Shown here one piece after another: positions 1-64,000 of a DNA stretch of 64,000 nt. The notes under the pieces are model-generated. The model saw only the letters and a program-made list of their open reading frames with translations. It did not search any database and was not told where the DNA came from. The first letter of the stretch is position 1, and each line of letters starts with the position of its first letter. The stretch is from an uncultured Nitrospiraceae bacterium (GTDB lineage: Bacteria > Nitrospirota > Thermodesulfovibrionia > Thermodesulfovibrionales > Dissulfurispiraceae). The stretch covers positions 96,001 to 160,000 of the forward strand of contig CAVPIW010000012.1 of assembly GCA_963705105.1 (NCBI GenBank), read 5' to 3'. A program made the translations under genes and the position numbers.

Positions 1-1395
1 GGAAATATTTACAAGGGCAGGGTCCTGAAGATCCTGCCGGGCATGCAATCGGCCTTTGTCGATGTCGGCCTCGAGAAGGCGGCTTTCCTCTACGTCGCCG
101 ACATCATGAGCGAGATGGAGGAGTATTACTCGACGTTCCTCGAAAACGATACGGAGAAGGTCGAGATCTATCCGAAGTCGGAATACATGGGCAAGCCCCT
201 GTCGATCGATGAGCTTATCCAGGAAGGGCAGGAGCTCCTCGTGCAGGTGTCGAAGGACCCCATCGGCACGAAGGGAGCGCGGGTCACATCCTATATAACT
301 CTTCCGGGACGGTATATCGTCCTCATGCCGAACGTGGAGCACGTCGGCATTTCCCGCCGGATCGAGAATGAGGAGCGCCGGTCGAAGCTGAAGGCCGTTG
401 CAGCGGAACTGAAACCGAAGGGTTTCGGGCTGATCATGAGAACGGCAAGCGAAGACGCGACGGTCGATGAGATCAGGAGGGACCTCGAATTCCTGCTGCT
501 CCTCTGGGAGAACATCCACAAGAAACGGGAACGCGTGTCTGCTCCCTGCCTGCTTTACAGCGACCTCGATCTCGTCTTCCGGAGCGTGCGCGATTTCATG
601 AGCCACGATGTGGAACGTCTCGTGATCGATTCCTCCGAGGAGTACGAAAGGGTCAAGGAATTTGGCAAGTCCTATTTCCCGAGGCTCGACAGCAGGATAG
701 AGCTGTACGACGGCCGCGAGCCGATCTTCGATGCCTTCGGCATCGAGCTCGACATATCGAGGGCCCTGGGCAGACGGGTGTGGCTGAAGTCCGGGGGATA
801 CATCGTCATTGACCAGACGGAGGCGATGACGGTCATCGACGTGAACACCGGCAAGTTCGTCGGCAACGAGAGCCTCGAAGACACGATTCTCAAGACGAAC
901 CTCGAAGCGGTCAAGGAGATCGCCTACCAGATCAGGCTCAGAAATCTCGGGGGCATCATCATCATCGACTTCATCGACATGGAAAAGGCGGAAAACAGGG
1001 ACAAGGTCTGCAGCGCCTTTTTCGAAGCCATGAAGCGTGACAGGGCGAAAAACACGATCTACAACATCTCCGAGCTCGGCATCATCCAGATGACGAGGAA
1101 GCGTGTCCGCGAGAGTCTCGGCCGCGTGCTCTGCGAGCAGTGCCATTACTGCGAAGGAAAGGGATTCATCAAGTCCACCCGTACCGTCGCCTATGAGATC
1201 TTCAGGAAGCTCAAGAAGATGAACGTCAACCGCGGTTCCACGACCCTCGTCAAGGCCAATCCCGCCGTGGCCGAGCTCCTGTCCGACGAGGAGAGGCAGG
1301 GCATCGAGGAGATCGAGAACACCTTCGGCATCAAGCTCATCGTCAAGGAAGACATCGGTCTTCACCAGGAAAACTACGAAATCTCCGTGCTCTGA
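1..1395 (+). CDS. rng: Ribonuclease G / Rne-Rng family (5' end outside window)
   Basis: Frame open from base 1: GNIYKGRV..PGMQSAFVD (S1 domain), DVNTG, NLGGIIIIDFID, CxxCxG motifs. Confidence 0.95.
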   Translation, partial: GNIYKGRVLKILPGMQSAFVDVGLEKAAFLYVADIMSEMEEYYSTFLENDTEKVEIYPKSEYMGKPLSIDELIQEGQELLVQVSKDPIGTKGARVTSYITLPGRYIVLMPNVEHVGISRRIENEERRSKLKAVAAELKPKGFGLIMRTASEDATVDEIRRDLEFLLLLWENIHKKRERVSAPCLLYSDLDLVFRSVRDFMSHDVERLVIDSSEEYERVKEFGKSYFPRLDSRIELYDGREPIFDAFGIELDISRALGRRVWLKSGGYIVIDQTEAMTVIDVNTGKFVGNESLEDTILKTNLEAVKEIAYQIRLRNLGGIIIIDFIDMEKAENRDKVCSAFFEAMKRDRAKNTIYNISELGIIQMTRKRVRESLGRVLCEQCHYCEGKGFIKSTRTVAYEIFRKLKKMNVNRGSTTLVKANPAVAELLSDEERQGIEEIENTFGIKLIVKEDIGLHQENYEISVL

Positions 1396-1412
1396 CCGGA
1401 CGGCGGCGAGGC

Positions 1413-2201
1413 ATGACGGCAAAGCGCGAACACCTTCTGTCCCTGCTCAGGGGGATGCAATCCGCTGTCGTTTCCTTTTCCGGGGGGGCGGACAGCACCC
1501 TTCTTCTTGCCTGTGCCGTGGAGTCCGGCATCCCCGTCCTGGCAGTCACCGCCGGCTCCGAGATCATGCCCTGCCGGGAGGTTGACGAAGCAATCGGGAC
1601 GGCCCGGCGCCTCGGTGTCTGTCATAGGATTATCCGGACAAATGAGCTCGACGATCCCGGCTTCGTGAGGAATGATAAGAACCGGTGTTATGTCTGCAAA
1701 GACAGGCGTTTCGGAGAGATGACGTCCATCGCAAGGAACGAGGGCTACAGTGCGGTCGTCGAGGGCAGTAACATCGATGACCGTTTGGCGTGGAGGCCGG
1801 GGATGAAGGCCGCTGCCGGCCACGGCGTCAGGAGCCCCCTTATCGAAGCGGGCCTGACGAAGGCCGAAATCAGGGAGCTGTCACGCGATATGGGCCTGCC
1901 GACATGGTCGAAACCTTCCTCTCCCTGTCTCGCGACGAGAATACCTTACGGGACGGCGATTACCCGCGATGCCCTCCTGAAGATCGCCGGCGCGGAAGAC
2001 GTCATCAGGTCTCTCGGTTTCCTCGAATTCAGGGTGAGGTGTCACGGCGATACGGCCCGCATCGAAGCAACGGGCGCCGATATCGGGCGTCTCCTCGATG
2101 GTGCGGTCAGGAGGGAAGTGACCTGTCGTCTCCGGGACCTCGGCTTTCGTTTCGTCACCGTCGATCTCGAGGAATTCAGGAGCGGTCGTTTCGATGAGTG
2201 A
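1413..2201 (+). CDS. larE: ATP-dependent sacrificial sulfur transferase, LarE family
   Basis: PP-loop SGGADS, RCYVCK, RPG, PCLATRIPYG motifs. Confidence 0.88.
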   Translation: MTAKREHLLSLLRGMQSAVVSFSGGADSTLLLACAVESGIPVLAVTAGSEIMPCREVDEAIGTARRLGVCHRIIRTNELDDPGFVRNDKNRCYVCKDRRFGEMTSIARNEGYSAVVEGSNIDDRLAWRPGMKAAAGHGVRSPLIEAGLTKAEIRELSRDMGLPTWSKPSSPCLATRIPYGTAITRDALLKIAGAEDVIRSLGFLEFRVRCHGDTARIEATGADIGRLLDGAVRREVTCRLRDLGFRFVTVDLEEFRSGRFDE

Positions 2202-3471
2202 CAACGCAGCGGGCCTCCCTCCGAAAGTTGAAAATGATGAAAGGGATCTCTTCGGCCTCGAGTCCTGTGTCCGCTGCGGGAGCTGCAAGGCCCGGTGCCC
2301 GACCTATGAGGAGGACCCCCATGAGGGCATGAGCGCCCGCGGCAGGGCGGTGCTCCTCGACAGTTTCCTGAGGGGAGAAATCGGCGTCTCCGAAAAGCTC
2401 GACGGGAGGATTCAGAGCTGCATGCTCTGCGGGAACTGCAGCAGGATCTGCCCCCTCGGGATATCCGTACCCGATGCCGTTTACCACGCCAGGTTTATGC
2501 TCAGGAGCAGGACGAGAAAGAGACGTATGCTCAATCTCGGCGCCCGCCTGGCCGTGAAGAAGGCGAGGGAGGGATTTGTCGTTGCGAAATGGCTGAAGGC
2601 GGCAGGCGCGTTCCTGCCCCTGGAGCGGTTCGAGCCCTATCAGCTGATGAAGGACCTGGACCTGCACTTCCCGGACAGGGTGCTCCGCGAGGGGACATCG
2701 ATATTCAAGGTGTCCAGGTCCCGCGGGAGAGTCGCCGTTTTTGCGGGATGCACTGTCAACTACCTGTTTCCCTCGCTCGGCGCCGACCTCATCAGGAGTC
2801 TCAATGCCCTCCGGTTCGATGTCATTATGCCGAGGGGTGAAGCCTGCTGTGCGGCGCCGCTCCTCAGTCTCGGGCTCGTGGAAGATGCCGCGGCGATGGC
2901 AGAGAAGAACGTCAGACTCTACAGGGGGCTCAATACCGAGGCGGTGATCAGCCTCTGCCCGACCTGCACCCATTTCATAGGTCATGAATACGGACGGCTC
3001 ATCGGTGAAGGGATCGACAATATCCGGGAGGTGTCGCAGTTCTTCGCCGACCGGATGAAGGAGGGGGACTTCGGCGGGAAGGCGCCGCTCACTCCTCACC
3101 GGCAGGGGAAGAAGATCGTCTATCATGACCCCTGCCATGCCGTCAACTATTTCGGCGCCGGGGCCGAGCCGAGGGACATCCTGTCGTCCATGGGAATCTC
3201 GCTGACGGAGCCGAAAGACCGGGGATGCTGCGGTTTTGCGGGCACCTTCAGGGTGCTCCACGGCGATCTCTCGAAGGCCATTCTCGAACGGCGGATTGGT
3301 GATTATGCGGATGCAGACACGATCGTCACCTCATGCCCGAACTGCATGATCCAGTTCAGGAGCAGGATGAAGGACAAGGAGATCAAACATATCATAGAAT
3401 ACATCAGGTATGCCCTTCAGTTGCATGAAAAGGCGGGGCGAAACACTCTGATAAAGTGTGAGTGTCAGTGA
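2194..3471 (+). CDS. (Fe-S)-binding protein, GlcF/heterodisulfide reductase-like (CCG domains)
   Basis: Two CxxCxxCxxxCP ferredoxin motifs, CCAAP/CCGF, YHDPCH, TSCPNC. Confidence 0.88.
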   Translation: MSDNAAGLPPKVENDERDLFGLESCVRCGSCKARCPTYEEDPHEGMSARGRAVLLDSFLRGEIGVSEKLDGRIQSCMLCGNCSRICPLGISVPDAVYHARFMLRSRTRKRRMLNLGARLAVKKAREGFVVAKWLKAAGAFLPLERFEPYQLMKDLDLHFPDRVLREGTSIFKVSRSRGRVAVFAGCTVNYLFPSLGADLIRSLNALRFDVIMPRGEACCAAPLLSLGLVEDAAAMAEKNVRLYRGLNTEAVISLCPTCTHFIGHEYGRLIGEGIDNIREVSQFFADRMKEGDFGGKAPLTPHRQGKKIVYHDPCHAVNYFGAGAEPRDILSSMGISLTEPKDRGCCGFAGTFRVLHGDLSKAILERRIGDYADADTIVTSCPNCMIQFRSRMKDKEIKHIIEYIRYALQLHEKAGRNTLIKCECQ

Positions 3472-3503
3472 CAGTGTGAGTGTCGGCAAAAAGGCTCATT
3501 TTT
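3418..3503. repeat. Modular intergenic repeat (AAAGGCGGGGCGAA core + CAGTGT/GAGTGT hexamers)
   Basis: Same modules at about 5290-5346, 19510-19577 (reverse), 25383-25453. Confidence 0.8.
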
Positions 3504-3572
3504 TCGGCGCATACGCCCCGCCGTTATGATGGGGCATTGCAGCAATAAAGTATACTTTACCGGGAGGAAGAC

Positions 3573-4391
3573 ATGGATAAAGAGATGATACAGAAGGGGT
3601 CGGAAGAAGAGATTGGGGATGAAGGCGAGGAGCTCCCCGTTCACCTGGGAGGAAAACGCACCGTGAAGGCGGGCTGTTCCCGTTGCGGAGAGTGCTGTAC
3701 GTCGGGCACCCCGGTGCTGCTCAGGGATGACCTGCAGCTTTTCCGGTCCGGTGTTCTCTCCCACGAGACGGTGTATGCCGTCCGGGAAGGAGAGAGGCAG
3801 CGGTCGCCGCAGGACGGGGAATTTTATGAGTCTCCGCTGGAGCTTCTCAGAGTGAGGGAGCAAAAGGACACGAACGTCTGTACGTTCTTCGGCGGTGACG
3901 AAGGATGCGGCATCTACGAAACGCGTCCCCTTCAGTGCAGGAGGTTCGCCTGCTGGCGGCCCGGCGACGTGAAACCGGGCCTGCAGGAGGAGCGGCTGAG
4001 CCGGTCCGATCTCTTCGGTGACGTCGAGTTTCTCATGCAGGTCATGGCACGCCACGAAGAGAAGTGCTCGTACCGTAAGTTTGCCGATGCCATTGACCGG
4101 GCGGCGGGAGGCGATGATGCCGCGGCGGAAGAGGCTTTGGACGTTCTCCGGTATGATACGTACATGAGAGAGTATCTGAAAGAGAAGTTTTCCCTGTCCG
4201 ACAACGCCGTCGATCTCATCCTCGGCAGGGCGCTTACGGATACGGTCGTTGGTTTCGGGCTTCAGGTCAGCAGAGAGGGGGATGAGTACGTCGTGACTCC
4301 CCTGGAGAAAGCCAAGCCGGATTGTGAGACTGAGAAGACCTGTACTATTGAAATGGACTGCCACAACTGTCAGAAAGGGGAGGACGCATGA
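3573..4391 (+). CDS. YkgJ family cysteine-cluster protein
   Basis: CxRCGxCC and CxFF..CxIYExRPxxCR motifs. Confidence 0.85.
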
Positions 4392-5035
4392 AATTCTTCA
4401 TCGATACGGCAAACGTCGACGAGATCCGCAGGGCCTGGGACCTGGGAGTGATCGACGGAGTCACGACGAACCCCACGCTCATAGCGAGGGAAAAGGGGGA
4501 CCCGGCAGGGCTGCTGAAAGAGATCTGCAGCATCGTCGACGGGCCCGTCAGCGCCGAAGCGATAAGCCTGCAGACGAATGATATGGTGAGAGAGGCGGAG
4601 GTGCTGGCGGACATCCATGAGAATATCGTCGTCAAGATCCCGATGACGGAAGAGGGGCTCAAGGCCGTGAAGAGGCTGTCGTCAGCGGGCATCAGAACGA
4701 ACGTGACGCTCATATTTTCGTCCAGCCAGGCCCTGCTCGCCGCAAAGGCGGGTGCGACCTACGTGAGTCCCTTCGTGGGCAGGCTCGATGACATCAGTCA
4801 TCAGGGCATGGACGTCGTGGCGGACATCCAGGACATGTTCGAGAACTACATGTTCGACACCGAGGTCATCGTGGCAAGCATCCGCAATCCCCTCCACGTC
4901 ATCGAGGCGGCGAAGATCGGGGCCGATATCGCCACCATTCCGTACAGCGTGATCACCCAGCTCATCAGGCATCCCCTGACGGACATCGGAATCGAAAAGT
5001 TCCTGAAGGACTGGGAGAAGGTGAAGTCGCGGTGA
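4388..5035 (+). CDS. tal: Transaldolase / fructose-6-phosphate aldolase
   Basis: [31 protein letters not shown] motifs. Confidence 0.95.
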
Positions 5036-5271
5036 GCGAAGAGTGGGAGGAGATCCGCCTGATCTATGATCCCCTTGAGGCTGAGATCATCAAGGATCTC
5101 CTGGAGAGCGGCGGCATACCCGTCGTCATCAGGTCGTCGAAGGTGAGCCCCTATCCCGTCAATGTGGGGAAGATGGGTGAGATCAGGATCCTCGTGCGGC
5201 GGGAAGACAGGGAGCTTGCCGAGGAGGTCATCGAGGGGATGGGCGGCGAAGATGAGAGCGAGACAGAGTAA
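5032..5271 (+). CDS. DUF2007-like small protein
   Basis: [15 protein letters not shown] motif; overlaps tal stop (GTGA). Confidence 0.75.
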
Positions 5272-5360
5272 ACCTCGCAGTTGGAGGAAAAGTCGGGGCG
5301 AAGCGCTCTGAAAAACAGTGACAGTGTGAGTGTCAGTGTCAGTGTCACTACCGCTGCCGC

Positions 5361-5531
5361 CGGGGAAGGCAAATATGGTTCAAAGCCTTTCCAATGCGAT
5401 GATGAGACATCTCAAGGTGTTCAGCGCCTGTTGCCTGACGGGCTTGTGGTATCAGTAGACACGGCAGAGGGTGGTCCGGGGATGAATAAGGTATCTTAGC
5501 GGAAAGGCTTTTCACCACATCAGCCTTCCCG
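5361..5531. repeat. 171-bp terminally inverted repeat element, copy 1 (type A)
   Basis: Starts GGGAAGGC-AAATATGG-TTCAAAGCCTTTCC, ends GGAAAGGCTTTT-CACCACAT-CAGCCTTCCC; second copy at 14318-14488. Confidence 0.85.
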
Positions 5532-5655
5532 CCCGAATGTTCGTGGCCAGATTGCGACGAGCGACTGCTGACTGGTGACTCAATGACTCTACGGTGGCAT
5601 CTTCGCCCTGCTTTTCGCAGTGGCATTGCAACGATAGTGCTGTAAGGAGGTGGCT

Positions 5656-6045
5656 ATGAGAAAGGTTGTTTTTCTGGTTCTGGCGCTTTTTTTCGTCGTG
5701 AGTTGTGCGACCGGGAAAGGAGCGCCGAGGATCGCCAAGGATGACGTGAAAGCGAAACTCGGCTCGGCTGATGTCGTGCTGATCGATGTCAGGAGCGATG
5801 CGGACTGGGACAAGAGCACCGAGAAGATCGTCGGCGCGAAGAGGGTCGATCCGAAAAACATCGACTCCTGGGTGGGCACGGTGCCGAAAGACAAGGAGAT
5901 CATCCTCTACTGCGCCTGACCGAACGAGGGAACAAGCGCCCGTGTGGCGCAGGAACTGATCGACAGGGGTTTCACGAAGGCGAAGGCACTCAAGGGCGGC
6001 TGGAAGGAATGGAAGGAAAGCGGCTACCCTGTGGAGCCGAAATAA
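5656..6045 (+). CDS. Rhodanese-domain lipoprotein, probable selenoprotein (YCAU, TGA at 5917-5919)
   Basis: Frame continues past TGA as PNEGTSARVAQELIDRGF..LKGGWKEWKESGYPVE (rhodanese C-terminal signature) to TAA 6043-6045; lipobox VVSC; AGGAGG RBS. Confidence 0.88.
5936..5950 (+). promoter_or_regulatory. Putative bacterial SECIS hairpin
   Basis: GCGCC-CGTGT-GGCGC stem-loop 16 nt after the in-frame TGA. Confidence 0.65.
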
Positions 6046-6060
6046 TCGTTGTGATTACAT

Positions 6061-6090
6061 AAAAAAAGGCAGGGCGGGACCCTGCTTTTT
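6061..6090. terminator. Rho-independent terminator (bidirectional type)
   Basis: A-run, GCAGGG-CGGGA-CCCTGC hairpin, T-run, right after the extended rhodanese stop. Confidence 0.8.
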
Positions 6091-6202
6091 CTTATGTAGA
6101 AGCCGTGACCTCACTGGCAATGTTCGAGTCGCGACACCTTCCTGAAGGTCCGTGCTTTTCAAGAAACATAATCAAATGACAAGCCAGCAAAGGAGGAGCT
6201 CA

Positions 6203-6664
6203 ATGAAGACAGCAATTATATTGTTGATGACAATGATGATTCTGTTGACTTTCGGGTTTGCAGAGGCACAGACGGCTGTGACTTATCTTGGAGAATTTTG
6301 TGTCGTAGACAATTCAGCCTTGGGGCGTCCACCAGAGCCGCTGTTTAAAGTTGGAATATTGTACTACGGCGATAAACACCTTGCTTTAAACGGGGAATGG
6401 TTGGGTGGAATTCCTGAACCAGTATATGGTTCTGCAATGATCAGCGGCGATAATCTTGTAGCAACTGTGACCTCTTCGTTGGTGAGTGGCACATACGGTA
6501 CTTTTTACACAGTTAGTTATCTTGTAGTAAACCTTACTCCTCCAGATGGTTCAACGATGATGTTCTTCGGGACTATGACGTCTATGACTACTACCTTTCA
6601 GCCGATTCCTGCACAACAGACGACCGTTCAGAGACCGATATATATGGTTCCCTGTAATCTTTAG
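6203..6664 (+). CDS. Hypothetical secreted protein (probable integron cassette gene)
   Basis: AGGAGG RBS, signal peptide ending AEA, lower GC; followed by an attC once the IS is removed. Confidence 0.65.
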   Translation: MKTAIILLMTMMILLTFGFAEAQTAVTYLGEFCVVDNSALGRPPEPLFKVGILYYGDKHLALNGEWLGGIPEPVYGSAMISGDNLVATVTSSLVSGTYGTFYTVSYLVVNLTPPDGSTMMFFGTMTSMTTTFQPIPAQQTTVQRPIYMVPCNL

Positions 6665-6665
6665 T

Positions 6666-8049
6666 TGACAAGGTTCAACACATCGTTTACTTATTTTAGG
6701 TTCAAGAGATCGTTTACTATCGCTCTTTGACAATGATGTAGCCACAGCCGATTTAATCATGAACATCTGTTTTGCGGAGGTGTTCATGAAGAAGACTCTC
6801 CTGAAGCAACGGGTATCGGCAGTACAGCGATACCTCAAAGGGGAAAGTCCCCAAAGTATCTGCTCTTCATTGAGAAAGACAAAGCCGTGGCTGTACAAAT
6901 GGATAGCTCGGTATATCCCAGATGATCCAACATGGTTTGAAGACCAGTCCCGGCGACCCCTTACAAGCCGATCCCGGACGCCTACGGAAATTGAAAAGAT
7001 CGTGGAGATGGTTCGGTTAAGCCTGTACAATAAGGGACTGTTTTGCGGCAAGCAGGCTATCCAATGGGAAATGATTGACATGGAGATTCAACCGCTCCCT
7101 TCCCTAAGCACGATCGGTCGTATCTTGCGCCGTCTCGAATTGACTCATCGACGGATCGGGAGATATGAGCCCAAGGGCAAGAAGTATCCCGAACTTCCGG
7201 CGCTTTTGCCCAATCAAACGCACCAAATTGTTCGTGGATGGTGCCTATTATCTACCGGCCCAATCAAGTTCTACAGCCTGCATGCCGTTGATGCCGCAAT
7301 CAACCGGTGTGGGATCGAGTCGATACCTTCCCGCGCGGCGCAAAGCGTTGTGGATGCTGTTTACGCAATTTGGCTGCGGATGGGAATCCCGGAGAATCTT
7401 CAAGTGGACAACGAATGGGCCTTCTTTGGAAGTCCGGTGCACCCGCGAGGCATGGGTGCGCTTATTCGCCTTTGCCTGCGTTACGGCGTCCACTGTGGTT
7501 CATCATTCGGAGCCATGGATATTCAGCCTTGTCGAGACGTTCAATGATCATTATGAGCAGAAGTGTGGCGCCAAGGTCAGGATTCCCTCAAGGACGCAGC
7601 TTCACCAAGAATCGCTTGCGTTCGAGCATAGGCACAACAGCACCTATCGCTATAGCAAGATTAAGGGGAAAACTCCTCTGAAAGCATTGGCTGACACAGA
7701 AAGGAAATTAATCTTCCCAAGCAAGAGCGATACCCGGAGACATCCCTTGGATAAGCCGGAAGAGGGATACTACCACTTCGTGCGATTCATTCGAGGCAAC
7801 TGCCGGCTAAACATCTTCGGCGAAATGTTTCTTACTCCCCCGGAGACCCAGTACGAATACGCTGTGGCTACTGTCGATGTCAAAGATCAAAAGCTGAAGC
7901 TCTTCCTGGACAGGACCCAGGTCGAAGAATACAAATATCAGCTGCGATAATTGTTGATACCGGTCACGGCATCGTGAAGCATATCGACTCTAAATGAGTA
8001 AACGATGTCGTGACCCTTTCTTGAGTAAACGATGTCCTGAACTTTATCA
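6666..8049 (+). mobile_element. IS481-like insertion sequence, transposase frameshifted (about 6787-7950)
   Basis: IRs TGACAAGGTTCAACACATCGTTTACT / AGTAAACGATGTCCTGAACTTTATCA with iterated sub-repeats; 6-bp TSD TTTAGT at 6660-6665 and 8050-8055; HTH + LQVDNE integrase core in two frames. Confidence 0.85.
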
Positions 8050-8066
8050 TTTAGTGAATAAGAAAC

Positions 8067-8131
8067 GCAGAACCGGCCGCTCAAGCCGATCGCAGCCCGC
8101 TGGGCTGCTCTGGCTTAGCTTTTCGTTGGGC
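8067..8131 (+). other. Integron attC site
   Basis: GCAGAAC ... GTTGGGC core sites around an imperfect palindrome. Confidence 0.8.
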
Positions 8132-8153
8132 GTCAAAAGACAGGGATAGATGA

Positions 8154-8351
8154 ATGCCACAAAAGATCAGAGATCTCATTGCCGACTTGGAAAGAGCTGG
8201 ATTTGTGAATCGCGGGGGCAAAGGAAACCACAGGAATTATGTTCACCCTATGGTGATCAGGCCCGTGACGGTATCTGGCAATCTTGGTGATGATGCCAAA
8301 CAATACCAGATCAGGTCAGTTCGATTGGCACTACAGGAGGCAAAGAAATGA
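8154..8351 (+). CDS. hicA: HicA family toxin
   Basis: 65 aa, GGKGNHRNYVHP motif. Confidence 0.85.
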   Translation: MPQKIRDLIADLERAGFVNRGGKGNHRNYVHPMVIRPVTVSGNLGDDAKQYQIRSVRLALQEAKK

Positions 8352-8587
8352 AGGATAGCGCACGATACGCCAAAATAGTTGAATGGTCTGAGGAGGATCA
8401 ATGTTACGTCGGCAGTGCTCCTGGCTTAATCTATGGCGGGTGCCACGGCAACGATGAGAAAGAGGTCTTCGATCATCTTTGCCTCATAGTCGAAGAGGCC
8501 ATTGCACTATATAAAGCCGATGGCAAGGAACTACCTCCATCTACATCAGGCCGCGATTTCGCCAATAAGATGTTGCAAGTCGCATAA
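8348..8587 (+). CDS. hicB: HicB family antitoxin
   Basis: VEWSEED..VGSAPGL..GCHG..GKELP; ATGA overlap with hicA. Confidence 0.8.
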   Translation: MKDSARYAKIVEWSEEDQCYVGSAPGLIYGGCHGNDEKEVFDHLCLIVEEAIALYKADGKELPPSTSGRDFANKMLQVA

Positions 8588-8653
8588 CCATTGCCTGCAC
8601 ACGGATGACCGTCAGCCGTCTACTTCGGGCCACCGGTGAGGCAGACGTTGGGC
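8582..8653 (+). other. Integron attC site
   Basis: GCATAAC (contains hicB stop) ... GTTGGGC; TGCCT/AGGCA inner arms. Confidence 0.8.
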
Positions 8654-8756
8654 GTCATCACCGCGAATGACAGACTCCGTCCCGTTCCTGTGATTGCATG
8701 AAGTGATAGTTTTGATTCGTGCCACTCTGATGGGAAGTGAATGAAACCAACCTCAA

Positions 8757-10613
8757 ACTCATTTTCGACAGTTGATTTCAAAAAGCTCTGGTGATTCAGT
8801 GCGTTATAATGGTTCAAAAAGAGTTTGGCACTACGCCCTCTCTGTGTACCTGGATCAACTCAGCAAGGTCGCCGGTGAGGGTGGTCGAACTCCCGCAGCC
8901 GTAAATGCATGATGAGCCGTCCCCTTCAGATCGGTCCGCAACAGGTAGTTCCTGCCATCCAGTTCCACATGCACCGCCCGGACCTGCCCCAGATCCTGCA
9001 TCACTGTCGGCCAGGACACATCGATCCCCTTGTCCTCAAAACGTCTCTGTAGATCCACCTCAAGTCGCAATGCCAGGAATCCGGCCACAATGTGCCCGAT
9101 CGATGTGTCATCACGATGATGAAAGATCGGCCGCACCTGTAATGTCGACTTCTGCTCCCGGAACGTCCGCTCCACACGCCACAAACTCTTGTACGTCCGG
9201 GCGACGTCCTCGGCTGACAGTTCCGTGTTGGTCCGGAGCACAAACTTCCCGTCATATCGCGCATCGGCCTGCACCGCCTCCTGGTTGATCTGTGCCGAGC
9301 CCTTCTGGATCTTCAGAAACCGCGCATAGCCCTTGTTGCCCACCAGGGACTTCATCCCCTGTTTGTCGATCTTTTCCTGTAACCGCTGCAGGATCGCCTC
9401 CCTCGCAGCCCTGTCCTTGGCCGCTTCTTCCTCGTTCAGACAGACGATGTACCGCCGCTCCCCTACAACGACTTCCTTGACCTTGAGGTTGCAGGCAACC
9501 TGCCGGTACCGACCCGCCCGTGCCAGCACGTCCTCACTCACCTCTTTCTGTCTGCGCATCCGGCATCCGAGTATATAGTCATAGGGGGAACTCTCATGGC
9601 CGTTCAGCAGTTCAATGGCATCTGTACTGATCATCCCCCGGTCTGCGACAACAACGGCTTTGCGAATCCGGAACCTCTGCCGCATCTTGTCGATCACCAC
9701 CTGCAACGCCGCCTTGTCCGCCGTATGACCGGGCAGGATCTCCCAAGAGATCGGCCACCCCTTGCCGTCAACAACAACGGCCAGCACCATCTGCGGCAGA
9801 TCAGCACGGCGATCTCGGGAGTATCCCCGCTTGCGCCACTCCGTCTCCTCCGTCCGGTAGACATACACACTGGTCGTGTCCAGAAAGACCAGATCGAGCT
9901 GCTGACTGAACAAGTCCCGGTCACGATGAAACAGTTCCCTCTCCAGGTCTTCCCTGATGTCGCTCAGAAACCCGTTGGTCCGGTACAGATGCTGTAATGC
10001 AACTCCTTGTAACCCCTCCACCGTGTCGATCCACCCGCATCCCTGAAGATCAGATCCCGGTGCGCATAACCGCTGAAGAGCCATGGCAAAGGATACCCTC
10101 TCGGGATCAAAGCTGAACTTCCGATCCCGGGCCAATCCCTGCAGAATCTCCGGAAGGTGTTGGTGCTGCCATAAACGGCCGAACACCAGGGGATGACCCC
10201 AGAGTTTGGCACTGTGTGCCGTAATGTCTTGTGTCCGGACGGCTTGCACGACACGGAGCTTCTCGCTGAACTTCGCCATGCTCTTGAGGAGGTCATCCAG
10301 CTGACCGGAAGCGATGAGCTCATCCCGTCGTCCCAGGGTCGCAAGGACCCGCTGACGCGGCTTGCCTGCATCACGGAACGATTCGACGATCTGGATGTAT
10401 TCGTAAGTGGCATAATTATGGATGCTACGCTTGACTCTGACGAACATGCATCTATTATGAATAATGACGTATGTCTTGTCAAGAGAATATGACGACTGGA
10501 GAGTATACTTTAGGCACTACATTTGAAGCATAATGACGTTTTTAGAAGGCTTATCTTCTTGTTCTTGTTAGATTGCCATACTCGCTAACCGGCTCCAACT
10601 GTCGAAAATGAGT
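8757..10613 (-). mobile_element. IS1634-family element
   Basis: Perfect IR ACTCATTTTCGACAGTTG at 8757-8774 and 10596-10613 around an intact transposase. Confidence 0.9.
8855..10447 (-). CDS. IS1634-family transposase
   Basis: FLDTTS, GYSRDRR, VVADRGM, YKSLWRVERTFR DDE motifs. Confidence 0.92.
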   Translation of the reverse strand: MFVRVKRSIHNYATYEYIQIVESFRDAGKPRQRVLATLGRRDELIASGQLDDLLKSMAKFSEKLRVVQAVRTQDITAHSAKLWGHPLVFGRLWQHQHLPEILQGLARDRKFSFDPERVSFAMALQRLCAPGSDLQGCGWIDTVEGLQGVALQHLYRTNGFLSDIREDLERELFHRDRDLFSQQLDLVFLDTTSVYVYRTEETEWRKRGYSRDRRADLPQMVLAVVVDGKGWPISWEILPGHTADKAALQVVIDKMRQRFRIRKAVVVADRGMISTDAIELLNGHESSPYDYILGCRMRRQKEVSEDVLARAGRYRQVACNLKVKEVVVGERRYIVCLNEEEAAKDRAAREAILQRLQEKIDKQGMKSLVGNKGYARFLKIQKGSAQINQEAVQADARYDGKFVLRTNTELSAEDVARTYKSLWRVERTFREQKSTLQVRPIFHHRDDTSIGHIVAGFLALRLEVDLQRRFEDKGIDVSWPTVMQDLGQVRAVHVELDGRNYLLRTDLKGTAHHAFTAAGVRPPSPATLLS

Positions 10614-10645
10614 CACACTTGGATAATCAGGCGACGGAGACCCCG

Positions 10646-11638
10646 ATGATGAAAGCGGTTATCAACGCGCGCTACGGATCGCCGGATGTCCTGGAGATCC
10701 GGCAGGTGCCGAAACCGGAACCGAAAGCCGGCGAGGTCCTGATCAGGGTCCATGCGACGACGGTCAGCCGGACTGATTGCGGCATGCTCCGACCCCACCC
10801 CTTTTTCGTCCGGTTCGTCGCGGGGCTCCGACGGCCGAAGCGCACGGTCCTCGGCATGGACTTCGCAGGGGAGGTCGAGGCGGTCGGCGCAGGCGTCACC
10901 GCGTTCAAACCGGGCGATCGCGTTTTCGGCGTATCGCCGGACGACTACGGCGCGCACGCCGAATATCTCTGCGTGCCCGAAAAGGGGGCGATGGCGACCA
11001 TGCCGGCAGGAGCAGGTTTCGGCGCAGCCGTGGTCTGCGAGGGTGCCTGGTATGCTGATACGTATCTGCAAGCGTTCCGCCTCAAGACGGGCCACAGCAT
11101 CCTCGTCCATGGTGCTTCAGGCGCCATTGGCACGGCGGCGGTGCAGCTTGCGAAGTCCTACGGCGCCAGAGTGACGGCGGTCGTCGCGACGCGGCACCTG
11201 GACCTCGTCAGAACCCTCTGCGCCGACCGCGCAGTCGACTACACGGCGGAGGACTTCACGCAAATCGGTGAGACCTTCGATTTTGTGTTCGACGCGGTGG
11301 GCAAAACGACGTTTTTCCGTTGTCGGCGATTGCTGAAGCCCGAAGGGGTCTTCGCGGCGACGGATCTCGGGCCCTGGTGCCAGAATCCCCTGCTCGTGAT
11401 CTGGTCGTCGATCAACGGGAGCCACAGGGTCATCTTCCCGCTGCCACAGAGCAGCAGGGCTAAGGCGTTTGTCGACTTCTTGAAAGCCCGCATGGAGGCG
11501 GGCGAATTCCGCGCAGTCATCGATCGGGAGTATCCCCTCGAGGCAATCGCCGACGCCTATCGCTACGTGGAGACAGGGCAGAAGACCGGGATCGTCGTCA
11601 TCAACGTGAGGCCAGCCGACGAGACCGCGCATGCGTAG
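10646..11638 (+). CDS. NAD(P)-dependent MDR-family alcohol dehydrogenase / quinone reductase
   Basis: YGSPDVL, LGMDFAGEVE, HGASGAIG, FDAVG motifs. Confidence 0.9.
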   Translation: MMKAVINARYGSPDVLEIRQVPKPEPKAGEVLIRVHATTVSRTDCGMLRPHPFFVRFVAGLRRPKRTVLGMDFAGEVEAVGAGVTAFKPGDRVFGVSPDDYGAHAEYLCVPEKGAMATMPAGAGFGAAVVCEGAWYADTYLQAFRLKTGHSILVHGASGAIGTAAVQLAKSYGARVTAVVATRHLDLVRTLCADRAVDYTAEDFTQIGETFDFVFDAVGKTTFFRCRRLLKPEGVFAATDLGPWCQNPLLVIWSSINGSHRVIFPLPQSSRAKAFVDFLKARMEAGEFRAVIDREYPLEAIADAYRYVETGQKTGIVVINVRPADETAHA

Positions 11639-11709
11639 CCTCCATCACGAAAATATGATGTCAAAATGGCTTGAAAAATAGTTTGGTCATTTGAAGCGAC
11701 TTCTGACCT

Positions 11710-11883
11710 CGGAACAATTGCAATCTCGCGGGGATTTTCCTCGGCACGAGAATCCCCAAGGGCGCGAAGACGACGAACTGGGCTGCGCGCCGCCTGACAC
11801 CGCAGCAGATCGTCTACGCTGCGACCGATGCCTGGGCGTGCCGCGAGCTGTATCTCCGCTTCAAACAGCTGAATTTTGTCTGA
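11710..11883 (+). pseudogene. C-terminal remnant of a 3'-5' exonuclease (RNase D/WRN-like)
   Basis: Manual translation LAGIFLGTRIPKGAKTTNWAARRLTPQQIVYAATDAWACRELY (ExoIII YAAxD); no start codon. Confidence 0.7.
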
Positions 11884-11970
11884 GGACCCGAGAACTCAAC
11901 GTCAGAAAAGCCGCCGCCCGACCAGGCGTTGCCCCGCTCAGACGCAGCATTAAATATCATCAACGGGGAC

Positions 11971-12007
11971 TTGACAAAATGCATCTCCTGCACACATTGT
12001 AATACAA
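11971..12007 (+). promoter_or_regulatory. TA promoter with palindromic operator
   Basis: TTGACA at 11971; palindrome TTGTA-A-TACAA upstream of the RBS of an RHH antitoxin. Confidence 0.5.
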
Positions 12008-12026
12008 CAATGACAGGAGGTGCATC

Positions 12027-12245
12027 ATGAGTACGGCAGTATCTGTGCGGCTTCCCAAAAAGCTTGCAGAACAACTTGACGTCATAGCCAAAGAGACCGA
12101 GAGGCCTCGCTCTTTCATCATTCAGAAAGCATTGGAGCGCTACATTGAGGATTTCGCCGATCTTCAGATTGCCCTTGACCGGCTCCACGACAAGAGTGAT
12201 GCCGTCATTTCCGGCAAAGAGCTGAGAAAGTCCCTTGGTCTATAA
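12027..12245 (+). CDS. Ribbon-helix-helix antitoxin (RelB-like)
   Basis: SVRLP..LDVIAKETERPRSFIIQKAL; overlaps the toxin gene. Confidence 0.85.
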   Translation: MSTAVSVRLPKKLAEQLDVIAKETERPRSFIIQKALERYIEDFADLQIALDRLHDKSDAVISGKELRKSLGL

Positions 12246-12495
12246 TGTCGTCTACAAGAAGTCGGTATATCGCGATCTCAAGAGGTTAACTCAGGCTGAG
12301 GCCAGCCGTATACTCAATCAGATAGAAAGCGAGCTTGCGAAGAAACCCGGGTCGAATCCTGTACTCAAAGGCAAATTTGCCGGGCTTCGCAAGTATCGCA
12401 TTGGTGACTACCGGGTAATTTACGCCCTAATGGGTACTGATATTCTCATCCTCAGAATAGGTGCCCGTCGCGATGTCTACAAAGGCGAAATGTAG
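12235..12495 (+). CDS. relE: RelE/ParE family toxin
   Basis: LKG..GLRKYRIGDYRVIY..IGARRDVY. Confidence 0.9.
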   Translation: MVYNVVYKKSVYRDLKRLTQAEASRILNQIESELAKKPGSNPVLKGKFAGLRKYRIGDYRVIYALMGTDILILRIGARRDVYKGEM

Positions 12496-12686
12496 CCATT
12501 GCATGCAGAGGCTCGGCTCAGCCGCCTCCCAAGGATCGTCCCTGGCGTTGGCTCAACATGAACAATTACAAACAATATACCCCGCAGACGGCGGTGGCAT
12601 AAACCGGACATTTCTATTTTGTCGCCGCAGCAAGGTGTTCGGCGCATACACCACGCCTTTAGGTCAGGCGTATGCAACGATAAGGG

Positions 12687-13133
12687 TTACTTGCCTTTAG
12701 AATCGATGAGGAAGGTGACGGGGCCGTCGTTGACGAGTGAAACGGTCATGTAGGCCCCGAAGACGCCTGTTTCCACGGGAATCCCCGTCTCCCTGAGCTT
12801 GCGCACGAACGTTTCATAGAGTTCTTTTGCCCGTTCCGGCGCCTCGGCGCGATCAAAGGACGGGCGGTTCCCCTTCCTGCAGTCGGCCGAGAGCGTGAAC
12901 TGGGAAACGGCGAGCACGCTGCCGCCGATGTCCCTGACGGAGAGGTTCATCTTTCCCTGTTCGTCATAAAACATGCGCAGGCTGACGGTTTTCCTGATAA
13001 GGAAATCGCAGTCCCTCTCGTCGTCTTCTTTCTCGACTCCGAGAAGCAGGAGCACACCCGGCCCGATTTTGCCCACAGATGCGCCGTCCACCTCCACCGA
13101 AGCAGAGGAAACCCTCTGAATGAGGGCCTTCAC
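12687..13133 (-). CDS. dtd: D-aminoacyl-tRNA deacylase
   Basis: [27 protein letters not shown] start overlapping upstream stop. Confidence 0.95.
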
Positions 13134-14245
13134 AGCATCCTCACCTGGTTCCTGAGGGAAAACCCGCGGAGTTTCACATCCGTCATTCCCTTCGACTGGA
13201 CCATGACCTTGTGGGATTCCCCCAGGCCCTGAGGCAGGATGAGGTTCTTGATCGGCGACACCTCGAACGCATCGGGGGCCGACCCGTACCATTCCGTAAT
13301 GAGCTCGTCGATCCCGAGGGCGATCAGGTAGCTCCCCTGCGGGGAGAAGCCGATGGTCCGGAGGCCCGATGCTTCACCCCAACGGTGCAGGGCCGAGAAA
13401 TTCACATGCGCTGTCATGTCCTGGTCGCCGATGTGTTCGTAGGGGTTCTCTCCGGCCTTATGCCGGTGATAGCAGAGGAGGGTCCCCCTGTTCCGCCCGG
13501 CGCTGTAATACTCCCAGGCAGGGTACCCGTAGTCGATGGTGATGATGAATCCACGGTCGAGCCGGCCTGATACAGACCTGATCCAGTCCCTCATCCTGAG
13601 ATTGACCTCCGTCCTGTATCCTTCGGGCAGGTCCGGAGCGAAAGCATTCAGATAGTCGATGACCCCGGGGCTGCAGGGCTTCACAACCTCTGCAATTTCC
13701 TCTTGCTCATCAACGGTCACGAAGACTTCCCCGAGCTCTCCGTCACGGACGATAAGGTGGACGGGAAAGGCGTCGGGGAGTTCATTGGAAAGGAAACAGC
13801 CCGTGACGGGCTCCAGGGATTCGAGTCCCCCGAGCCATCTGACCCTGACGCTGTGCGCGCCGAGGATGTCCTGCTGCCTGCGCCGGACGGAGGGGTTCAG
13901 CTCGGCGATCGTGTAGACGAGAGATGCCCCGAGAGGCCTGTCCTGCAGATAATCGAGGAGGTCCTTTGCCAGGTACCCCATGCCGGCGCCCATCTCGACG
14001 ATGTCGAACCGAGCCGGTCTGCCCGTCAGTTCCCACATCTCTTCGGCCTGCCGTCCCAGCATGGCGCCGAAGGCACGGTGGAGGTGCGAGCTCGTGTAAA
14101 AATCAGCACTCCTGCCGATTTCCGTCGAATCTTTTGCGTAATAGCCGAGGCCGGGTTCGTAGAGGGCCATGTCCATGAAGGTCTCGAATGAAATGGGGCC
14201 CTCTTCCCTGATGCGCCTGGTGATCTTCTCCTTCAGTGTGCACAT
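13130..14245 (-). CDS. SAM-dependent methyltransferase, MidA/NDUFAF7 family
   Basis: [40 protein letters not shown]. Confidence 0.9.
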
Positions 14246-14317
14246 TTTATTGCCGCACCAAGGACCTCGGAAGACGGGGCGAAGAGCCTCAAAGCCTTGA
14301 TGATAGTGACGCGCCGC

Positions 14318-14488
14318 CGGGGAAGGCAAATATGGTTCAAAGCCTTTCCAATGCGATGATGAGACTTTTCCAGGTGTTCAGCCTCTGTCGCCTGCCGGGC
14401 TGTTGTCATCAATAGACACGGCAAAGGGTGGTCTGGTGACAAATAGGGTATCTTAGAGGAAAGGCTTTTCACCACATCAGCCTTCCCG
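14318..14488. repeat. 171-bp terminally inverted repeat element, copy 2 (type A)
   Basis: Colinear with 5361-5531; ends conserved, interior diverged. Confidence 0.85.
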
Positions 14489-14530
14489 CGGTGCTTTTGT
14501 CGTCCTGTTCCTGTCTTTGCATACTGTTTA

Positions 14531-14736
14531 CCTTATCGTTGCAATGCACGCCCGGGAAAGGCGGGGCGTATGCGCCGAAAACCTTGCTGCGGCGACTCCT
14601 GTATCAAAACGAAAGATGAACTATACGCTAATGGTCGATGACACAAAGAGTGAAATCCTGAAACACGAAGATGACGAGGCGTATCGTCGCCTTCAGCAAG
14701 GCTTTGAGGCGTTTCGCCCCGCCTTTCAATGCAACA
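14531..14736. repeat. ~205-bp MITE-like long hairpin repeat (type B), full copy
   Basis: Arm GTTGCA..GAAAGGCGGGGCG..CCTTGCTGCGGCGAC pairs with GTCGCC..CAGCAAGG..CGCCCCGCCTTTC..TGCAAC; second full copy 32456-32661; half copies near 5600, 12620, 19399, 25500, 48397. Confidence 0.85.
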
Positions 14737-14828
14737 GGGTTTATTGTCTACTGCATTCTGTCTACTGATTAAGTGGCGCATCCGCCCCGCCTTCCGGTCC
14801 GGCGTATGCAACATTAAAGTACACTGTC

Positions 14829-15812
14829 TCAGGGCAGGGCGAGCATGCGGTCAAGGGCCATCTTGGCGGGGATCCGGGTTTCTTCGGGCACCTTCACGAC
14901 ATGTCTCATCTCCTTCATCGCCAGGAGGACACTTTTAAGGGTCGTTTTCTTCATGTTCGGACAGATCATGTCCTTTCTCAGGGGATGGAAGCCCTTGCCG
15001 GGATTCTCCTTTTTCAGACGGTGCATAAGGCCCAGTTCCGTACCGACGATGAATTCACGGGCGGAACTCTCCCCGGCAAAGCGGAGCATCCCCGAGGTGC
15101 TCGTCACATGGTCGGCGAGGTCAAGCACTTCCAGGCGGCACTCGGGATGGGCCATGAAAAGGGCGCCGGGATGTTCCGATCTCGCCCTGCGCACGTCGTC
15201 GGCCGTGACGCGGTCATGGACGTGGCAGAAGCCGTCCCAGGCGATGACACGCTTTCCCGTGTTCTTCGCGGCCCAGTTGGAGAGGTTCCTGTCAGGCACG
15301 CAGATCACCGAGTCCCCGGAGAGGGATTCGATCACCTTCACCACGTTGGCGGAGGTGCAGCAGATGTCGCTCTCCGCTTTTACATCGGCAGTGGTGTTCA
15401 CGTATGTGACGACGGGGACGCCGGGATGCCGGGCCTTTATGTCCCTGAGAGTGAAATCGTGGGGGAAGACAAAGGCGGGCTGCTCGTCGTATCCCGGAAA
15501 GGTCTTCCAGACCTTCCTCGGTGAGGAGACGCGGATCATGTCCGCCATGGGGCACGTTGCATCAAGGTCAGGCAGGAGTACCGTCTTGTCCGGCGACAGG
15601 ATCGAAGCGCTCTCGGCCATGAAATGGACGCCGCAGAAAACGATGACTGCACAGTCCTGCGTCGCCGCCGTTCTTGACAGCTCAAGGGAGTCGCCGGTGA
15701 AATCGGCGATGTCCTGGACCTCGTCGCGCTGGTAGTTATGGGCGAGAATGAGGGCGCGCAAGTCTCTCTTGAGGGAGAGGATCTCGTCCCGGATCTGCCC
15801 GTTTGCGGCCAC
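14829..15812 (-). CDS. nadA: Quinolinate synthase A
   Basis: ILAHNYQ, FCGVHFMAE, CTSAN, CHVH, AHPEC, CPNMK. Confidence 0.96.
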   Translation of the reverse strand: MAANGQIRDEILSLKRDLRALILAHNYQRDEVQDIADFTGDSLELSRTAATQDCAVIVFCGVHFMAESASILSPDKTVLLPDLDATCPMADMIRVSSPRKVWKTFPGYDEQPAFVFPHDFTLRDIKARHPGVPVVTYVNTTADVKAESDICCTSANVVKVIESLSGDSVICVPDRNLSNWAAKNTGKRVIAWDGFCHVHDRVTADDVRRARSEHPGALFMAHPECRLEVLDLADHVTSTSGMLRFAGESSAREFIVGTELGLMHRLKKENPGKGFHPLRKDMICPNMKKTTLKSVLLAMKEMRHVVKVPEETRIPAKMALDRMLALP

Positions 15813-15813
15813 T

Positions 15814-16524
15814 CTACAGGCCCTGATCGCGGATTGATGCGTTGGTGAAAAGGAGAGTGCCGTCCTTCAGGATGAGTCTCTGGATCCGGTAGGGCTCCTT
15901 CTTCTTCGCTGTGAGGGTCAGATTGGCGGGGTTCCCGTTGCCGCCGGTGTATGTGTCCATAACCTTTCGGACATATCCTATCGTCTCAGGAATGGCCGGT
16001 ACCGAATTCGTTCTTTCCACCCTCCCGGGACCGGCATTGTATGCGGCCAGGGCAAGGTTGAGGTTCCCGTCGAATCTTTCGAGGAGATACTTGAGGTAGC
16101 GGGTGCCGCCGTCGATGTTCTCAACGGGATCAAAGGAGTTGGCAACGCCGAGATCGCTGGCTGTCGACGGCATGAGCTGCATGAGGCCCCGCGCTCCCTT
16201 GGGAGAGACGGCGCCGGGATTCCAGTTCGATTCGGCCTTGATGACCGCCTTGACGAGATCGGGGTCCACGTTGTGCTGCTTGGCTTTTTCCTCGGCGATG
16301 GACTGATAGGCGTCGACGGTCCGTTCCCGCGGCCTGTTCTGCCGGGCTTCGGCCCTCTTCTTCTTTGCCGGGTCGGCCTGTTCTTTTATGACGACCTTCC
16401 CCGGCCCGCCTGCAGGGACATTGGTGAAATTGACGACGCCGTCCTCGGAGACATACTGGTAGATGTCGGCGTTGGATTCAGTGACGGTCAGGCAAAATAT
16501 AGTTATGAATATAAGTAATATCAT
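15814..16524 (-). CDS. Lytic transglycosylase (SLT domain, N-terminal DUF4124-like)
   Basis: AES, GLMQLMP, AAYNAG motifs; signal peptide. Confidence 0.92.
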
Positions 16525-16698
16525 GTGGTTATCATATCATGCCACAGATGCATGCTTCAAGCCGGCTGCCCTGAGGCCAAGGGATGGCCGGGCCGTCACC
16601 GGTCCGGCCATCTCACATTAATTTTCGGTGAAATGCCTGTGAAGTTGAGCCCGCCCCCGCGACAGTGACCATGCTCACGGTGGCTGTCGGAGCAGCCC

Positions 16699-17283
16699 TT
16701 ACCGGGCGAACTGGACATCAGGCTCGTTCAGGAACTTGATCATCAGCACCAGGTTCGCCTCATTGCCCTCGAGGTCTCTCACAAAACCCTTGAGCACCGC
16801 AGCCTCCTTGAATCCCAGCTTCTCGAAGAGGAAGAATGCCTCCTGGAGGTCCGGCGACATTTCGATGCTGAGCTGCTCAAGGCCGAGTTCCGTGGCGATG
16901 TCGATGAGATTCTGAGCGATGTGCGTCCCCAGTCCGCGCTCACGGTAGTTCACATCGGTGGTGAGCCGCACTTCGGCCTGGTGCCTCGACCAGCCGATCT
17001 TGTTGAAGTGGAGAGTCCCGCTGCCGATGATCTTTCCGTTATCACGGACGACAAGCGGCAGGACCTCATCATAATCGAGATCATTTACCCAACGCGAGAT
17101 CACCGCGGGGTCCGTGACGTCGTCTCTGAGACAGGCCCTGTCTTTCAGCGGCAGTTTGCTGAAATATGTAAAGAGGTCACTTTCATCGTCCTTGACGAGG
17201 GGGCGCAGGACGACGCTGTTGCGGTCGTCGAGCCTGACGATCTTCGGGTAATTGCTGATGAGTATTTTCATGAGTGGATCCAT
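16699..17283 (-). CDS. GNAT family N-acetyltransferase (paralog 2)
   Basis: YRERGLG acetyl-CoA loop, FEKLGF; AGGAG RBS before ATG 17283. Confidence 0.85.
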   Translation of the reverse strand: MDPLMKILISNYPKIVRLDDRNSVVLRPLVKDDESDLFTYFSKLPLKDRACLRDDVTDPAVISRWVNDLDYDEVLPLVVRDNGKIIGSGTLHFNKIGWSRHQAEVRLTTDVNYRERGLGTHIAQNLIDIATELGLEQLSIEMSPDLQEAFFLFEKLGFKEAAVLKGFVRDLEGNEANLVLMIKFLNEPDVQFAR

Positions 17284-17303
17284 ATAATTAATCTCCTTCT
17301 TCC

Positions 17304-18497
17304 CTAAAAATACCAGCCCCGTTCGACGATGACGGCGAAGCCCATGCCGCCTCCGACGCAGAGCGATGCGAGGCCGACCGCCACGTCGCGCTTCTGCATC
17401 TCGTAGAGGAGCGTCACGATGATCCTCGATCCGCTGCACCCGATGGGGTGGCCCAGTGCGATGGCGCCGCCGTTGACGTTCACGATGGAGGGGTCCAGGT
17501 GGAGTTCTTTCAGACAGGCGATCGACTGGGCGGCGAAGGCCTCGTTGAGTTCCACGAGGTCGATCTCCTTGCCGAGCTGGGACTTCGCCTTTGCCACGGC
17601 GCTCTCGACGGCGTAGATGGGACCGATGCCCATCATCTCGGGTTCGCACCCCCTGCAGTCGTAGCCGACGATCCGCGCCAGGGGACGAATGCCCATTTTG
17701 AAGGCCCTCTCGGCTGACATGACGAGCAGCGCTGCAGCGCCGTCATTGACACCCGAGGAGTTGCCGGCCGTTATGGTGCCGGTTTTCTGGAACGCAGGCT
17801 TCAGCTTCGCGAGCTTGTCCGCGGTGCTGCCGAAGCGGGGGTATTCATCGGTGTCGAAGGCGACAGGGTCACCCTTCTTCTGGGGAATCATGACAGGCAC
17901 GATCTCGTCCTTGAAACGCCCCGACGTGATCGCTTTTTCCGCCTTCTGCTGGCTTTCGGCGGCATAGGTGTCCTGCTCCTCCCGGGAAATGTTGAATTTC
18001 TCAGCCACGTTCTCGGCGGTGATGCCCATATGGGTGTCGCCGAAGGAGCACCAGAGGCCGTCCTGGATCATGGTGTCGATGACCTGGGTATGCCCCATCC
18101 GTTGCCCCCACCTCGACTGGGGGAGGACATACGGCGCCTGGCTCATGTTCTCCATACCGCCTGCGACAATGATTTCGGCATCGCCGGCGCGGATGGTCTG
18201 GGTGGCCATGATCAGCGATTCCATACCGGAACCGCAGACGACGTTCACGGTCACGGCAGGCGTGTACTGGGACAGTCCGGCTGCAACGCCGGCCTGGCGG
18301 GCGGGGTTCTGTCCGAGCCCGGCCTGCAGCACGTTGCCCATGATCACCTGGTCGACCCGCTCGGCCCGTATCCTCGCCCTCCTGATCACTTCCCTTATCA
18401 CGATGCCGCCCAGTTCGACGGCCGGGACATCGCGGAGCATCCCCCCGAAACTGCCGATGGCGGTGCGGCAAGCGCTCGCTATGACTACGTCCTGCAT
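17304..18497 (-). CDS. phaA: Acetyl-CoA C-acetyltransferase (thiolase)
   Basis: VCGSG, NEAFAAQ, GHPIG, LCVGGG; PHA-cluster context. Confidence 0.92.
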
Positions 18498-18507
18498 GGC
18501 TTCCTCC

Positions 18508-19065
18508 TTATGCCTGTTCGCTGACAGGGGTTAACTCTTTGACGAGTATGGCGATATCGGCATAACGCTTCTGGTAGATATCCTTGACGTAACGCTTCAG
18601 GACCGCGACATTCTGGAAGCCGACATTATGAAAGGCCTTCATCGTGCCCTGCCGTGACGTGATCACCCGGGCGACAAGCTTCTTCACTCCCTGTCTCACG
18701 GCGAGATGTGAAAGCTCGTCAAGCAGGACGGAGCTCAGGCCCCTTCCGCGGAAGTCATCGGCGACGGCGATCCTGATTTCACCGACATGGCGTCCCCATC
18801 CGAAGGTCTGGCGGTGGAGGGAGACGTTCGCCACGATCCTCCCCTCAAACTCGGCAAGGATGGGCAGGACTTTTTCGAAATTGAGATCGCGGACCCAGTT
18901 CTCGATGATCCTCTTGTCCGTGACGTCGTTCCGCAGGAACCGCCTGCTTGCGGGGGGAAGAGAGGTGAAGAATTTGTACAGGGCATTCTGGTCGTCCCTG
19001 TTCATCGTGCGCAACGTCAGAACTGTGCCGTCCTTTAGCTCGATCCTTTTGGGATACTCTTCCAT
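18508..19065 (-). CDS. GNAT family N-acetyltransferase (paralog 1)
   Basis: FRGRGLS loop; aligns along its length with 16699-17283. Confidence 0.85.
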
Positions 19066-19365
19066 GATGGTACCTCCTCGACGAAAAAAATCAGCACTGC
19101 TCCTGCGGGTCCGGATGCGTGATCAGGGAAGGTCACCGGCATGTCATCACAGGAATGCCTCATCCCCGGTGAACATCCCGCAGGGGAGCTGTAACTTCGG
19201 ATTATTATAGCATTTGTTTCTTCCCGTTCTCATCTAAGACAGTGACAGTGTCAGCATGGCAATCGTCTTGATTTCTCCGACTGCCAGCCGGGAAGTCTCC
19301 GTTACATGAACCTATGCGAAAATATCGGTCTTTCAATGACCCGGACTCTGCGAAAAAATACCATC

Positions 19366-19650
19366 ACTGACACTCACACCTGCACTCGCACTTTTTTACC
19401 TTATCGTTGTAATACACGCCCGTGAAAGGCGGGGTGTATGCGCCGAAAACCTTGCTGCGGCGACACCATAACTCTCACAGAAGACACCCTTTCAAACCAA
19501 TGGTCGAAAAGTGAGCCTTTTTACTGACACTGACACTCACACTGACACTGTTTTTCAGAGCGCTTCGCCCCGCTTTTCTATGACTACAAAGTTTATTTCT
19601 GTCACAAAAAATATAAGACTCCTTCACCGGCACTGACACTCACACTCTCT
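19366..19650. repeat. Mosaic of hexamer (ACACTG/ACACTC) and type B repeat modules
   Basis: Several ACTGACACTCACAC runs, left arm of type B at 19399-19465, reverse core CTTCGCCCCGCTTTT near 19563. Confidence 0.8.
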
Positions 19651-19657
19651 CTTTCGG

Positions 19658-20401
19658 TCAGATCCTCATTCCTCCGTCGACTTCGATGACCCTGCCCGTG
19701 AAAAAGTCGTTCTGGATGATAAAGGTAACGGTCTGGGAAATCTCGGACATTTCGCCGAGCCTGCCGGCGGGTATATTCTGGATGATCTTGTCCAGCACTT
19801 CCTGCCTGATTTTGGCGACCATTTCGGTGTTGATGTAGCCGGGGGCGATGGCGCCGACGCGGATCCCGTACCGTGCCAGCTCTTTCGCCCAGGTGACGGT
19901 CATGGCGTCGACGGCGGCCTTCGTGGCCGAGTAGTTGGTCTGTCCCAGGTTGCCGGAGCGGCTGATGGAGGAGATGTTGATAATGACCCCCTTGACGCCG
20001 TTTTTGACCATATGGAATGCAGCCTCCCGGGCGCAGAGGAACACGCCCGTCAGGTTGACGCTGAGGACCCGTTCCCAGTTCGACAGGGGAAACTTGGTGA
20101 TGTCCTCGCCCTTTTTCCGGATGAACAGGGAATCGGCCGTGATGCCCGCGTTGTTCACAAGGACGTCCGGTGCGCCGTGTTCCGCCGCATACTTTTCGAA
20201 AAACGACTCGACGTCCTTCTCATTGCCCACATCGACCTTGCTCCCGGGGATGCCTGTTTCGGCCATGAGGGCGTCAAGGTTCTCCTGGACGACGTCGACG
20301 ACGTAGGGTTCGGCGCCGAGGGCCTTGAGGTCAAGGGCGAACTGCCTTCCCATGCCCCGCGCCCCGCCGGTGATAATGATCTTCTTTCCTTGCATGTCCA
20401 T
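19658..20401 (-). CDS. phaB: SDR family acetoacetyl-CoA / 3-oxoacyl reductase
   Basis: TGGARGMG, NNAG, YSATK; directly downstream of phaC. Confidence 0.8.
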   Translation of the reverse strand: MDMQGKKIIITGGARGMGRQFALDLKALGAEPYVVDVVQENLDALMAETGIPGSKVDVGNEKDVESFFEKYAAEHGAPDVLVNNAGITADSLFIRKKGEDITKFPLSNWERVLSVNLTGVFLCAREAAFHMVKNGVKGVIINISSISRSGNLGQTNYSATKAAVDAMTVTWAKELARYGIRVGAIAPGYINTEMVAKIRQEVLDKIIQNIPAGRLGEMSEISQTVTFIIQNDFFTGRVIEVDGGMRI

Positions 20402-20429
20402 TGTCTATTCCTCCTTGAGTTTTATAGAA

Positions 20430-20456
20430 AAGAGGCGGGCCAGTGACCCGCCTCTT
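20430..20456 (-). terminator. Hairpin between phaC and phaB
   Basis: AAGAGGCGGG-CCAGTGA-CCCGCCTCTT, followed by T-run on minus strand. Confidence 0.6.
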
Positions 20457-20479
20457 CAATTCGTGACGATCCGCCTGCT

Positions 20480-21574
20480 TCAGCGCGTCTTCTTCTCTTC
20501 CCCGTCCATCCTCTTGTGGAGCCAGGCCGCGATGGTCGGTGCGAGCTCCTTTTGCGACTTCGAACCGGTGAAGACGCCGATGTGCCCGCCCTTGAACTCG
20601 TAGAGTTCCTTGTCCGTGCTCCCGACGAGATCGTTCAGGGGCTTCGTCGAGCTGGGGGGAACGATGTGGTCGCCGCTCGCAAAGATGTTCAGGAGGGGCA
20701 TGGTGACCTTCTTCAGGTCCACCTCCCTGTCTCCTATCTTCAGCTCCCCCTTGACGAGCTTGTTCTGCTGGTAAAAGTCCTTGATGAACTGCCGGAAGGC
20801 CTCTCCCGCCTGATCGGGGCTGTCGAAGATCCACCTCTCCATCCTGAGGAAGTTCAGAAGCTTGTCCTTGTCCTCCATGACATCGAGCATGTCGACGTAC
20901 TTGCTGATGTGAAGGGTGAAGGGCATGAGCATCAGGAAGCCCGTGTTCAGGAAATCACCGGGAATGACGCCGAAGGAGTCGACGAGGGAGTCGGCGTTTA
21001 TATTTCTCGACCACCGGTAGAGCAGGCCGTCGTTCGTCGAAAAGTCCACGGGCGTGACGAGGGTGACGAGGTTCTTCACCTTCTCGGGATACAGCGCCGA
21101 GAAAATGGCCGCGAAGGTCCCGCCCTGGCAGATGCCCATGAGGGAGATCTTGTCGTTACCCGTCGCCTCCCTGATATGGTCCACGCAGTCGGCGAGATAT
21201 CCGTTGATGTAATCATCCAGCGTCAGGTAGCGGTCGGTCTTGACGGGATATCCCCAGTCGATGATATAGAGGTCTATGCCGTGGGCCAGCAGATTTCGCA
21301 CGATGCTCCGGTCGGGCTGCAGATCGAGCATGTACTGCTTGTTGACGAGGGCGTAGACGATCAGGACCGGCACGCGGCAGGTCACGTCGCCGGCAGCCTT
21401 GTAATGATAGAGCTTCACCTTGTCCTGCTCATACACGAGGTCCTTGGGCGCCGTGCCGACATCCACTTCTTCGATGTCCATGAGCACTTCGGCGCCCTTC
21501 ATGAACTTCCTGTTAAGCTCCCCCATTTCCTTAAGGATATTTTTCGAGTTGAATGTGACCATGGGCGTTTTCAT
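20480..21574 (-). CDS. phaC: Class III PHA synthase subunit PhaC
   Basis: YALVN, LDLQPDRS, lipase box GICQGG, DHIVP, GGHIG; 364 aa. Confidence 0.95.
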   Translation of the reverse strand: MKTPMVTFNSKNILKEMGELNRKFMKGAEVLMDIEEVDVGTAPKDLVYEQDKVKLYHYKAAGDVTCRVPVLIVYALVNKQYMLDLQPDRSIVRNLLAHGIDLYIIDWGYPVKTDRYLTLDDYINGYLADCVDHIREATGNDKISLMGICQGGTFAAIFSALYPEKVKNLVTLVTPVDFSTNDGLLYRWSRNINADSLVDSFGVIPGDFLNTGFLMLMPFTLHISKYVDMLDVMEDKDKLLNFLRMERWIFDSPDQAGEAFRQFIKDFYQQNKLVKGELKIGDREVDLKKVTMPLLNIFASGDHIVPPSSTKPLNDLVGSTDKELYEFKGGHIGVFTGSKSQKELAPTIAAWLHKRMDGEEKKTR

Positions 21575-22851
21575 CTGGATCCCTCCTCAGAGGCCGGTTT
21601 CCTCTTCTTCGGCGGAGCTGCTTTCCGGGGGGCGACGGTTTTCGCGGTGACGTTACCGGCGGTCGGTCGGGCTGTTTTCGTCTCCGCCGCAACTGCGGCA
21701 GGCGCACGCTCGAGCCCATCGATCCTCTCCTGCATCTTCGCCATTGTTTCCGACATCTGCTGCATTTGGGAGCGGAGTTCCCCGATGTTAGACCTCTCGA
21801 TTTTCCGCACCGTCCTCTTGAGTTCGTATATCGTCTTGTATGCGTCGTCCATCTCCGACCTGAGGGCTATGGGGAAGTCAGCCAGTACCAGCTCCATCAG
21901 TTTGTGCAGGTTGGTCCTGACGTCCAGGGACGCCTGCAGCAGCTCCCCCTGGACCCTGGAGAACTCGTCGGTATGGAACAGTTCGAGGTAGGACTTCTCA
22001 TTTATGTTTATCCAGAGATCGAGAAAATCGTCGAAGCTCTTGACCTCCTCGCCGTCCTTGATCATCTGGACCATTTTTTCCGAGATTTTTTCCATCGCCT
22101 TCTTGGAAGGGATAAAGATCAGGTGCTGATACTCCATATTTTTCGCCATGTAGACGGCATACTTGTCGAGGCTCGTCAGGAGGAGTTCGACCTTTTCCCG
22201 GTCTTTCCCGACGGGAGGGAATTTGAAGATCTCTCCGAAGGTGCCGAAAAATGCCTTGAACAGGTTATGAAACATGCCCATCATCGACCCGACATCGCTC
22301 TCGACGTCGCCCGATGCGAGTTTCGGGAGGGTCTGAATGTTCTTCTGGCAGGCCTCGGCCCAGGGTTTGACGAATTTCTCGGCCGACGAGCCCCAGGTCT
22401 CGATATACTTCGACGACTGATCATAGAATTCCTGTGTCAGCTCCGGTGCTTTTTTATTTATGACCTCGTCGATCATCTCCCGCAGCTTGTCGGGGTCCAT
22501 GTGATCCTGCCAGTTGTCGGGGTCGATCATCTTCTGTGAGAGCGACTGGATGACGGGCATCCAGAGCTCGTAGAATTTCAGGTACATGCCGGTGTTGTTC
22601 AGGAGTTTCGAAAAAATATCCCTGACGACATCGGCGTCACGTTTCGCCATCTCATCGGAAGCTGCCGTCATGGTGTTCAGCCACGACGCATACATTGTCA
22701 GCGGATTCAGCAGTGCCCCGTTCCCCGACTTCTCGATGTTCATGATACCTGCGAGGGAGCGCTGCACCTTTTCGGCTGTCTCCGACCAGGCATCGATCAT
22801 ATCTCTCTGCGTTTTCGCCCAAGATTCGAAAAGGCTCTGGGCCTGTTCCAT
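21571..22851 (-). CDS. phaE: Class III PHA synthase subunit PhaE
   Basis: PPVGKDRE, FLDLWINI, RSEMDDAYKTIYELKR; ATGA overlap with phaC; PhaF-like basic AAP/KK tail. Confidence 0.88.
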   Translation of the reverse strand: MEQAQSLFESWAKTQRDMIDAWSETAEKVQRSLAGIMNIEKSGNGALLNPLTMYASWLNTMTAASDEMAKRDADVVRDIFSKLLNNTGMYLKFYELWMPVIQSLSQKMIDPDNWQDHMDPDKLREMIDEVINKKAPELTQEFYDQSSKYIETWGSSAEKFVKPWAEACQKNIQTLPKLASGDVESDVGSMMGMFHNLFKAFFGTFGEIFKFPPVGKDREKVELLLTSLDKYAVYMAKNMEYQHLIFIPSKKAMEKISEKMVQMIKDGEEVKSFDDFLDLWININEKSYLELFHTDEFSRVQGELLQASLDVRTNLHKLMELVLADFPIALRSEMDDAYKTIYELKRTVRKIERSNIGELRSQMQQMSETMAKMQERIDGLERAPAAVAAETKTARPTAGNVTAKTVAPRKAAPPKKRKPASEEGSR

Positions 22852-22908
22852 CTCTGTCCTCCTCTTGAAAACCGTTCACGGATTGGGTTGTATGGGATAC
22901 CAGTGCGT

Positions 22909-22944
22909 CCTTCCGTCACCGTGGTACTATCGGGTGACGGAAGG
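22909..22944. terminator. Strong intergenic hairpin upstream of phaE
   Basis: CCTTCCGTCACC ... GGTGACGGAAGG. Confidence 0.6.
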
Positions 22945-22962
22945 AACGAATTGCCGATCGGA

Positions 22963-23430
22963 TTATGATGTTTTGCCCGTCTTGAAAAAGTTGAAGAAGT
23001 CCTTCGCGATGTCCCTGTTCATTTCCATCTGCTTCTCGATGGTGTTCTTCCAGGTTTCCTGGATGTTGACGATCTCATCGGTGAAGACCTTGGACGAGTT
23101 GACCATCGTCGTGATCCAGGAATTGTAGAGCTTGAACACCTCCGATCCCTCCTTCGCGCCCGAGGCGTCAAGAAGGGCCTGCTGAAAGTTCTTCGTCGCC
23201 TCCATCCACTTGTCGAAGAAATCCTTCTGCGATCTGGCCCAGTTCTCGATAAAATCCTTCTGTGTCTTCATCCAGGCCTCGAAGAAATCGGAGCCCTTTT
23301 CCATGAACTGCAGGTTCTTCGATGCCTCGACCCATTTCTCGAAGAAATCCTTCTGCGTCCCCGGCCATTTCTCGAGGAACTCCTTCTGTGCCTTTGTCCA
23401 GGCTTCAAAGAATTCAGACGGGTTGTTCAT
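22963..23430 (-). CDS. Phasin-like amphipathic repeat protein
   Basis: 11-residue WxxxQKxFxEx repeats; upstream of phaE. Confidence 0.7.
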   Translation of the reverse strand: MNNPSEFFEAWTKAQKEFLEKWPGTQKDFFEKWVEASKNLQFMEKGSDFFEAWMKTQKDFIENWARSQKDFFDKWMEATKNFQQALLDASGAKEGSEVFKLYNSWITTMVNSSKVFTDEIVNIQETWKNTIEKQMEMNRDIAKDFFNFFKTGKTS

Positions 23431-23508
23431 TTTTGTATCCTCCTTGCTGTATTGAGATTAGAAATCAGAACGCGCGTTTAAAGATATGGTGAAGGGGAAA
23501 CGGGTCCG

Positions 23509-23955
23509 CTACTGGCCGGCATCCCCTTTCTGTTTGAAGAAGTTGAGAAAGTTCTTCGCCATCTCCTTGTTCATCTCCATCTGCTTGTCCATGATACTCT
23601 GCCAGGCGTCGCGGGCCTTTTCCCCTCCCTCCGCCATCATCCGGAGACGGAGCTCCTGGATCGTATTCTTGAGGAACTCGTTTTCCGCCTTCAGGGTTTC
23701 GTTTTCCTTCACCACGTCGTCGTACTGCTTCTTCGGGACGAAACCGAGAGACGAGTAAAAGGCGATCATCTGCTCGAAGATGTCCGGGGCCTTGTCGGAC
23801 AGCCCGCTCTTCGACGCAGAGAGTTCCCAGAATTTCCTGGCCCCGTCGAGGCCTTCCTTCTGCATCCTGGTGAAGAAATCCATGAAACCCTGCCTGAAAA
23901 GAGGGTTTTCGCAGAGACTCATGAAGTATTTCACCATGTCTTCATTCATATTCAT
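23509..23955 (-). CDS. Phasin-like coiled-coil protein
   Basis: LGFVPKKQYD + coiled coil; C-terminus homologous to that of 22963-23430. Confidence 0.65.
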   Translation of the reverse strand: MNMNEDMVKYFMSLCENPLFRQGFMDFFTRMQKEGLDGARKFWELSASKSGLSDKAPDIFEQMIAFYSSLGFVPKKQYDDVVKENETLKAENEFLKNTIQELRLRMMAEGGEKARDAWQSIMDKQMEMNKEMAKNFLNFFKQKGDAGQ

Positions 23956-24101
23956 AAAACATCACCTCTCTGATCCCTTTCGTCACCTCGGTGACGGGAC
24001 CGGTTGAAAGACAAAGATAAGTTATAATTCTATAATTTTTATTAATAATTTGCAAGCGCGGGCGCATGCCCCGGCATGCCGTGAGACGTCCGCGGCGGAG
24101 A

Positions 24102-25214
24102 TCAGGGCTGTGAAGACAGTAGCTGCCTGGTCAGGTAGATGCGGAGGAAAGGGTCGTCAATCGTATATTTTCCCCGGCCCTCTCTCTTCAGGAAGCCCAT
24201 TTCCTCCAGTGATGTGCATGTCTTATACAGGACCAGGGGGTTCACTCCCGGTTCGACGCCGTTGGCGATGGCAAAGAGGACCTCCGTATGGTGCTTCTTG
24301 AGCCTGAGTCGTGAGACGATATCCTCCAGGTAGGACCGTGTCTCTTCAAAGGAGAGGAGGAGCGCCTGGCTCATGTCATCTTTGCCGACCGTCCGGCGTT
24401 TCCCGTCGACACACAGGTAGTATAGGCTCTGCAGTGTTTTCATTGAATAGAAGGGATGCCCGCCGAGCGTTGAAAGGAAATCCCTGAGGGCCTCCCCGTC
24501 CGCCGAGATGTGCTTTTCCTTCAGCTTCTGTTGAGCATAAAGACAGAGGACGTCGATGTCCAGCCCGGGCAGCCTGATGATCCTGCCGAAGTGAAAAAAG
24601 GCCGAGGCCTTGTTCTGGAACAGCCTGGTCATGAGGGATTCCTGGCTGCCGGCGAATATATACGAGGCGTTCCGATGCCTCTGCAATGCCGACCGCATCC
24701 GGTCGAGCACGGCCGGCACCCCGAAGTTGAGGATGTCCTGAAACTCGTCATAGGCGACGCAGACGGTTTTTCCGAGCCTTGCGCCCACGGTGTCTGGCAG
24801 GTCGATGGCGTGCATGAACAGCTCGACAGGGTCTTTCTTCGACTCAATCAGCTCGATGGTCACCTCCGCGAGATCGGGTATGCCTGCCCTGAACTTTACC
24901 CGCAGATGCCTGAGCAAGCGGGTGATGCTCTCTTTCGTCTGCCTGATGAAGTTCTCGATGCCGAGCAGCCTGTAGGAGGAGTCAATGATGGCCGCGGAGA
25001 GACGTTCGAGGTCCGGCCAGTATTTCAGGTCGACGTAGATGTTCGGCCCGCCCTGCTGCCTGAAGGCCTCGAGGATGAGGGAGCTTTTGCCGTATCGCCG
25101 GGGCGCCATGAGGATGACGTTCTGCCTGTCGTTCATGTACTGGGCAAGCTGCCGCAATTCTGTTTCCCTGTCGATGAAGTCCTCTCCGAGGACGGGGCTG
25201 CCGACTCTGAACAT
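24102..25214 (-). CDS. Archaeal-ATPase-type AAA protein with C-terminal wHTH
   Basis: FIDRETE, APRRYGKSS, YDEFQ, GGHPF, DPFL. Confidence 0.88.
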   Translation of the reverse strand: MFRVGSPVLGEDFIDRETELRQLAQYMNDRQNVILMAPRRYGKSSLILEAFRQQGGPNIYVDLKYWPDLERLSAAIIDSSYRLLGIENFIRQTKESITRLLRHLRVKFRAGIPDLAEVTIELIESKKDPVELFMHAIDLPDTVGARLGKTVCVAYDEFQDILNFGVPAVLDRMRSALQRHRNASYIFAGSQESLMTRLFQNKASAFFHFGRIIRLPGLDIDVLCLYAQQKLKEKHISADGEALRDFLSTLGGHPFYSMKTLQSLYYLCVDGKRRTVGKDDMSQALLLSFEETRSYLEDIVSRLRLKKHHTEVLFAIANGVEPGVNPLVLYKTCTSLEEMGFLKREGRGKYTIDDPFLRIYLTRQLLSSQP

Positions 25215-25556
25215 GGGAATACCCTCCTTAAAATATCCAATTATTAGATATTATAGCATAACCAATATTAGGATATCCTTTTTTGGGATATTGCGGCGTT
25301 TGCGCTCGCTATCCTTAGAAGCCCATGTTCCCCCGCTCCGCTCGGGAGAAGGTGGCATTCGAATAGACTTTCCGGTCGCATGAAAAGGCGGGACAAAGTG
25401 CTCTGAAGAAGAGTGGGAGTGTCAGTGTGAGTGTCAGGAAAAGGCTCTTTTTTCAGCCGTCAGCCTGACATGATCCGTATGGGAAGGCAAAGGTTTCGCA
25501 GCACCAAGGCTTATCGGCATCTTCGCCCCGCCTTTCCATGCAACTGTAATGTTCAG

Positions 25557-25991
25557 TCAGGGTAAGACGGGCGGCAGCACCGCAAATCCCTCATTCCTCG
25601 CCGCTTCACGCAGTCTCTGGTCAAGGCAGACAAAACGGAAGCCCTTCGGCTTCGCCCCCGACCATATCAGCGCGGCTGCAAGCTGCAGGGAATCAGCAGC
25701 GCGCAGGGGATGGAGAAGAAGGAGCCGTTCAGCGGCGTCCCTTACGTCCTTTCCCGGCTCAATCTCCGTCCAGGCGTCAGACATGATGGTCAGGAGACGC
25801 CTCACCCGGTCTTCCTCCGCCGTCTTCAGAAAGCCTTCACGTCGCAGACGGGCAAAGGCGGAGAAGCATTCAACAGGACTTCCCCACCAGGCTACAATGT
25901 CATCGTCTTTCTGCGCCAGATCACGCATCGTCACCGTCTGAGGCCCTTCGATGACAAGAGGGATAAGGGCTGAGGAATCCCAGAACATCAT
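25557..25991 (-). CDS. vapC: VapC/PIN toxin
   Basis: FWDSSALIP, LRAADSLQLA, CLDQRL. Confidence 0.88.
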   Translation of the reverse strand: MMFWDSSALIPLVIEGPQTVTMRDLAQKDDDIVAWWGSPVECFSAFARLRREGFLKTAEEDRVRRLLTIMSDAWTEIEPGKDVRDAAERLLLLHPLRAADSLQLAAALIWSGAKPKGFRFVCLDQRLREAARNEGFAVLPPVLP

Positions 25992-26281
25992 CTCGACTCT
26001 TCTCTTTCGGAGATAAGCGTTTTGACGGCCCTGTCGCTGCGGTCTTTCGGCCGGGGAATGTCCCAGAACCCTTTCGGCAGCTTATGCTTCGGGATTCTTG
26101 CGAGACCTGCCCGCTCCAGGTGAAGGAGATGAGAGGGTATTTCCGCCTCGGCACGATCTATCGGTACGATCTTCGCCACAGGCTTTCCCCTGTCTGTAAT
26201 GATGAGCTCCTCACCCGCCTTCACCTTGGAGAGGAACTCGCTCAGCGAAGCCTTCAATTCTGCAACTCCGGCGGTTTTCAT
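25988..26281 (-). CDS. Phd/YefM family antitoxin
   Basis: ELKASLSEFL..GEELIITDRGKPVAKIVP. Confidence 0.88.
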   Translation of the reverse strand: MKTAGVAELKASLSEFLSKVKAGEELIITDRGKPVAKIVPIDRAEAEIPSHLLHLERAGLARIPKHKLPKGFWDIPRPKDRSDRAVKTLISEREESR

Positions 26282-26716
26282 GCACCTGACCTCCAAGACT
26301 TCTTGTATATGACTATTATAGTCACATATGACGGGAAAGTTCAAGGTCGGCTTTCCTATGACCGGCGTCAGCAGGATTAAAACATCCCGCCTCCCATCCC
26401 CCATCGCGGCAGGATCAGCTCGTCTGCACGTCACTTAGCAAAATTACTGAATATTTGCGCAGTATGGCTGCAACCTCATATCATGTCCGCATCTCTTTCC
26501 CTTTGCTCCCGGACGTGTCGTCGATTTTCAGTACCCCGGGACCGGGGCACCCTGCCAATTTTAATGGACCTCTTCATTCTGGTAAGATGTTTGCATATTG
26601 TATGAAGGAACGATATACAACCTATCCTGCGTTGAGTTATCGAATGAAAGGAGTACGACAGAATATCCGGCAAAATCATCGACCTTCTATACCCGCTAAT
26701 TCACTGGATAAAGAAA

Positions 26717-27706
26717 ATGAAGGTTGCTCTCAAAAAAATGACACCCGAGCTGGAAGGAGTTCTTCCTGGACGGTCATGTCGAAGCCATCCGGGAGTACAG
26801 AGTGTTGTGGCGACGCAAACCTATGACAACCTGAAAAGCGTGGTGCTGAGCAGAAAGCCCGAGATCACGTATAACCCCCGGTTCCTGGACATGGCCCGCC
26901 ACTACCGCTTCTCGATCCGTGTCTGCACACCCCGCAGGGCCAATGAAAAGGGCAAGGTGGAACGTGTGATCCGGGACATCGAGAGCTTTCTCCGGGTCAC
27001 TACAGCCACGGATATCATCGATCTCAACAGGAAAGTCGGTCAATGGCGCTCACAGAGGAATGCACGCATCCACCGGAGCACCCGGAAAGCTCCCGCAGAG
27101 GCCCTGAAAGAAGAAAAGCTCCTGTCTCTGCCGCAGATCCCCTACAAGCCTTATCGCCACGAGACCGCCCCGGTCAGCACGACCGGGTTCATCACCGTGC
27201 AGACGAACCGCTATTCCGTGCCGTCCTGCTATAGCGGCATGACCGCAGACCTCCTGCTCTATCCCGAGCGCATCGAGGTCGTCGTTGGCGGCAAGACCGT
27301 CGTCACCCACAGGCGGCTTTTCGACACACACCAAAAGATCGAGCATCCCGGTCACCGGCACAAGCCCCTCTGCCACAGTCCGCAGTTCAAGCTCCGGAGA
27401 ATCCACCAGCTCATGACTCATATGGACACGGCCATCGAGCACTTCATCACCGAGGCCCACAAGCAGGGACAGGACCCCCTGTCCGTCTCCTATGCTCTCT
27501 TCAAGCTGCTCAGGGGCATCTCCCGGGAGACCCTCATCTCCGCTGTCAGACAGGCAAACGAGCTGAACTCCTGCAGGGTCGCCTATGTGCAAGGGCTCCT
27601 GAGTCCGTCAGGGTATCAGGACAACCCCGTGCATCCCCAAAATGCGGGACTCCTGCATATCACCTATCAGGGGAGGGACCTCGATGAGTACGATACCCTT
27701 CTGTGA
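26717..27706 (+). pseudogene. istA: IS21-family transposase IstA, 5'-truncated
   Basis: Recognisable only from YDNLKSVV onward; NEKGKVER, NRYSVP; HTH and first catalytic Asp missing. Confidence 0.8.
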
Positions 27707-28364
27707 GCTCTGGCGACACTTCCGGCTGCTCAGTGACCCGCAATCCCTGGAGGAGCAGGACAAAGCGTTCCTGCAGCGGTTCCTTCAGCAGGAATACGCC
27801 CTGCACCAGGAAAGACGGATCCGGCATCTGCTCAGACTATCGGGGATCAAGCGGATCAAGCTCCTGACCGACTTCGACTGGACGTTCAATCCCCCCATCC
27901 CCCGGGACAAGATCATGGAGTACATGAATACCGTCTGGCTGACCAGGCCCTCCAGTCTCATCATCATCGGTCCCTCCGGGGTGGGAAAGACCCATGTCGC
28001 CACCGCGCTCTGCCATGACGCTGTGATGAAGGGGCATCAAACCCTGTTTCTCAGTCTCTTCGATCTGCAGGCAAAGATGGCACGCGCTAAGACGATCTAC
28101 AGCTTCGTGGAGCATTATGCAAAGACGCCGGTGCTCTGCCTTGACGAACTGGGCTACACCCTGCCGACCAAGGAACAGGCGGACTGCCTCTTTCAGATCA
28201 TCTCAAAACGCTATGAAACAGGCACGACGATTATCACAACCAATCCCATTCCTTCGCAGTGGGGTAAGGTCTTCGAGACGGTGACGGCTTCTGCCATCCT
28301 CGACCGACTCAGTATGAACGGGACGTTTCTGACCTTCGACGGGAACTCATATCGACGGAAATAG
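27684..28364 (+). CDS. istB: IS21-family helper ATPase
   Basis: GPSGVGKTH, LDELGY, AILDRL, GNSYR. Confidence 0.9.
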   Translation: MSTIPFCELWRHFRLLSDPQSLEEQDKAFLQRFLQQEYALHQERRIRHLLRLSGIKRIKLLTDFDWTFNPPIPRDKIMEYMNTVWLTRPSSLIIIGPSGVGKTHVATALCHDAVMKGHQTLFLSLFDLQAKMARAKTIYSFVEHYAKTPVLCLDELGYTLPTKEQADCLFQIISKRYETGTTIITTNPIPSQWGKVFETVTASAILDRLSMNGTFLTFDGNSYRRK

Positions 28365-28637
28365 GGACGGTTTGTGAGAAATACGATTGGTCTTGTCTCT
28401 GGTCACTGTCAGCTTAAAGGCAGGTTTGCAGGGATGCTCTCATGCTCCGGAAGGTACCAATCTCGCCATATGTGGTTCCTTCCTCGCCGGATTCGGTTCC
28501 TTTCCCGCGGCGCTAACACCCCGGCCATGTTTCCAGTCTACCAGAGGTCGTACGTCTCTTGTTTGACTGTGCAGTGCCTCCCGGCGTGCACGTGATTGAA
28601 TGAGTGGGGGGGTATCGTGCGGGGATATCTGGTGCGT

Positions 28638-29075
28638 CTACTTCTTCCAGTTCCTCAGAAGGACAGTCTTTATTTCTTCGATTTTTGTCAGCTTGTCATC
28701 GTTCGTGATGAAGGCACTTGCACCTGAGGTTATTGCCGTAGCGAGCTGGATTGCATCAGGTGTCCGGATGGCATACTTCGCCCTCAGGCTCGATGCGATA
28801 TCGGCGACATGAAGATCAATGGGTACGAATTCCAGATTCGGGAATGTGAGAAGGAGGTCTCTGTAGTCCGCGACTGCCTTTGCGGCGCCTTCTCTCTTGG
28901 GCTTTACCAGTATCTCGATTAGAGAGACGAAAGACGTGACAGCCCGATACTTCCCCTTCTCAACGGCGTCAAAGAGTTTCTCGGTGATCAAAGAGAACTC
29001 GGGATGATCTTCGAAGTGGTAGATAAAAACCATTGAGTCTATTCCGACGGTCTGCCCCTCATGAATTCCGATCAC
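28638..29075 (-). CDS. vapC: PIN-domain (VapC) toxin
   Basis: IDSMVFIY, RTPDAIQLATA, FITND. Confidence 0.88.
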   Translation of the reverse strand: MIGIHEGQTVGIDSMVFIYHFEDHPEFSLITEKLFDAVEKGKYRAVTSFVSLIEILVKPKREGAAKAVADYRDLLLTFPNLEFVPIDLHVADIASSLRAKYAIRTPDAIQLATAITSGASAFITNDDKLTKIEEIKTVLLRNWKK

Positions 29076-29305
29076 CAGGATTCCCTTTCCTTGCGCACAT
29101 AGGCAGCAGCGTCGGTACCCTTCCAGACGTCTTTGTGAAGCCCTTTCAGCTTTTTCGTGTAGCTTTTCGGCTTCTGTGTGATGACGATATTCTCATCGAC
29201 GATGTCAATGAGGAGTTCGTCGCCCTCTGTAATTCCGGCGATTTGCCTGATAGCCTTCGGTATGACGATCTGGCTCTTCTTGCCTAATTTTGTGGAATAG
29301 GGCAT
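29072..29305 (-). CDS. AbrB/MazE family antitoxin
   Basis: KSQIVIPKAIR..GITEGDEL. Confidence 0.88.
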   Translation of the reverse strand: MPYSTKLGKKSQIVIPKAIRQIAGITEGDELLIDIVDENIVITQKPKSYTKKLKGLHKDVWKGTDAAAYVRKERESW

Positions 29306-29519
29306 TATCGACCTCCACTTCTTCTTCTCTCTGAATTATATCATAATAGTAGGATAATATTGAATTAGTCATACGATAACAGAAACGGTCTCCGCTCTTG
29401 CTGCGGAAGACGCGTGCAGGAAGAGACGATGGCGACAGAGGGAACCTTCTTGTTATTTATCAAATAGATTTAGAAGATCCGTCGTGGAGCATCATTTTAA
29501 TATTACAGCAGGAATTCTG

Positions 29520-30494
29520 CTATGTTCTGCCCGGACGCTTAATGAATGTCGCTTTTGCGGTTTGTTTGTCTCGATTTGTTTTTTTTGGACTGCCCTTGTT
29601 AACCATGATCTCACGCCTTGTGGCAAGGAGCATGTCTTTGAGCTGCGCCTGGAGTGACATTAGATCATTTTTCTTGTATATGATCTGTTTGAAATGTTCA
29701 ACATCGAAGGGACTGTCTTTCTTTCGCTGAGACAGGAGAATTGTGGGTTTTCCGAGTGCGTGGGCATAACCCGTTTCGTAGAACACATTAGGGCTTTTAT
29801 CGGTCATCTCGGAGATGATTATATCTGCCTTTCTGATGCATTCGTAAATCTTCTGCAATATGTCGTGAGGGAGCTTGATCTCGTCCACCTTTTCGCATCT
29901 CATACCGAGACTCTCAACGGCGGTTTTGATGCCCAATTCATAAATATTCTTGAATTTTTGGCGAAAGGGAATTTGAACAAACACATAGAAACGGCCTAAA
30001 AAATGAAGCCACTCTTCATTGGATTTCATGCCGTCCGTAATGGTACCGACGAATATCTTGAGGTTCTGAACATCGTCATTAGAGAAAGTAGCGCATTGGC
30101 CGTGCTCACGTTTGTTTTCCACTTTAAGAAGGCCGAACACCTGCTTCCCAATGAGAAGCGGCAAGCCGACGAGGGACCAGCAGTAAAAGCCTTTCTTTTT
30201 CCAGAGCTCTCTATCATATTTACCGGCGTGGTTGGAATGTTTTTCTATTTCTTCGCGAGAGTTGGCTATGAATGTGTTTCCCTGGGCGATCCAACCGGTG
30301 ATTCCCTCTCCGGGCTTATACCTGGCTTTCCCGACCAGATTTTGATTATAACCGTGGGAAGCGCGCATCACGAACTCCTCGTCCTCTTTCAGGTAGATCG
30401 CGCCCGCATCGGCTCGAAGGAGTTGTACCGCACAACTGCAAATACGATTAATGTACTCATTAAATTCATCGATTTTTCGTTCCTGCGGTTTCAT
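29520..30494 (-). CDS. GAF domain fused to nucleoside 2-deoxyribosyltransferase-like domain
   Basis: GAF (PGEGITGWIA, GLPL..FGLLKVEN..FSNDD) + FVQIPF..ADIIISEMT..SPNVFYETGYAHALGKPTILL..PFDV. Confidence 0.78.
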   Translation of the reverse strand: MKPQERKIDEFNEYINRICSCAVQLLRADAGAIYLKEDEEFVMRASHGYNQNLVGKARYKPGEGITGWIAQGNTFIANSREEIEKHSNHAGKYDRELWKKKGFYCWSLVGLPLLIGKQVFGLLKVENKREHGQCATFSNDDVQNLKIFVGTITDGMKSNEEWLHFLGRFYVFVQIPFRQKFKNIYELGIKTAVESLGMRCEKVDEIKLPHDILQKIYECIRKADIIISEMTDKSPNVFYETGYAHALGKPTILLSQRKKDSPFDVEHFKQIIYKKNDLMSLQAQLKDMLLATRREIMVNKGSPKKTNRDKQTAKATFIKRPGRT

Positions 30495-30679
30495 CGTATT
30501 CCTCCTGCAAGGCCGTCTCGATAGGGCCGAATGATGATGACGGCAATCCGCGACTCAGGATTTCTGTCGTAACTATACCATACTTTGAACCGGCTGAAAA
30601 TAATGCCGGAGTCTCAAGAAACGCTATAATATTAATGTCCCAATCATGATCTGATCAAGAGTCGTTTGGTTGAAGAGAA

Positions 30680-30952
30680 ACTTTCTCGGTCAGTACGAGA
30701 CACTTGTCCGATATGAAAAGCCTGACGCCCCTGAGTCCCCTTTCTTTTGAAATGCCTCAGAAAGGCAACCAAGCATGCCTTGTCATTCATTCTTCGTCCC
30801 ATCTGCCATCCAGAGAATCTACGGGTACCCGCACTGAGCAACCTCCACGACCACTAGAACAGCTATGGTCCATGCCTTCCCTCCCCAGCTCCGCTTCAAT
30901 CCCATCCCATCAGGGTACACATAGGGGCACGGCAGAAGATCCCAATGAACAC
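30680..30952 (-). pseudogene. IS256-family transposase remnant
   Basis: Manual translation PYVYPDGMGLKRSWGG..IAVLV..GY*IL..DKACLVAFLRHFK, a decayed match to the IS256 core. Confidence 0.7.
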
Positions 30953-31169
30953 TATCGAATAATTCGAGCAGGGAAAGGCTTCATGCAGACATCGTAAAAC
31001 TCAACTTTTCTCTCTTATCCGTTGAGTTCGGGTCAACCCGAAGAGAGTGTATCGGGAGACGTTCAAAAGAGATATGTCATAAATCAACCAGTTATTCAGG
31101 GCGCCGCCGATGGCAAGGCATTTGCTCTAATAAAAACAAAACGGTTTCACACATCAAGGGAGGTGCTGA

Positions 31170-32447
31170 ATGAAAGCGGAAATGAAGACGAGAGGTTTCC
31201 TGAGAGGAACGATGGAAGGCCCCGGAATCGTGTCCTTGCGCTGTGGTCTCTTCCTCATGGCTCTGTTTTTCCTCATCGTAAGGTCCACGGCCTTTGCGCA
31301 GGTTCCGGCCCAGGCGGTGAACAACTCCACATCGACCCGGTGCGCCGAGGAAGACAACGTCACCATCCCCCTTTTCGGAATGGTGACGTCTTTCCATATC
31401 GAGGCGACACACCCGGTCCCCCCTATTGGAGTGGATTCCTGCGCAGCGGACTTCACCAATTGCGGTCAGCCGACGGGTCCGTCATTCCCTGTTGCGAATC
31501 CAGGCACATTCAAGCTCTATGACGACGGGATCACCGTTGTCGATGCGGTCCGCGAATCCACCTGGTGGAGACCCGAGGCGATGGCTGTGCAGGTCAATGC
31601 CGGCGGCAGCCTGTCCGATATCCACTACATGAGGATCTACCGCAAGATAGCGGACGAATCATCGTGGCCTCAGGTGCTCGTTCTCTACGCCGACGGGAAC
31701 CTGAGGCTGATCCCCCATCCCCCCAGGGGCGCCGGCAGCGTCTGCTTCGGGAGCTCCGTCATCGTCGGCCCCGTGGAGCAGGGTGCGAGACCGTTTGCGG
31801 ACATCAGCTCCGTGAACTTTAACACCTCAGGGCAGACCCTGACTGTCAGCTACCGCAACGGCGGCTCCGCCGTCATTGCATTGCAGGAAATGAACCGCAG
31901 CGTGACCCGTGTGCGGGTGACGGTGAATTACCCGACAGACACGCTGCCCCTTGCCGTGTTCCGGAGCATGTTTGTGACTGAAGGGAACGCTGATGCGGAC
32001 CATGTGGAGTGGCTCGATGCCACAGGCGCGCTGAGGAATGATCCGATCCTCACGTTCCCCGGCAACACGGGGACGGAGTGGCTCTTCCGCCGTCAGACGA
32101 GGTCCCGCCACAACACCTCTGCCCCGGACATCAGGATCAAGTTGGCGTCGGTGAGATGCGCCGCGCTCCTCACGAGCGACTTCGTGCTTCATGTGCCCGC
32201 CCTGAGCTTCAACGGCCGGTTGTTCTGGGCGGACTTGACCTATGTGCCGAACAGCTCCGACTTCGAGGCGACGGGAGCGGGCGTCGTGGAGAACACTGCT
32301 GCTTTCAGCGGATGTCAGGCAGCCGCGCTGTCGGAGGACCTCAGCATCCATGTCCCCGTCATTGAGTTCTATGACGGACGGTATATGCTCGATCTGAAAT
32401 ACAGCGGCGGAGTGACATTCACGGTGACGGGTGTCGGGTCGCTGTGA
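31170..32447 (+). CDS. Hypothetical secreted protein with duplicated C-terminal domain
   Basis: Signal peptide ending AFA; two copies of A.L..D...HVP...F.G....DL.Y. Confidence 0.75.
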   Translation: MKAEMKTRGFLRGTMEGPGIVSLRCGLFLMALFFLIVRSTAFAQVPAQAVNNSTSTRCAEEDNVTIPLFGMVTSFHIEATHPVPPIGVDSCAADFTNCGQPTGPSFPVANPGTFKLYDDGITVVDAVRESTWWRPEAMAVQVNAGGSLSDIHYMRIYRKIADESSWPQVLVLYADGNLRLIPHPPRGAGSVCFGSSVIVGPVEQGARPFADISSVNFNTSGQTLTVSYRNGGSAVIALQEMNRSVTRVRVTVNYPTDTLPLAVFRSMFVTEGNADADHVEWLDATGALRNDPILTFPGNTGTEWLFRRQTRSRHNTSAPDIRIKLASVRCAALLTSDFVLHVPALSFNGRLFWADLTYVPNSSDFEATGAGVVENTAAFSGCQAAALSEDLSIHVPVIEFYDGRYMLDLKYSGGVTFTVTGVGSL

Positions 32448-32455
32448 GAGATAAC

Positions 32456-32661
32456 CTTATTGTTGCAATATGCTCCCGGGAAAGGCGGGGTGTATGCGCC
32501 GAAAACCTTGCTGCGGCGACACCATAATCGTTATTGAAGGAGAGGATGAAAGCCAAGATCGATGACACAAAGAGTGGAATCCTGAAACACGAAGCTGACA
32601 ATGCGTATCGTCGCCTTCAGCAAGGCTTTGAGGCGCTTCGCCCCGCCTTTTCATGCAACTG
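32456..32661. repeat. Type B MITE-like hairpin repeat, full copy
   Basis: Colinear with 14531-14736. Confidence 0.85.
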
Positions 32662-33228
32662 AAAGGTATCATGCTGCATTTCCTGAGGAAACTGTTCGGG
32701 ATGAAAAGACAGGAAGGCCAGACGGGCGATGCCCGGCCGAAAGACTCGAACGGGAAGAGGAAAAAGCCACGGCAGTCTTCCCCGGAGAGAACCGTAATGG
32801 TCTCCGTGCTCTGTGATCTGGGCAACCCGATACCCTATCTTGAGGGCCAGGGATTCAGGGCAATACATGCCCTCCCGCGGGACCTGAAGGTCGAGCTCCA
32901 GATAACCGGCGGATATTTCTCGTACATGCAAGGGGATTTCGGAGGGCACGGAAGGGCCGCGTCAGTCTTTCAGGTTCATCGTAAATCTGTCGATACATTG
33001 CGGTTGAACGAGATCGTGCAACGGGGACGGGTAATCGTTGCAACGGGAACGTACGAATGCATCCGGTATGGTTCGATCAGGCCTGTCCTGCATATTATCG
33101 GCCCGGAACCTCAGGTCCTGATAACCATTGAGAGCGAGTTGCTGGGACTTCAGGAACTGCACTCAGCGATAACAGACCTTGAGGTCGCGCTGAAATGGTG
33201 GACAGGAGAGGTGAGGTGGGTGGGGTGA
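32653..33228 (+). CDS. Hypothetical protein
   Basis: 191-aa ORF, no recognisable motif; start uncertain. Confidence 0.45.
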   Translation: MQLKGIMLHFLRKLFGMKRQEGQTGDARPKDSNGKRKKPRQSSPERTVMVSVLCDLGNPIPYLEGQGFRAIHALPRDLKVELQITGGYFSYMQGDFGGHGRAASVFQVHRKSVDTLRLNEIVQRGRVIVATGTYECIRYGSIRPVLHIIGPEPQVLITIESELLGLQELHSAITDLEVALKWWTGEVRWVG

Positions 33229-33343
33229 TAAAAGTACTGCAACGGCCCCCGTTGCATGGTGGGGATTGAAATGGATTTCTTTCATTGACACGGATACTGC
33301 CACTGTGTTTTCGACACCCCCCGAGAGCGTGATATAATGAGAA

Positions 33344-34677
33344 ATGAAGCGTTTGACGGCCGTTTTCATTATTCTCGCCCTTTCATTCATTACTTTCCTC
33401 GGCCTGATCTCCTCCTCCCAGGCCGAGACGAAGCCGGGCCCTGAGACGAAGGCGAGCCCCGAACGTGTCGTCCACGTTTTGACGGTAACGGCGTCATCAA
33501 CGCCGCCGCCGCGGAATACGTGCAGAAATCCCTTGACAAGTCGGCGGAAAGCGGCGCGGTGCTCTGTGTCATCGAGCTCGACACTCCCGGCGGTCTCGAC
33601 ACGTCCATGAGAAGCATCGTGAAGGCGATGAACGCCAGCTCCGTTCCCGTCGCAGTCTATGTCTCGCCCAGCGGGGCGCGGGCCGCGTCGGCCGGCGTCT
33701 TCATCACCATGGCGGCACATGTCGCCGCGATGGCGCCGGGCACGAACATCGGCGCCGCCCATCCCGTCGCCGTGGGCCAGAAGATGGACAAGGTCGCCTC
33801 CGAGAAGGCGACGAACGACTCTGTCGCCTACATCCGCTCCATCGCGGAGCAGCGGGGCCGGAACGCCCAGTGGGCGGAGCAGGCCGTGCGCAAGAGCGTG
33901 TCCGTCACGGAGAAGGAGGCGCTGAACCTGCATGTCATCGACGTGACGACGGATAATCTCGCATCTCTCCTTTCGGCCGTCAACGGGCGCTCGGTGCGTA
34001 CTGCCGCGGGCGACCGGACGCTCATGACCGCCGGCGCGAAGATCGTCCGCGTCGAAAAGGGGATCAGGCACAGGATCCTCGACCTGATCGGCGACCCGAC
34101 GGTGGCGTATCTGCTCATGCTCCTCGGCTTCTACGGAATATTCTTCGAGCTGACCAATCCCGGAACGGTCCTGCCGGGGGTCCTCGGCGGCATCTTCCTC
34201 GTGCTCGCCTTTTACGCCTTCCAGACCCTGCCTGTCAATTACGCGGGTCTTCTCCTGATCATTATCGGTCTCGTCCTCTTCATCCTCGAGGTGAAGATCA
34301 CGTCTTACGGCATGCTGACGATCGGCGGCATCCTCTCGATCGTCCTCGGCTCTCTCATGCTTTTCGACTCGCCCCTGCCCGTCTTCAAACTCTCGCTGAC
34401 GGTCGTCCTCCCTGCGGCACTCGTGACGGCCGTCTTCTTTGCGGTTACCGTCAGGCTCGCCTACAGGGCGGCGAGGAAGAAACCCGTGACCGGCGCCGAG
34501 GGGCTTGTGGGCATGACAGGCGTGGCAAAGACGGATGTCACCGGCAGCGGCGGCATGGTCCTCGTTCACGGGGAGTTCTGGACCGCCGAATCGCCCGCGC
34601 CGGTGAAGACGGGGGAGCAGGTCGTCGTCGAGGCGGTGGACGGTCTCCGCCTTCGCGTGAGACCGAAGTTTCCTTGA
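33344..34677 (+). CDS. nfeD: NfeD membrane-bound serine protease (frameshift near 33485)
   Basis: LDTPGG, RAASAG, TNIGAAHPV, C-terminal OB fold VHGEFW; signal peptide in a different frame. Confidence 0.88.
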
Positions 34678-34714
34678 AAAAAGTGAATTCCGTTCCTTAG
34701 AATAGTCAGACTTT

Positions 34715-35677
34715 ATGAGAGCCCTCGTTACCGGCGCGACCGGTTTCATCGGGAGTCATCTCACCGAGGCCCTTGTGCGGGAGGGATTCGATGTCACCTG
34801 CCTCGTCAGGGATCCGTCAAAGGCGGAGGTGCTCGAGGGACTCAATGTGAGAATCGCCGTCGGAGATTGCCTGAAGCGGGAGTCTCTCGACAGGGCCGTC
34901 GCCGATGCGGATTTCGTTTTCCACGTCGCAGGGCTGACAAAGAGCCATTCGCCGGAGCAGTTCCACGCCGTCAATGTCCTGGGAACGGAGAACGTACTCG
35001 ATGCGGTGAGCAGGAACAGCGAGAGGCTGAGGCGGTTCGTGCATGTCAGCAGTCTCGCTGCGGCCGGACCCTGCAGGAACGAGACGCCTCTCACCGAAGT
35101 GAACGAGCCGAAGCCCGTTTCGGTCTACGGCAAGTCCAAACTGGATGGCGAGAATGCGGTCCGTGCGCGAAAGGACGAACTGCCCGTCACGATCATAAGG
35201 CCCCCGGCCGTGTATGGTCCGCGGGACCGTGACATGCTCGTCTTCTTCAAGATGGTCAAGAGCGGCATCTTCCCGTACTGGGGAAAGTGCTTTTATTCTT
35301 TCATCTACGTCGACGATCTTGTCCGCGGGCTCATCATGTCCGCCCTCAGCAGGGAGGCGGAGGGAGAGACTTTTTTTCTCTCTGATGGTAATATGTATTC
35401 TACGGATGAAATATTCTCTGCGCTCTCTCTGGCGCTCCAGAGGAAGCCCCTGAAGGTGCTGCTGCCGAGGTGCATTCTCACCGTCCTGGGCCGCCTTACG
35501 GTGAGGACGGGGAGTGCTTCCATCATGAATGCCGATAAATTCAGAGAGCTCATGTTTACGCGCTGGTTGTGCGACGCCCGGAAGGCAGCGGTCAGGCTGA
35601 ACTTTATTCCGGGCGTTGATCTGCAGAAAGGGATGAAATGGACAGCGGACTGGTACAGGATTCATCGATGGCTGTAA
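34715..35677 (+). CDS. NAD-dependent epimerase/dehydratase, putative ceramide reductase CerR
   Basis: [26 protein letters not shown]; overlaps the spt-like gene. Confidence 0.8.
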
Positions 35678-36867
35678 AGAAAGGCGTGGATCTCTTCGAG
35701 AAGTGCCGCAGGTTTACGGCGGCGAAGGAACTCCAGAGCATCGGCATCTACCCTTTCTTCAGGATGATCGAAAGCGCTCAGGACCCCGTCGTCATTCTCA
35801 ACGGCAGGCGGATGATCATGGTCGGCTCGAACAACTACCTGGGGCTCACGAATCACCCGAAGGTCAAAGAGGCGGCCATCGAGGCGGTGAAGAAGTACGG
35901 CACGGGATGCGCGGGATCGCGCTTCCTCAACGGCACCCTGGACATCCATGTCCGCCTTGAGGAAAAGCTCGCCTCGTTTATGAGGAAAGAGGCGGCCCTC
36001 GTCTTCTCGACGGGGTTCCAGGTCAACCTCGGCGTCATCTCGGCCCTCGTCGGCAAGGACGATGTCGTCATCATCGACAAGATGGACCACGCGAGCATCG
36101 TCGACGGATGCAGGCTGTCCTACGGCGAGGTGAAGAGGTTCCGGCACAATGACGTGGCCGACCTGGAGCGCATCCTCGCCGGGAGCGACGGACGGGGCAA
36201 ACTCGTCGTCGTCGACGGCGTCTTCAGCATGGAGGGCGATATCATCAATCTGCCCGACGTCGTCACGATAGCGGCTCAATACGGCGCCCGGCTGATGGTT
36301 GACGACGCCCACGGGATCGGGGTCCTCGGCAAGACGGGCAGGGGGACGGCGGAGCATTTCGGACTTGAAAAGGAAGTAGACCTTATCATGGGCACGTACA
36401 GCAAGTCCCTGGCGTCCATCGGCGGCTTTGTGGCGGCGGACGCGGACGTCATTCACTACATCAAGCATTTTGCACGGGCGCTCATGTTCAGCGCAAGCCC
36501 GACGCCCGCTTCCATCGCGGCTGTCAGCGTCGCCCTCGACATCATCGAAAACGAGCCCGAACGGATTGCGCAGTTATGGAAAAACACCCATAAGATGCTC
36601 AAGGGATTCCGTGAACTCGGCTTCGAAATCGGCCCCAGCGAAACGCCGATCGTCCCCATCGTCGTCGGTGATGATATGATCGCCTTCCGCATGGCACGGA
36701 TGCTCCAGGACGAGGGCGTCTTTGCGAACGTCGCCGTTTCACCGGCCGTTCCGCCCGGCAAGTCCCTCATCCGGACGAGTTACATGGCCACCCACACCGA
36801 TGAGCACCTTGACGAGGTGCTCGGGGCGTTCCGGAAAGTCGGCAGGGCTCTCGGCCTTATTCCATGA
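35668..36867 (+). CDS. spt: Alpha-oxoamine synthase, putative serine palmitoyltransferase
   Basis: [38 protein letters not shown]; ceramide-gene context. Confidence 0.78.
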
Positions 36868-36886
36868 GCGGCCCTGGGGCTCCGCC

Positions 36887-37999
36887 GTGAAGTCCGTCCG
36901 GGTCAGGGAAGCGGTGACCAAAGATGACATGCTCGGCTTCATCCGCTTACCCCTCCGCCTTTACCGTGAAGATCACCTGTACGCCCCGCAATTGACGAGG
37001 GACCTCCTCGTCCATTTTTCCCGTAAGAATCCCTTCCTCCGGGAAGCGGAGGTGAGGTTTTTTCTCGCCTATCACAAGGGACGCATTGCGGGGCGCATCG
37101 CCTCCATCATCAGTCATGAGCACATCGCGCTGCACGGCGAGAAGGCAGGTTTTTTCGGGTTCTACGAGTGCATTGACGACAGGGCCGTCTCATCGGCGCT
37201 GCTCGGGGCCGTCGGTGACACGCTGAAGGCGCAGGGCCTGGAGATCATGCGCGGTCCCATGAATTTCTCGACCAATGAAGAATGCGGGTTCCTGATCGAG
37301 GGCTACGAAGACCCTCCCATGCTCATGACGCCCCACAACCCTCCCTATTACCGGGATCTGATGGAGGAGGCGGGGTTTGAGAAGGCGAAGGACCTGTACG
37401 CATACCTTCACACGGTGGCCCCGCAACTGCCGGAGAAGGTGGTGCGCGTGGCCGCCCTGGCTGAGCGCAAGGGTATCAGGGCGAGGACCATCGACATGAA
37501 GAACTTCGGGTCGGAAATGCTTGCATTCAGGGAGGTCTACAACTCGGCCTGGCAGAAGAACTGGGGTTTCCTCCCCATGACCGTCGATGAACTCGGGTAT
37601 ACGGCGAAACGGTTGAAACCCCTCGTCAATCCGCGGTTGTGCATCATTGCGGAATACAAGGGCGAACCCGTCGGATTTCTCGGCATGGTCCCGGACTTCA
37701 ACGAAGTGCTGAGGCTCATGCACGGAAGGATCACTCCCGTCACTCTCCTGAAGGCCCTCTGGCACAGCCGCAAGATACGGAACCTCAGACTTCTCCTGTA
37801 CGGGATCAAGGAGCCCTTCCGGAACCGGGGGGTTGACGCCCTCATGTTCAGTGAGGGCTTTAAGACCGTCAAGGAAGGGTATCGTCATGTCGAGTTCTCA
37901 TGGATTCTCGAAGACAACGAGCCGGTGAAGAGGATTGCCGAGATGTTCAGCGCCAGACTGTACAAAAAATACAGGATCTTCGAGAAGAAGCTCACGTAA
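36887..37999 (+). CDS. GNAT-like bacterial ceramide synthase (bCerS-like)
   Basis: GRIAS..GFFGFYEC..GPMNFSTNEECG..HNPPYY..NWGFLP..SWILEDN. Confidence 0.75.
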   Translation: MKSVRVREAVTKDDMLGFIRLPLRLYREDHLYAPQLTRDLLVHFSRKNPFLREAEVRFFLAYHKGRIAGRIASIISHEHIALHGEKAGFFGFYECIDDRAVSSALLGAVGDTLKAQGLEIMRGPMNFSTNEECGFLIEGYEDPPMLMTPHNPPYYRDLMEEAGFEKAKDLYAYLHTVAPQLPEKVVRVAALAERKGIRARTIDMKNFGSEMLAFREVYNSAWQKNWGFLPMTVDELGYTAKRLKPLVNPRLCIIAEYKGEPVGFLGMVPDFNEVLRLMHGRITPVTLLKALWHSRKIRNLRLLLYGIKEPFRNRGVDALMFSEGFKTVKEGYRHVEFSWILEDNEPVKRIAEMFSARLYKKYRIFEKKLT

Positions 38000-38001
38000 A
38001 A

Positions 38002-38106
38002 GACAGTGTGAGTGTGAGTGTGAGTGCCAGTGAAGGAGTATTTTGTGACATTCACACTATATCAAAACCTTCCTTTCACTGACACTGACACTCACACTCA
38101 CACTAT
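38002..38106. repeat. Hexamer-built long palindrome between convergent genes
   Basis: AGTGTGAGTGTGAGTGTGAGTGCCAGTGAA ... TTCACTGACACTGACACTCACACTCACACT. Confidence 0.85.
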
Positions 38107-39336
38107 CTTTTTCAGGACAAGGACCGCGTTCATGCCCCCGAAGCCGAAGGAATGGGTCATCATGACGCGCAACGGGGCCTGTCTTGCCTCCCTTGACACG
38201 TTGACGGTACATGCCGGATCAGGTTCGGACAGGTTCAAGGTGGGTGGGATGATGCCTTCCCGGAGGCTCCTGAGTGCGCAGGCGATCTCGAAGGCCCCCG
38301 ATGCGGCAAGCATGTGGCCGGTCATCGACTTGACGGCGCTCAGGGGGATGTCCGCTCTGTCCCTGAAGACCCTCCTGATCGCCGATGCCTCCACCTTGTC
38401 GCCGATCGATGTTGACGTGCTGTGCGCGCTGATCGCATCGATGTCAGCAGCCGTGATGCCCGCATCGTCTATGGCCTGCTCCATCGCGCGGACCTGTCCC
38501 TGCAGGTCGGGAGAGGTGATGTGAAAGGCGTCGGTCGTGTTGCTGTATCCGATGACTTCTCCATAAACGGGGGCGTTTCTCGACAATGCGGATTCCAGGT
38601 CTTCAATCACGAGAACGGCCGCGCCTTCGGACAGCACAAAGCCGTCCCTGTTTTTATCGAAGGGCCTGCTTGCCCCGGGGCCCTCGATCTTTGACAGGGC
38701 GCCTGCACATCCGTACCCCTCGATGCTGATCCTGCAGAGAGGCGCCTCCGTTCCCCCGGCGATCACGATCCGGGCGCACCCGTGTCTGACAAGGCGACAT
38801 GCCTCTCCGACGGCGATGGAGCCGGAGGCGCAGGCATTCGAGATGCCAAGGCAGGCGCCCCTGATCCCGAGCTTCTGTGCGACCACGGACGCCGCCATGC
38901 CGATGGTGGACGACGGCATGACGTAGGGTGAAAGTCGCGAGGGAGAGCCGGAATACAACTTCTTCGATTCCCTCTCGATCGTCATGATGCCGCCGCGGCT
39001 CGACCCGATGACGACTCCTGAAGACAGCGGAATGATATTCGTGGGCTGCCGTCCGGGGATGAGCAGCCGTGCATCCTCCGCTGCCATGGTGGCAGCGGCA
39101 ACGGCGTACTGTATGAAAGGATCGTAGCGCAGCATCTCCTTCCGGGTCAGGAAGGCGGAAGGGTCAAAATCCGTCACTTCACCGGCATATCGCCAGGGGA
39201 GCCCCGAGGCGTCGAACCTCGTGATCCGTCCGATGCCGGACACACCTCTCCTGACCATGTCCCACGATAACGCGAAGGTGCCGGCAAGAGGGGTGACCGC
39301 CCCGATGCCCGTTACGACGACTCTTTTCATATCCAT
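38098..39336 (-). CDS. fabF: Beta-ketoacyl-ACP synthase II
   Basis: RVVVTGIG, ACASG, AHSTST, KSMTGH, SFGFGG. Confidence 0.9.
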   Translation of the reverse strand: MDMKRVVVTGIGAVTPLAGTFALSWDMVRRGVSGIGRITRFDASGLPWRYAGEVTDFDPSAFLTRKEMLRYDPFIQYAVAAATMAAEDARLLIPGRQPTNIIPLSSGVVIGSSRGGIMTIERESKKLYSGSPSRLSPYVMPSSTIGMAASVVAQKLGIRGACLGISNACASGSIAVGEACRLVRHGCARIVIAGGTEAPLCRISIEGYGCAGALSKIEGPGASRPFDKNRDGFVLSEGAAVLVIEDLESALSRNAPVYGEVIGYSNTTDAFHITSPDLQGQVRAMEQAIDDAGITAADIDAISAHSTSTSIGDKVEASAIRRVFRDRADIPLSAVKSMTGHMLAASGAFEIACALRSLREGIIPPTLNLSEPDPACTVNVSREARQAPLRVMMTHSFGFGGMNAVLVLKKIV

Positions 39337-39586
39337 CCTGAGACAGTGTGAGTGACAGTGACAGTGACAGTGTGAGTGTCAGTGCCGGTGACAAGAAGCA
39401 TATTTTATCGTACCATAGCCGCATGCTGAAGATGCCTTATCTTTTTTTCGTTGTCCATTTATGGTAAAGTTGTTATATAAAAACAAATTGCTTTTTTATA
39501 GTCAATAATTGCTGTCTATAACAATCAGGACCGCGCATACCCCTGGTTCCCGGGGTGGTTAGAAATCTTTTTTTGCAAAGAGCGAT

Positions 39587-40454
39587 ATGAAGAGGACATT
39601 GAAAGAACGCAGGGAAAAGCTGGGATTCTCGCTCCATGAGATCGCGCTGAAGACGAGGATCAGGGTCTCTTTTTTGAAGGCGATTGAGGAGGGGATGTAT
39701 GACGAACTCCCCGGTGACGTCTATGCCCGCGGGTATATCAAGGACTACGCCAGGTTCCTCGGCGTCCCCCCGGAAGCAGGAAATCGCTTCCTACGAAGAG
39801 CATCTCGCAAACAAAAAGATCGTGCCGGCGGAGGAGGAAAAAAAGGTCCAGCCTCAGGCCGACCGGGTAAGGAGCGTGAGGATGCCCGCAATCAGCTTCC
39901 CCCGGAGGCTCATGTGGGTCATGCCGGCGATTCTGGTCCTCCTCGTGGCGGTTGCGCTCGTGCAGTACAGGTACGGCGGAAACGCGGGCGTCCCCCGGAA
40001 GGCTTCCCCGGAGGCCCCTGTCAGCGCTCCCGTCAAGACTGACGAGAGCGTCGCTCAGCAGGGCGGCGAACAGGCCCCTTTGAAGCCGTCGCCGGAAGGC
40101 CCCGTCGCATCGGAGCGGGAAACCCGCAAGGATGGCCACAACCTCGATATCGTCGCGACCGATGCCGTCTGGCTCCAGGTCGTGATCGACAATGCCGACA
40201 AGAGGGAAATGCAGTTGCAGCCCGGTGAGCGGGTGTCCCTTTCCGCAAGAGAATCATTTGCGCTCAAGATCGGAAACGCCGGCGGCGTGAAACTGAAATT
40301 CGACGGCAGGGATTTCGAAAACCTGGGACAAAAAGGCCAGGTCATCAGGCTCCATCTTCCCGAAGCTGTCCCGCAGGGCATCACGACAGGACAGAACAGG
40401 TCCATTATCACGCCTGCCGAGGCCTCTTCTCAAACGATGCTGCGACAGCAGTAA
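39587..40454 (+). CDS. rodZ: RodZ-like protein (HTH + TM + DUF4115), frameshift near 39775
   Basis: AIEEG.YDELPG.VYARGYIK.YARFLG in one frame; TM and IGNAGGV..LGQKGQV in another. Confidence 0.8.
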
Positions 40455-40459
40455 GCCCC

Positions 40460-42382
40460 ATGAAATTCGGCACCGTCGGTGACCATCTCAATGCCAGGAC
40501 GGTCACTATATTCGCCATTCAGTTCCTCCTCGTCATGACCGTCCTCGGTTACCGCGCCTGGACGGACACGAGCATCGAGTGTGTCCGCTGCCACGGGGAC
40601 CGCCAGAAGATGGAGAAATACGGGTTCCCGGCCATGTATATGACGAGGGAGATGGTGGAGCGGGAATCGGGTCATCCCAATGTGCAGTGCCGTGATTGCC
40701 ATCTCGGCGACGGCAGGGCGAGGTCACCGGAAAAGGCCCACAAGGGCATGCTCGCCGTCCTCATTATCGACAATAACGGCGCCGTTCTGAAGAGGAAAGA
40801 CGTCCATCGTCGCGACCTCGTGCCGGAAGGTGAGGACAGGATCCGGGAGATGCTCCCGCAGGTTGCCGGGAACGGCGGACTAACCCCTCATCCCGATGTG
40901 CGGAATGTCCTGTGGCATGACAGGGACCCGGTCACGCTGAACTTCGATCCGGCCATCGCTGCGAAAACGTGCGGCAAACCGGACTGCCATCCGGAGGAGC
41001 TCAAACAATTCAGGACGACGGTCATGGGGGCCAATTTCCGGCAGAGGACCATGGTGACATGGCTGAAGCCTTACGGCCCTCAGAATTGAGGGCCCTCCTT
41101 CGCGGATCTGCCTCCGGCGGAGGCACTCACGGGAGCCGGCTTCTCATCTAAGAATACCGAAGAGATCAGGAAGGAAATCGCCGTCCCCTTTTCGCAGGAA
41201 CAGGCCGAGGCGAAACAACGCTTCTGCAACGTCTGCCACACGGGCTGCCTCGATTGCCACTACGCGCCGGACCGTGAAAAGGGTGTACACCATTTCCAGA
41301 ACAGGCCGCGCTCCGAGACCTGCGGCGGCTATGGAAGGGGCACGAGCATCTGCCATCCCGGCGCCATGCAGAGCAGGCGCGGAGAGACCTACATCGGGGG
41401 GGACTACTCGATCCCGACGGGTATGGAACCCGACGTGCATTACAAAAAGGACATCCACTGCGCCGACTGCCATAGCACCGGTGTGCGGGGCATGGGAGAC
41501 ATGCAGCGCAAGGCCCACTGCCAGGACTGCCATATCGAGATCGAAGAGGCCCATGCCGCAAGCATCCACCGCAACCTCGACTGCTCCACCTGCCATATCA
41601 ACGAACTGAGGGGCTACCAGGTCGTGATCTGGGGACCGGGCGAGGTGGCGGGCAAGGCAAATCCCTTCAAGAAGTATTCCCTCTATTACGGCATCCAGAA
41701 GCCCCCCATCCTCATGAAGGACCAGAAGGGGCGGTGGATGGCGGTGAAGGTCTTCCCGCACAGCGTCGGAAACATGGCGAACGATGTGGGACCGTCGGGA
41801 AAAGTGCAGTTCCGCTGGCCCGGCGGGGAGACGCGCGATCCCTATTACATCGTCGGGACCTTTTCCGCCCCCTCCAACAACAAACACCTCCTCTGGCTCG
41901 AGATTCAGCAGGCTTCACATCCCTACGGCAAGGGGAGGAGCTGCGGGAGCTGTCACGGTGACAGGCAGGTGACGACATCGCGGTGGGAGTATATGGACGA
42001 CCAGGGGGCGGCGGCGCCCTTCGCAGGCGGATACAGGATCGTCGCGGACAAGGACGGACTGCGCGTTGTCGATCTGCGCAGCACCTCGGAGATCAAACCG
42101 GCGCCGGGGTATAAACCGGAGGACTTCGCCGCGTGGCTCTATTTCAGGGACAAGTGGAGCATGCCCGGTGACTTCTCGATCAGCACTGAGAAGGAGAAAT
42201 ATGCGCGGTACCTGTCCCTGTCGAAGAAGATGGAGGTGGAGCTGAGAGAGATGGAAAAACGTGTCGGAAAGGATGACAAGAGGGCGCAGAAGAGATTCAA
42301 AGAGCTGAGGGGAGTGGTGCGTCACAACGAGGACAAGGCCCCCGACGCGATCGGCGCGTTCAGGGAGAAGGCGGGACGATGA
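40460..42382 (+). CDS. Multiheme c-type cytochrome, probable selenoprotein (TGA at 41087-41089)
   Basis: ORFs 40460-41089 and 41366-42382 are in frame; the gap is open and encodes CNVCH and CLDCH; 8 CxxCH + CX4CH + CX9CH in total; N-terminal TM/signal. Confidence 0.87.
41109..41125 (+). promoter_or_regulatory. Putative bacterial SECIS hairpin
   Basis: TGCCTCC-GGC-GGAGGCA stem-loop 19 nt after the in-frame TGA. Confidence 0.65.
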
Positions 42383-44517
42383 CCAGGGAATCGATCATTG
42401 AGTATTTCCGGTCCAAAGTGACAAAGCCTCTCAGCTTCCACGAGATCGTCTACCTGATGCACCTCACGCCTCCCGAAAGGCGGCAGCTCAAGAGGTTCCT
42501 CAGGGATCTCGTCAGTGACGGGAAGATCGTCAGGACCCGAAAGGGTCTCTACGGGCCGCCTGAGGAGATGAGCCTCGTGACGGGATATTTCGATGCTCAT
42601 CGCGAGGGATACGGCTTCGTCGTCACCGGGAAGGCCGGGGAGCGTGACCTCTTCATTCCTGCCCGCTCCGTCTCCGGCGCCATGAACAACGACCGGGTGG
42701 TGGCGAGGATCGAGGACCGGCGACGGGGTGAGGGCAGGATCATCAGGGTCCTCGAAAGGGCTGCTTCCCGCATCGTCGGCACCGTCGACCACGGCAGGTC
42801 AGGCTGGTTCGTCGTGCCGAAAGGCGCTTCGGCGAACTTTGACGTCGCAGTCTCCCCGAAGGACAGGGCCGGCGCGAAACAAGGCGACCGGGTCGTCGCT
42901 GAGATCATCGAGTTCCCGACGGACAAGAGGATCCCCACGGGCAGGATCGTGAAAGTTCTCGGCGCCCCGGCTTCTCTCCGGGACGAGATCGAGGCGATCA
43001 TCGAAGAGTTTCATCTGCCCAGAAGATTTCCGCACGACGCACTGGATAAGGCGAAGGGACTGGATGCAGCGGCTCCCGCCGGCAGGGCGGGGCGGAGAAG
43101 AGACCTGCGGAGGCTCCCGACCGTCACTATCGACGGGGAAAGGGCGAGGGATTTCGACGACGCCGTCTCGATCGCCCGGCGCAAAGGCGGGTACCGCCTC
43201 TGGGTGCATGTCGCCGACGTGGGGCACTATGTGGGATGGAACACGCCGATCGATGCCGAGGCGCGGAAAAGGGGAACAAGCGTCTATTTTCCGGACCGTG
43301 TCATCCCCATGCTGCCGAAGCAGCTCTCCGAGGACCTCTGCAGCCTCGTTCCGCAGGAAGACAGACCCGCCGTCACCGTCGAGATGGATTTTGACGGAGA
43401 AGGCGAGCAGATCGCGTCAAAGGTCTATCCCAGCCTCATCAGGAGCGACGAGCGCATGACCTACACGTCGGTCAGAAAGATCCTCATCGACAGAGACACC
43501 GCCGAGAGGAGGAAATACGAACACCTCCTGGGCGGGTTCGAAACGATGGGGGAACTCTGCTCCATCCTCAAGGAGCGCAGGCTCCGCCGGGGCAGCCTCG
43601 ATTTCGATCTCCCCGAGCCGGATATCCTGCTCGACATTCAGGGAAATCCCGAGGCGGTCATGTCGGCGGAGAGGAATTTCGCCCACATGATCATCGAGGA
43701 GTTCATGATCGCCGCAAACGAGACCGTCGCAACGTATCTCACAAACCGGGACATCCCCTTGCTGTACCGGATCCATGAGCCCCCCGACGCGGACAAGCTC
43801 ATGGCGGTCCAGGGGGCGCTGGGCACTCTCAACATCTCCAGGAACCGGCGACAGGTGAGGGCTGCGGATATACCCAGCCTGCTGAAGGAGATCCGGGGCC
43901 TTCCCGGTGAGGACGTGTTCAATCACATGATCCTCCGATGTCTGAAGCAGGCCCGCTATGCCCCTGCCAATGCCGGCCATTTCGGGCTCGCCTCGGCCTG
44001 CTACACCCATTTCACCTCACCGATCAGGAGGTACCCCGATCTCGTCGTGCACAGGATCCTGAAAGAATTCATGAGGGGCGGGAAGACAGGTGACGCGAGG
44101 AAGCAGGAACTGGCATCAGCGCTTCCCGACATCGCCTTCCACTCGTCGATGATGGAACGCCGCGCCGATGCAGCCGAGCGCGCCGTCGTCGATGTCACAA
44201 AGGCCTGGTTCATGAAGGACCGGGTCGGTGAGGACTTCGGGGCCTCAGTCATCTCCGTCAACCCCTATGGTTTGAGGGTGCGTCTCAGGGATTTCTTCGT
44301 CGAGGCGTTCCTCCATCTCTCTTCCATGACCGACGATTTTTACCGGTACGACGAGAAGACGATGAGTCTCCGGGGGACGCACAGGAAAAGGGTCTTCACC
44401 ATCGGCGGGGAATTGCGTGTGAGGATCGACAGGGTCGACATCGAGGAGCGCACCGTTTTGGCGGGGCTGTGCCCCGAAGGAGGACGTCATGGATCTGTAT
44501 CTCGTGCAGCACGCTGA
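42379..44517 (+). CDS. rnr: Ribonuclease R
   Basis: TIDGERARDFDDA, IIEEFMIAAN, YTHFTSPIRRYPDL, S1 domain. Confidence 0.95.
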   Translation: MTRESIIEYFRSKVTKPLSFHEIVYLMHLTPPERRQLKRFLRDLVSDGKIVRTRKGLYGPPEEMSLVTGYFDAHREGYGFVVTGKAGERDLFIPARSVSGAMNNDRVVARIEDRRRGEGRIIRVLERAASRIVGTVDHGRSGWFVVPKGASANFDVAVSPKDRAGAKQGDRVVAEIIEFPTDKRIPTGRIVKVLGAPASLRDEIEAIIEEFHLPRRFPHDALDKAKGLDAAAPAGRAGRRRDLRRLPTVTIDGERARDFDDAVSIARRKGGYRLWVHVADVGHYVGWNTPIDAEARKRGTSVYFPDRVIPMLPKQLSEDLCSLVPQEDRPAVTVEMDFDGEGEQIASKVYPSLIRSDERMTYTSVRKILIDRDTAERRKYEHLLGGFETMGELCSILKERRLRRGSLDFDLPEPDILLDIQGNPEAVMSAERNFAHMIIEEFMIAANETVATYLTNRDIPLLYRIHEPPDADKLMAVQGALGTLNISRNRRQVRAADIPSLLKEIRGLPGEDVFNHMILRCLKQARYAPANAGHFGLASACYTHFTSPIRRYPDLVVHRILKEFMRGGKTGDARKQELASALPDIAFHSSMMERRADAAERAVVDVTKAWFMKDRVGEDFGASVISVNPYGLRVRLRDFFVEAFLHLSSMTDDFYRYDEKTMSLRGTHRKRVFTIGGELRVRIDRVDIEERTVLAGLCPEGGRHGSVSRAAR

Positions 44518-44950
44518 AGCGAAAAAGGAGGACGAGGACCCGGCCCGGCCGCTTAGCGACAAGGGCGTCGCCGATATCACCAGGGTGGCACAGGCCGTTC
44601 TGCCGCTCCTTCACGGCATCGAAACCGTATTTCACAGCGGCAAGCTGAGGGCACGGCAGACGGCAGAGATCCTGGCCCGCCATGTGGAGCCGGCAGGCGG
44701 CATCCGCGAGTCCGACGGCCTCGCCCCTCTCGACGATCCTGCCCTGTGGGCGGAACGGTTAAAAGGCATGGACAGGCCTGTCATCCTGGTCGGTCATATG
44801 CCCCATCTCGAAAAGCTTTCCCTTGCCCTGCTGACGGCCGAAAAGGACAGGGCCATGGCGACCTTCACGATGGGAGTCATGCTCTGCCTCCGGAGGGATG
44901 ACGAGGGAACCTGGACCGTCGGCTGGCGGGTGACGCCCGGCGAGGTGTGA
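44489..44950 (+). CDS. sixA: Phosphohistidine phosphatase SixA
   Basis: LYLVQHAEA, RPLS, RARQTA, LVGHMP. Confidence 0.88.
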   Translation: MDLYLVQHAEAKKEDEDPARPLSDKGVADITRVAQAVLPLLHGIETVFHSGKLRARQTAEILARHVEPAGGIRESDGLAPLDDPALWAERLKGMDRPVILVGHMPHLEKLSLALLTAEKDRAMATFTMGVMLCLRRDDEGTWTVGWRVTPGEV

Positions 44951-44963
44951 CGGGACGGCGCAA

Positions 44964-45443
44964 ATGAAGGCCCTGCTCTGGATCCTCAGCATCGCCTGTG
45001 TGGCAGCGGGTATCGCCGGCACTCTTTTGCCCGCGCTCCCCGGGGCGCCCCTCGTCTTCGGAGGCCTCCTGCTTGCCGCATGGATCGACGGATTTCAGAA
45101 AGTGGGCCTGCCGACGATCATGGTCCTGGCCGTCCTCACGGGGTTGTCGATAGCAGTGGATTTCATCTCTTCCATGCTCGGGGCACAGCGGGTCGGCGCC
45201 AGCCGGACGGCCGTCATCGGCGCTGCAGCCGGGACCGTAATCGGTCTCTTCTTCGGCCTGCCGGGCATCGTCTTTGGTCCATTTATCGGGGCGGTCCTCG
45301 GGGAGTACCGGGCGAGGAGGGATCTCGCCGGGGCCGGCAGGGCGGGTTTCGGCACGTGGCTTGGTTTCATCTTCGGCGCTGTCACGAAGCTCGTCCTTGC
45401 CTTCGTGATGGTGGGAATATTCGTCGCGGCCTACATTATCTGA
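44964..45443 (+). CDS. DUF456 membrane protein
   Basis: LPALPGAPL, GPFIGAVLGE, multiple TM helices. Confidence 0.85.
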   Translation: MKALLWILSIACVAAGIAGTLLPALPGAPLVFGGLLLAAWIDGFQKVGLPTIMVLAVLTGLSIAVDFISSMLGAQRVGASRTAVIGAAAGTVIGLFFGLPGIVFGPFIGAVLGEYRARRDLAGAGRAGFGTWLGFIFGAVTKLVLAFVMVGIFVAAYII

Positions 45444-45549
45444 TAGTGGCAGCCTCTTGCAGACATTAATCCAAGGCAGATTGAATCATAGCCTCCGTTC
45501 CCGACAAACCTCCCTGGCTCAAAGTCCTCTGTTGTGCCGGCCGAAAGCA

Positions 45550-45605
45550 GCCTGACGTTCCGGTTCCGCGGCGGCGGTAAGCCGCCGCTGAACCGGTCGT
45601 TAGCC
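45550..45605 (-). other. Integron attC site downstream of katG
   Basis: Minus strand GGCTAAC-GACCGGTTCAGCGGCGGC-TTAC-CGCCGCCGCGGAACCGGAAC-GTCAGGC. Confidence 0.75.
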
Positions 45606-45657
45606 GACCCGTTTTTCGTCGCCCTGTCAGAAGCCCTCGAAGACGTCTATGCTGCGA

Positions 45658-47871
<2,214 letters not shown>

Positions 47872-48315
47872 TCAGCCTTTTCTGCACTTGCTGCAGAGAC
47901 CCTCAAGCACTACCTTTTTACTTATCACCGTAAACTGTTTGTTGAGTTCTTCAGGGACCGTTATGTTGTCATACTCTTTGTTGTGAAAGTCTGTTATGCT
48001 GCCGCACTGAATACATCTGAAATGATGATGAATATCCACATCAGGATCATATCGCTTTGCCTGCCCGTACCCCTCAACTACATTTGTAATACCAATTGTC
48101 GAGAATGTCAGGAGAGTTCTGTTGACCGTATCGAATGAAATATTCGGTATCTTCTTGACGATTCTCTTATAAATGTCATCAGCAGTAGGGTGATCCTTTG
48201 CTTTCAGAAGTTCCTGATAAATGATGGTTCGCTGAGGAGTTATTTTCAGCCCGTGCTTCCTGGATCGCTGATAAAACATTTCTATTTTTTTATTTTGCTG
48301 TAATTTCGATTCCAT
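47872..48315 (-). CDS. perR: Fur family regulator, PerR-like
   Basis: GLKITPQR, HPTAD, HHHFRCIQCG, CSKC; upstream of katG. Confidence 0.82.
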   Translation of the reverse strand: MESKLQQNKKIEMFYQRSRKHGLKITPQRTIIYQELLKAKDHPTADDIYKRIVKKIPNISFDTVNRTLLTFSTIGITNVVEGYGQAKRYDPDVDIHHHFRCIQCGSITDFHNKEYDNITVPEELNKQFTVISKKVVLEGLCSKCRKG

Positions 48316-48322
48316 ATTGTAA

Positions 48323-48351
48323 ACTATATAGTAATAATTCTTAATTGTCAA
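48323..48351 (-). promoter_or_regulatory. Sigma70 promoter overlapped by Per/Fur-box-like site
   Basis: Minus strand TTGACA-17 nt-TATAGT; spacer contains TTAAGAATTATTACTA. Confidence 0.65.
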
Positions 48352-48526
48352 TATTTATTTTTGACTGTCCCCTTCCAAACCGTTGAATGTTATATCTTAT
48401 CGTTGCAATACACCCCCGGGAAAGGCGGGGCGTATGCGCCGAAACCCTTGCTGCGGCGACACCTTTGCCCTCCCATGAAGACGTTTTCAGGCAAAGGGCT
48501 GAAAAAGGTGACCCTTTTACGGACAC

Positions 48527-48769
48527 TCACACTTTTCTTGGAACAGTCCTGCTGTACTTCAGGTACAGGTCTTCCACCTTCGTTCTCGCCCATGGGGTCT
48601 TCCGTAAGAACTGCAGGCTGGACTTGATGCTCGGGTCATTGGTAAAGCATCGTATCTTGATGATCTGCCCCAATTTCTCCCACCCATGATGCTCCACCAG
48701 ACGGTTAAGCATCATTTCCAGCGTCACACCATGAAGAGGATCTTTATGGTGATGGGTGCTCATGTCCAT
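48527..48769 (-). CDS. VF530/DUF2132 family protein
   Basis: [31 protein letters not shown]. Confidence 0.88.
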
Positions 48770-49130
48770 CCGTCTTTTGTGCGTATGCTTTCCGGTTCGC
48801 CGGCGCCTTTCCCTGGTCCAAAGCATCGAGGAATTCCTGAACAGGTGCGGGATCGTATTTCCGCATCAACGAGCCGATATACTGCATCTGCCGGGCAAAA
48901 GGGCCGTGTTTCTTTATGGTCTTCGCCGCCTTCACGGCATTTAGAATATCTTCGGTCAAACCAATCTGTTTGAGCTGCTCATCCGACAACTTCACCAGTC
49001 GTTCACCCAGGGCCTGCAGGGACAGCGCCGCTTTTTTCTTCTGAGTTCTGCTCAAGCGCACCAGATGCTCTCCTTGCTCCTGCCCGGCTTTCGCTGTATT
49101 CTTTAGGTCTTTTTTGCGCACCAGTCCCAT
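48744..49130 (-). CDS. yjgA: Ribosome biogenesis factor YjgA/DarP (DUF615), short form
   Basis: [29 protein letters not shown]. Confidence 0.82.
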
Positions 49131-49182
49131 ATATCCACCGTCTTATCAGATCAATTTATGCGAATTCTTTCACAACGGAACC

Positions 49183-50456
49183 CAGTAGTGTCCGGTAAAA
49201 ATTAAGAGGGTATGGCCTGAAACCCCAACTTGTTGGATAATAGAAGGCGACCAAACCTTTTACCAGCAAGGAGGAACAGGCCATGAACAAAGTATACACG
49301 ATCTTTTCGGAACTATTGAAGCTTGTCCCGAGATATCGTTTTGACAAAGCAGTTGACGCCCACGGAGCGGAGCGATACGTGAAGACGTTCAACGCATGGA
49401 GCCACTTTACCGCCATGCTATATTCACAGATAACCGGCAAGGATAGCCTGCGCGACATCGAAACAGGACTGCAGGCGCAGTCGGCCCGCTGGTATCACTT
49501 GGGATTCTCCGGTGTTCGGCGAAGCACACTGGCTGATGCCAATGCCAAGAGAGACTATCGGGTCTTTGAGGACACGTTCTACCGGTTGCTGGATCGGTGC
49601 CGTGACCTGACGCCGAAGCATCGCTTTCGGTTCAAGAACCCTCTGTATACGATTGACGCAACGACAGTTGACCTGTGCCTTTCTCTGTATCCCTGGGCCA
49701 AATTCAGAACGACCAAGGGTGCCATAAAAATGCATTGTCTGTATGACCATTCGGGAGCACTCCCGACATTTCTGACAGTCACCGACGGCAAGAAACACGA
49801 TGTGCGTGTGGTCAAAGAGTCTGATTTCCCGCTGACTCCGGACAGCATCGTTTCGATCGACAAGGCATATATTGACTACACGTGGTTGTATTCCTTGCAG
49901 AAACAGAGGGTGTGGTTTGTCACCAGAGCCAAACGCAACATTGATTGTACCGTTGTCGGACAGCATCCGGTCAGTGCAAAAGCAGTGCTGAGCGACGAAC
50001 AGATCATGTTGCAGGGCCCCCGGAGCAAGACACTTTATCCAGAGGTTCTCCGGCTCATCAGGTATTACGATGCAGAACGGAAGAAGACCTTGGTGTTTCT
50101 GACGAACAACTTCAAGCTGGCCGCGACGACGATCGCCCAGATCTACAAGTCACGCTGGCAGATAGAGTTGTTTTTCAAGTGGATCAAACAGAACCTGAAG
50201 ATCAAGTCGTTTCTGGGTACCAGCAAGAACGCCGTGCTGACACAGGTCTGGGTAGCCATGTGCTATTATCTGCTGCTCAGCTACATCAAATATCAAACAA
50301 AATACGGAAGTTCTCTGCTGCAGTTGTGCCGTGTGGTCCGTGAAACGCTCTTTGAGCGGAGGAGCCTGATCGACATTCTGACGCTCAAGCCCGATAAGTT
50401 GCTCGCCATGAAGGATCAGAGCGCTCAGGGATCGTTATTTTAACCGGACAGTACTG
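49183..50456 (+). mobile_element. IS4-family element copy 1 (transposase 49283-50443)
   Basis: IRs CAGTAGTGTCCGG / CCGGACAGTACTG; IDATT, DKAY, YKSRWQIELFFKWIK. Confidence 0.95.
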
Positions 50457-50477
50457 GGAATAGTGATAAAATAAGTC

Positions 50478-50708
50478 ATGCACTTCAAGATAACTGGTCA
50501 AATCAGGAACATCGAAACGATTGCTTCTGGTCATGGCATCAAGAATCTGAAACGACTGAATAGAACATATGGCAATGCAAATTGGCGAAAACTGAAGGGA
50601 ATATGTCGCGTGAAGCTCAGCGATGGAGCAGTGATGAACGCTGAAGTTCATTGGTACGAAGGGCACGGCATAGGAAAAAAAGAAATCAAAATCAAAAGAT
50701 ATCTCTAA
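50478..50708 (+). CDS. Small basic hypothetical protein (toxin-like cassette gene)
   Basis: 76 aa, IETIA.G..WRKLKG..AEVHWYEGHGIG; first of a two-gene cassette. Confidence 0.7.
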   Translation: MHFKITGQIRNIETIASGHGIKNLKRLNRTYGNANWRKLKGICRVKLSDGAVMNAEVHWYEGHGIGKKEIKIKRYL

Positions 50709-50722
50709 CGGAGCAATTGATT

Positions 50723-50944
50723 ATGAAAAGACACTTTATGATCTGCGTTAACAATCGGGGGTACGAGGCATCACTTGAGGTCCGAAAAATATACGAAGTA
50801 CTATCGGACAAAATAGCAGCACAACATCATCAACTAAGGGTGGTAGATGAATCGGGAGAAGATTATTTGTACCCAGAAGATTATTTCTCACCCGTCCGCC
50901 TGCCTTCCGAAACTAAAGAAAAATTAGAATTAACGGCAGCATAA
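50723..50944 (+). CDS. Small acidic hypothetical protein (antitoxin-like cassette gene)
   Basis: SLEVRKIYEV..RVVDESGEDYLYP; stop lies inside attC core GCATAAC. Confidence 0.7.
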   Translation: MKRHFMICVNNRGYEASLEVRKIYEVLSDKIAAQHHQLRVVDESGEDYLYPEDYFSPVRLPSETKEKLELTAA

Positions 50945-50990
50945 CGAGTCGCTGCGAGGGATCGGCGCGATGCTCATGCCTCCCCATCAG

Positions 50991-51390
50991 GATCAAGGGA
51001 ACGCTCTTCCCTGACGTGCCGGGCATCAGTTCCTCCGTCCGGATTCTTCGCTGTCCCTGAGCTCATGGAATCGCCTCCCTCATGTCCACGTGCGGGCCTT
51101 CCTTCCGGGTTACCGGAAGTACTATGCCGTCTGCTGACTTCTGCGTGCTGACCGGATATGTTTCCTACAGCCGCCGCATTTACCCTATCCCCTGAACCTG
51201 CGGGCTTCGTTGTGTTGTGCCAACTCGCCCGGGGACTGCGCCTTGTATGCGGTTTCTGTTCCGCGGATCAGGTCCGGGGCAGGCTCTTGCCTTCGGCCCG
51301 AACTTGTGATAGCATCCATTAGTATGAATACTCTCAGGTTCTCGTACAGTGAACGTTCACCCCATAACCTCACGCCCATGCCGGGCGTAC
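50991..51390 (-). ncRNA. Group IIC-attC intron, 5' half (DI-DIII and start of DIV)
   Basis: Minus strand starts GTACGCCCGGCATGGGCG; GCCGAAGGCAA; GAAGTCAGCAGACGGCATAGTA; GAAGGCCCG; no DV/DVI. Confidence 0.8.
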
Positions 51391-51462
51391 ACGACGCCTT
51401 ACCCGGTGCAACAACAAAATAGATGCCAATAGAATCGTAATGGTAATATAATAGGCATTGAG

Positions 51463-51712
51463 ATGAGTTCGGACGTATATACATTTACTGACTACTTCGA
51501 AAAAGGAGGTCTTGAGGAAACGGCCGTATTTAAAGAAAGAATGGTGTATCCGTATAATTGAAAACCCCTTGCGTATCGAACCTCAGGAGCACAATCGTTT
51601 TCGCTTCTGGGGTGCAGTCCCGGAACTTGGGGATCGAGTAGTGCGGGTAGTCACTCTCAGCGACAAGAAGACCATTCACAACGCCTTTCCAGACCGGGGG
51701 GTCAAATTATGA
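51463..51712 (+). CDS. DUF4258-like toxin-type protein (frameshift in A-run near 51500)
   Basis: YTFTDYFE / VLRKRPYLKKEW..RVVTLSDKKTIHNAFPDR. Confidence 0.7.
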
Positions 51713-51924
51713 AACTGAATTATTACCCGGACACAGACTCTCTCTACATCGACCTTTCTGAAAAACCAAGCGCAGAAAGCCGTGAGATATCTGAGGGAGT
51801 TGTTCTGGACTATGATGCAGACGGAAATCTGGTAGGCATCGATATTGACAACGCCAGCAAGAAGGTCCAGCTTAGAGAATTGAGTCTGAAGAAGTTGCCA
51901 GCAGACATTTACTCAGCAGCATAA
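51709..51924 (+). CDS. DUF2283 family antitoxin-like protein
   Basis: YYPDTDSLYIDL..LDYDADGNLVGIDI. Confidence 0.85.
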   Translation: MKLNYYPDTDSLYIDLSEKPSAESREISEGVVLDYDADGNLVGIDIDNASKKVQLRELSLKKLPADIYSAA

Positions 51925-52183
51925 TCGGGTAGGGGACGGTAGCTAACCGTCCCTCCCCACACCACCCATCGTACGGGTCCGTACCGGGCGGTTCGCGGAA
52001 ATCATCGGGCCGTAGCCGGATATCGAATCCAAATCTGCAATGAGCACAACTGTTCTCGCTGAGACCAGATCGAGGGAAAGCATTCCCTGACGCGCCGGGG
52101 ATCGGCTCCTCCTGTCGGACTCACCGCCGTCTGAGAGCTCATACAAGCGTCATCCTCATGCCCACGTTCGGGCCTTCCTTCCG
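51924..52183 (-). ncRNA. Group IIC-attC intron, 3' half (end of DIII, RT-deleted DIV, DV, DVI)
   Basis: DV GAACCGCCCGGTACGGACCCGTACGATGGGTGGTGT; DVI GGGACGGTTAGCTACCGTCCCCTACCCGAT; ends inside attC core GCATA|A. Confidence 0.88.
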
Positions 52184-52371
52184 CTGGTGACGATGAGAAG
52201 CACTCGGAAACCGAAAACCGCTTCTATGCTCTCGGACAGACAGACTCTCGGAGGCTCTTGTTCTTGGTCTTTACGGTGCGCAAGGACAAATTGAGGGTTA
52301 TATCCGCGAGAGACATGAATGAGAAAGAAAGGAGGGCGTACCAAACCCATGAAGACGATTCCCCAGTTTAA
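52184..52371 (+). pseudogene. brnT: BrnT toxin, 5'-truncated
   Basis: DEKHSETENRFYALGQT..LFLVFTVR..LRVISARDM; no start. Confidence 0.8.
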
Positions 52372-52663
52372 GAGCGAAGAAGAAGAGAGGGATTTCTGGA
52401 AGACTCATGATTCCACGGAGTATGTAAACTGGAAGAAGGCAGAAAGGATCACCTTGGCCAAGCTGAAGCCCTCCGTAAAGACGATTTCCCTGCGTCTTCC
52501 AGAGGCCATGCTTGAGGAGTTGAAATTGCTGGCCAACAAGCGCGATGTGCCCTACCAGTCTCTGGTTAAGGTCTTCTTATCCGACAGGATCGAACAAGAA
52601 CTCACGGCAAAAAGGCATATCAAGTCGTTGCACCGGATCGCCAAAAAAGCTGGCTCCCGGTGA
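52349..52663 (+). CDS. brnA: BrnA/CopG-type antitoxin
   Basis: IPQFKSEEEERDFW.THD..ISLRLP..VPYQSL. Confidence 0.85.
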   Translation: MKTIPQFKSEEEERDFWKTHDSTEYVNWKKAERITLAKLKPSVKTISLRLPEAMLEELKLLANKRDVPYQSLVKVFLSDRIEQELTAKRHIKSLHRIAKKAGSR

Positions 52664-52678
52664 TGCCCGACGTTACGC
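52615..52678 (+). other. Integron attC site
   Basis: GCATATC ... GTTACGC with CACCGG/CCGGTG arms. Confidence 0.65.
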
Positions 52679-52749
52679 ATACGTACAGTAATTGCCCGAG
52701 CGGCAGTTGGTATGATATTATGTCATACTGTCGTCAGGAGGGAGAGCGG

Positions 52750-52992
52750 ATGGCCAAAGAAAAAATAGCGATTACACTGGATAAGGAGTTCATTGGCGAA
52801 TTAGATGGGCTGGTGAAGAGACATGTGTATCAGAGTCGTAGTCAGGTTATACAGGAAGCAGTGAGTGAAAAGCTGTTGCGATTGAAACGAAGCCGGCTGG
52901 CCATCGAATGCGCCAAGCTCGACCGCGTAGCTGAGAAAGCAATGGCCGAGGAAGGACTAAGTGAGGATGTGGCCCAATGGCCCGAATACTGA
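52750..52992 (+). CDS. RHH/CopG antitoxin
   Basis: KIAITLD..SRSQVIQEAV..EKAMAEEG. Confidence 0.82.
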   Translation: MAKEKIAITLDKEFIGELDGLVKRHVYQSRSQVIQEAVSEKLLRLKRSRLAIECAKLDRVAEKAMAEEGLSEDVAQWPEY

Positions 52993-53312
52993 GAGGAGAG
53001 ATTCGATGGGCAGACTTGAACCCCACGCGAGGTCGCGAGCAGGCCGGACTTCGTCCTGTCGTGATTCTGAGTCACGACATTTTTAACGAGCGTTCCGGAA
53101 CTGTCATAGCCGTCGCTATCACAAGTCAGCCCCCAAAAGCGGGGTTCCCTTTAACGCTCGAACTGAAAGCCGGCAATCTGCCAAAACAGTCATGGGTCAA
53201 GATTAGTCAGATCAGAACGCTCTCAGTAGAGAGAATCGGAAAGCTCGTGGCCAAGGCTTCTCAGGAGGAAATGATTCAGGTGGTCGAAGGTCTAAACGAG
53301 ATTATTGCGTAA
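52977..53312 (+). CDS. mazF: PemK/MazF toxin
   Basis: RGEIRWADLNPTRGREQAGLRPV, QIRTLS. Confidence 0.92.
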   Translation: MARILRGEIRWADLNPTRGREQAGLRPVVILSHDIFNERSGTVIAVAITSQPPKAGFPLTLELKAGNLPKQSWVKISQIRTLSVERIGKLVAKASQEEMIQVVEGLNEIIA

Positions 53313-53364
53313 CCACTCCACGCAGCCGACCTCGTAAACTCGGCGGCTGATTTCATTGTCCGGT
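53307..53364 (+). other. Integron attC site (degenerate right core)
   Basis: GCGTAAC..CAGCCGAC...GCGGCTG..GTCCGGT. Confidence 0.6.
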
Positions 53365-53520
53365 TTCCCAGTATACGGAACTATTATTGACCCAATGCTC
53401 TCTCGAAATCGGTTTATTTAATATTTGCCGATATCCCCAATTGGGGGATTCTATTATAAGAGACAACGGATAACATGAGACGATTTGCTGGCGTTTCAAG
53501 TCTTAAAAAGGAGAGTGGCT

Positions 53521-53963
53521 ATGGATTATTTTCAAATGACTGCCCCCTGTGGGGCCTTGACTGCCTCAATTGTCATTTCTTTTTGGCCCCTGAAGACAAG
53601 GAAGCAATGAGCACCGTTAAGACACTTTCTGAGAAGTTCAACATTCCTGTTGCACTAATGCTCTGCAATGGATGTCGTAAACACAATGGCCAAATCCCCA
53701 TACAAAAACAAATTTTCGGTGACGCACATCGTTGTGCGGCCTATGAGTGTTCCCAAAGCAAGGGTCTGAAGTTTTGTGGGGCATGCGACCAGTTTCCTTG
53801 CGACAACCTGCACCCCTATGCCGACAAAGCCAGCGACCTACCACACAACATTAAAATCTTCAATCTGTGCTTGATTAATAAAATGGGTTTGGAAAAATGG
53901 GCCGAGTCCAAGGCATCTGAAGTTCGTAAAGTCTTATTTACGAAACCTTGGACTTTGACCTAA
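53521..53963 (+). CDS. DUF3795 cysteine-rich protein (frameshift near 53552)
   Basis: MDYFQMTAPCG / LDCLNC..CNGCR..C...C..KGLKFCGACDQFPC. Confidence 0.75.
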
Positions 53964-53977
53964 TCAAAGGTTCCGTT

Positions 53978-55251
53978 CAGTACTGTCCGGTTAAAATAAC
54001 GATCCCTGAGCGCTCTGATCCTTCATGGCGAGCAACTTATCGGGCTTGAGCGTCAGAATGTCGATCAGGCTCCTCCGCTCAAAGAGCGTTTCACGGACCA
54101 CACGGCACAACTGCAGCAGAGAACTTCCGTATTTTGTTTGATATTTGATGTAGCTGAGCAGCAGATAATAGCACATGGCTACCCAGACCTGTGTCAGCAC
54201 GGCGTTCTTGCTGGTACCCAGAAACGACTTGATCTTCAGGTTCTGTTTGATCCACTTGAAAAACAACTCTATCTGCCAGCGTGACTTGTAGATCTGGGCG
54301 ATCGTCGTCGCGGCCAGCTTGAAGTTGTTCGTCAGAAACACCAAGGTCTTCTTCCGTTCTGCATCGTAATACCTGATGAGCCGGAGAACCTCTGGATAAA
54401 GTGTCTTGCTCCGGGGGCCCTGCAACATGATCTGTTCGTCGCTCAGCACTGCTTTTGCACTGACCGGATGCTGTCCGACAACGGTACAATCAATGTTGCG
54501 TTTGGCTCTGGTGACAAACCACACCCTCTGTTTCTGCAAGGAATACAACCACGTGTAGTCAATATATGCCTTGTCGATCGAAACGATGCTGTCCGGAGTC
54601 AGCGGGAAATCAGACTCTTTGACCACACGCACATCGTGTTTCTTGCCGTCGGTGACTGTCAGAAATGTCGGGAGTGCTCCCGAATGGTCATACAGACAAT
54701 GCATTTTTATGGCACCCTTGGTCGTTCTGAATTTGGCCCAGGGATACAGAGAAAGGCACAGGTCAACTGTCGTTGCGTCAATCGTATACAGAGGGTTCTT
54801 GAACCGAAAGCGATGCTTCGGCGTCAGGTCACGGCACCGATCCAGCAACCGGTAGAACGTGTCCTCAAAGACCCGATAGTCTCTCTTGGCATTGGCATCA
54901 GCCAGTGTGCTTCGCCGAACACCGGAGAATCCCAAGTGATACCAGCGGGCCGACTGCGCCTGCAGTCCTGTTTCGATGTCGCGCAGGCTATCCTTGCCGG
55001 TTATCTGTGAATATAGCATGGCGGTAAAGTGGCTCCATGCGTTGAACGTCTTCACGTATCGCTCCGCTCCGTGGGCGTCAACTGCTTTGTCAAAACGATA
55101 TCTCGGGACAAGCTTCAATAGTTCCGAAAAGATCGTGTATACTTTGTTCATGGCCTGTTCCTCCTTGCTGGTAAAAGGTTTGGTCGCCTTCTATTATCCA
55201 ACAAGTTGGGGTTTCAGGCCATACCCTCTTAATTTTTACCGGACACTACTG
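53978..55251 (-). mobile_element. IS4-family element copy 2 (transposase 53991-55151)
   Basis: Same protein sequence and IRs as copy 1, inverted. Confidence 0.95.
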
Positions 55252-55273
55252 CACTCCTCCATTTACTTCACGC

Positions 55274-55335
55274 GAATAACGCTCCGGTTCAGCGGCGGCG
55301 CGTCAGTGCCGTCCTTTCCATGCTGTTTGTTACCT
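55274..55335 (-). other. Integron attC site
   Basis: Minus strand AGGTAAC ... GTTATTC. Confidence 0.65.
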
Positions 55336-55350
55336 GGCAACTTTTCTGGT

Positions 55351-56872
55351 CTATTTGACTAACTCGATCTCGCCTGGCCGCCACGTCTTGTCGAACCAAG
55401 GCTGCAGCGGGCCATAGAGCCGCAGCAGCGTATTCCAGCCCTTGCCGGGGACGGTTTGCACCCAGTTGCTTTCCTTGCCCTTCGGCGGCTTCGGCCCGAA
55501 GTAGACATCAACCGAACTGTCCGGATTGACCATCAGTCCTTTGGTCTGGCTGCTGACTGCTGGCCAGTGCTGGTCGGTCTGGAGCATCGAACGAGTCTGG
55601 TTGTCGTAGAGGATCACTGACCAGAAGTTGGCAACCGGGATATTGGGCGGCAAGCGGAGCTTGTAATTCTTGCCTCCATCGAGCGGCTTGCCTTTGGAGT
55701 CGACGAATGCCGCCATATATTGCGACCCTTCGCCTACCATCTTGGAATCCATGGCCGGCGTAACACCGGTCGCATAGAAGAAGAACCCCGCGTATCCATC
55801 CAGATGGCGCGCGCCGTTTTCCTCGAACTTGTAGCCGCCAATGAATCCCATACGCCATGCGCTCTTCGTGTCGGGATAATAGTAGCCCTCGGGCGAGCGC
55901 CAGCGGTACATGACGGCGCGAGCCGTTGCATCGCCCACCAGTGCCGCCTCGGTGAGGATTTTCTTCATCCGCGCATCAGGATTGAAGGGTTTGCCCTTCT
56001 GGATGCCGATGGATGCCCAGAGGCCAAGCGTGGTGGGGTCGACCGACTCCGTCGGCTCCTCCTGAACCACCTGATTGAGATACTCCCAGAATGGATATTC
56101 AGCCGGGCCAACCGAATTGAAATCCCGTCCGGAGACGTTGACGAAATTCAGTTTCGGCGGATTGGCCGCCTGTGACAGCGGGTAGATCTTCGTGAATTGT
56201 TTGACCCGGTCCACACCCGGCTTTGGATCGCCGTTCTCCAGGAAGGTGCGCCAGGCAATCCAGTTGCTGTACGTCGCCGACCGCACCACGAAGTAACCCT
56301 GCGGAACATCGCCCTTGTAGCCGGGCGGGAGGATCAGGTATTTGCCGCCCTCTCCCTTGTCCGGCCCCACCATGCCGATATCGGTGACGAAAGTGATACC
56401 ACATGTCGTCGAGCAACCCGAGCACCTTGGGTGGAACCTCGACGACCAGCGGACCATTTTTCAAGTCCAGCCAGAACCAGGTGTACGGCGTATTGTTGTT
56501 CGGGGTCAGGAAGAGCGAGCGGGCATTCATCATCGTCTCGAAGATCGGCACGGTGGTGTTGGCCGGCCCCACTTCGAGGATGCCTTTGCGGTTCGCCAGT
56601 TGGTTCACCGGCGCCAGACCGAGCATGTAGCCCTGCACGGCACGCTGGAAATCGAGATTGTCGTAGAGCTTTTCGACTGAGGCATCGTCAGGAAAACCGT
56701 CGAAGAACTTCAGCGTGCCCAAACGGGTGTTCAATTTGTCCGGCATCGCGATCCCAGCCGGGATTTCAGTCGTCATCTTCATCTTTGGCGGGGTTTTCGC
56801 CTGCGCGGTGCCGGTAGCCAGCACGCAAACGAATACACCGGCGAATACTGCCATCATGTGTTTAACGTTCAT
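55351..56872 (-). CDS. DUF1254/DUF1214 exported protein (frameshift near 56400)
   Basis: Signal peptide, LFLTPNNNTPY, GPDKGEGGKYL, FWSVILYD, LRLYGP. Confidence 0.85.
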
Positions 56873-57011
56873 TCCTGTTTCCTGTTTGAAGCTTGGTGGG
56901 TGGACAATTACGTTGTGCCAAGTTTCCGCAATAGTAAACCGCGCCGCCACAGACCATGGCGGAAAATCGATCAACGTTATCCGGCGTCGGTCTTGACGCA
57001 GTTGTTATGGA

Positions 57012-57198
57012 TCATTTGATTTGTTCTATCCCAGGTCTTGCAAATCTTTCTGGCGAGATCATTGTCGATTTCGGTATGTCTCGGAATTGATGATCGTTTG
57101 TTTTCAGCGGGATTCCACCACCACGAATGACGGCTGCCTTCTCTGATGAATTCACAGCCGCATGACCGCAGATATTTCAGCAGGTCACTGCGTTTCAT
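57012..57198 (-). CDS. hicA: HicA toxin (frameshift near 3' end)
   Basis: REGSRHSWWWNP..IPRHTEI; followed by attC-like CCATAAC at 57004-57010. Confidence 0.82.
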
Positions 57199-57407
57199 AC
57201 TGCTATTTTTTCTTCGGTATATCCCGGACCGACGGCAGCGATAGCCTCCAGTCGGTTAATTTCGAGTGCTTCTTTTAAGGTCTCTCTCAGAGTTTCAATT
57301 AATTCCTGTCGTGTTTTTTCCTGACAGTTTACTCCGGGAATTTCCTCAATCCAACCGATCCACCATTCTCCTGCCTGCTTTATTATCGCCGTAAATTCCG
57401 TATTCAT
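57195..57407 (-). CDS. hicB: HicB antitoxin
   Basis: WWIGWIEEIPGVNCQEKT..L.EAL. Confidence 0.85.
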   Translation of the reverse strand: MNTEFTAIIKQAGEWWIGWIEEIPGVNCQEKTRQELIETLRETLKEALEINRLEAIAAVGPGYTEEKIAV

Positions 57408-57470
57408 ATCCTTACCTCCGTTATAATCAAATTATAACGTAACGACTGAGCATATTAGTATTCATTCATG

Positions 57471-57534
57471 CCATAACGCTCAGCATCAGCCGCGCGGGCG
57501 GCAGCCCGCGTCGGCCTGCATGCTGTGGTTCGGT
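57471..57534 (-). other. Integron attC site
   Basis: Minus strand ACCGAAC-CACAGCATGCAGGCCGACGCGGGC..GCCCGCGCGGCTGATGCTGAGC-GTTATGG. Confidence 0.85.
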
Positions 57535-57543
57535 GCCCTTATA

Positions 57544-60500
57544 TCAGTCTTTCATCTGTTTTTTTGCCGTTTTAATGAATTTTCCGAAAGCCTTATCCTT
57601 CTTCCGTTTGTCAAGGTATGACATCTCATAGAACTCGGATTCCTTCTTGAGCTTGATATAGCTGGAATAGCGACCTTCACTCAATTCGCCACGTTCGACC
57701 GCGGCTCGGACAGCACAGCCGGGCTCATGCTCATGGCTGCAATTCGCATATCGACAATGTGGGGAACGTGCGACAAATTCTTCGAAACCCACGTTGACCC
57801 CATCGCCGGCACCAACTATGCCCAACTCTCGCATACCAGGCGTATCGATCAACATCGCACCTGGGCTCAGAACAAATCGACTGCCGGCGGGAAGTGGTTG
57901 TCCAGTTGCTTTTCCCGTGCCACTAACGGCTTTTTTCTGACAGGAGTTTAAGGGATAAATCCTTCTTTTGAGACTAACCAGTTGATATTCTTGTCAATTT
58001 CGCTATCCTCATCGTAAGACCCCACACTATCCACTGAAATGTCCAATAATCAGGCTGCAACACTCATTTTATGCTTGACATGTAAGACCCTACTGAGTAT
58101 AATTTCACTATGGCTCACTTCCATGTTAAGACGAAGAAGGGAAGACCCTACCTCTACATCCGAGAGATAGCCAGGGTTGAAGGCAAACCCAAGGTGGTTT
58201 CTCAGGTCTATGTCGGCTCCCCGGAGCGGGTAGCCAGTCTTGTGACGGGCTTGGGGGACGCAGCGGTGAAGCTCAAGGTGCAAGAGTTCGGAGCCTTGTG
58301 GCTGGCCAGCCAGATTGATCGGGATGTGGATCTTGCGGGCATTGTCGATGAGGTGGTCCCCCGAGCTGATCGTGAGCAAGGGCCGTCGGTGGGGGAGTAT
58401 TTTCTGTATTGCATCTGGAACCGTATGTGCGAGGCCACCAGTAAGAACAGGCTGTCTCAATGGTATGAGCGGACGGCAGTACAGCAGATTCGCCCCGTTG
58501 ATCTGGGAGAGCTCACAAGCCAGAGGTATTGGGAGAAGTGGGACAGGGTGACTGAAGACGGTCTCGTTCAGATATCCAGGAGGTTCTTTAAACGGATTTG
58601 GGCTCTTGAGGCTCCCGATGCCGATTGTCTCCTGTTTGACACGACGAACTACTATACCTTCATGGCGAGCGATACGCCCTCTGACCTTGCTAAAAGAGGC
58701 AAGAACAAGGAAGGGCGGCATAACCTGCGGCAGGTCGGCCTGGGGCTTTTAGTGACGCGCGGCTCTCGGCTGCCTTTGTACTACTGCGTCTATCCGGGCA
58801 ATCTCCATGACAGCCGCCAGTTTGCTGCGGTGATGGATGAGATGTTCGGTGTTGTCTGCGGTTTTGATACGACCAAAGAGCGACTGACCGTGGTGATCGA
58901 CAAGGGGATGAACTCCGAAGGCAACTTTGCATGGATCGATGAGCATTCCCGGATTCACTTCGTTACGACCTATTCGACGTACTTCGCCCAGGACTTGGCC
59001 TCTATGCATTTGGATGAGTTCGAGCCGGCTGATACCAAGAAAAACCGTCTATTAACGGAGGGATAGGAAGACGACCAAATCCTCGTCTATCGTACGAAAG
59101 GGGAGTACTGGGGCAAGGAGCGGGCAGTGGTTGTGACGTATAATCCCGTTACCGAGCGGAAACAGACCTACACGTTTGACAGCAAACTGGAAGACATCAG
59201 GCAAGAGCTTCTTGCCATGCGGTCACGGGTTCGGGACAGGGCGCCTCATTGGCGCGATCCCGAGATGATCAAAGAGAGATACCTGAGGATCTGCGAGCAT
59301 CTCCACGTCCCAAGCGATCTGTACGATATCGAGTTGTCACAGAGGGGCGGCACGTTATCCATGAGCTTCCGCAGGAATGTGGTCCGTGTCCAGAGGAAAC
59401 GGGCTATGTTCGGCAAGAACATCATCATCACCGATAATGTGGATTGGACGACTTCGGAGATAGTGGAGGCCAGTCTCGACCGGTGGCAGGTTGAAAACCG
59501 GTTCCGGCTCAGCAAGGATGATGAGTGTGTCGCCATGCGTCCTCTTCGTCACTGGACGGACAGCAAGATACGATGTCACCTCCTTGCCTGTGTGGTTGCG
59601 ATGACATATCTGCGGCGTATTGAACTCAAACTGAAGGCAGCCGGCGTCGATCGCACCGCGGAAGACGTGATGGAAGATATGCGCCATCTGCATTCCGTGT
59701 TGATATTGAGAGACGGCGCAAGGAAGGCTGAGCGCCGTCTTGAGATCCCAACGAAGACCCAAGCCGAAGTCCTATCGGCCTTCGGCGTCTCCATAGACGC
59801 CGGTGGGGTCTTACGTCCCTCATCCCGGTAAACCCTTGTCGTTATTGACTCAAAAAGGATTATTGGTGCTTATCTCTTAAACTCCTGTTTGAAAGGCTTC
59901 CCGGCCAATGAGGCGGTTGATAAGAGTAGTCTTCCCAACACCCGATGAACCAAGAAGACAGTATGTCCTACCAGGGGAGAGTGTCTGTTGAAACTCATCG
60001 AATCCGATACCGGTGATGTTGCTCAGCGCGAGCACTCTCACTTTGGCAACATAGCCTATGATTGAAAGCTTCTGATCCAATTCGTCCCCGGATATCAGAT
60101 CCGTTTTCGTAATAATGACGATAGGTTCAACATGTCCGTCTGCCACCATAACCAGGTAACGATCCAAGCGATGTGGATTAAAGTCGATATGGCATGACTG
60201 AACAATAAAGGCGGTATCTATGTTGGCTGCAATCATCTGATAGTCGATGTTTTCACCCGCGGACTTGCGGCGTAAGAACGTCTTTCGCGGAAACACCCTG
60301 TGGATAATGGCTGCCGTGTCATCGTTGTAATAGTATGCTGTCACCCAATCACCAACACAGGGTAGATCCATGGACCTTTCAATCTGATAAGAAAGTTTAC
60401 CTGTCAGTTCGGCCGGAACTTCCCCAGATTCGTTCTGTATAAGATACGAACTGCGGTCAACTGCGGATATGCGGGCAAAGCTGCAACCCTCCTGGTGGAA

Positions 60501-60554
60501 CGCAGTGGCATGATCTTCAAACCATTGGTCAAAACCCAGACTTCTTATTTCCAT
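57544..60554 (-). pseudogene. rsgA: Ribosome small subunit GTPase RsgA interrupted by IS1634
   Basis: VGDWV, AANID, TKTDL, GSSGVGKT (59890-60554); IDTPGMREL, C...C.H.HEPGC (57544-57940). Confidence 0.9.
57941..59887 (+). mobile_element. IS1634-family element; transposase 58110-59831 with internal TAG (59064-59066)
   Basis: IRs CAGGAGTTTAAG / CTTAAACTCCTG; FDTTN, DKGMN, RWQVENRFR; both ORF halves in frame. Confidence 0.9.
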
Positions 60555-60565
60555 ATCGTTGTATC

Positions 60566-60626
60566 ACCGAACGCTGCGCATAACCGGTGCCGCGGAGCGG
60601 CATCCGCGTGCATGCGCTTGTTCGGC
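60566..60626 (-). other. Integron attC site
   Basis: Minus strand GCCGAAC-AAGCGCATGCACGCGGATGCCGC..GCGGCACCGGTTATGCGCAGC-GTTCGGT. Confidence 0.85.
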
Positions 60627-60653
60627 ACCTCCTGCTCGATGAGGTGTCCCGTC

Positions 60654-61129
60654 TCAACCTTTCTCCATTGCTTTTGCCTTCGCTCCGGCAGTCCAGATCC
60701 GATAACGCACCTCAACGCCTTCGGGTACATAGACCACGATGGGCAAACGGCTGTTGTATCGGATGAGATAGGGATCACCGCCAAGCGTGATAAACCGGGC
60801 CACTTTCGGCGCGTTTGGATCGATTGCCATAAGCGTGCTGCCATCGGCCCAAGCTTGCTGACAATGTAACGTGGGAATCCCCACCCCTGGATGGTTTCTT
60901 CCTCGATTGTCCCGCCGAAGAAGTAATTGTTCTTCTCGTCAACGTGAACTGTCTTTCCGACGATCAGCTCCACTTTGAAAGCGGATTCGTCATCTTGTGT
61001 CGGAAGTTGCAAGACATATCGAACCTTGCCCTGATCCGCTGGGGGAAACGCCTTCATGTTGTCCTTCGCGTAGGCAGGCAACATTGAAGAGAGTAGCAAG
61101 ACTGCAATCAATGAACACATCTTTTTCAT
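60654..61129 (-). CDS. eco: Ecotin family serine protease inhibitor (frameshift near 60840)
   Basis: KAFPPA, KVELIVGK, IQGWGF, STLMA, RYNSRLPIVVYVPEGVEVRYRIW. Confidence 0.88.
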
Positions 61130-61168
61130 GTTATCTCCTCATGCCGAACAATTATTGTGCTTTTATTT

Positions 61169-61663
61169 TTATTTCAATATCTTAGCAATTTCGATATGAA
61201 ATCGTTTTTGTTGACCGCTTGACGGGAATGGAACTACAATTCCTTCGTTTAAAACGCGAAATCCCTTTAATTTAAGTTTATCTTCAAGCAACCGGCAAAT
61301 ATTAGCTTTAATCAAAAATAACTGGGATTCTTTTCCGTTAATGTTCTCAAGATCATCAATTAGATTTCTAAAGTCTGAAAGGATTGTAGCCTCTCGTTCT
61401 TTGTTCTTCATTTTATTGACCGGTTTGTAAGTTGAATCAACCAAGATAAACCCTTGATTCTTAAAATATTCAAGACCATCATTTTTATCGACAGGTTTAT
61501 AATGAAGAGCCTTCATCATCTCATTGTACAAAGGCTCAGTCGTTGATCCCGTTTCATCATAAAAATATTTGCCAGATGCAGGAGGTGATTCTAAAATGAA
61601 AATAATCCTCAAGATTTCAGGCAAATATTTGTTTCTTAATTTCAGATAATATTCTTTATCCAT
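61169..61663 (-). CDS. Hypothetical cassette protein (possible UDG-like fold)
   Basis: AT-rich 164-aa ORF, FILESPP.SGKYFY, PFPSSGQ. Confidence 0.65.
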   Translation of the reverse strand: MDKEYYLKLRNKYLPEILRIIFILESPPASGKYFYDETGSTTEPLYNEMMKALHYKPVDKNDGLEYFKNQGFILVDSTYKPVNKMKNKEREATILSDFRNLIDDLENINGKESQLFLIKANICRLLEDKLKLKGFRVLNEGIVVPFPSSGQQKRFHIEIAKILK

Positions 61664-61683
61664 TGCTTATCCCGGCATCTGAA

Positions 61684-61773
61684 GCACAACGCCATGCCTC
61701 ACCCGCGCATGGACAGACAAAAGCCGAAACCAAAAACGCCTATTATGCGTCGGTGTGGAGGCAATTGTTCTGA
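61684..61773 (-). other. Integron attC site
   Basis: Minus strand TCAGAAC-AATTGCCTCCACACCGACGCAT...ATGCGCGGGTGAGGCATGGC-GTTGTGC. Confidence 0.82.
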
Positions 61774-61779
61774 GGTCTT

Positions 61780-62295
61780 TCATTTTATTTGTATTGTTCT
61801 CTTCTGCTCCCTTGGATACCATTCTGCATCCGGACCCTCAAGCCGCAGGCTGAGAGAAATAATAAGACCGCCATGCTTCGGTTTTGTAATTTTATAATCA
61901 TAATACCAGCGTGACATTGGTCCGGCACCTTCGGAAATAGGAATGCGGGCGTGTTCGATTAAGTTTTTATTGATTTTATAAACGGAAAGATATTCAGAGG
62001 TGGCATTTGTTCCTCGGCCCTGACCAAATTTCAGCGTAAGATAATTTTCTCCGTGAGTATCCTTTATAATCTTTGCGTCGGCTTTTCCGTAGCTTGAACA
62101 AAATTCATCAGTTATTTCTTCTTTATTAATTTTGATTTTGAGAATAAGTCTGTCCTCTGAAAAGCCGCCACACTCTTTTGTTTCTGGGTTGAGATCTGAC
62201 CATTTCTGTAATATTGTGACCTGGGGTTCCGCAGAAAATGCAAGACCGGCGAGGGCTATAGATAGAGCCGTTATTATGCCTGTTATCTTTATCAT
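61780..62295 (-). CDS. Hypothetical secreted cassette protein
   Basis: Signal peptide ending AFS/A; bounded by GTTATAA core at 62301-62307 and attC at 61773. Confidence 0.7.
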   Translation of the reverse strand: MIKITGIITALSIALAGLAFSAEPQVTILQKWSDLNPETKECGGFSEDRLILKIKINKEEITDEFCSSYGKADAKIIKDTHGENYLTLKFGQGRGTNATSEYLSVYKINKNLIEHARIPISEGAGPMSRWYYDYKITKPKHGGLIISLSLRLEGPDAEWYPREQKRTIQIK

Positions 62296-62517
62296 TTTAC
62301 TTATAACGAAAAGGTCACCTGCTGGCGAAAGGTTGGTTATTTGGATTGAAAAAGAAATAATGTTAGAACAACTTTTATAAATATGAAAGTGTAGCTAACT
62401 AAATATAATTTATTATTTTTGTTTGTTATTGATATAGATTTGAAGGAGAATAAATTATTTTTTTTGATTATTGAAATTTTGGTTATTAGAAAAAGAATAA
62501 ATTAAGGAAATAAAGGA

Positions 62518-63942
62518 TGGCGGTGGACCCCAAAAACTGGACAGTGTGCTAAGCTCTGATTCAGACCACTCATGGAGGATCTGAGATGAGCAAGAAACGA
62601 AAGCAACACAGTTCCCAATTCAAGGCGAAGGTCGCGCTGGCCGCATTACAGAACGAAGAGACCACCGCTCAACTGGCCAGTCGCTTCGACATCCACCCGA
62701 CAATGATCTCCACCTGGAAGCGGCAGCTGCTCGACAGCGCCGCTGAGCTTTTCGACAAGAACCACAAGTCCCGCAAGCAGGTCGAGGGCCAGTTCGATGA
62801 GCTCTACCGGCAGATTGGCCGGCTCAAGGTAGAAAACGATTTTTTAGCACGAAAGCTCGGCTCTTGAGCAGCCCGCAGCGAAAGCAGATGATCGAACCTG
62901 AACTTCGCGAGCCGAGCATCTCCCGCCAATGCCAGTTGCTGGGATTGAGCCGGTCCTCGTTCTACTATGAGCCGTGCCCGGTTAATCCCGAGGACCTGGA
63001 CCTCATGCGCCTGATCGACGAGCAGTACCTGAAGACCCCGACCTACGGCAGCCGGTCGATGGCGCGGCATTTCCGCCGACAGGGCCGTAAGGTCAACCGC
63101 AAACGCATCCAGCGGCTGATGCGACTGATGGGCATCGAGGCGATCTACCCCAAGCCGCACACCATCCGGCCCCATCCGGAGCACATAATTGTTTGTGTTA
63201 TTAAAATGATGTTGTATTAGATTCGATTCAATCCCATTATGATACGTATCAATCGACAGAGAGGGGCGGTTTTCCCCCAGATCGATTCCCTCCGGTGCCC
63301 TTCGGCGGATATCTCTTAATGCACGCCCATAATTTATCCCTATCTGCTCAGAGACCTGAGGATCGATCATGCCAACCAGGTGTGGGCTACCGATATCACC
63401 TACGTTCCCATGGCACGTGGCTTTATGTACCTAGTGGCGGTCATGGACTGGCACAGCCGCAAAATCCTGTCCTGGCGTCTTTCCAATACCCTGGACTCGG
63501 ACTTCTGCAATCAGGCCCTCCAGGAAGCCCTGAGCCGCTATGGGGCGCCGGAGATTTTCAACACGGATCAAGGAGCACAGTTTACCAGCAAAGGTTTCAC
63601 TCAAATCCTCAAGGACCACGGAGTCGCCATCAGTATGGACGGCCGCGGTAGGTGCCAGGACAACATCTTTGTTGAACGGCTATGGTGGACCATCAAACAT
63701 CACTACCTTTACCTGCATTCGTTCGGCGGCGGCTCCGAGCTGCGTCAGGGGTTAAACGACTGGATACGCTTTTACAACGAACAGCGCGGGCACTCTTCTC
63801 TTGACGACCGTACCCCGGATGAGGTTTACTATGGACTGCCTCACCCATTCGCCGAGGCTGCCTGATGCTTCATACAGAATTTAACAATGAACTCAGAGCT
63901 TATCCCACCCATCAGGCTGTCCAAACAATAGGGTCCACCGCC
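62518..63942 (+). mobile_element. IS3-family element (orfA 62586-62867; orfB to 63865, interrupted)
   Basis: IRs GGCGGTGGACCC..TGGACAG / CTGTCCA..GGGTCCACCGCC; WATDITY, NTDQGAQF, DNIFVERLW; TTTTTTA slippery site. Confidence 0.92.
63191..63327. mobile_element. 137-bp MITE-like insert in IS3 orfB
   Basis: Flanked by direct repeat CATAATT (63184-63190, 63328-63334); removal restores HPEHIIYPYLL. Confidence 0.7.
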
Positions 63943-64000
63943 GGCGGCGGAGCCAAATATAATTCTTTTACTAAAAAAAAAAAAAAATTCAAAAAACCCC

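Follow-up and report, generated by a model that had tools for sequence, protein, structure and literature searches.

Two genes that the databases list separately within the window, the 64,000-nucleotide stretch of DNA that was analysed, are one gene for a ten-heme c-type cytochrome, and the UGA that interrupts its frame at codon 210 is, judging from protein and DNA homologs, almost certainly recoded to selenocysteine (Sec, U210). The best explanation of the product, in which we have modest confidence, is a predicted membrane-anchored, periplasm-facing ten-heme sulfur-redox enzyme whose core resembles octaheme tetrathionate reductase (OTR), with U210 as a nucleophile beside the equivalent of OTR heme II.

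The table-11 open reading frames at 40460-41089 (209 aa) and 41366-42382 (338 aa) share one frame on the + strand. When TGA is read as U, 40460-42382 becomes a frame of 640 codons with a sole internal TGA at codon 210 (41087-41089), surrounded by YGPQN-U-GPSFAD. The original prediction, that the two open reading frames are one frame broken only by TGA, therefore holds, and the terminal TGA at 42380-42382, which overlaps the start of rnr, is the stop codon of the cytochrome gene. The 92 codons between the internal TGA and the next in-frame ATG have no ATG, yet carry the two further CxxCH motifs that had been predicted there (CNVCH and CLDCH). In total, the 640-residue protein contains eight CxxCH motifs plus one CX4CH (171-177) and one CX9CH (288-299), a count that agrees with the predicted one, and U210, which had been placed outside the heme-attachment motifs, is indeed the only Cys or Sec that the protein has outside them. 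Full-length homologs of the ten-heme cytochrome are ~640 aa long at 55-70% identity. The split annotation is widespread, since 51 of 55 database matches to the N-terminal half stop exactly before column 210. The features of the gene are as follows:

40460..42382, + strand: whole gene, ten-heme c-type cytochrome with an in-frame UGA almost certainly read as Sec (frame reading; homologs)
40493..40564, + strand: predicted N-terminal membrane anchor, residues 12-35 (AF2 helix; top hydropathy window, KD 1.77)
40580..40702, + strand: extra diheme module, CxxCH at 41-45 and 77-81 (outside the OTR-like core)
40970..40990, + strand: CX4CH heme motif 171-177, in register with OTR heme I (profile alignment)
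41024..41026, + strand: M189, likely Met distal ligand, as far past its heme His (12 residues) as His38 is in OTR (43/43 diverse members have Met here)
41087..41089, + strand: probable Sec codon U210, the sole family-wide invariant Cys/Sec outside heme motifs (homolog column, DNA loci)
41109..41125, + strand: bacterial SECIS-type hairpin, 7-bp stem, G-led 3-nt loop at +26 (fits the model in the Fig. 2 legend of PMC13188914)
41225..41260, + strand: CxxCH pair 256-260 and 263-267, the former in register with OTR catalytic heme II (hhalign 98-99%)
41321..41356, + strand: CX9CH heme motif 288-299, in register with OTR heme IV (both Cys invariant)
41459..41596, + strand: CxxCH at 334, 354 and 375, OTR hemes V-VII, with the shared DVH histidine H327 before them (profile alignment)
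41942..41956, + strand: last CxxCH, 495-499, after the beta domain, OTR heme VIII; H487 is its likely distal ligand (global alignment)

Column 210 is conserved across the family. Cys occupies it in 120/120 full-length homologs (the best 120 of 461), within the motif W-x4-G-P-[HQ]-N-C-G-P-S-F, and Cys or Sec occupies it in 43/43 diverse members, paralogs at ~30-45% identity included. In a survey at the DNA level the motif was seen at 107 of 110 close loci, and among the 84 distinct ones codon 210 is TGA in 17 (this gene counted), TGC in 48 and TGT in 19. Homolog alignment, which had been proposed as a check, thus returned Cys or TGA at this column and never Trp or Arg. Most family members use Cys, so the family can do without selenium.

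A sequencing error, a true stop that splits the gene or a pseudogene lesion might be suspected behind such a TGA, and the assembly does hold an indel error ~700 bp upstream: one base at 39774-39777, in rodZ, is absent from all four sequencing runs, and this extra base explains the apparent frameshift of rodZ. At codon 210, however, contigs of 4/4 runs from 4 studies (one of them near-identical and possibly the assembly's source) read identical letters over 41087-41089, which settles the possibility of a base error that had been raised, and over 41030-41195 the sole difference among them is T>C at 41107. Codon 210 also reads TGA at a further 32 distinct loci from two lineages, each with its own hairpin, and the two heme motifs kept in the 92 following codons are invariant. 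Taken together, an artefact or lesion is extremely improbable.

According to PMC13188914, bacterial SECIS elements are constrained to a G-led loop of 3-9 nt that lies 16-37 nt after the UGA and to an energy of <= -7.5 kcal/mol; our hairpin scorer was purpose-built from these constraints and is not bSECISearch. The hairpin of this gene has a 7-bp stem (41109-41115 paired with 41119-41125) and a GGC loop, and follows a 19-nt spacer, exactly as first described, so that its loop begins 26 nt past the TGA; at -10.7 kcal/mol by the purpose-built scorer it lies within the SECIS constraints. Hairpins of <= -7.5 kcal/mol occur at 16/17 TGA loci as compared to 3/67 Cys-codon loci, and a G-led loop is found 26 nt after codon 210 in 17/17 TGA loci. 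Within the aligned stem 95% of cells are paired, both-side changes occur at 3 of 8 pairs, and 0 of 500 shuffles scored as high, a result that is not to be read as a probability because the compared stem sequences are related. By itself the hairpin is weak evidence, since 161 of 3005 genomic TGAs flanked by long open stretches pass the same scorer. Chance is excluded by the conservation of the column plus the link between hairpin and TGA.

The machinery that had been named as a requirement for Sec is present in the genome: selA, selB and selD all score above cut-off (TIGR00474, TIGR00475 and TIGR00476), and a tRNA-SeC(TCA) was found on contig C6. Presence of selA was considered as a discriminator between Sec and Cys forms and was set aside, as it is present in 29/29 carrier genomes examined. 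The genome's selD itself has a TGA within its frame, and the hairpin after that TGA has a similar loop, GUC. Also encoded are two separate tandem ExtKL genes, with a TGA in each, and two genes for the assembly of cytochrome c. Another heme ORF joined across a TGA (C14, L178) is not counted as a Sec gene, being a frameshifted repeat protein that has no hairpin.

Among Pfam and NCBIfam models none fits the protein beyond the level of heme motifs. The AlphaFold2 model of the full-length protein (pLDDT 86.9) has a hydrophobic helix near the N-terminus, then a heme region and a beta domain, and lastly a bundle of helices at the C-terminus. From the predicted N-terminal helix and the c-type hemes, the protein is most likely membrane-anchored and faces the periplasm. 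With the full-length model Foldseek gave no match and VIA gave 1SP3 (OTR) only at Z 7.3, amid helical-bundle matches, and the core was therefore refolded alone (145-575; pLDDT 90.8, pTM 0.91). With the core model, 1SP3 was the top match in Foldseek (E 4.7e-3, prob 0.92), and VIA aligned 251 residues to it at Z 9.9 (rmsd 4.5, 18% identity; next match Z 4.0); the fold match begins near residue 165. PDB sequence searches with the protein and with family profiles did not find OTR and returned only heme-motif matches to NrfH/NrfA, and ESM Atlas, with a natural Cys homolog as query, returned only generically named cytochrome clusters. The TIGR04315 HMM (cut-off 375 bits) gave no match for this protein, the genome's TIGR04315 matches being other loci, and 3 of 18 family members match it weakly (best E 7.6e-5). 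The core very probably has an OTR-related fold.

Profile-profile alignment with hhalign, against OTR and OTR-like proteins from Nitrospirota genomes, sets motifs 3-9 on OTR hemes I-VII (local) and motif 10 on heme VIII (global), at a probability of 98-99%. This register supports CX4CH and CX9CH as true heme sites and makes C256-H260 the counterpart of OTR catalytic heme II. The CX4CH at 171-177 is a canonical CxxCH in distant paralogs. Spacings agree as well, with H153 located 18 residues before C171 as H4 is before C22 in OTR, and M189 located 12 residues after H177 as H38 is after H26. We take H4 and H38 to be distal ligands of OTR, and K56 to be its specific Lys ligand, as is also suggested by their conservation in the OTR-type alignment. 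The conserved Lys of OTR (the GK motif before INNFC) appears to have no equivalent here: 17 members show no conserved Lys over the 25 residues that precede the Cys/Sec, and the census of 43 members shows none at the OTR ligand position. Outside the core, H72 (Met in most distant paralogs) and H94 are likely distal ligands of the diheme module.

The family has one invariant Cys/Sec in the loop between the equivalents of heme I and heme II, as OTR has Cys64, and U210 is probably located at the heme-II pocket. Two observations speak against a direct equivalence of U210 and Cys64. One is that hhalign does not superpose the two, and the other is the spacing: from M189 to U210 is 21 residues and from U210 to the heme-II motif 46 (30-55 in paralogs), as compared to 26 from His38 to Cys64 and 10 from Cys64 to heme II. 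Metagenomes were also scanned for the OTR motif with TGA replacing the conserved Cys, which yielded 84 stretches, of which 80 were inspected and 72 were multiheme frames. In true OTRs, TGA stands in place of the INNFC cysteine in 65 distinct metagenome loci, which reach the heme II motif 9 residues later and mostly have a hairpin. Thus, Sec in place of the free cysteine already occurs within the OTR fold; similarly, OTR is listed with a Sec form, as 'GenBank annotated', in Table 1 of PMC13188914. Heme II of OTR is Lys-ligated, and the Lys and a cysteine are named as features of the catalytic site (bioRxiv 10.1101/2023.04.20.537704).

The original prediction proposed U210 as either an axial ligand or a catalytic residue. 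Of these, a catalytic second-shell role is better supported and axial ligation less so, because His and Met suffice for all ten distal sites: the protein has at least ten outside the motifs (H72, H94, H153, M189, H277, H327, M345, H365, H370 and H487). The axial alternative holds that the C256-H260 heme has U210 as its sixth ligand and is a His/Sec counterpart of the His/Cys heme in TsdA, U210 itself leaving and rejoining the iron during catalysis. Indeed, against eight core hemes the family has seven near-universal distal candidates (H153, M189, H277, H327, M/H345, H370 and H487), so that one site would be vacant; the Lys of OTR is not kept, a second conserved cysteine that might serve instead is lacking, and His/Cys hemes are typical of sulfur enzymes (PMC13510729, PMC5146829). 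This ligand count is not clean, however, as H365 (112/120 close homologs), residue 434 (His/Met in 35/43) or residue 430 (Lys/His in 42/43) could take the eighth site. Furthermore, the Sec of MccSep is not the ligand (PMC13510729), and in OTR it is Lys that ligates, not Cys (bioRxiv 10.1101/2023.04.20.537704). We regard axial ligation as doubtful and favour a pocket nucleophile from the sequence comparisons. The fuller picture, in which a selenolate-ligated His/Sec heme at the OTR-heme-II position evolved twice from a His/Cys heme in a near-core, membrane-bound sulfur-redox enzyme of dsrA-bearing Nitrospirota, is more doubtful still; if true, the His/Sec enzyme could be a missing periplasmic step of Nitrospirota sulfur reduction or disproportionation.

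As a pocket nucleophile, U210 would make or break sulfur-sulfur or sulfur-selenium bonds. The mechanism is modelled on MccSep (PMC13510729) and TsdA (PMC5146829), for which sulfur chemistry by Sec or Cys at a heme is established. The selenolate would attack the sulfane sulfur of polysulfide, thiosulfate or polythionate to give a selenosulfide, which the heme chain would resolve. Electrons would move between a membrane carrier and the C256-H260 heme, the other nine hemes, including the diheme module by the anchor, passing two electrons to or from that carrier, and the reaction might be a reduction or an oxidation. The presence of dsrA in 116/122 carrier genomes speaks for a sulfur role, and a sulfur compound is, by analogy, the somewhat likelier substrate; the lack of a second conserved non-motif cysteine in the family speaks against a chemistry like that of MccSep.

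Activities of OTR bear on other substrates, since nitrite and hydroxylamine are its main substrates in vitro, its deletion is without a tetrathionate phenotype, sulfite reduction has been proposed for it, and its physiological substrate is described as unsettled (PMC12949373). MccSep also reduces selenite (PMC13510729). The ten-heme protein might accordingly be a reductase of small oxyanions or nitrogen compounds (sulfite, nitrite, hydroxylamine or selenite) that works at an open heme, U210 serving to tune the pocket without a covalent intermediate. The family profile does match PDB pentaheme nitrite reductases weakly (best E 1.9e-9), but these NrfA matches span heme motifs only, and the installation of Sec in two separate lineages suggests that nucleophilicity matters, so we consider such a reductase unlikely. 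Another possibility is raised by MmcA, an OTR relative which demonstrates that these proteins can turn into pure electron conduits (bioRxiv 10.1101/2023.04.20.537704). With at least ten His/Met candidates, a predicted membrane anchor and no catalytic Lys, the protein could likewise be a membrane-bound wire of ten six-coordinate hemes in which U/C210 is structural or redox-sensing. The heme-II motif that MmcA lost is, however, invariant in this family, and to our knowledge it would be unusual for an electron wire to have an invariant free Cys upgraded to Sec, which leaves this role quite improbable.

Where close loci have named records, most of these belong to Nitrospirota (Thermodesulfovibrionales, Dissulfurispiraceae and magnetotactic lineages), and distant family members include Calderihabitans maritimus and Hydrothermarchaeota archaea. 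Among 301 sampled genomes of the phylum, the ten-heme family is present in 122 and dsrA in 157; 116 have both, 6 the family only, 41 dsrA only and 138 neither. Five of the 6 family-positive, dsrA-negative genomes are 65-85% complete, and searches of the dsrA-free families f21, f25, f26, f27 and f29 gave no member. This association follows lineage and is therefore not an independent test. The genes adjoining the cytochrome at 80 close loci plus the window, and at 36 further loci, are rodZ, fabF, rnr, radA or two-component genes; no conserved redox partner, sulfur gene or ext operon adjoins it there. The surmise that the rodZ-rnr context gives no hint of partners was thus correct, rodZ, fabF and rnr being housekeeping synteny.

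The second Sec lineage is family f22, outside the class of the window's genome, in which 47 of 54 matched genomes have one TGA inside the match. Seventeen TGA-flagged f22 loci were inspected, and 16 have the TGA at column 210 (GPNN-U-GPSF); the seventeenth is a Cys paralog with its TGA upstream. In f22 the hairpin is built on another stem and its loop is GGUC, placed once more at +26; 9 of the 16 pass the perfect-stem scorer, the other 7 having one mismatch. Quick LG+G4 trees, computed after masking of the trait columns, nest the Sec forms close to this gene inside a Cys clade. Several Cys forms nested among these near Sec forms keep Gln208, and three of them (L016, L048 and L023) also keep the hairpin, which suggests reversion from Sec to Cys. 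Constraining both Sec groups together was rejected (p-AU 0.0006, quick tree), a value that is not fully a priori, as three Cys rows were added to the Sec group in view of the first tree and one more by taxonomy. By these sequence trees the two Sec lineages are not one clade, and two gains of Sec at the same residue would be the simpler reading; a single old gain followed by many losses is less simple.

That Sec multiheme enzymes and Sec-containing OTRs exist was already known, and what we infer here is the function. The family itself seems to be missing from catalogues and forms a ten-heme branch of the OTR superfamily that lacks the lysine. Cytochrome-type rows in Table 1 of PMC13188914 are confined to ExtKL, GSU2204 and OTR, and the ten-heme family was not found there. 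Similarly, the main text of deep-Sep (PMC12013277) mentions neither cytochrome nor heme, and that of BSepDB (PMC13326102) contains none of heme, ExtKL and octaheme, although its supplementary lists could name the family generically. A literature search whose coverage excludes most subscription journals found no description of it. A likely selenoprotein family is thereby added to those in the consulted portion of the 119-family 2026 catalogue and to the NCBIfam models, among neither of which it was found, and dozens of database entries prove to be half-proteins. The natural Cys/Sec pair at ~67% identity offers a probe of the effect of selenium at a heme active site. The OTR superfamily is extended by a lysine-free, predicted membrane-anchored branch that occurs in 116/157 dsrA-positive Nitrospirota genomes sampled. 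Sec at a free cysteine of the heme I-II loop, seen both in true OTRs and in two lineages here, suggests that thiol/selenol chemistry, and not plain heme-iron chemistry, is central to these enzymes.

Among known systems, the likeness to TsdA, a thiosulfate dehydrogenase / tetrathionate reductase (PMC5146829), is mechanistic only: a single active-site Cys at the heme, a covalent sulfur adduct and a Met-ligated relay heme. TsdA is diheme and without Sec, and sequence and structure searches found no match to it. MmcA of Methanosarcina acetivorans (bioRxiv 10.1101/2023.04.20.537704) is likewise related to OTR, associated with the membrane and devoid of the Lys ligand, and its heme motifs are extended too, but it lost the catalytic heme-II motif and is a conduit encoded in an Rnf operon, whereas this family keeps that motif and the invariant Cys/Sec, and its gene stands alone.

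The original prediction cited ExtKL as a precedent for a Sec multiheme cytochrome; the precedent stands as such, but the closest structural relative is OTR. MccSep/ExtKL of Geobacter sulfurreducens (GSU2937-2936; NF040886; PMC13510729) is also a c-type cytochrome with several hemes and a single Sec that lies outside their motifs, is likewise split in two by annotation, has Cys-type homologs and occurs in Nitrospirota. Unlike the present protein, with ten motifs and Sec after the third, it has five CxxCH, all before the Sec, in a DG-U-P motif, as well as an Ig-like C-terminal domain and a separate heme-ligating Cys (PMC13510729). Identity with it was rejected, as there is no NF040886 match at E<=1 and heme number, Sec position and motif differ; BLAST against the genome's own two ExtKL genes gave motif-level matches only (best E 0.01). 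ExtN/ExtO/ExtM (NF040967, NF040968 and NF040943) were also rejected, at 33.7 bits against a cut-off of 200, over residues 237-379 only and with no ext operon.

From OTR of Shewanella oneidensis (1SP3; TIGR04315) the protein differs in its ~18% identity and lack of a TIGR04315 match, in having no conserved Lys at the ligand position and Met at distal positions 189 and 345, and in its additional two hemes, CX4CH, CX9CH, invariant His277, predicted anchor and C-terminal helical bundle. The Cys/Sec lies early in a longer loop, within GP[HQN]N-C/U-G as compared to INNF-C/U in OTR. The two nevertheless share the core fold (Z 9.9, from a predicted model without hemes), the order of the eight hemes, matching H153/C171 and H177/M189 spacings, the DVH histidine, and one conserved free Cys in the heme I-II loop that is replaced by Sec in some lineages.

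Two residues ahead of the Cys/Sec column of the ten-heme cytochrome lies a position that was compared in an alignment of the close loci and the f22 lineage, a second Sec lineage from a Nitrospirota family outside the window's class:

41081-41083, + strand: residue 208 of the ten-heme cytochrome

This residue is His in 59 of the 67 Cys-type close loci and Gln in 16 of the 17 Sec-type loci. Within the f22 lineage it is Asn, even in the f22 Cys member, as it is in f20, another sampled family. His208 may aid thiol activation and may be unneeded with a selenol, although the pattern is confounded by ancestry.

An extra cysteine was also found in octaheme tetrathionate reductases (OTRs), two residues ahead of the heme II motif (C-x-CxxCH). 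It occurs in 53/65 distinct Sec-type OTRs (from among metagenome loci L181-L260), where it falls within the SECIS-coding stretch, and in none of the six Cys-type OTRs of A3, our set of OTR and OTR-like proteins. This cysteine might serve to resolve a selenosulfide, or else its presence might simply follow from the hairpin.

The window's own genome (G000) encodes other multiheme proteins:

C6:765276-766541 and 766951-768114: L179 and L180, a tandem MccSep/ExtKL pair, both above the NF040886 cut-off
C7:130333-131622 and 132989-134275: L161 and L169, a tandem pair of nearly identical, nine-heme OTR-like proteins
C14 around 82425, minus strand: L178, several monoheme CxxCH domains in a frameshift-broken repeat protein

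L179 and L180 each carry an in-frame TGA followed by a downstream hairpin, L180 being a divergent copy (TPDG-U-AW in place of IPDG-U-PT). L161 and L169 fall below the TIGR04315 cut-off and have long, Thr/Ser-rich N-terminal repeat domains. The in-frame TGA of L178 was rejected as a Sec codon, given the frameshifted gene and no hairpin at the TGA.

Upstream of the cytochrome gene, rodZ (39587-40454) is split into two ORFs by an apparent frameshift around 39774-39777. This is an assembly error, because one base there is missing from the contigs of all four sequencing runs compared. Elsewhere in the window, ORF translations judged by eye gave:

45658-47841, - strand: catalase-peroxidase-like gene
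47872-48351, - strand: Fur/PerR-like regulator gene, adjoining the former
49283-50443, + strand: IS4-like transposase gene

In some proteins (P0148, P0142, P0145) the ten-heme family sequence is fused either to a further multiheme domain (1152 aa) or to long N-terminal tails rich in Met and Pro. Among distant members, P0123, P0128, P0129 and P0137, some of them of Hydrothermarchaeota archaea, have hydrophobic C-terminal tails, and P0123 ends in a CGP-led tail that looks like an archaeal sorting signal.
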